Part shown: piece by piece, positions 1 to 64,000 of the stretch
How positions within the stretch are numbered: position 1 is the first letter of the stretch
How the letters are laid out: the number at the start of each line of letters is the position of its first letter
Source of the DNA: Tubulanus polymorphus
Taxonomy: Eukaryota; Animalia; Nemertea
Direction: 5' to 3'
DNA: 64,000 bases
Assembly (NCBI RefSeq): GCF_964204645.1
Contig: NC_134026.1
Location: 5,107,950 to 5,171,949, forward strand
Position numbers and translations under genes: made by a program
Notes under the pieces: model-generated
Databases searched by the model: none
What the model was told of the DNA's origin: nothing
What the model saw: only the letters and a program-made list of their open reading frames with translations

Positions 1-145
1 GTATTTAAAATTTAAAGATGGTCTGTGACCTCACGTCACATCTTGTACAATGGGAGGTCTTAGGCATTTTGTCTTGAGAAGTCACATTACAGAATGACTC
101 CTAAAGGCCACCTTGAATTCACACCCAACTTTTTTCTGGACTCAC

Positions 146-939
146 CTTCTGAAGTGCGAGATCTTTCACCACGCCAATAACTGGATTCTCTTTTTGCATA
201 ACCTGAAAAACCTCAACTGATTAATACTTTTTGTTTGAATTCAGAACGAATGGTTATCAAGTTGAGAAATGTTATACCTCGTTAGACTGGACCGTCACGT
301 GACCACACCAAGATGCACCACTTTCTCTGCCAACAGTACAACGATAGTATCTCCTTAAAAGTAAAATGATATGTATCATATAGATAGCCATAAATCAACA
401 AATTCAGTAATTTTGATCGTTATTTTTCAGTTCATACCTCAATTCATTTTTTGAGTTTTGCGATGAGAAGCTCTGTAAATCTATACATTTTCCTGGGTGC
501 TGTGTACACAACATTACTGGTATTCTACAAAACAAAGTCAGCCTTAGATAAAAGAAACCCAAAACATCCTCCGCGGTAAAATATATCCTGCCTAAATACA
601 ACTTACTTTGCTTCTTTCACGAAGTCACATCGATCAGCCGTACTCGGTCCACAGATAAAGAAGCTTCTTCCTTTATTTGGCCCAGGTTTCGTTGATGTTT
701 TAATGTAGCATGCTTTTCCTGGACGACAAATACAGAAGCAGAATAGATAAATATCAAATGTCAACTAACTCAATGAGAACTTAACATTTCGTGGACAGAC
801 TAGAATTCCACAGAAATTGTCGTTATTTTGCTACTACGATTTAAAATTTAATGAAAAAAAAACAAACAAGATGTTCTATTGTTTTTTAGTTAGAAGAAGA
901 CCATCTTGACTTACCATGATTGCAATTAACAAGATCCAT
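146..939 (-). CDS. TTF2: Transcription termination factor 2 (SNF2 family), 5' exons; gene continues off the left edge
   Basis: Exons 939-915, 718-607, 524-438, 353-278, 202-146 with GT-AG ends splice in frame to MDLVNCNHGKACYIKTSTKPGPNKGRSFFICGPSTADRCDFVKEAKIPVMLCTQHPGKCIDLQSFSSQNSKNELRRYYRCTVGRESGASWCGHV. This is a GRF zinc finger plus the downstream Cys/His region, colinear with the human TTF2 N-terminus ([20 protein letters not shown]...RLFFRC...WCG). Helicase domain lies outside the window. Confidence 0.88.
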
Positions 940-2567
940 TGTCTAATAATTCAGGATGTTTTTGCACCCTGATTAGACTTCTTTCGTTTTAATATTTCCA
1001 AATTTCCCAGAGTAAATACTTAACGACAGCTGGCAAAGGCCGACAGGCGCTAGGCGGCGCTGTCTTGATCAGGTTCGAATCGTAAATAAATCGTAATCGT
1101 AATCGAATCCTCTGAAAATTCGAATCCTGACACGAGACTTGGAATCAATCGGCTTTTTGCCCGAGGTCCATAGCTTTTTATCCATTGACACTCGATTTAA
1201 CGAAAACTCTTGCATCCATTCTTTTTTTTAGATTTCTTTTATTTGATATCAACATCAAAAATAAATTACATGTAAATTGAATAAATTACACAATCCGCTT
1301 TTCTCTGTGAGAACTTATCTTAGGTGGCAAACAATCCATTTAAAACTAGTTTTCGTGACATTTTAATTTCTGTTTTTGGTGAACCATACAATATACAAAA
1401 TAAAACAAGGGAAAAAAACTCATAAAAATGAGGTAACTGGAGAGGTCATTTTCTCGCGGAATTTCAGCAGAAGATTTTGAATACTTTTATACCACGAGTG
1501 TATAGGATTAAAAAAGTTAATAAAATAAACCGAGGACAATGTCTATAAAGTACCAATTGAATAGTTGAAACAATGACAACTACTGCACAAAAAGAGCTTT
1601 TTCTAATCAAGCAACTGAAAATACAAAATTTGTGGAATGATATTTCTTACTAGCGAAAAGCATTTGTGAGTAAATCCGACGGAAATATTGGATACTATTG
1701 TGGAGGTAACAATAACGAATGATAATAATACTACAATCAAGCACCAAAATTATGACAACTAACAAAATCAAACGTGTATTATTTCATTACAACATCTTGT
1801 GTAAATCCAGTGCAACCCCATTTAATGACATTTGGTTTACAGGCAATGCAACACAGTCAAACCGTTTTTTATCCAGTCCACTGTCATTGTACAGTGTCAG
1901 AAACAATGATTTTGAGCAATTTTCTTATATAGAATGCATCACAATCATAAAAGTCATGTATAATCATATGAACATAATATAGTGGTATATGACACAAAAT
2001 AGAAAATGCTTTTTGATACAGCAGATTAACAAGGTTACACATTACTTCAAAAGCTTCCATGTTAAATAACTCCTGGATACCATGGGGCATGTACACTTTT
2101 AACGGTGTTACAGAAGTGTGCCATCATGAAATAATACTAATAAAAATATGAAATAGGAATGCAAGTATATTGTTTACACAAAAGTCCACCAATAAAAGAT
2201 GTGGTTAATTTCAGTGTTTAAAATGTCATTGAAATTTAAAAAAAAAAACAGTGCACATCTTAATGTGAAAATCGTAAGTGAATTTATGCCACTATTGAAT
2301 ATTTTTCTCGATGTCAAAATCTAATCAGGTCTCGAATATCGATACCTTTATGAGACTATCAATTGAAAGAAGTGACAGATGTAATTAGCTTCAGCCATGC
2401 CAAACTGGGCCACAAGATCGAGTTCGTCATTGAAAAAAAAATAATTCAACTCAGTATTTTGCTTATATAGGCAATCATTTTCAGTAAGCACAACAAAAAA
2501 GTTTTTAAGAAACATTCTTCTGCAGTCTGTCAATTCCATCAAGGTAGCCAAACCATAGCTAGGCGTA

Positions 2568-3873
2568 CTATTTGTAGAGAATGTGATGAATTTGTTTGGT
2601 TTGTCGATTAACGGAACCATCGGCGCGATCAACTGCTATATTTATTCTCTCAATTTGATCGTTTTGAGACTCTAATTCGTCATTAAATGCCATTCCCATG
2701 TTCTTCAACCGAGACAACGTCGAGCTCATTAGACCTGAAAAAAAAACACCACACAATTCATCAGTAAAATTTGTTTATTAGCCAACTCGTAATATAGCGC
2801 CCCCTAAAACCAGTTTCATGAAAAGGATTACTCTTAAATCAATAAAATTTATCCATTAATTCAGTAGATCTTAAATTGATGATTTAGGGTTTACTCCGTT
2901 CTAAGAAACAGGGCCCTGGGTAGTATATCAGGTGATGTGGGCTTGTATATTAGGGGATGTGGGTAGTACATCAAGGGATGCCAACATTGGAACAGAAACG
3001 TCTGATTTCCTAGATTCAAGATGAAAATGTCAAATCACCTAAATTTTCATCGAATTGTTCTTCATTCGATTTCGACTTGACCGAATCGGCTTGTCTAGCT
3101 CCGTACGGGGAATCAACAGTATCTTCTTCACGCAGCCGAATTGCCGGGTGAACGCCCGATTCCTTTTCATTGTAATCGTTTTCGACGACATCGTTTAGTC
3201 GGCTAGTTTTTTTTCGCACGGGTTCAGGTGGCGGCGAGTTAGTTTCCTTTTTAGAAAACCAGTTTTTTAATCCGCCGAAAACACTCTTGATTGAGTTTAT
3301 GTGTCTTTGAGTAGTTTTCATTGATTCATTTATTTCAGTTGCCTTTCCTTCGATATTATCCAACTGTTCGCCTTGTCGGACAAGTTCCTGAAATATTCAA
3401 ATAATCACAATTAAGTATACCTTCAAAAAGGGCAATGAGGAATTGATGGATAAATCCACAGGGGCCTGACACAAAAAGTTTTTGACTCCAGTATCCTAGG
3501 TACTACATATAAAAAGTCTTCTTATATATTGTACCTTAGGATACTACTGGGCCCTGGGGTAAAACAATTTTGTGTCAGGCCCCTCTGTGTGGACAAATCA
3601 CTGGCCTAATAATTAACTTGCTGGTCATCTTACCTCCGCCGTAGCTATTCCCATTTGCTCAGATTCGTATAAATGAACTAAAGACCGCTGTTGACTGGCA
3701 AGTTGACTTTCCTCAGAATCCTTGATTTTTTGAAGCAGCGCATCCCGTCGACTTTCAGCGGTATCTACGCCGCCACCGAACGCACCCATATTCGCGTCGT
3801 GTCTCTCCGTTCCCCAACTATCGTCGTCGTAGAATGGATTGCTCGATCTCTCGTGGTCGTCCCATTTCGACAT
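2568..3873 (-). CDS. SNAP29: Synaptosomal-associated protein 29 (Qbc-SNARE)
   Basis: Exons 3873-3634, 3387-3039, 2734-2568. N-terminal NPF motif (SSNPFYDDD), first SNARE helix (ESEQMGIATAEELVRQGEQLDNIE...HINSIKSVFGGLKNWF), second SNARE helix (LSRLKNMGMAFNDELESQNDQIERI). No palmitoylation Cys cluster, so SNAP29 rather than SNAP25. Confidence 0.95.
3461..3583. mobile_element. Small MITE in SNAP29 intron 1
   Basis: Perfect 16-bp terminal inverted repeat GGGGCCTGACACAAAA ... TTTTGTGTCAGGCCCC, with further imperfect internal symmetry. Confidence 0.65.
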
Positions 3874-3929
3874 TTTTTACAAATCACCAGATTTATTCTG
3901 AGAATTATTCGAATGAGTTTCGATTTTTT

Positions 3930-3980
3930 ATTTGACAGCGCCACATATACTTCCGGGTTAGCAGCGCCCTCTAGTAGTGG
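3930..3980 (-). promoter_or_regulatory. SNAP29 proximal promoter: ETS site and CTCF-like motif
   Basis: ACTTCCGG (ETS, CCGGAAGT on - strand) near 3948-3955 and GCGCCCTCTAGTAG (3964-3977, 13/14 to the CTCF consensus), about 60-105 nt upstream of the ATG. Confidence 0.5.
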
Positions 3981-5088
3981 TAGTAGCTATTTTCAACCCA
4001 AATTTACTATATTGAATTACTATCTAAATCATATCTATTTGTAGAGCGTAATTATCTGGATAAAGATATGCAATTAAGTAATAGAAACCCCCAGGAAATA
4101 TATTCTGGGATTTTTATTTGCAATCGTATGAATAGTCGGTTCAGAACTATATTATTTCCGAATGGGCCCAAAAGCATGCCGAAGCAAGGGGTACTGGTCA
4201 GTGGTCAGCCTACTATTGCCTAATCGGTCACCGATATTGTAGTGATATAAATATCCACAAATCAAGAGCAAAAGCTGTGAATTATTTCATGACAAAAATT
4301 ATATTTAATCATCTCGTTATCCATCATATACAGATAACATTCCAATAATCCTGAGAAATGTGGATTAATGTGGTTAAACAAATACATGAAAATGAAAATC
4401 ACTACCACCACCAACTAAAATCATATGACTCAATTACTGTGTAAAGCACTGATAAAGCATCAGCCAAGTTACCGGTATCAGACCGACCCTTGACATTACC
4501 CACAAAGAATGATATTAGTACAATCATATTTTTAGAACTTATGTCACACTCTTAGCCTCTTAGCTTCATGAGTTATCAATCCCATGTATAATTCAATTAA
4601 TCATACTACAATAAATTTCACAATTCTCTTCTCATGAATGAAGCTGATAAATTCAAGAACCTAATCCAGTGTATTCTGAAAACAAACTAGGGGGCCAGGG
4701 ACACCCGTGTTCTGTTGGTGAAATGCTTGAATGCTGATTATTTCAATTATTTCAGCGCCCTCTGGTGCAGACATACTTCCTTAAATGAATTTGTCACGTC
4801 TACAGCCAGACAATTTAGTGAACGAATAGCCCATTGGGGTACGACCCAAGTTGGTTAAAAAAAAATGTCACTATTTACAATTGCGGAATGAGTTCTAGAA
4901 CAATGAGCCTAGCACACATCCTTTACAAATGATGCCGAATGAAGTTCAATTTATGGGTGTCATCGGAATTACCTTAAGATGTAAACTTTTAGGCAACCGA
5001 ATAACTCAAAGTCATGTATCTAATATGAAATAGTCGAGTAATTGAGAGAAAACCATCAAGAGCTTAAATTAGCACCACACAGATGTGT

Positions 5089-7163
5089 TCATGAAAAATC
5101 AGTAAATGAACACAAGATTATTCCATTGTTATCGTAAAACTCAAACATATCGTCACTACGCAAAATACGCATTTCATGTTCCCTTTCTACGGACATTGCA
5201 AACGTATCTGGACCATCTCCGCAGCCAGCATCGCTTGATATGGCGGGATACCCTGGATGAACCATCAATTCACAAGTGACTTGATTTTTATCACAACTCG
5301 CAAAGTTTTTAGTGGCCATCGACACAATATCATTCAGTTTTTTCTGAAGTCGTCCAACTGTCATGCAACTACCCAATGTCATCAATCCAGTGAAGTATTC
5401 TGCATGCCTAAAAATCAATGAGGACAAAAATAAGTATTTTCTTAAACATTTTTCTGAAAAGTAAGCTCTTTTAAGCACTTTGAACCCTATGATAAATAAA
5501 AGACCCATAATCACAATTCGATCATTAGTAAAAATGTACCTAAGCTTGAACTGATTGAAGATTTTACGACTAGCAGCAGCATTTTCGATACAAGCTTCGT
5601 TGAAAGCTAAACAAGACGGCGATACGAACCAATCACAATCGTGCAATCCAATTTCATACGGTAATCTTGTGTAGTTGACTCCGTAACTAGTAACTGCTTC
5701 AGCGAAAACCTGATTGACACCTGAAAATACAAACCAGTAAATAATACAGCTTCATTCTAGTATGACTACAGAAGCCCATATACCTGGTTCAGTACTCGGA
5801 ATTCGTCAGATCTGTCCAAAAATTAAAATATTTTCTAACTCAACACATCATGGATCATCAGCAGGATCTGAACCTGAAGGCACCAAGATGAACGGTACAG
5901 TCAAGTTGATTTGTTCATAAAATCAACACTTTTGGAGTAATAGAATATATCAATGATATCCATCTTTTTGGTACCAGCACTTTTTCAAGAAAGATATTTT
6001 AGTAAACCTTGCCTTACTTTGTCACGACCAACTCAGTCTTTTGACCACCTTGAACAACGAAGTCATTTTTCTGTATCTTCCGATCCTTAATTCCAACTTC
6101 GCTTACCTCGGACCAATTTTTTTGGTCCCAGTTTGTCCGTGTTTGGCAAGGTTTAATACATAGTAAGTGAAGTTATATATGATTACACTTAAAATTTCAA
6201 TGTACAATTTGCATACCTGGTAGAATATGTACATGTTGATGGCCGTCCACATGGACTGGACATACTCCAGTCAGTTTGATAAATAATTCGATTTGAGCAA
6301 CCATTTCACGTTTCAAATCTGGCATATTTATCGATCCCGACTCTAGTAGTGTTATGAATGACATTTTATCATGAAAGCTTCCCGTGTCATCAGTAAGGCT
6401 AGTTTGAAGGGTCGCTGGACAAATCGGCTTTCCTTCTGTTACATTCATATGCAATCCTGTTAATAAAATCATATCGAGTGAATAAATATTGGGGGTGGGT
6501 GGATCTACTGTTGTTCATTGTAGAAAATCTAAATTTAGCAGTGCTTTCACGGAGGAAAAACAGTTTAAGACAATGATATCATTTTGGCATTTGAGATTTT
6601 GGGGGAGCAAGCCTCAGTGGGAATCAAAAGCGTATCATGAAAATTTTGTTGAGACTAAAATTATTGGGGAGAGGCATATATGCCCCACCCTTGCCCGGCT
6701 GATGCCGCCCCTGGTAGTTTACCTAATTCAATAATACATGTATTTATTTTTCCATAAGGATTATCAAAATATCGATATAATGCGTCCACAATAACTAGTG
6801 GGTTTGAGCACTCTTTTTCAATTGAAAGGCAGGAGGAATACAATCGAAAGAGAAATGTTGTTGCCCCAAGATTCTACCTCAAGTTCCATATGAATGCTGG
6901 ACTGAGGAAACCGGAAATTCAAAGACATTGCACCTTACATTAGAACACACTTAAACATGTCCAGAACAATACATACCAAGTGGCAAATTGTATTTCTTAG
7001 CTTGAGCAACTGCAGATTCAGCAGCTTGACCGTTGACAAGTAATGATGCACTCGTAATCGACTTCTTATGCAGAAAACAATCAATGATCCCACGATTTCG
7101 TTCATCACAATATCCAAAATCATCTGCGTTTATCACAAATTTCATGAATTCCTTCGAAGCCAT
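5089..7163 (-). CDS. YDJC: YdjC-family carbohydrate deacetylase
   Basis: Exons 7163-6977, 6456-6217, 5720-5540, 5407-5089. Motifs INADDFG, GLHMNVTEG, HVDGHQHVH, ELMVHPGY and EREHE are the YdjC/ChbG catalytic signature. Confidence 0.93.
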
Positions 7164-7867
7164 TCTGGAAATTTACAAAGAATCACATGACTCGATTTTC
7201 AATCAGTAAGTGGGTCATAAAAAATTATCATGATCAAATTGACTACCAAATTTTTTGAAGTAGTTAGATACATAATCTATCCTCCCTAAACATGACTATA
7301 AAAATATAGTATAGTACGTTGAAGTCTAGCTCGAGGAAACATTTTCGTCCTTCACACTATTTTTTTTATTATAGTGGAATTCTCTATAAATCATTGTTAC
7401 AACAGATGTTGTTTTATCAATGGTTATAAGTTACAAACATTTATCTGGACTTCGTGATCCCATTTTCTAGTTATCTAGTACTTTAACAGTTGGTCCCAAC
7501 GAGGCCCTTAAACTGAAATACCAGCAAAAGTGGTATTCAAAACGATAAACATATATGTAAAATCTGGACTTCTTAAAATCCTGACGAGTAGTAGCCTAAA
7601 TATTGATCCCAATTAACGCAGGTGTTACCAATTCTTCCAGGGTTTGATCATTCAGACTTCAAGTGTGTTGTTCACAGGACATGACCAAAGACATTAGATT
7701 CTGAACAAATGAACTCATTCAAACTTCACGCCGACATAGCCTTAGATGAGGGTCTGAGGAAAGTTGTTCAAGGCTGAAGATTGCAGGTTATTATCATAAC
7801 TGAAAAACAAAAACTATTGCGAAAGAAACTTCCACGCTAAATAGACACTTCACCTGCTTACCTTTTC

Positions 7868-8146
7868 TTATGGATTATTGTTTTTCTGAAATGCATACGT
7901 GTGATCGAAGATGCACTTTTTTGTTTTTCCGGCAATGTTCAAAGTACGATAGATCTTCTTGATTACGCGAATGTAACTATGATCTTGAAGTAACGCACGG
8001 ATGTGGACGATATCGGACATGTTATCCGTCTGGTCGGCTAATACACTGTACGAATGTTCCACTTCGCAGATACTGCTGCGATCGACTTCAGCGCTGACCG
8101 GCACCGTCGAAAAATAGTTATGTTCCTTGAGGCAGTCAGTGCTCAT
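7868..8146 (-). CDS. Uncharacterised 92-aa microprotein with four [D/E]HxY HCF-1-binding motifs
   Basis: ATG with A at -3 and an in-frame TGA just upstream. Lies in a splice-bounded exon (acceptor ttctag at 8160, donor AAG|gtaagc at 7861). Motifs EHNY, EHSY, DHSY, DHTY. Confidence 0.6.
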   Translation of the reverse strand: MSTDCLKEHNYFSTVPVSAEVDRSSICEVEHSYSVLADQTDNMSDIVHIRALLQDHSYIRVIKKIYRTLNIAGKTKKCIFDHTYAFQKNNNP

Positions 8147-8869
8147 TCTTCAATCATTTCTAGAACTATAATAACTAGTTAAGCAATCTTGTTTGTCTTC
8201 TCTTCCTTGTCCGACTGACCCTGCTGAAATGAATAAAGGTTGAAAATAAAGGTTGCCCAAATTGAGAGAACCAAGTTAGATGGAATCATCTGTCTAAAAA
8301 TAGTGCCTTTTAGATTGATCAAAACAACAAAATAGCCTACATTAACTCCTCTGTGAGCTATAAACATCAAAATATTTTGTTGTTTTGATCAACTGTAAAC
8401 CACACACAGCTAGTTAGCTTAGGCTAAATCAATTAAATAATCAACGTTACTTGACAACGATGAACGAGTCTCACCTGGCCTCACAGCCTAGGGCCTGAGC
8501 TTATAAATATATTTTTCTTAAAATCCTACGGGTATTTAAGAGTCTACATAAGCGTGTGTTAATCGCTCAGAAATTTACTTGACACATAGGCTTATGCAGC
8601 ACACTGCGCAGATAAGGTCGCATCGTGTCAATCAATCCAAGTCTTGCAAACGCACTTCGCCATCTGCTGGTAAATGAAATGGTGTTCGACTGAGAATTTG
8701 TATTGGCACTTAGTTTCTATTTTTGTTGTTGATGATATTCTATAATTTTGGCGATACTTGCATCATTTATCATGCGATAATTTAGAAAAAGGTCGTAAAA
8801 GTTTTTTTAATTTACTCAAAATGAATTGATTTTGTTCAGTGAACCGTATCGTACGGTGCTGCCACCCGG

Positions 8870-9000
8870 AAATAACGAGCGATTGCAGAACTGAAACGAT
8901 AAAGCGCTGGCTTCATAAACACTGAAACACTCTGACCCGCAGCATAGAACTCGGTACAGTACAGCTGTCTGTTTTGACGTACGTGTGTCTTATTTCGCAG
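8870..9000 (+). other. Probable non-coding first exon of rabphilin, divergent from the YdjC/microprotein unit
   Basis: Consensus donor CAG|gtaaga at 9000/9001; ETS CCGGAAA near 8866 and a CTCF-like motif at 8657-8670 upstream; no ATG in the exon. Start coordinate approximate. Confidence 0.5.
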
Positions 9001-12000
9001 GTAAGATACATTTTTTCAAGTGATGTGGTGCAGTCAGTCTTGCAGTATGTATACGTAGTGACATAGTCATAGTGACAAGTGTGTAGGCCTAGTGTTTGTT
9101 CAATGTTCATGTTGTTTGAAGTTTTACTTTTCACTCAAAGTCTCAGTCTCGACTAAAGTGGTGGTGTAAATTCATTCACTCCAAACAAATCAGGTGTTTG
9201 TTGAATAACTGACTATGACTCTGAGTCTGTCTTAAACAGATATTTCCTTCTAGTCTTCAAAACTTTGTAGGCCTAAATGCTTAGTAGTTTCGATCATGGT
9301 TTTAAATTGTGAATCTATAACTTTGAGTTTGGCAGATAAGTTTTTCAAAATTATTTCTTGTGTTAATCAGATTTTTAGCCTAATGCTTTTATACTTTTCT
9401 ATACTACCAGAACTTTCTGTGTTATGTCGTATTTTGTTAGAAAATTACGCTTAATTAGACTTAAATCATATAGGCTTAACACCATAATCTGTTTCACCAT
9501 GACAGGAGGACCCGTGGCGCTGCCTCACTATTATAGCATACAATAGGCCTATAAGGTATTCTATAGCCACCGCTCCACATTTAATGGAGATGTGCTCAAC
9601 ACAGTTTATGTTTTGACTTATCAAAAAGAGGCAGATAAAGTAAAAATGTTTCAATAGTTTTCGTAGGAATTTGATGATTTTAGATGTTATTGTTCAAGAA
9701 TTAGCCTAGATATTCCTACCGTCTTCCCATTACTATATTGAAATTTTAGATAGTAATTTATATAGTAAATTAAAACGGGCTTAAGTTAAGGATTTAATAG
9801 ATATAAAGGAATTATCTGAGGAATATGAATTTTCCATAATGCTAAGAACTAATGTAACTTAGGCCTATTTCAGTTCTAGAGTAGGCCTATAATTCCACCC
9901 AAGACTTGAGAGCACGCTGATAGACTGAATTTAGTGAACACTACTTATTCTATGATGCCAGTGTAGGCTTTGTGTCAGTCAAGGTTTTACGGTAAAAGAA
10001 CAATCAAACAATGTGTATGACAGCAGTTATTCGTGTATTTTTTCCGACAATCTGAATGAAACGGCTGAGTATTTTCGGTCGTCGCTGTCCTGGCATCTTA
10101 TCAGGCACTTATCGTTGATCACAATGATCACTTGTGCTTATCTTGTAATATCCAGTCATAAAGTGAATAACTCTCCATATGTTGCTATAGCAACCGAGGA
10201 AATTATGACGATTAAATTCCGTTCAGTTGTTGATAACGACCATTAATCTTGTCCCCTTACGATATATCGGATTCGATATTTCATCTCACCAATGATCCGG
10301 CCACCTGACGATAAATATGGGGCAGGTGATATTTTGCCTACGCGACCTTATACCTGTCAACGGTATTTTTCTCGTTCTGATTGGCTAATTTACACTGCGC
10401 GTGCGTACGCGACTTAGAAAATGCGAGTCAAGTGTGACGATTAGAGAAAATGAAAGCGGATGAAGCTGTAGGTGAACTCGGGCCAGAATATTGCTGGCAT
10501 AACATCTTTCCACTAGACCACTGAATGTTTTAACTACATAAAGTACACAACCTTACCCTAACCCTATCTACGGGTGTAAAACGGACCCTAGACCTAAACC
10601 TACCCCTCTAGGCCCTAACCGTATGGAAACTCTAACCCTTTTCATAGTAAAATGATTTTATTGTTATTATTATATCTTATCGTGTATAGATGTCAGGAAA
10701 ATTGCGTTTACTAAAATAATGCCCCATCGGCAAAATATCCATTATCTAATAGGCCTATCACATTTGAGCTATTCGATCGCGTCTGTTGATCGCAGATGCC
10801 TGTCGAAAGTTTTGGCGATAACCATTTTCGTCGATCAGAAAGGATGTACAAAATTCGGGATGTAGTTCAGTTCATATTTAGTATCCATAGCAACGATATC
10901 GAGTCGCGATGATAATCCAGGTGAACTTATGAGAACAATGAGCGTGACCTCGTAAGACACAACGACACCGACGATGAAACGCTGATGAGAACTGGTCTGA
11001 CGTGCGCTCGCTAATGGCTTTCACAATTCATTATTAATTCTGGTTGCTGATTCAGTTAACAACTCAGTTGATAAACACTAAGGTTTGGATTAATGAATTT
11101 TATTAGCAGTGAAATTGCCTTCCTTTATGCGAGTCTTTGCTGTGGGCTTTAAGGCCTATACAAGCATCATACTTTTGTCATTCCCCCTACCACCGAGTAT
11201 TGCATGTTTCAGTGAACATTAGTTGATGCAGTTTGGGCGTGCAAAGTTTTTAGTAGGTTAGGTATTTGAAATATTGAAAATGAGTTACAAACTCAGAAAT
11301 TTTTCAATCAATAAAGAGCAATATCTTAATTCACTGTTTTTCATTTGCTATCGAAATGTGGGATCAGAATTGCTGGAGCCATTTTAACTCCCCAGTCAGT
11401 CTCACTTGCGCTGGAGTTTAGATAACACCTCGAATATATTAAATCACCAATATGGCCTGATATACTACGTTAACACTTATCACTGGACCCAGCTGCTACA
11501 TTTCTCAATTTGATACGATGCTGGATCGTGCTTATTTGACTCTATGAACGCAGATCCAAGGCTCTAATTTCGATTCGGTTAAACATTTTCTCTTAGTAAG
11601 TTGATCATACACAGAGCTGGGTTTTTGGAAAAAATGTGGTTTCGAACTATTTGGTATGGTAATCATATGGAGATTTTGCTCAATTTGAATGCGATTTATT
11701 TGTTTTTGAACCGGTACTTCAAATTTCATACTGGCACACGTTGCCGTAATTGTTTTGTCGGTGTTTATATCGTTTTAGAAATGGAAAAAGTGTGAATTCT
11801 ATAGAATGTGAATCATGTGAAAATATCTGTTTACAAGGAGTGCACTCAGTACCAGCATATCCTCTCTTATCAGAATTAGTTTTTAGATAGCATTATTGGT
11901 AGAAATATAAGGGAACATTCACAGGGATCATTGTTTGTTTTATTTTTTTCGATCTATTCTGTCACGTTAATCAGCCGGAAATTAAGTTGCGCGCTGGTTC

Positions 12001-12150
12001 CTACAATTGAGACTATATATCCTGTATTCAGTTATCAGTTAGTGTAGTGATGTTGTGATCATAATTTGTGTGATATCAAATACTAGATTGGCTGCTTGTA
12101 GGCCGTATTGGATTTTGGAAAGTGTGCCATAACTTAAAATTCATTGTATA

Positions 12151-12436
12151 GAGGGCGGACCCAGACAGGAGCACAAGAAGCACATGCTCCTGTTGCAATT
12201 TCCCTTGCCCTTTTGAAAAAACAATTGCAGGGCTGTAATAAGACAGCAGTCCACAGCACAAAATTATCTCATATTCTCCTAAATGTCTGTCAAGTGCCTG
12301 GAAATTGTATGAAAATGCACTGAAATTTCACCATTTTCCAGCCCTTGTTTTGGCTGCTTGGATACTTAACTTACCCTATTTCAGTATATATGCCCTTTTA
12401 TTTCTTGTTTCAAAATCTGCCCTGGATCCACCCCTG
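12151..12436. mobile_element. Degenerate MITE of the CAGGGGCGGATCCAG family
   Basis: GAGGGCGGACCCAG ... CTGGATCCACCCCTG ends, same family as 23754-24045. Confidence 0.5.
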
Positions 12437-13840
12437 GTACACGCAGTGTGTTTGAATTAAGATCATATTCTCGATGCTTGCCTGGAGGCCATTTTCATTT
12501 TCAACGTAAAATCTTTATAGATTGTTCATTCGATCAAAGAGATATGTATTATTTTTGTTTAGACTTGATGGTTTCATTTGTTATTTTCACCGGCGAACCC
12601 ACAAACTCCGTGCATACACGCAAAACAATTTATGTAACCGTGGGCAACAACTTAGTAACTTCCAATATTCATGCGATGTCGGGAATGATTACATGTTATA
12701 CGGTCTGCCGTTGTGTGCATTGTTGAAATACGATAAGATTCTCCCGGGGAGTTCTTTTTTTGGAACGAACAGACCGTATGCTGCAACGTTTTTCATTAAT
12801 TGCTCTTTTATAGAATCGTAGCGCGCCGCTGCAGCGGCTAGATACCTCCATAAAACACCTTCGCAAAACGCGATAAACGATCGAAGAAGATTCGCGAATG
12901 TCGTCGTCGTCGCCGTCGTGAAAATTATACACGTTCCTTTCTTCGTCCGTTGATGGTTTCGATAATTTATGACAACGCTCCGATCGGCACAGATGTTACG
13001 AGCGATTCGTCGGATATCTTTGACTTCGATAAATACATGCCCTGTAGAAAAGAGAAAGCTTGTAACAGATATCATCGTCGAGCAATCTGTTTTCTAGTTA
13101 CTTATGTATGCGATGGCGACGTTCGGTCGGAATTAATTTCAGATCTCACGCGGATGAACGAATGCTCGGCTTATATTTGAATGCGAGATATTGAAACGTT
13201 TTTGAAAAAAATTGTCATCGGTAGTACGCTGAGCTAAAGTTTCGATCTGAGACACGTTTTTTGCTTTCCGAGACTGATAATCAGCCATTATTTTTTTAGC
13301 TTTGCAGATCACTAGTTAAGCGCGTTGCTCGCTAGGAGATTTCTTGACGCTTTGTTTATGAGTTTCATCACTAGCGTAAATTTGCTGCGATACTGCCTTA
13401 CAGTAGCAACAAGCCGGTGACAAGATCGCTCAGTATCTACCATGCTAGATATTTGGGGACAAGTTTTGCTGCAAATCACTGTTTAACGCTATCAGACGCG
13501 TAGTTTCGCGGCTAGTAGCGACGAATCCCATAACAAACAGCCAATCAGTGCCAAGATAGATTTCATGTGCGATTCACAATATGGTGGCGCCCCTGAAATG
13601 AGTCAATGTCAATAACTAGTAGTGCCATCTAGAGGCCTGCGAGTCGGCCGCAAAAATCATCTAGTAATGGAATCCGGGGGCAACCAGACAGCTATTGTCG
13701 GCAATTTAGACAAAAATTGCTGAGGATAAAAATCATACAGTTGGTTTTGAAATGAGTTCATATGTATAAAACCCAAATGACGTTGTTATCTTATACCGTG
13801 GATTTCGTTTTAGGGTTCATGCTACGTACAATGATTTTAA

Positions 13841-14104
13841 CCCTTTCAGCGCTGACTTATTAATACCCTATACTGCTGGAGATAATTTCAACATTTTGAA
13901 TAATTCCACCCTAGTGTGTTGAACAACTGTAATACACCGCAGCGCGGTGTATCGTAAGTTACTAGTATTTCACTATGTTTGACAGGTGCTGCCATCTTTC
14001 AAGAGAGATAATTACTAATTATATCAATACACCGCAGTGCGGTGTACTAGCAAAATCCATCACCGATTTATACCCCGCACTGCGGTGTAGACGCACTGAA
14101 AGAG
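13841..14104 (+). mobile_element. piggyBac-like non-autonomous MITE (family A)
   Basis: TTAA|CCCTTTCAGCGC ... GCACTGAAAGAG|TTAA; TTAA target duplication; internal palindromes TACACCGCAGTGCGGTGTA; related copies at 14874, 20356, 26116 and 38215. Confidence 0.85.
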
Positions 14105-14873
14105 TTAACGCCTCACGACAATTCAAGCCCGGTACTTATATATAGAAGGTATTTTCCTTTTTGTGCTGTCAGTGTCGTATATCCGCTGCACTGAACTCCT
14201 GACCTGAATTCTCATCGGTTTTACGATGCTATTTGGCACGAATGGTTTTGTTCTCTCGTAAAATCAAACTTCAGTATATGTGGGGGGGTCATAATGTTGG
14301 GGCGCTCATTTGCGACTTTATTGGCGGCTATTAATGTTACTAATTGTTGACCGTTCTCTCAGTATTTTCAAATATGAATTTACCGATGGCGCAGCGTTTA
14401 TGAAAGTCGTTTTCGGGGACCGCACGCGTCGTGTCTAGACGTCGACGAGGTTGACGTTATACGCTGTGCGGCGGCGGCGAGGACAGCGAGAGATAATAAA
14501 TCATTTCAGAATTATTTGTGCCACCAGTCGGAGAAAATAAGACGTCACTGGTAATAAATTCGGAGCCGTTATTATCCGTCGACGTCCGTCCACGTCGCGT
14601 GAAATGCACGAATAAAGGATGGATCGAAATTTATGTTACATATATAAAGCAATTTCACCTGCCATTAACTATTATATGCACCTATAAAATGTCTGTACGT
14701 TATTATTATTATTATTGCTGCTGTTGCGGTATTTAATTGCTGCTCTTTATTGCTCTCTGATCACTGTCATCGTGAGTACCTCGATTAAACGATGGAACTT
14801 TGACTGAAAATCTCGATTCGAGGGAGAAAGATGAAACTGATATATGAATTTTAGTCCAATCAAAACTGCTTAA

Positions 14874-15166
14874 CCCTTTCAGTGTGTCTACACCGCGGTG
14901 CCGTGTATTAATCAGTGATGGATTTTTGCTAGTACACCGCACTGCGGTGTATTGATGTAGTTAGTAATTAGTAATTATCTCTCTTGAAAGATGGCAGTAC
15001 ATGTCAAACATAGTGAAATGTCAGTAACTAACGATACACCGCGCTGCGGTGTAGACACACTAGTGGTATTCCCGTTGTTCAACATACTAGGGTGGAATTA
15101 TTCGAAATTTTCAAATTATCTCCAGCACGATAGGGTATTAATTAGGCCTAGTCAGCACTGAAAGGG
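14874..15166 (-). mobile_element. Family A MITE, inverted relative to 13841-14104
   Basis: TTAA|CCCTTTCAGTG ... CACTGAAAGGG|TTAA; internal sequence is the reverse complement of the 13841 copy. Confidence 0.85.
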
Positions 15167-15794
15167 TTAATTGATTATCATGTCATTGACAGGCCTGTAG
15201 TATGAGCATTATGCGGTCAGGTTCGTTTTTCATTTGGTTGGAACTCTCTAAGTGTTTGAGAATTTGATGCTCGAATACGAGCGATTTCTGTTGATATTTA
15301 GGTTAAAGCAAAATGAACAATTTTGATCTACATGTCTAATGTTGTAATAGTTTCTGGAATATTTTTTTTTGAACTGTGAAAAAGTGAGTGGAACTAAAAT
15401 CTATGCGTCGGAACAAATCTAACCGAAAGACAGCAGGTCTAAGAGTTCTGGAATGAAGAAAGGTTTGAACACGATTTCATGATAAGAAACTGATTGTCGT
15501 TTCAGATGAAGACGACGATGAGGATGATGTACCCGATGCGACGACGATCGTGAAGCAGTTATTACGATGTATTAGTCGTGATGTATTTCGAATCTAGCCG
15601 CTAGTCACTTGCATGAGGTTTTACTAGTCGTAAACACACGCACTACACGGCACACACTAAAGAGCAGCTTGTGTATGAGCATTGAACAGTTCCGCTGAAC
15701 TGCGATATTACAGCGTACCCTGTGTGCGAACGAGGCAGACTTAGATTTTTTCGGTCGTCTGACTTTCGAGGACATTAATACGACTAGAACCGCA

Positions 15795-50111
<34,317 letters not shown>

Positions 50112-50940
50112 AATTTAAATGCTTCCTCGAATCGGCAATACAAACTATTCCAATATGCTATACCAACTATAGAAAAAACCTGGCTTAATCGGAACGGAGA
50201 GAAATTCAATAATTCGCAATCGATCTCTTAAAATGAACTGTACATTTCATTCTTTTGAGTTCATGATAGTGAACGTTGCGTCACTGAGATAAGGTTGCCA
50301 AAATCATAGCCAAATATGTATTATTCAGTATTACACAGATATGGTAGATGATTTAAAAGCTTTATAATGACATCATAGACAGTAGAGTCAGTGGAACACA
50401 TGACTGAATCATCCTGACTACCGGTAGGTAAAAATAGAAATAGGTGTACAGTTTTAGGCAGAAAAAATGCAATGTCTTAGGTATTCAAAGAAAGATATCG
50501 AATTCATTGGATATTTGGCTAAGAGCCAAAGGAAGAGTTAAAGATTCTTATAGATGAGATCTGCAATTTCTTTAGATCTTTGAAGGGATTTTTTTTTGTC
50601 ATTTTTAAGCCATTACATTTTATACTACAAAACACACATTTATTAGTTAACCCGAATATTTATATAGCAAATGATATATTCAAGGAGCATTTCATTTGTT
50701 TGTTTAATTTTTCATTTTATACCCATGAAAATATACTTTGAAAGTCCATCTGATTTGAATTGTGCAATCTTAGTTTTATCAACCATTGATAGATCTTTAA
50801 GTATCTTTATTTGAAGTTTAAATGAGGTACATTTGTTATCTTAAATTTTACACTGAAAATGTTTACACATCACACACTTAATGTTTTGCAGTGTGCCAAA
50901 GGGTCACCGCAAATTCTTTCCGCTGCAATTTTATAGTTTA

Positions 50941-51533
50941 TTTTTAGCCCACATGGGACATTCGTCCGAGCGGGCTATTGCATTCAATTTCATCCCGCTG
51001 TTCATCCATAGATGGAATCCAGTTATTTGGGAAGTTTTGAAGATATTTCTATCGATATTAGACACATCTGCAACCCAATATTAGCCCGGTCAGAATCAGG
51101 ATGACTGACTGACCACCATTGTTGTTTACCGAAATCAGCACTTTTAACACATTCTTTAAGTTTTCAAGGGAAATTTTACAGACTCTTCACTAAATTATCT
51201 TGATGTTTCACATGTGTATATGTATCCCCCAGAGCTCATTATCTTAAGAAAAATTGAGTTGATTGGAGACAAATGGCCGTCCTGATTTTGTGTCCAAAAA
51301 GGTCATTTTTGGCCTGTAATTCAAAACCTGTTGTAGCTTACTAATGATTTGCTATTTTTCATTGAAATTTGTGATGTATATACTTTGGGAAGGGATCTTT
51401 AACATATCAGATTGACTTTTTGATCAATTTTCTCAAATCGGCGGCCATCTTAGTCTCATCATTCCTCATTTGTAGATGTCAGATTGTCAAGCATTTCACC
51501 AAGTAGGCATGGTGTCCCTTGACCCATTAGTTT
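50941..51533 (+). mobile_element. Putative non-autonomous Helentron/Helitron-like element in the rabphilin 3' UTR
   Basis: Starts TTTTTAGCCCACATGGGAC...GAGCGGGCTATTG (short stem) and ends GTAGGCATGGTGTCCCTTGACCCATTAGTTT, resembling the TTTTTAGCTCAC...CTTGTTT layout of molluscan Helentron-type repeats as remembered. Single copy here. Confidence 0.4.
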
Positions 51534-51590
51534 GTTCGATTCAGTCGATATTTTCATCAAACAATGAAAAAGTGGTTGTTAAGAATGTAG

Positions 51591-51662
51591 GTTTCAGTAG
51601 CTCAGTGGTAGAGCAGCAGATCAACGACTCTGTGGTCCCCGGTTCGAATCCTGGCTGCAATC
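51591..51662 (+). pseudogene. tRNA pseudogene or tRNA-derived SINE head
   Basis: A-box TAGCTCAGTGGTAGAGC and B-box GGTTCGAATCC. Folds as a cloverleaf (GTTTCAG/CTGCAAT, GCTC/GAGC, GCAGA/TCTGT, CCCGG/CCTGG), but the acceptor and T stems each have a mismatch and the anticodon loop is 8 nt. Confidence 0.65.
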
Positions 51663-54192
51663 TACAAATCATAGCAATTACATTTAGATGTTAGAAAGTT
51701 TGCTTTTATTAAGTTTTTTGTTGAATTTTTCAGTTTTACATCAAATGTGCACCATTTTGGTTATTGGGAGAGTAGTGAAGTAGTTTTACATTGTTATTAT
51801 TCTTAGCAAAAATTCAAATCTTTTTTGTATTAGTTGCATTATTTTAAGTCATTTAGATCTTCGTCGTTGCCATTTGGTTTAATTATTTTTTAAACAAAGA
51901 TCAAGATTTTATTCTAGAAATTTTGTTCTAACTCCTGGTCTCAGTTGATATTTTCAATATACATAAGCGATTTTGAATTTATTTTAGACATTTTCATCAC
52001 ATAGATTATTTCTAATTTGCTGAAAATCAAATAATGACTGAGAAAATCTGATCTCTCTTGCTGCTCTCAACATTTTAAAGATGAATATGATATTTTATAA
52101 AGGCTATGTTTGTTTGGGATGTGTATCTACATATATTTGCCTATATAGTGTATATGCCAGTACACTATGATATCATGAAGAATCCTCTAAAAAATGAAAC
52201 TTTTAGAAAGGTCACAAAATCATTTTGTATTTTATACCAATATGTTTTTTGATTGCATAGAAAATGGGAGTCATATATGCTTTTGAATGTTATATTCAGA
52301 ACAGAATGTTCGTATCCACCCAAACTTCCGCTGGGTGCTCAATAATGTGGTGCTGCTTATTGTTAGACCTTAAAGGGTATAAAAAAGAATAGATCTATCA
52401 CAATTTCCTTGATAAGCATCAAGAAGCAGTCCACAGATCTGGGTAGAGATTTGACTCTGGATTTACCATTTTAAACAATTCAAATCAACTTATTTTAACT
52501 CAGAGTCAAACTTTTAAACCCACAACTGTGGAACTGGGAACAGAAATACATTTATATGATGATGTATTTTTCATGAATGTGTATATAGGATAGGTTCTCA
52601 ATTGGTCGGTGAACTCGGGACAGTCTTGTTTACATTTTCTGTACATTCCTGAATAATTTGAGGACCAAAAGATTTACACCACCATGTGACTTACTTAGAT
52701 ATTTGGATTTATCAAATAAGAATATAGATTAAGTTATCGGATAATCCAGACTTGGCTTCATCGCAGAATCTCATGACCCTACAGTACCATCTTTTGGTCT
52801 AATGAAGACTTGAAGATCTGAATTGATAAGAAATACGTTCTCACTTATATCAATTAGCTTTGTGAAAGTGGATCTTCAAATTAAGGTTACTTTGCCAATG
52901 CACTCAAGTGTTAACTATTGGTGCATTGCAAAATTGAGTTGTCAATATTTCGTGACATTTTACATTTTATAAGCAAAGTACCAATACCAGCATATTATGT
53001 ATGTATTGTTATGTGAAAATTGTATATCCATTTGTGGTGCCTGCATAAATATTCTTTCCTATGAATAGAAAACAATATTACAATAAACACTGCCTTCCCG
53101 CTTATATATGTATGTATATTTAATATTATGTAATAAGATGAAAGATCTATTTTTATTCTGGTGTTCATGTTGACTATGCATATTAGATGCTGAATAACCG
53201 TGTAATACGTATGTTTTTCACACAGTGATTGGTTGCCTTAAAAACGACCGGATGTCCCTATCCGGTTTGCATGGCAAAGCGAAAGCCATGAAAATTCTGT
53301 GATGCGAGAATTTTCGAAGCTACAGTTGACTGTGTTTATTCTATGAGCGAAATTGCTTGTAGATTTATTATGAATACATCTGTTCATGTACAGTGTGAAG
53401 ATTTTATTGAGAAATGTTAATAATTGAACAGACTCCCTGCCAGTGGATACTTCTGTGGCCGTTTGTTTTGAAAACGAAATATTATAATATAGAATTAAAT
53501 AAATAAAGTTGTGTTTATCCAGTAAAGTTTAAATGTAATGTTTTGGTTTTAATTTTTATATCGAGGTAGTGTTCATAATTATGACTAATTTAACTCCACT
53601 CCAGTATGTATAAAGAAATCCTCGAAAAAAATGGGTGAACAAGGATTTGTCAGTTGCCCTGATTAATTAACCCCTTGATTCCTTTTCAACTTCCTGGCAC
53701 CTACAGGAATTAGCACCAATGCAGCATCCCACCGTTGCAACACGGGCAGAAGGAAAATCATCACACTTTATCCAAAAGCTTTTCTACAGAAAATTCCGAC
53801 AAACGAAAATTTTTCAAAATACAAAACATTTTTAGTGTAAAAAATTAAATTACATGAAACACATTATATAATACAACATATAAAAACATGAAGAATGCAC
53901 ATTCTACATTTGAGTTCGACGTTATTGGTGAAGCATTCTCGCACAAATCATCACATGCCACTATCACAAACCCTCCCATCCGCAATGTTTCCCCTAAATG
54001 CTTAAAAAATCAACAGAATACCAACAGTCAAGCTTGTGCATGTGTCCGGCCATTCAGAAACCAGAATCTTAGTTTCCATTCTCTGTACTCGTAGCACCAC
54101 AAGTAGCACAATTCTCCTGGTTCCACAATTCTGAGTTAAAAAATCGACGAAATAAACGCCATCGTAACTCAAAATTGTTGAACTGCTTGATT

Positions 54193-55541
54193 TCAGTAAT
54201 ATGGCACCCAGTTACTGCCATCAGCTGGCAAAAGTCCACCAGTAACCAACAGTATCACATCGACTATCCACCAAATACCAACTCCTCCTAGAGTCAATAA
54301 CTTTCCAACAGCAGTGCCTGAAATTGGACAAAATATATAAAACTAAGCTTAGCTCAGCTATGCTCAGAGACTGGTTTTTTTCTTATTCACACAAATACAA
54401 TCAGTTCAAGTTTTACCTGTGTGTCCTAAGCAAAACCTGTCCATTCCAAGAAATCCCAGTAACACTGAGTAGATGAGTGTTGTGACGAAATAATGACCAC
54501 TGTACCTGTATTACGATAAGAAAACATTCTTGAAAACATGTAGCCTGCAATGGATTTTACAATTCCGACTAATGCTTACTTGATGCAAGGAAATCCATCC
54601 CTGAAAAAGGTTCGGTTTCCATAACATTCAATTCCGGGTAAAGCAGTACATTCTACTGAGGTTCTCTGCACGTCTTCCCATCTTTCACCACCCCACTACA
54701 AAAAAAAGATGCTTGTTTATGAGCTTAAATCTCTGAAAGGGTTTTTGTCGATCTGAATTCAAGACAATGTACAGGTGTAGGGAACAATTGGTAGAAACAA
54801 ATGTTAGTACCGGTCCATTGTTCCTAAACAACTGTTCCCCTACAGTTGAAGAGTAACCTGTACCTGTCTGGTATTCAGACTACTGTTCTAAATTCTAAGT
54901 TTACTGAATAAGAATCGACTTCATACTTTTGTACATCCATGACCAAGTTCTTCTTTGGCTGTTTGATTTCCAGACATATCAACAGGAGGCTCGCAACGTA
55001 TAAATTCTTTCGGCCTGAAAAGTAAAATACTAATTCAGAACTGGCCATAGAACTGGCTACATAGGCAAAAAACTCAAATACCATTTTTGTTTTTTGTTGG
55101 CTATTTCACATTTTTCAACAATTAGAACTAACAAAAGGTAGGCTTAAAAGTGAATTCAGGCCCTGGGCTGAGTGTTTCAAGGATTCAAGAGAAAGTTTAA
55201 CTCTTAAATCAATTCAATCACCTCATAAATTCAGCGGCTAAAGGGCTACTGAGCCCAATGAAATCCCTGTATTACTGCTAGTCTATCTTTAATTGATTTA
55301 GGAGTTAATAATTTTGAGAAACTGAGCCCTGGCAAGTGAGTGACCAGAACCCGGAAGTAAATTACACTTACAGAAATTTACACAGAACTAGCGCCGATTT
55401 AGGATCGTAAACGATCCCTGTCGACTCGTCAAAACATTCTTGCGACGAATCGCAATAGGAAGCGTCATCCAAGGAGGAAATCAGTCGAAGAATATTCAAA
55501 ACAAGGGCGAAATTTAGCATTAATCCCGAGATTTGTTCCAT
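54193..55541 (-). CDS. TM2D2: TM2 domain-containing protein 2 (missed by the ORF track)
   Basis: Exons 55541-55372, 55014-54927, 54695-54580, 54505-54417, 54317-54193 give [18 protein letters not shown]...[151 protein letters not shown], colinear with human TM2D2 including the DRF motif. Alternative ATG at 55520. Confidence 0.95.
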
Positions 55542-55591
55542 ATTCTATTTCCGGGTTTGCAGCGCCATCTGTGTATTGCCAAATCACCACT
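55542..55591. promoter_or_regulatory. Minimal bidirectional promoter between TM2D2 and STX18
   Basis: Only 50 nt between the divergent ATGs; contains TTCCGG (ETS) and GCGCCATCT (YY1/CTCF-like). Confidence 0.65.
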
Positions 55592-58424
55592 ATGGCAGAT
55601 ATAACGAACTTGTTTAAAGCCACTGTAAAGGCTGTCCGATCACGTCAGAAAGCTCAAAACAAACAGAAAGATGCGGAGAAAAACCACCAACAACATCATA
55701 TATTTCCGACAAGTAGACAAAAATCTGAATTCTCTCAGAAAGCCAAAGATCTGGTGAGTTTAACTCAAATAACAATCAACTTTATTCAAACATTTTGTGT
55801 AGCAGTTTCATAGGGAGTGGATATCTTGCCATTTTGGCATCACTCTAGTGAACACTATATTGCCAAAACTGAAAAATCTGATTTATTCAATTAGGGTTAG
55901 AAAATGGGTCCCTATAGTAAAACCGATTACCCACCTGTATATTTCAGGTTGGAAATATCAGCAAACTACGAGATTTTTTGATGGAACATCGAAAAAATTA
56001 TGTTAATGCTGGAAAGTAAGTTCAAGTAGTTACATACCTATTGGTGTTTCTGAATACCAGATAATCTTGCCAGTTGAACTACAGTTTAGATAAGCTTACT
56101 AGATTAACCTTCTATGGTGTTGAAACTATTAGTGCATGATCCATAAATACTGTATCCCTTGGTTCAACTGTGACAGATACAGTCAATTATTTTCCTTTAA
56201 GTCATTTGACAAATGAATCGAACCATATGACCGATGATGAACGGGATCGCATTGACTTGGATGCTCAAACCTTCATACAAACATGCCAGGAGACGATTCG
56301 AATCTTGCGAATGGAAGGTAAAGAGTTCAAGGGTTCAAGTTGTGGAGCTTCTTAATTTTTACTTCGATGCAATTTCTCTAATTCTGTATTTTCAGCATTT
56401 AACAACAAAATCTCGTCACAAATGAAAGAACACAGAGAAGCCATGTTTGATCTTATTCAAACATATTTGAAAGGTAAGAGATTGTTTCATAGTCAATATT
56501 GTACAGTTGTTTTGATGAGAAAATTCTGTGTCACGTATGAAAGAATTTTTCATCCAGATGAACTGTAGCATTCACTAAAATCTACTGCATTTCTTTTTTT
56601 CAGGCATCTGTAAAATATACAGCGAACAGAGAGCGATACGTGTGAAGCGCGCTGTTGATAAGAAGAGAATGTAAGACTGAAGATGCTCCTCCACTGAGGG
56701 GCAGATCCAGGATTTTCAAGGGGGGTTGCTCTGCTAGTCAATCAGACACCAAACTGCGAGTACTGAAAGCTAAAAGCAATGTAGAGGGGAGTTAGGGGGA
56801 CCCCTCAGAGAGTTTTGAAAAATTAAATCTCATTTTCTTGATCTAGTACCCAAAGTTTTTTAAGACCAGCCTTAAGATTTAAGACCACTTTTAGACTTTA
56901 GCCATGACTGTGCAACTAGCCCCTGCAGCTTATAACGTTTGCCTAATCACGTTTTTAAGTTGAAATGATAAACACTTTCAGATCTCGATTGGAGCCAGTT
57001 GAGAAGAAAGTACGTCACAGTCGGTCAGTTGAGCCGTCTGATTCATCTACATCGGTCGATTCAGATACAACGAATTCTAGTCTCAAAAACGTTGATCCGA
57101 TCAAAACTGCATCTCCATCTATAATCACTCCGCCGGTTAAAGAAAGACCTCCAGGTATAGAATCGTGTAATTGTTTTTAGAATTTCCGAATTCAATGATT
57201 GTGGAGGATTCGTGTTGATTTCTCTTTTCAGCGCCTAAGTTTATTCCGACAACATTTGGAGAAGAGGAAGATGAGTTATCACCTGAAGAAATCAATGCGG
57301 TAGGTTTATGATGCCCTTAGTTGAAAGGTAGTTCCAGTAGACTTGGTTTACCTCGAATCTCGAACCTGACAGACCAATAAATTCTTAGCAGTACGTTATT
57401 CAGGGGTTCCATCAGAGCTGGGATGGGTCAGTATGAATTGTGGTAAGAAGATTTATAATCTATTGTCCCAAGTATGTGATAGTCAGAGGCTGGAGGTTAA
57501 TGGAGTCTACTGTAGTAATAGTTCAGAGTCAGGAGGGAAGAATCTGAGGAAATTGTCGCTGACCCTTGGATTGAAATGTAGAACCTTTCCATAAAACTGG
57601 GGCTGTACTGTGTATTTATAAACAGGGTGGTCACTGACCTGGAAAACTCAGAGAAATCAGGGAAAACTCAAAAGGAATTTGATAGATTTAAGCAAAAACC
57701 TGGAAATTCAGATAATGCTGATGACCACGTGTTTCTTTATCAGTACGTGAATCAATGAAAAATTAATGAATTGTTACATTTTAGACGTAGAAACTTCTCT
57801 GATTCACTCAGGGAATTTTGAGTAATCACATGGAAATATTCAGGGGAAACTCAGGAGATTCGTAAATGGCCACCCTGATGAAGTTCTTAAGACAATGTAT
57901 AGATGTGTAATTTAATGATTCATTTATGCATGATTTTCAGTTTGAACAGGAGAATCAGCAAGTTTATCATGAAATGAACAGCATAGTTGATGAAGTCAGG
58001 TATAGTCTTTTAGATATGAATGCATCTTCACTATATTCCTAGATTTTCTTCGTGCCTAAATATCCGTTCTGCTTTTCCAGACAAATCGAAGGAAAAGTAG
58101 TGGAAATATCGCGTTTGCAAGAAATATTCGCGGACAAGGTTTTGGAACAAGAAGGCGATATCAATCGAATTGCTGACACTGCTGTCGGAACTACAGAAAA
58201 CATCAAAGAAGGAAATGAAGAAATCCGTGAGGTATTAACAACCAACCAATATGTGGCTTTAAAGTTGAGAGATTCTGTATCTGCTCGGGCTGGTTTCATA
58301 GATTAGGTTTTTATTTTTCTCGTTTCAGGCTATGAAAAACAACGCCAGCTTCCGAGTTTGGATTTTGTTCTTTCTCGTAGTGCTATCATTCACTTTGTTG
58401 TTTTTGGACTGGTACAATGGTTAA
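55592..58424 (+). CDS. STX18: Syntaxin-18 (ER Qa-SNARE)
   Basis: Exons 55592-55753, 55948-56015, 56202-56317, 56396-56473, 56604-56670, 56982-57154, 57232-57299, 57941-57999, 58081-58231, 58329-58424. [113 protein letters not shown] (tail anchor). Confidence 0.96.
57623..57877. mobile_element. Family D MITE in an STX18 intron
   Basis: CAGGGTGGTCA ... TGGCCACCCTG TIRs; flanks ATAAA / ATGAA. Confidence 0.8.
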
Positions 58425-58903
58425 TCATCGACTCATCCTCTAAATGATTTAAAGACTTTAGTGTGATAGTAATTGTGCTGGAAATGACTGAGGAAATAAT
58501 TAATTCTCTGAGAATTGTTCGCTTATTGATATTGATAATGTTTGTGTTAAATGAATAATATATTTATGCTTGAATCCATTGTTATACCTGTGCCGTCTTT
58601 CGTTGTTATTGGTGTTACAACTTCAGTATTTCTCCTCCTCTGATTCTATGCATCTGACTGTCAGGACATCGGTATCTATAAAATCAGTACTCAACTTGGA
58701 GACAGTGCATTATTATTATAATTCTGACTTAGCATTTATCCGCCAAAAGAAACCCAGATTCGAACCAAAACTTTATGATTGCTCGAAAATTCAATGGACT
58801 ATATACTCGGAGATCTCTAACAAATCAATTTATTTTAAAAAAACTGAGGATTTTGCTTGTATAAATAGTTGACATTTTACGAATAAGAAACCAAACTCCA
58901 ATA

Positions 58904-59856
58904 CTATTTTAAGTTAACTATCAGCATTGAGAGATTTTTTAAAAATTCTACAAAATCATTCAACAGTTGGAAATTACGAACATTATTCTTGGCCACATCG
59001 TTTAGTCCGGCAGAGGTGAATTGTTTTGGAGCTATGTAGATCGGTCGAATGTCTAAATACCGAAGTTCTTGTTCAAACGAACACAAAACATCCATCTTAA
59101 TTCGCTTCAGTAAATCGGTCAACTTTACTCTAAAACTGATCGGCTTCGGACAAACGTTCGCAGATGAAACTGCCATGCCCCCGACTATATTTTCGTCGCC
59201 AGGTATCAAAACGTCTGAGATGAACTTGTAAAGTATGCTGATATGACGGTAAGACTTCAGGATGATATTCGTTTGACAGTCCGTGGCCAGCACGCTCATA
59301 TTTGGTGACTCCACGATCGGTATACGAGAATATTGATGAATTATGTCTCTGTTACATATCCTTGCCAATCCCTGTTGATAAACCAAAACAAAATCAAAAA
59401 ATTACGTTATTTTGCGTTACTTTAAACTTAATCTGAATCTCAAATCACACTTACAAATTTGTCCTTCAGTTCATTGAACTCTGGAATTATCACTTCAAGA
59501 TATTGATGTATCAGGCGCCAGTTCGTTTGGCGAGCGGTCGTTGATAGAGTAGGATTGTACTTTTGGAGAGTTGCGTTGCATGGACCATACACCGGAATAT
59601 CCCCTGGAGAAACTGGTTTGGCTTTCACCTCTATACCAGCCATTATACAAGATATTACTAGAATTACCTGGAGATCTATTGAAAAAGAAACAAATATATC
59701 ATTATCATCTTGATATCCGAATTATTGTTTAGTAAGACTAAATAATTGCTTTTTTAAATTAAATTATATAAAGGTTGTAAGTTAGAATATCAGTACTATG
59801 ATATCTATTGAACTTCGCTTACCCATCATTTGAATAGACTTTTTCTTCGATTGCAT
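58904..59856 (-). CDS. Secreted 240-aa protein, putative IL-6/Unpaired-like long-chain four-helix cytokine
   Basis: Exons 59856-59823 (34 nt), 59675-59455 (221 nt), 59371-58904 (468 nt) splice in frame. Signal-peptide-like LQVILVISCIMAGIEVKA; four amphipathic segments; C-terminal NVRNFQLLNDFVEFLKNL. The gene model is well supported; the family call is inference. Confidence 0.72.
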
Positions 59857-59894
59857 AAAGTTATCTTATGATTTCACGTAAGAAATTTCGAAAA

Positions 59895-60145
59895 GAACTG
59901 ATTGTCAAGTGAATAATTGAGCATCTTTATACTTACTTTTTGGAGAATTGGTATTGGTATCGGTTTCGATTGCAACTGAAACTATTTGAGGATAGCGATA
60001 CTGGTTGTCATGGAGTCCGAATTTGTAATTGTTGGCGAGCATTTTTTCGCATCCACTGGAAAAACCCAAATAGAACTCGACCATCCGACCACGGCATAAT
60101 CCCAAACAAATAATCAAAAAAATGTTTTAAGTGTTTTGCAATATT
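59895..60145 (-). promoter_or_regulatory. Promoter of the cytokine-like gene: TATA, Inr, kappaB-like and C/EBP-like sites
   Basis: On the - strand: TATAAA at 59931-59926, TCAGTT Inr with A at 59899 (TATA at -32), GGGTTTTTCC at 60067-60058. TTTTGCAAT near 60134-60142 on the + strand. Confidence 0.6.
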
Positions 60146-60396
60146 TTTAACATAAAGATGCACATTCATCTGTAAATTGTACGAAAGACTAAGAATACAT
60201 ATACGCTTGATAAAATTCACGTGATAAACCTAGTTGATATAATGTGTCATGAACTGCAAGTGTTTTTTCCTCGTTGCTGCTTTCTTTCCTCATCACAATG
60301 TTATCTCATACTTGCTATCGTAAAAGTTACTTGCACAAACACCAAAAATAAATCGGTTCTCTGTTCTGACGAATTCGCGGTGCCGGATATACGCGT

Positions 60397-62022
60397 TTAG
60401 TTAAACATTTCATTACACCGTAAATGACGAGAGTGGATGGAACCAAGACCCGCGCGTGGAACCTTTTCCGTTCGAAACAAATCTTCTCTAATATTCTGCA
60501 AATCCATCAAATGCTGATTATCCGCGGTTGTTTCCGAAATGGCCCATTCAGCAAGCGGTTCGTGGTTTTCGTAAACGATACTGTAACGATCGTATTCCGG
60601 CCAATTGTAATCGTAATCCGCGTCAACTTGGTTATCCAGCACTACGTGGTCATCCTCAAGAAAACTCTCATCCTGTTTTTTAGTAGAGGAATTTTCAAAA
60701 TGTATAGTTTTGAATTGACTCTGAACAGATGATGGTCTGATATTTCGACCACCATCTGCTGAGCGACGATCCACTGGAGCTCGTCCAACCCACGTAGTGA
60801 CATCCGGATCCAAGACTGCTGATTCGGGATGCTTGATGCTTTGACGAATCCACGACCCTGACGTAGTTGGTACGATCACCTGCCTAGAAGGTACATTATG
60901 TAACCCATCGGAATGATGTCCCCAGATCTGTGTTGGGGTAGGGCAACATGGTCGGTTCAAACCGGCCGTATATAGAATGGGATGAGTGAGCCCAAGGGCC
61001 GTGACCGGGCGCAGGGGTAACGCAGGAGTCAGTGGCTGTAAATTGACAGAATCAACAAAAGGACGAGTAATTCCGCTTGTGGCAGGACGGTGTACAACTG
61101 GCTCTCGAAACGTCTGTCGTTCTCTGAGGATAGCGAATTGAGATGCAATTGCCTCCTCGGTGGCCATCTCATTGAGATCCGCTGAGAGCAGAACGCTTGG
61201 AGATCTATTAGGGCGATTGGTTAGTTGTAGTTCGGTTGTGTAAAATTCTAGTGCATTGTTCTTAGCCTCTTGCCCCGTGGAGTAGCTCGTCGGTGAATGT
61301 TCAATTCTTCGACATGTTCCTTGCATCACGCTGTCCACTCCCCCAGCGCCAACGCTCGAGTTTTCCCCCACCCCGTTACTATCGAATGGATTCTGCGGTC
61401 GATGTGTCGGCAATGGGCTTTGTGGATCCCGCATTACGACTAGGGGTCCAATTTTATTTTCGGTCCCGTCGCCGTGGTAGGGTTGCAACGTGAATACTCC
61501 AGTTGGCGGTGATTCCCCTTGCTGTTGAAATAACGGTTCGGTTGCTCGGTAGCAACAAGTGGTGCGGCATTTCAGAATGACTTGTAAAATGCCCAAAGCA
61601 AAACACATCAAATATAAAAACGCGTTTAACGCCGCCAAAACGATGACAACATTTCTCGTCGAAATGTCGACATTGCAAAGGGAAGCTGTAGCGAAATCCT
61701 GTTGAGTACAGATGTGCATGTGCGTGGAAAGATCAACTGCCGAAACACCGATTGCCGCCAGGAGTAAAACGGCCGAAAAAGGCCACGAAATGATCCCGAA
61801 AACGACGAGTAAGACGCTACTCTTTTCTCCGCTTAGGACACCGAATATTCCCGTGATAACGGTCGTAATGGCTGACGGGAAAACGACCCAAGCAAAACTG
61901 ATGTAATTTCCGATAATGAATGAAGTCGTGTTCAAAAACAACGTCAAAACGCCGCCGATTATCTGAACAATCCCGTATCTGAAAATCAGTCTCCGTTGAT
62001 GATCACTCGCGTGGTATTTCAT
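60397..62022 (-). CDS. MS4A/CD20-like four-TM protein with a long disordered cytoplasmic tail (single coding exon, 541 aa)
   Basis: Longest ORF in the window. Four hydrophobic segments in the first ~150 aa (GIVQIIGGV; ITTVITGIFGVLS; FSAVLLLAAIGV; LNAFLYLMCFALGILQVI) followed by CRTTCC, like the CD20 family. 5' UTR intron supported by an acceptor at 62062 and a donor at 62358. Confidence 0.75.
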   Translation of the reverse strand: MKYHASDHQRRLIFRYGIVQIIGGVLTLFLNTTSFIIGNYISFAWVVFPSAITTVITGIFGVLSGEKSSVLLVVFGIISWPFSAVLLLAAIGVSAVDLSTHMHICTQQDFATASLCNVDISTRNVVIVLAALNAFLYLMCFALGILQVILKCRTTCCYRATEPLFQQQGESPPTGVFTLQPYHGDGTENKIGPLVVMRDPQSPLPTHRPQNPFDSNGVGENSSVGAGGVDSVMQGTCRRIEHSPTSYSTGQEAKNNALEFYTTELQLTNRPNRSPSVLLSADLNEMATEEAIASQFAILRERQTFREPVVHRPATSGITRPFVDSVNLQPLTPALPLRPVTALGLTHPILYTAGLNRPCCPTPTQIWGHHSDGLHNVPSRQVIVPTTSGSWIRQSIKHPESAVLDPDVTTWVGRAPVDRRSADGGRNIRPSSVQSQFKTIHFENSSTKKQDESFLEDDHVVLDNQVDADYDYNWPEYDRYSIVYENHEPLAEWAISETTADNQHLMDLQNIREDLFRTEKVPRAGLGSIHSRHLRCNEMFN

Positions 62023-62977
62023 CTTTTAAACTAAAACTACCACGATTAACATTGATTCCACCTGAATTGTTTAAACTATCTAAGAATCTATTTTAAACGA
62101 TGTAATCGATATCGATATTTAGGATGGAAAATGAAACGTTGTTCACGTTTCGAGTTCTTAGCTCCACAATTTTAAGTTTCTGGTAGTTTATTTCAATGGC
62201 TCAATTAGCGGTGAGTTAACAGTCAATCCTACAGTCAATCCTACTCACATGCGAAAACACAAGTTCGTTTGAAGAGTTGTAGAACGGTCTACGGATCTTA
62301 CTGAACGCATATAAATACATCCACATAGAGTGAAGTAATGAATGCTTTGTAATCTTACCGCTAAAGTTTTATCTAACAATATTCCTCTCTTCTTCGGATG
62401 TTTCTCCTGTATAGTGATTAATGTATATGCATTATAGATTATTATGATTTACCTCATTATGATTGGGACGTAAGCACTTTTGTGATATACAGCGTGAGAG
62501 AGTTTTGCTGTTTATTGTTCTCGAGAAACTAATTAATGTCATGACAATTATTAATTACCTCGACTGTTGGCAATCTTTACTACTGGACACACAAAAGTCA
62601 GACATGATCTACACGGTTTTGGGGCCGTTCTAATGTTTGTGTTTCTTAAATGAGTATTGAGGTTTTCTTAAACACGTAACTGGAAGCTGGAATTTTTGCA
62701 GTAATATTTTCTCGGATGTTCAGTACACCAATGAAGCTGGATCGTCCTCAGCTGAAAATATTATACCGTTCAGATCTTGAGAGTTCTGATTATGTTCTTT
62801 ATATTTGATAGCTGTTATCATAAAAGTTAAAAGCGACAACGATCGACGAAAAAGATGTGCTAAAAAAGTTGTCCAAAAACGCCGGGTACTTCGATTAAAT
62901 CGACACCAATTGAACCCTCACCGTACAGTGCTGCCACCATTTCAATATTTACATCGTACACGTGTTTGACAGAAATC

Positions 62978-63706
62978 ATGGGTCGAATACAGCGAAAGGT
63001 AGCTGAATTTCTATCTATATCAATTGAGATCGAAAGAAAAAATTGTTCCCTTGATTGAACTCGTATTTAGTTTCTAAATTATTTTCTCTTTGAATCTTAA
63101 AGATGTTGAGAATTCACGAAAAATTATTCTGATTGCATCAATTCAGTTCAATTAATCTTTATTGATTGGTTATCAAAAAAAGAAAAGAGAAATTATATTA
63201 TAATCTGTGTGGTCACCTCTCCTAATTATATGATATGTTAGATATGTGTATATTTCTTTTATAGTATGAAAAAGGTACTGCCAATACGTACGTCTCAAGA
63301 AATCAAGCAGTGAAGAAACTCCAATTGTCATTACCAGATTTCAGGTATGGATCACCAAAATCTCATCACAGACAGGCTTAATTAAACCTACTTAATTCTC
63401 TATCAAATAACTGGCACCTTATAGATATAAAGGATTATAAAGCCAAACATTAAACCAAAAAGGTTTTTTATTAAAGATATACTGGTATAGCCTTAGGCTT
63501 AGACCTACACGACTGCAAAACTGAGTCTGGCAAATTTCTTGATCTTTTCCAGGCGATTATGTATCTTGAAAGGAATCTATCCACACGAACCAAAGAATAA
63601 GAAGAAGGCAGGAAAAGGCGATACAACCGCTAAAACCTACTATCACAAGAAAGATATTCAATTTCTACTGCATGAGCCTATCATTAACAAATTCAGATCA
63701 CTGAAG
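62978..63706 (+). CDS. PES1: Pescadillo homolog, 5' exons; gene continues off the right edge
   Basis: Exons 62978-62998, 63265-63344, 63553-63706: [85 protein letters not shown], the Pescadillo N-terminal domain. Confidence 0.97.
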
Positions 63707-64000
63707 GTTTGTGGAAATTATTATGATCCTCGCGCAAAATGAAGATACAGTCAACCCGCCATCCAATTTTCCGCCACCTCCAGTTTCAACTCAAATTTTC
63801 ATATCCTTCATCATCGAGTAGCCTATAGGCCCCTAATGGTGTTCAGTTTAACCACCTTAAGATTATCAGCCGAAGACCTTGGTCCCAACAGTGGCAGAAT
63901 ATCGAAAGCCGACTGCATTTAAAATCGACTAGTTTGGTTCATTTGAGATTCTTGCCGTTGTAGATATTTGCGCGAAAAATAAAGAAAGCAGTAGCGAAAG

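Follow-up and report, generated by a model that had tools for sequence, protein, structure and literature searches.

What is a 92-aa ORF with four HCF-1-binding motifs (HBMs, [D/E]HxY) doing in the genome of a palaeonemertean, Tubulanus polymorphus, and could it encode a protein of its own? The ORF, here P0001, was found in a 64-kb window (the whole stretch of DNA that was analysed) and is made up as follows:

7868..8146, minus strand: 92-aa ORF (P0001) with four [D/E]HxY motifs; ATG at 8146-8144, TAA at 7870-7868
8114..8125, minus strand: motif 1, EHNY, residues 8-11, within KEHNYF
8048..8059, minus strand: motif 2, EHSY, residues 30-33, within VEHSYS
7973..7984, minus strand: motif 3, DHSY, residues 55-58, within QDHSYI, followed by a conserved RVIK
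7895..7906, minus strand: motif 4, DHTY, residues 81-84, within FDHTYA

The first-pass annotation had described four motifs spaced about 22-26 aa apart. Both statements hold on measurement, with the motif histidines at residues 9, 31, 56 and 82 (gaps of 22, 25 and 26 aa). All six frames of the window together contain eight [DE]HxY matches, half of them (4/8) inside P0001; the number expected per 92 aa is 0.0056, and the probability of four or more is approximately 4e-11. Three or more motifs were seen in none of 200,000 permutations of the P0001 sequence. The motifs had also been read as something other than a DNA tandem repeat, and this is confirmed: Tandem Repeats Finder returned no rows over 7000-9500, and a repeat-pair search of the DNA matched no P0001 motif to another. 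An in-frame TGA two codons 5' of the ATG closes the frame upstream, as described (the stop-to-stop frame is 8149-7868). The exact P0001 sequence is absent from a collection of 15 billion proteins. A decayed fifth motif 5' of the ATG was considered and found unsupported (shuffle P 0.17-0.32).

The minus-strand exons downstream of P0001 match Pfam YdjC (PF04794), and spliced contigs join them to the exon that holds the ORF. The transcript is composed of:

8475..8612, minus strand: exon 1, non-coding leader; its 5' end is the end of contig X5 record 14 rather than a mapped start
7862..8223, minus strand: exon 2, 362 nt, holding the entire P0001 ORF; GT-AG joints 8475/8223 and 7862/7164 (X4, X5)
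6976..7164, minus strand: exon 3, the first YDJC coding exon, ATG 7163 (spliced contigs, Pfam YdjC)
6215..6455, minus strand: YDJC exon 4 (spliced contigs, Pfam YdjC)
5539..5718, minus strand: YDJC exon 5 (spliced contigs, Pfam YdjC)
5089..5406, minus strand: YDJC exon 6, coding part; the 3' UTR extends past 4500

Splice joints were identified in two of the four sequencing runs aligned (X4 and X5, from two studies). X4 record 11 contains joints 8475/8223, 7862/7164 and 6976/6455, and X5 record 14 begins at 8612, crosses all five joints and reaches the 3' UTR. The intron ends read CT..AC on the plus strand, i.e., GT-AG on the minus strand. No splice joints occur in the X7 DNA reads, and X2 provided unspliced pieces only. 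From the spliced joints, we infer that the X4 and X5 contigs, which are short-read contigs rather than full-length reads, are of RNA origin. These contigs span the P0001 ORF, which thus appears to be transcribed. Exon 2 (8223-7862) extends 77 nt 5' of the ATG and 6 nt 3' of the stop; the ORF occupies most of it and can fairly be said, as it was, to fill a splice-bounded exon. No joint that skips exon 2 is present among the joints listed (contigs can lose rare isoforms). The earlier term "stand-alone" suits the protein but not the gene, as exon 2 is spliced to the first YDJC coding exon.

In the spliced RNA, 7 nt separate the P0001 stop from the YDJC ATG downstream at 7163, and the two ORFs are in different frames. 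The spacer in X5 (one contig) has one extra base, giving a stop-to-ATG gap of 7-8 nt, and contigs with joint 7862/7164 (X4, X5) bring the P0001 stop and the YDJC start within 13-14 nt of each other. The YDJC message with the P0001 ORF looks bicistronic, and both ORFs may be translated. Translation of the spliced exons from ATG 7896 gives, letter for letter, P0002, a carbohydrate deacetylase-like protein of T. polymorphus (XP_074641541-3). The database start of YDJC is a weak-context ATG located in exon 2; the reading from this ATG is in another frame than P0001 and overlaps the end of its ORF. ATG 7163, in contrast, has a strong context and coincides with the start of the Dreissena homologue. 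This suggests that the annotated start is wrong and that 7163 is likely the true one. The extra X5 spacer base would place the annotated 12-aa YDJC extension out of frame, which counts against a fixed read-through fusion. As all three database YDJC proteins begin in exon 2, the annotated transcripts probably carry at least its 3' end. The downstream cistron is otherwise an ordinary member of the YDJC/YdjC-like carbohydrate deacetylases (PF04794).

Differences among alleles point to constraint on the encoded protein. Four differences are listed in the P0001 ORF (7955, 8003, 8027 and 8045, each in both X5 and X7), and all four are synonymous third-position changes (P approximately 0.005 if neutral). 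The difference rates in X5 UTR are 9/589 and 5/138 bases, from which 3-8 replacements would be expected at 219 P0001 sites; the probability of finding none is 0.035-0.0004, rising to 0.003-0.15 if the one unlisted X5 difference were a replacement in the last P0001 codons (six differences were counted in the X5 exon-2 piece and five listed, the sixth being near an end of the piece). No indels are listed inside the ORF, and four to five occur in exon 1 and intron 1 (8307, 8346, 8489, 8577). Disruption of the ORF had been named as a result that would speak against a protein; the frame is instead kept in the other alleles, as it is in the homologues described below. The pattern is, in small numbers, that expected of purifying selection on the P0001 ORF. 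The X5 differences in the YDJC coding sequence (7022, 6354, 5097) are replacements in three of three cases (Fisher P 0.029), which is unusual for a conserved enzyme, with n=3 only.

A HMMER scan of 1.84 billion representative proteins of all lengths gave three matches at the cut-off of E 0.001 (P0008, P0007 and P0009). P0007 and P0009 were set aside, being long repeat proteins that lack the pattern of motifs. Five motifs are present in P0008 (105 aa, E 1.9e-5) and likewise in P0010 (121 aa), from the P0008 cluster, and P0011 (112 aa), from a profile search. The three are 79-87% identical to one another and 40-43% identical to P0001. Alignment scores of P0001 with the homologues are 125-131, versus 60 +/- 10 when the motifs are fixed and the linkers shuffled, and for each homologue none of 5000 linker shuffles equalled the real score. 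The anchor columns are invariant in 12 of 12 cases (D and E counted alike), compared with 21 of the 64 other ungapped columns. Judged by these alignments, the likeness of P0001 to its homologues is greater than the motifs alone would give. The homologues, which are likewise short ORFs, lie on Logan, JGI/IMG and ENA contigs measuring 961, 10,396 and 677 bases.

Other searches recovered no further relatives. A word-index search with P0001 among proteins of 50-161 aa returned no candidate, locus scans for P0001 in metagenomes gave no match, and three scans of viral contigs found no homologue locus. The DNA of the homologues was not recovered in the metagenome, prokaryote-genome or viral-contig scans. 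Two candidate loci were rejected as chance matches, one metagenomic (L001, query A1), where a bacterial ORF ends, and one from a prokaryote genome (L002) between stops.

HBMs are typical of THAP proteins, according to the available part of PMC10824691, and the word-index searches covered proteins of 50-212 aa only. The ORF might be what remains of the linker of a THAP or transposase gene, or part of a repeat. We consider such an origin very improbable. For P0001 and the three homologues Pfam returned no match of any kind, and hence no THAP zinc finger, coiled coil or transposase domain. PDB sequences also gave no match, and the ESM Atlas none that was usable for P0001 or P0008, in agreement with the earlier failure to recognise a family. 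The three matches among the 1.84 billion representatives include no THAP protein by sequence inspection, and the homologues are themselves short ORFs. Exon 1 is non-coding in the P0001 frame, and together with the upstream in-frame stop and the lack of a Pfam match this upholds the view that the ORF is not a piece of a THAP protein. A multi-copy transposon match, which the first-pass annotation had raised as a danger, has left no sign in the DNA reads: their depth over the ORF equals that of the flanks at 80% likeness, and X7 has no loose ends there. This is unlike the short multi-copy repeat at ~6070-6154 in a YDJC intron, where depth is raised and loose ends are many.

On the sequence evidence, the P0001 microprotein ORF is real, conserved, previously unannotated and arranged bicistronically with YDJC, and we predict that it is very probably translated. 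The product would be a mostly unstructured protein of 92 aa encoded in YDJC exon 2. Its annotation appears to have been missed because the ORF sits in the leader of another gene. Comparable mRNAs, in which a conserved microprotein ORF forms the first of two cistrons, are ASDURF-ASNSD1, MIURF-MIEF1, PYURF-PIGY and STREMI-SLC35A4, as described in the accessible text of PMC13303939. They share with this locus a spliced mRNA in which a conserved ORF of ~100 aa precedes a conserved enzyme gene; the proteins differ, and translation of both ORFs, predicted here, is shown there. YDJC is not mentioned in the main text of that paper; its supplements name it in two RNA-seq tables only, and the three files of ASDURF pairs do not include it. 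Literature searches, with most subscription papers outside their scope, returned nothing relevant on YDJC as a uORF or bicistronic gene, and no account of the P0001 ORF or of any HBM-only multi-motif protein.

The leader contains further short ORFs:

ATG 8587, minus strand: upstream ORF of 6 aa, in exon 1
ATG 8549, minus strand: upstream ORF of 1 aa, in exon 1
8143..8157, minus strand: upstream ORF of 4 aa, whose TGA overlaps the P0001 ATG

With six upstream AUGs ahead of the YDJC start, YDJC would have to be made by reinitiation, by leaky scanning past all six, or from an unseen shorter isoform. These AUGs, the stop-start overlap at 8146 and the gap of 7-8 nt between the P0001 stop and the YDJC ATG would also fit an ORF that acts mainly in cis, setting the translation of YDJC, with a peptide that is unstable or of secondary importance. 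As the main function this is improbable, for it leaves the four rare motifs, the synonymous-only alleles and the 40-43% protein homology unexplained. A cis role and a protein role may coexist.

If P0001 is a protein, the quality of its motifs bears on what it binds. In a display screen, 66 of 347 human [D/E]HxY peptides bound HCF1; according to the available text, binders favour a small x, an uncharged residue at Y+1 and no Pro at Y+2, with Q, L and W at Y+1 disfavoured in some contexts and a hydrophobic residue at H-4 frequent (bioRxiv 10.64898/2026.03.19.712392). We coded the residue sets from the text of that paper, rather than from its scoring matrix. The [D/E]HxY core is present four times in P0001 and five times in each of the three homologues, and in all 19 motifs x is small, Y+1 is uncharged (and not Q, L or W) and Y+2 is not Pro. 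From composition, about 0.21-0.22 per motif would be expected to pass these three rules; the 19 motifs represent five positions in two lineages and are not independent, and a fair P is ~0.002 for four. A hydrophobic H-4 is found in all four P0001 motifs only if Cys is counted, and in 5 of the 15 homologue motifs. Possession of an HBM does not guarantee binding: THAP5 has one yet is reported as a non-binder (PMC10824691, in the part available). Given translation, the motifs and their flanks make HCF-1 or HCF-2 the probable partner, and we hold this with good confidence.

Most [D/E]HxY peptides failed to bind HCF1 in the available account of the screen, and Cys occurs four residues before the His in 3 of 4 P0001 motifs. 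These observations would suit motifs that serve another partner, either a different beta-propeller or a metal site formed by His and Cys. The Cys is, however, missing from all 15 homologue motifs, and a Cys-x3-His metal site was rejected, as it is not conserved. That all 19 motifs satisfy the x, Y+1 and Y+2 rules also argues against a different partner, which we regard as unlikely.

HCF-1 has one Kelch pocket, and it is a hub protein in that this single pocket is common to many transcription factors. We predict that the four P0001 motifs dock in the pocket and that P0001, by virtue of high avidity, would displace transcription-factor and chromatin partners of HCF-1. Given a single pocket per HCF-1 and no effector domain in P0001, repeated motifs would most simply raise avidity and oust other partners. 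If binding occurs, competition is somewhat favoured over scaffolding, because P0001 lacks a DNA-binding, catalytic or other known domain and because HBM peptides on their own dislodge the partners of HCF-1 in human cells. In the accessible part of one study, 101 of 441 HCF1 interactions in such cells were lost to competition from a single HBM peptide (bioRxiv 10.64898/2026.03.13.711608). Taken as a whole, the proposal that P0001 is a conserved HBM-only microprotein in the YDJC mRNA and a predicted competitor for the HCF-1 Kelch pocket is one that we weigh evenly for and against.

The main rival to competition is a scaffold, in which the motifs engage several molecules of HCF-1 simultaneously and gather HCF-1/OGT complexes into clusters, while the conserved stretch at motif 3 recruits another protein. 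In each of the four proteins the motifs are spaced 18-28 aa apart, and the linker residues N42, D45, I46, R50 and R60-K63 are invariant. AlphaFold2 predicted no fold with confidence (mean pLDDT 52 and 53, from alignments of 3-4 rows), and both models place a weak helix across this conserved stretch at motif 3. The models are of low confidence, however, and motif number (four in P0001, five in the homologues) and the length of the last linker (by up to 10 aa) vary, which fits avidity better than a fixed geometry. We therefore consider a scaffold possible and rather less probable than competition. The helix at motif 3 in the weak models may not suit binding in an extended form.

Competition by P0001 would differ from the action of most known HBM proteins. 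VP16/UL48, CREB3/Luman, the THAP family, KANSL3, DIDO1 and SETD1A share with P0001 the [D/E]HxY core, the small x and the uncharged Y+1, and the P0001 motifs may, like theirs, lie in an unstructured region. Those proteins are large, and their motif serves to bring HCF-1 to a domain that binds DNA or has catalytic activity; P0001 and its homologues instead have four to five motifs in ~100 aa and no other recognised domain. The nearest functional analogue is HCFC1R1/HPIP, a small human regulator with one HBM and a gene of its own, which moves HCF-1 out of the nucleus; the likeness drawn here is one of described function. HPIP is mentioned as an HCF-1 export factor in the available part of PMC3258183, where the name is expanded differently.

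Engineered HBM peptides that block the HCF-1 pocket halt the growth of cancer cells, according to the available text of bioRxiv 10.64898/2026.03.13.711608. If the competitor reading is true, a natural protein consisting of little besides four to five motifs would serve as an endogenous dial for the pocket, and with P0001 the effect of motif number on competition could readily be tested. A broader view, which we consider doubtful, is that an HBM-only family exists throughout invertebrates in the YDJC leader as a multivalent inhibitor or clusterer of HCF-1/OGT, and that co-translation with the deacetylase ties HCF-1 availability to N-acetylglucosamine metabolism.

Several other features of the window were noted. 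Intron 1 of the YDJC transcript contains, at 8315-8392, an inverted repeat whose 20-nt arms match perfectly across a 38-nt spacer and which may be a small mobile element. On the plus strand a divergent gene begins no more than ~200 nt from exon 1; the first exon of this gene (8792-9001) is spliced to 15506 onward. The stretch 22197-22466 holds an exon whose weak FYVE_2 match suggests a gene of the rabphilin/Slp type. About 1.2 kb past the YDJC stop is a SNARE gene (3876-2348, minus strand) with a weak V-SNARE_C match, which from its N-terminus we take to be SNAP29-like. X4 record 9 (3747 nt) extends 2.6 kb past 4500, and the YDJC and SNAP29-like transcripts may thus join or overlap. A single open frame of 542 codons at 60397-62025 (minus strand) encodes hydrophobic segments at the N-terminus and a long tail of low complexity, and has no Pfam match. 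An N-terminal exon of Syntaxin-18 (PF10496, E 4e-8) was identified at 55403-55813 on the plus strand.

Follow-up and report, generated by a model that had tools for sequence, protein, structure and literature searches.

An unannotated three-exon gene of the ribbon worm Tubulanus polymorphus encodes a candidate long-chain class I cytokine

The stretch of DNA analyzed here (64,000 nucleotides of contig NC_134026.1 of the palaeonemertean Tubulanus polymorphus, termed the window herein) carries on its minus strand, at positions 59856 to 58904, an unannotated three-exon gene that is real and intact. Its predicted product is a good but not proven candidate for a long-chain class I cytokine, in a phylum with no described member among the literature matches listed. 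We consider the long-chain cytokine fold itself quite probable. With moderate confidence, we favor the fuller reading that the protein is a secreted class I long-chain four-helix cytokine that likely acts via a gp130/Domeless-type receptor and JAK-STAT. Such a secreted cytokine had been proposed in an initial annotation of the same DNA; ESM Atlas searches, helix predictions, and the gene layout speak for it, whereas the structure model of exon 3 had low confidence.

Joining the minus-strand exons gave a frame of 723 nucleotides (nt), comprising 240 codons and a stop codon with zero internal stops (Table 1). Both introns have GTAAG at the 5′ end and a pyrimidine tract followed by AG at the 3′ end, and they are A+T-rich, with GC contents of 0.22 and 0.27 versus 0.42 and 0.40 for exons 2 and 3. 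The splice junctions were inferred from the DNA sequence only. Neither this gene nor the neighboring syntaxin-18 gene showed a spliced joint in runs X1 to X3, whose contigs continue through intron 2, indicating that these runs behave as DNA. The initial annotation had described a 240-amino-acid protein with a phase 1 and then a phase 0 intron, and this was confirmed, the frame being open, both introns GT-AG, and intron 2 lying after residue 85. All of the motifs that it quoted were found in the ORF tracks, and its sequons NAT, NMS, and NLS were located at N45, N109, and N231. An alternative acceptor 8 nt inside exon 2 was rejected because its frame stops at 59495.

Table 1. Positions in the window of the candidate gene, its predicted protein segments, and nearby elements
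Feature	Position	Strand	Remarks
GGG-W5-CC (Rel/NF-κB-like) putative site	60058-60067	minus	~160 nt upstream of initiator; overlaps possible splice acceptor tract
Alternative first exon	60055-59937	minus	119 nt, phase 1, in frame with exon 2; donor abuts TATA box
TATAAA box	59931-59926	minus	Likely core promoter, with initiator
TCAGTT initiator-like element	59901-59896	minus	32 nt from TATAAA, canonical spacing
Exon 1, coding part	59856-59823	minus	34 nt, ending in phase 1 (Met1 to Met11 and 1 nt); holds the n-region, rich in Lys, of the likely signal peptide; alternative starts Met10/Met11
Intron 1 (predicted)	59822-59676	minus	147 nt, GT-AG, phase 1, within signal peptide
Exon 2	59675-59455	minus	221 nt; signal-peptide hydrophobic core, likely cleavage site, N-terminal arm, Cys44, sequon N45, helix A
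Second GGG-W5-CC match	59594-59603	minus	Within exon 2
Helix A (predicted)	59541-59458	minus	Residues 57-84, Pro76 inside; short helix 42-51 before it; AF2
Intron 2 (predicted)	59454-59372	minus	83 nt, GT-AG, phase 0, after residue 85
Exon 3	59371-58904	minus	468 nt; A-B loop, helices B, C, and D, stop codon
A-B loop	in exon 3		Cys91, short helix 93-98, Pro103, sequon N109
Helix B (predicted)	59290-59207	minus	Residues ~113-140, Cys117 at start; low-confidence AF2, amphipathic window 120
Helix C (predicted)	59140-59060	minus	Residues ~163-189, Cys182 near end; low-confidence AF2, amphipathic window 173
Helix D (predicted)	58987-58907	minus	Residues ~214-240, AF2 start at 205; sequon N231; strongest amphipathic segment
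3′ UTR	58829-58867	minus	One TATTTAT element (58867), AATAAA poly(A) signal (58834)
Syntaxin-18 gene	55592-58424	plus	Pfam Syntaxin-18_N, E 5.6e-8; tail to tail with the candidate gene

Downstream of the initiator-like element, the first ATG encountered is the proposed start, and the TATAAA-initiator pair lies 43 nt before it. The consensus patterns were picked after the sequence had been inspected. The pair is the sole match to its pattern in the 64-kb window, and of 236 tiles of 540 nt only the one in front of this gene contains it; since 0.97 matches are expected per window, it is notable for its position only. A stricter TATAWAW pattern gave no match, whereas TATAAA matched. The N-terminus could also be built differently, with an upstream exon joining exon 2 and adding 35 to 49 residues ahead of the hydrophobic segment, so that the product would be anchored in the membrane or not secreted; alternatively, the locus could be silent. 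A good acceptor at 60056, a perfect GTAAGT donor at 59936, ATGs at 60084 and 60042, and the score of only 6/9 for the intron 1 donor in the favored model are consistent with the upstream exon, but GTAAGT occurs in 30 of the 236 tiles, no ATG separates the TATA/initiator pair from the proposed start, and that start yields a textbook basic-hydrophobic-cleavage signal. A second sample (runs X2 and X3) differed by V216L in helix D, a 1-nt insertion in intron 2, and one change in the 3′ untranslated region (UTR). V216L is conservative and is the sole coding difference, and the sole indel is intronic, which weighs further against this alternative, although two variants prove little. Overall, we regard a different N-terminus or a silent locus as highly unlikely.

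Other candidate regulatory sites were found at chance level. GGG-W5-CC matched twice in the window, both times inside or near the gene, with 2.75 matches expected by chance. The STAT site TTCNNNGAA was absent from the upstream 540 nt and occurred at chance level across the window, and C/EBP-like sites, present in 38 of 236 tiles, are likewise no more than chance would give. The AATAAA poly(A) signal lies 70 nt past the stop codon.

One X1 contig (57791 to 62691) covers the end of syntaxin-18, the candidate gene, and a CD20-like ORF, so the locus does not straddle a junction made in assembly; the window itself may derive from X1. The stop codons of syntaxin-18 and the candidate gene are 480 nt apart, and syntaxin-18 is a useful synteny anchor for orthologues. 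The CD20-like ORF (60397 to 62025, minus strand) is intronless, with 541 codons, four hydrophobic segments, a weak CD20/MS4A-like match (E of 1.7), and a long Pro/Ser-rich tail. The ATG of the candidate gene is 540 nt downstream of the stop of this ORF, and because there is no AATAAA or ATTAAA in between, read-through or shared transcripts are possible. Short high-copy repeats were observed in the syntaxin-18 introns (∼56860 to 56920 and 57610 to 57840), with summed contig depths of up to ∼14,000 and 740 versus 30 to 45 elsewhere. Several vesicle-traffic genes share the window: at 3016 to 7166 (minus strand) and ∼22400 (plus strand) are a gene that we take to be SNAP29-like (weak V-SNARE_C match), a YdjC-like deacetylase gene, and a Rab-effector-like exon (weak FYVE_2 match, E of 0.005). 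The YdjC-like gene agrees with an NCBI Tubulanus polymorphus protein at 312 of 323 aligned residues (96.6%, intron gap excluded).

Residues 1 to 30 comprise a Lys-rich start, a hydrophobic core (Kyte-Doolittle peak of 2.7 near residue 18), and V-K-A, followed by K-P. The signal peptide that the initial annotation had placed before KP is thus present as a basic-hydrophobic-V-x-A pattern judged by eye, and the protein is likely secreted, with cleavage after Ala30; the rest of the protein has no further segment hydrophobic enough for a membrane. The precursor of 240 amino acids is inside the range of 150 to 280 amino acids for class I long-chain cytokines according to the criteria in the available part of PMC13081863. 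The mature protein has a mass of ∼24 kDa, a predicted isoelectric point of ∼9.1, and five cysteines, at residues 44, 91, 117, 159, and 182, which replace the two-cysteine GPC-VLC picture drawn earlier. The sole Trp, W64, is within helix A, and the sole FxxK (residues 165 to 168) is at the start of helix C.

Structure prediction was carried out on two pieces of the protein. AF2 applied to residues 31 to 85 gave helices at 42 to 51 and 57 to 84, with pLDDT blocks of 82 to 88 over residues 61 to 85, and AF2 applied to exon 3 alone gave helices at 93 to 98, 113 to 140, 163 to 189, and 205 to 239, with a pLDDT of 34. Across these separately modeled pieces, four long helices of 27 to 35 residues each are predicted. 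The four best-scoring amphipathic windows (20 residues each, non-overlapping) fell one into each of the helices A to D at the positions first proposed, and their summed moment was matched by 8 of 1,000 shuffles of the mature protein. Intron 2, said to follow directly after helix A, lies one residue past its predicted end. The loops were expected to be long between helices A and B and between C and D; the A-B loop is indeed long (∼28 to 31 residues), but the C-D loop is modest (∼15 to 23 residues) and the B-C loop, with Cys159, is long (∼22 to 23 residues), so loop lengths alone cannot prove an up-up-down-down topology.

An AlphaFold prediction followed by Foldseek, as suggested at the outset, went only part of the way: helix A is confident, but the three-helix exon-3 model retrieved only generic bundles. 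No cytokine was among the 9 and 50 matches listed for it by Foldseek and VIA, and these searches neither support nor exclude a cytokine fold. When the exon-2 and exon-3 products were co-predicted as two chains, the score was 0.72 versus 0.61 for one unrelated control, a test that such gene halves can pass by likeness to solved structures, and the result is given no weight in either direction. In an up-up-down-down bundle, one end is predicted to hold Cys91 and Cys159 and the opposite end Cys44, Cys117, and Cys182, a split that is also compatible with an up-down-up-down bundle using other pairs.

The main independent signal for the fold came from the two ESM Atlas runs, which count as a single language-model source, and the fold assignment depends on it. 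The first match of exon 3, an unnamed chordate-dominated cluster, scored 0.95 (mark, 0.9) and shared 219 of 256 features, with a recognition of 2306 that barely passed the mark of 2300. Among the best 10 of 30 matches, 9 carry long-chain cytokine families, with scores from 0.92 to 0.86 and at least 180 shared features for each cytokine-family row, and all 10 of the best named matches were common to one family or clan. The families, with the share of cluster members carrying them, were Hormone_1 (14%), LIF_OSM (11%; score of 0.92), IL11 (32%; 0.91), IL6/GCSF (18%/10%; 0.90), CNTF/PRF (∼20%), IL12 (69%), IL12/IL31/IL23, and CNTF (the IL-27 cluster), and cardiotrophin clusters scored 0.89 to 0.90; apart from the IL12 cluster, fewer than half of the members carry the family. 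Shuffled proteins reached 0.95 once in 100, and a third of them obtained ten same-clan matches. Interferon/IL-10 clusters were absent from the matches listed, filtered or unfiltered.

When ten cytokine families were left out, the 0.95 cluster disappeared too, which implies that a left-out family is carried by one or more of its members. Unpaired, at 0.78, was the only match listed, and no unrelated fold stood above it among the matches listed; only 3 of the 10 best named matches share a clan in this run, a result that the tool itself marks as a probable error, and an affinity to Unpaired is a lead only. The gene might instead encode some other secreted protein rich in helices, e.g., a mucus or venom component whose amphipathic helices resemble those of cytokines by convergence. 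The consistent cytokine neighbors of the 0.95 match and the lack of any non-cytokine family among the matches listed, even after filtering, argue against this, as do the intron positions, which agree with a cytokine layout. Toxin genes are often amplified, and at 80% DNA identity a single X1 contig fell on the candidate gene, i.e., no second copy was found among the X1 contigs. We judge such convergence to be quite improbable.

Sequence searches added no homologue. Word-based searches retained none of 22 candidates for exon 3 at an E value of ≤0.1 and none of 10 for exon 2, compared with longer proteins, at ≤10, and phmmer found nothing for exon 3 at ≤0.001 among 1.84 billion representatives. 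Pfam, scanned with the exons separately, assigned no family to exon 3, and for exon 2 its sole match at an E value of ≤10 was weak and unrelated; the profile match to Unpaired (PF15972) or IL6 that would have supported the initial annotation was not seen in that scan. A PDB sequence search returned nothing credible, and tblastn within the window revealed no paralogue (best other E value, 4.2). Tubulanus polymorphus proteins are in the databases, yet none matched exon 2 or 3 in these searches, and therefore an orthologue is probably unannotated there; it may also be absent or strongly diverged.

A long-chain fold would also suit a different class I receptor ligand, either hormone-like or a heterodimer subunit in the style of IL-12 or CLCF1 that depends on a soluble partner resembling a receptor, to which a spare cysteine might attach it. 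Hormone_1 forms the largest ESM Atlas set (9 of 30 matches), clusters of IL-12p35 and IL-27p28 are present, the number of mature cysteines is odd, and site-III marks are missing. GH and PRL, however, have their cysteines in helix D and the C-terminus, two places where the ribbon-worm protein has none; nor was a partner gene seen in the 64-kb window. IL-12 family ligands are reported to pair with a receptor-like chain (PMC4929537, in part), but the spiralian receptor described in the available part of PMC13203501 is of the IL6R/Domeless type. We rate a hormone or heterodimer subunit as unlikely.

For the favored reading, a gp130/Domeless-type ligand, the following course can be proposed. The spliced frame, the core-promoter motifs, and the poly(A) signal, all seen in the DNA, would provide a gene product, and cleavage after Ala30 would lead to secretion of a glycosylated basic protein of ∼24 kDa. 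Helices A to D are predicted to pack up-up-down-down, with a possible Cys91-Cys159 pair at the top and one disulfide at the bottom, which could be Cys44-Cys182, as in the initial annotation, or Cys117-Cys182; this would leave one spare cysteine at the bottom, through which a homodimer or a covalently bound partner could be joined. Judging from what is known of the family, helices A/C and B/D would contact two receptor chains at their cytokine-binding modules, and receptor pairing would bring JAKs together and activate JAK-STAT. More speculatively, the TATA promoter, the Rel-like site, and the AU-rich element might render the gene inducible by injury or infection. In shrimp, the reported activator of Domeless is a lectin and not a helical cytokine, so an invertebrate receptor need not depend on a ligand of the helical kind (PMC13203501, in part). 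A bolder form of the proposal, which we advance tentatively and consider doubtful, is that this is the first ribbon-worm long-chain class I cytokine and a true spiralian Domeless/gp130 ligand, that its three-exon phase 1/phase 0 layout is ancestral, shared with vertebrate LIF/OSM/CLCF1 and dating to the protostome-deuterostome ancestor, and that the spare cysteine links two copies covalently or attaches a partner as in IL-12.

In molluscs, IL6R, JAK, and STAT are reported to co-occur without an IL-6-type ligand, and other kinds of ligand have been proposed (PMC13203501, 2026); the available part of that paper names no IL-6-type ligand in invertebrates apart from insect Unpaired and does not mention nemerteans. 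Similarly, the sections at hand describe a structure-guided search as required for lamprey IL-6 (PMC13081863), give no invertebrate matches for LIF-group cytokines (PMC9601804), and offer as spiralian candidate only a class II-like oyster protein (PMC9756803). Our literature searches, which cover mainly open-access papers, returned no long-chain cytokine from nemerteans or any other spiralians among the matches listed (best 20 of 22, 20 of 526, 20 of 143, 20 of 21, and 13 of 14), and supplementary species lists could hold candidates; a paper giving intron phases for the LIF/OSM group was also not among the matches listed. A single compact, named spiralian candidate gene makes the question of the missing JAK-STAT ligand testable. 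If the assignment is true, ligands exist in spiralians but escape annotation and BLAST, the protein would be a seed sequence for finding cytokines in annelids, molluscs, and brachiopods, and the gene would bear on the age of the IL-6/LIF gene architecture.

Among known systems, LIF, OSM, CT-1, CLCF1, and fish M17 have in common with the predicted ribbon-worm protein a signal peptide, a length of ∼200 to 240 amino acids, and four long helices. The LIF, OSM, and CT-1 genes have three exons with phases 1 and then 0. In LIF and OSM, the N-terminal arm also carries a cysteine whose reach extends as far as the end of helix C, and Cys44 of the ribbon-worm protein resembles it. CLCF1 is likewise reported to have three exons (PMC8780587, in part), and the long B-C loop is like that of OSM, in which such a loop is described as tolerated (PMC9601804, in part). 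The same part of that source gives FxxK at the N-terminus of helix D as 95 to 98% conserved in the LIF/OSM/CT-1/M17 group, and none was found at residues 200 to 220, at the start of helix D of the ribbon-worm protein. It further differs from the LIF group in having no detectable sequence similarity, no helix D cysteine, and five cysteines.

With IL-6, IL-11, and G-CSF, the candidate shares a first intron in the signal peptide and a Pro-containing A-B loop. IL-6 has a cysteine at the start of helix B, the position of Cys117. IL-6 genes are described as having five exons, four introns, and a four- or two-cysteine pattern, with the first intron in the signal peptide (PMC13081863, in part), and IL-6 is reported to use a site-III Trp (PMC7378365, in part). 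With three exons, five mature cysteines, and no site-III Trp (only W64), the specific tie to IL-6 that had been suggested was not borne out.

The insect Unpaired proteins (Upd1 to -3 and Aedes Upd-like; PF15972) are protostome proteins like the candidate and are secreted, glycosylated, and helical, as it is predicted to be. Their helix C carries an L-C-E motif. The suggested tie to Unpaired is weak: helix C of the candidate reads L-C-S, no Pfam match was obtained, and the Atlas score is below the mark of 0.9; the representative of the Unpaired cluster has 410 amino acids versus 240. Drosophila Upd3 (PMC7378365) and Aedes Upd-like (10.1101/2025.09.21.677592) are both reported, in the available parts of these sources, to act via Domeless/JAK-STAT.

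Class II cytokines differ in layout: interferon genes are described with phase 0-0-0-0 introns and five helices (10.64898/2026.05.30.728932, in part), and phases 1 and 0 with four long predicted helices were found here. Oyster CgIFNLP, a spiralian helical cytokine-like protein linked to JAK/STAT, is described as class II (PMC9756803, in part), whereas the ribbon-worm candidate is long-chain class I-like. Because the site-III Trp and FxxK are both missing at the start of helix D, we assign the protein to none of IL-6, LIF, and Unpaired, although it is predicted to act as members of this family do. Its three-exon layout fits LIF/OSM/CLCF1 better than five-exon IL-6.
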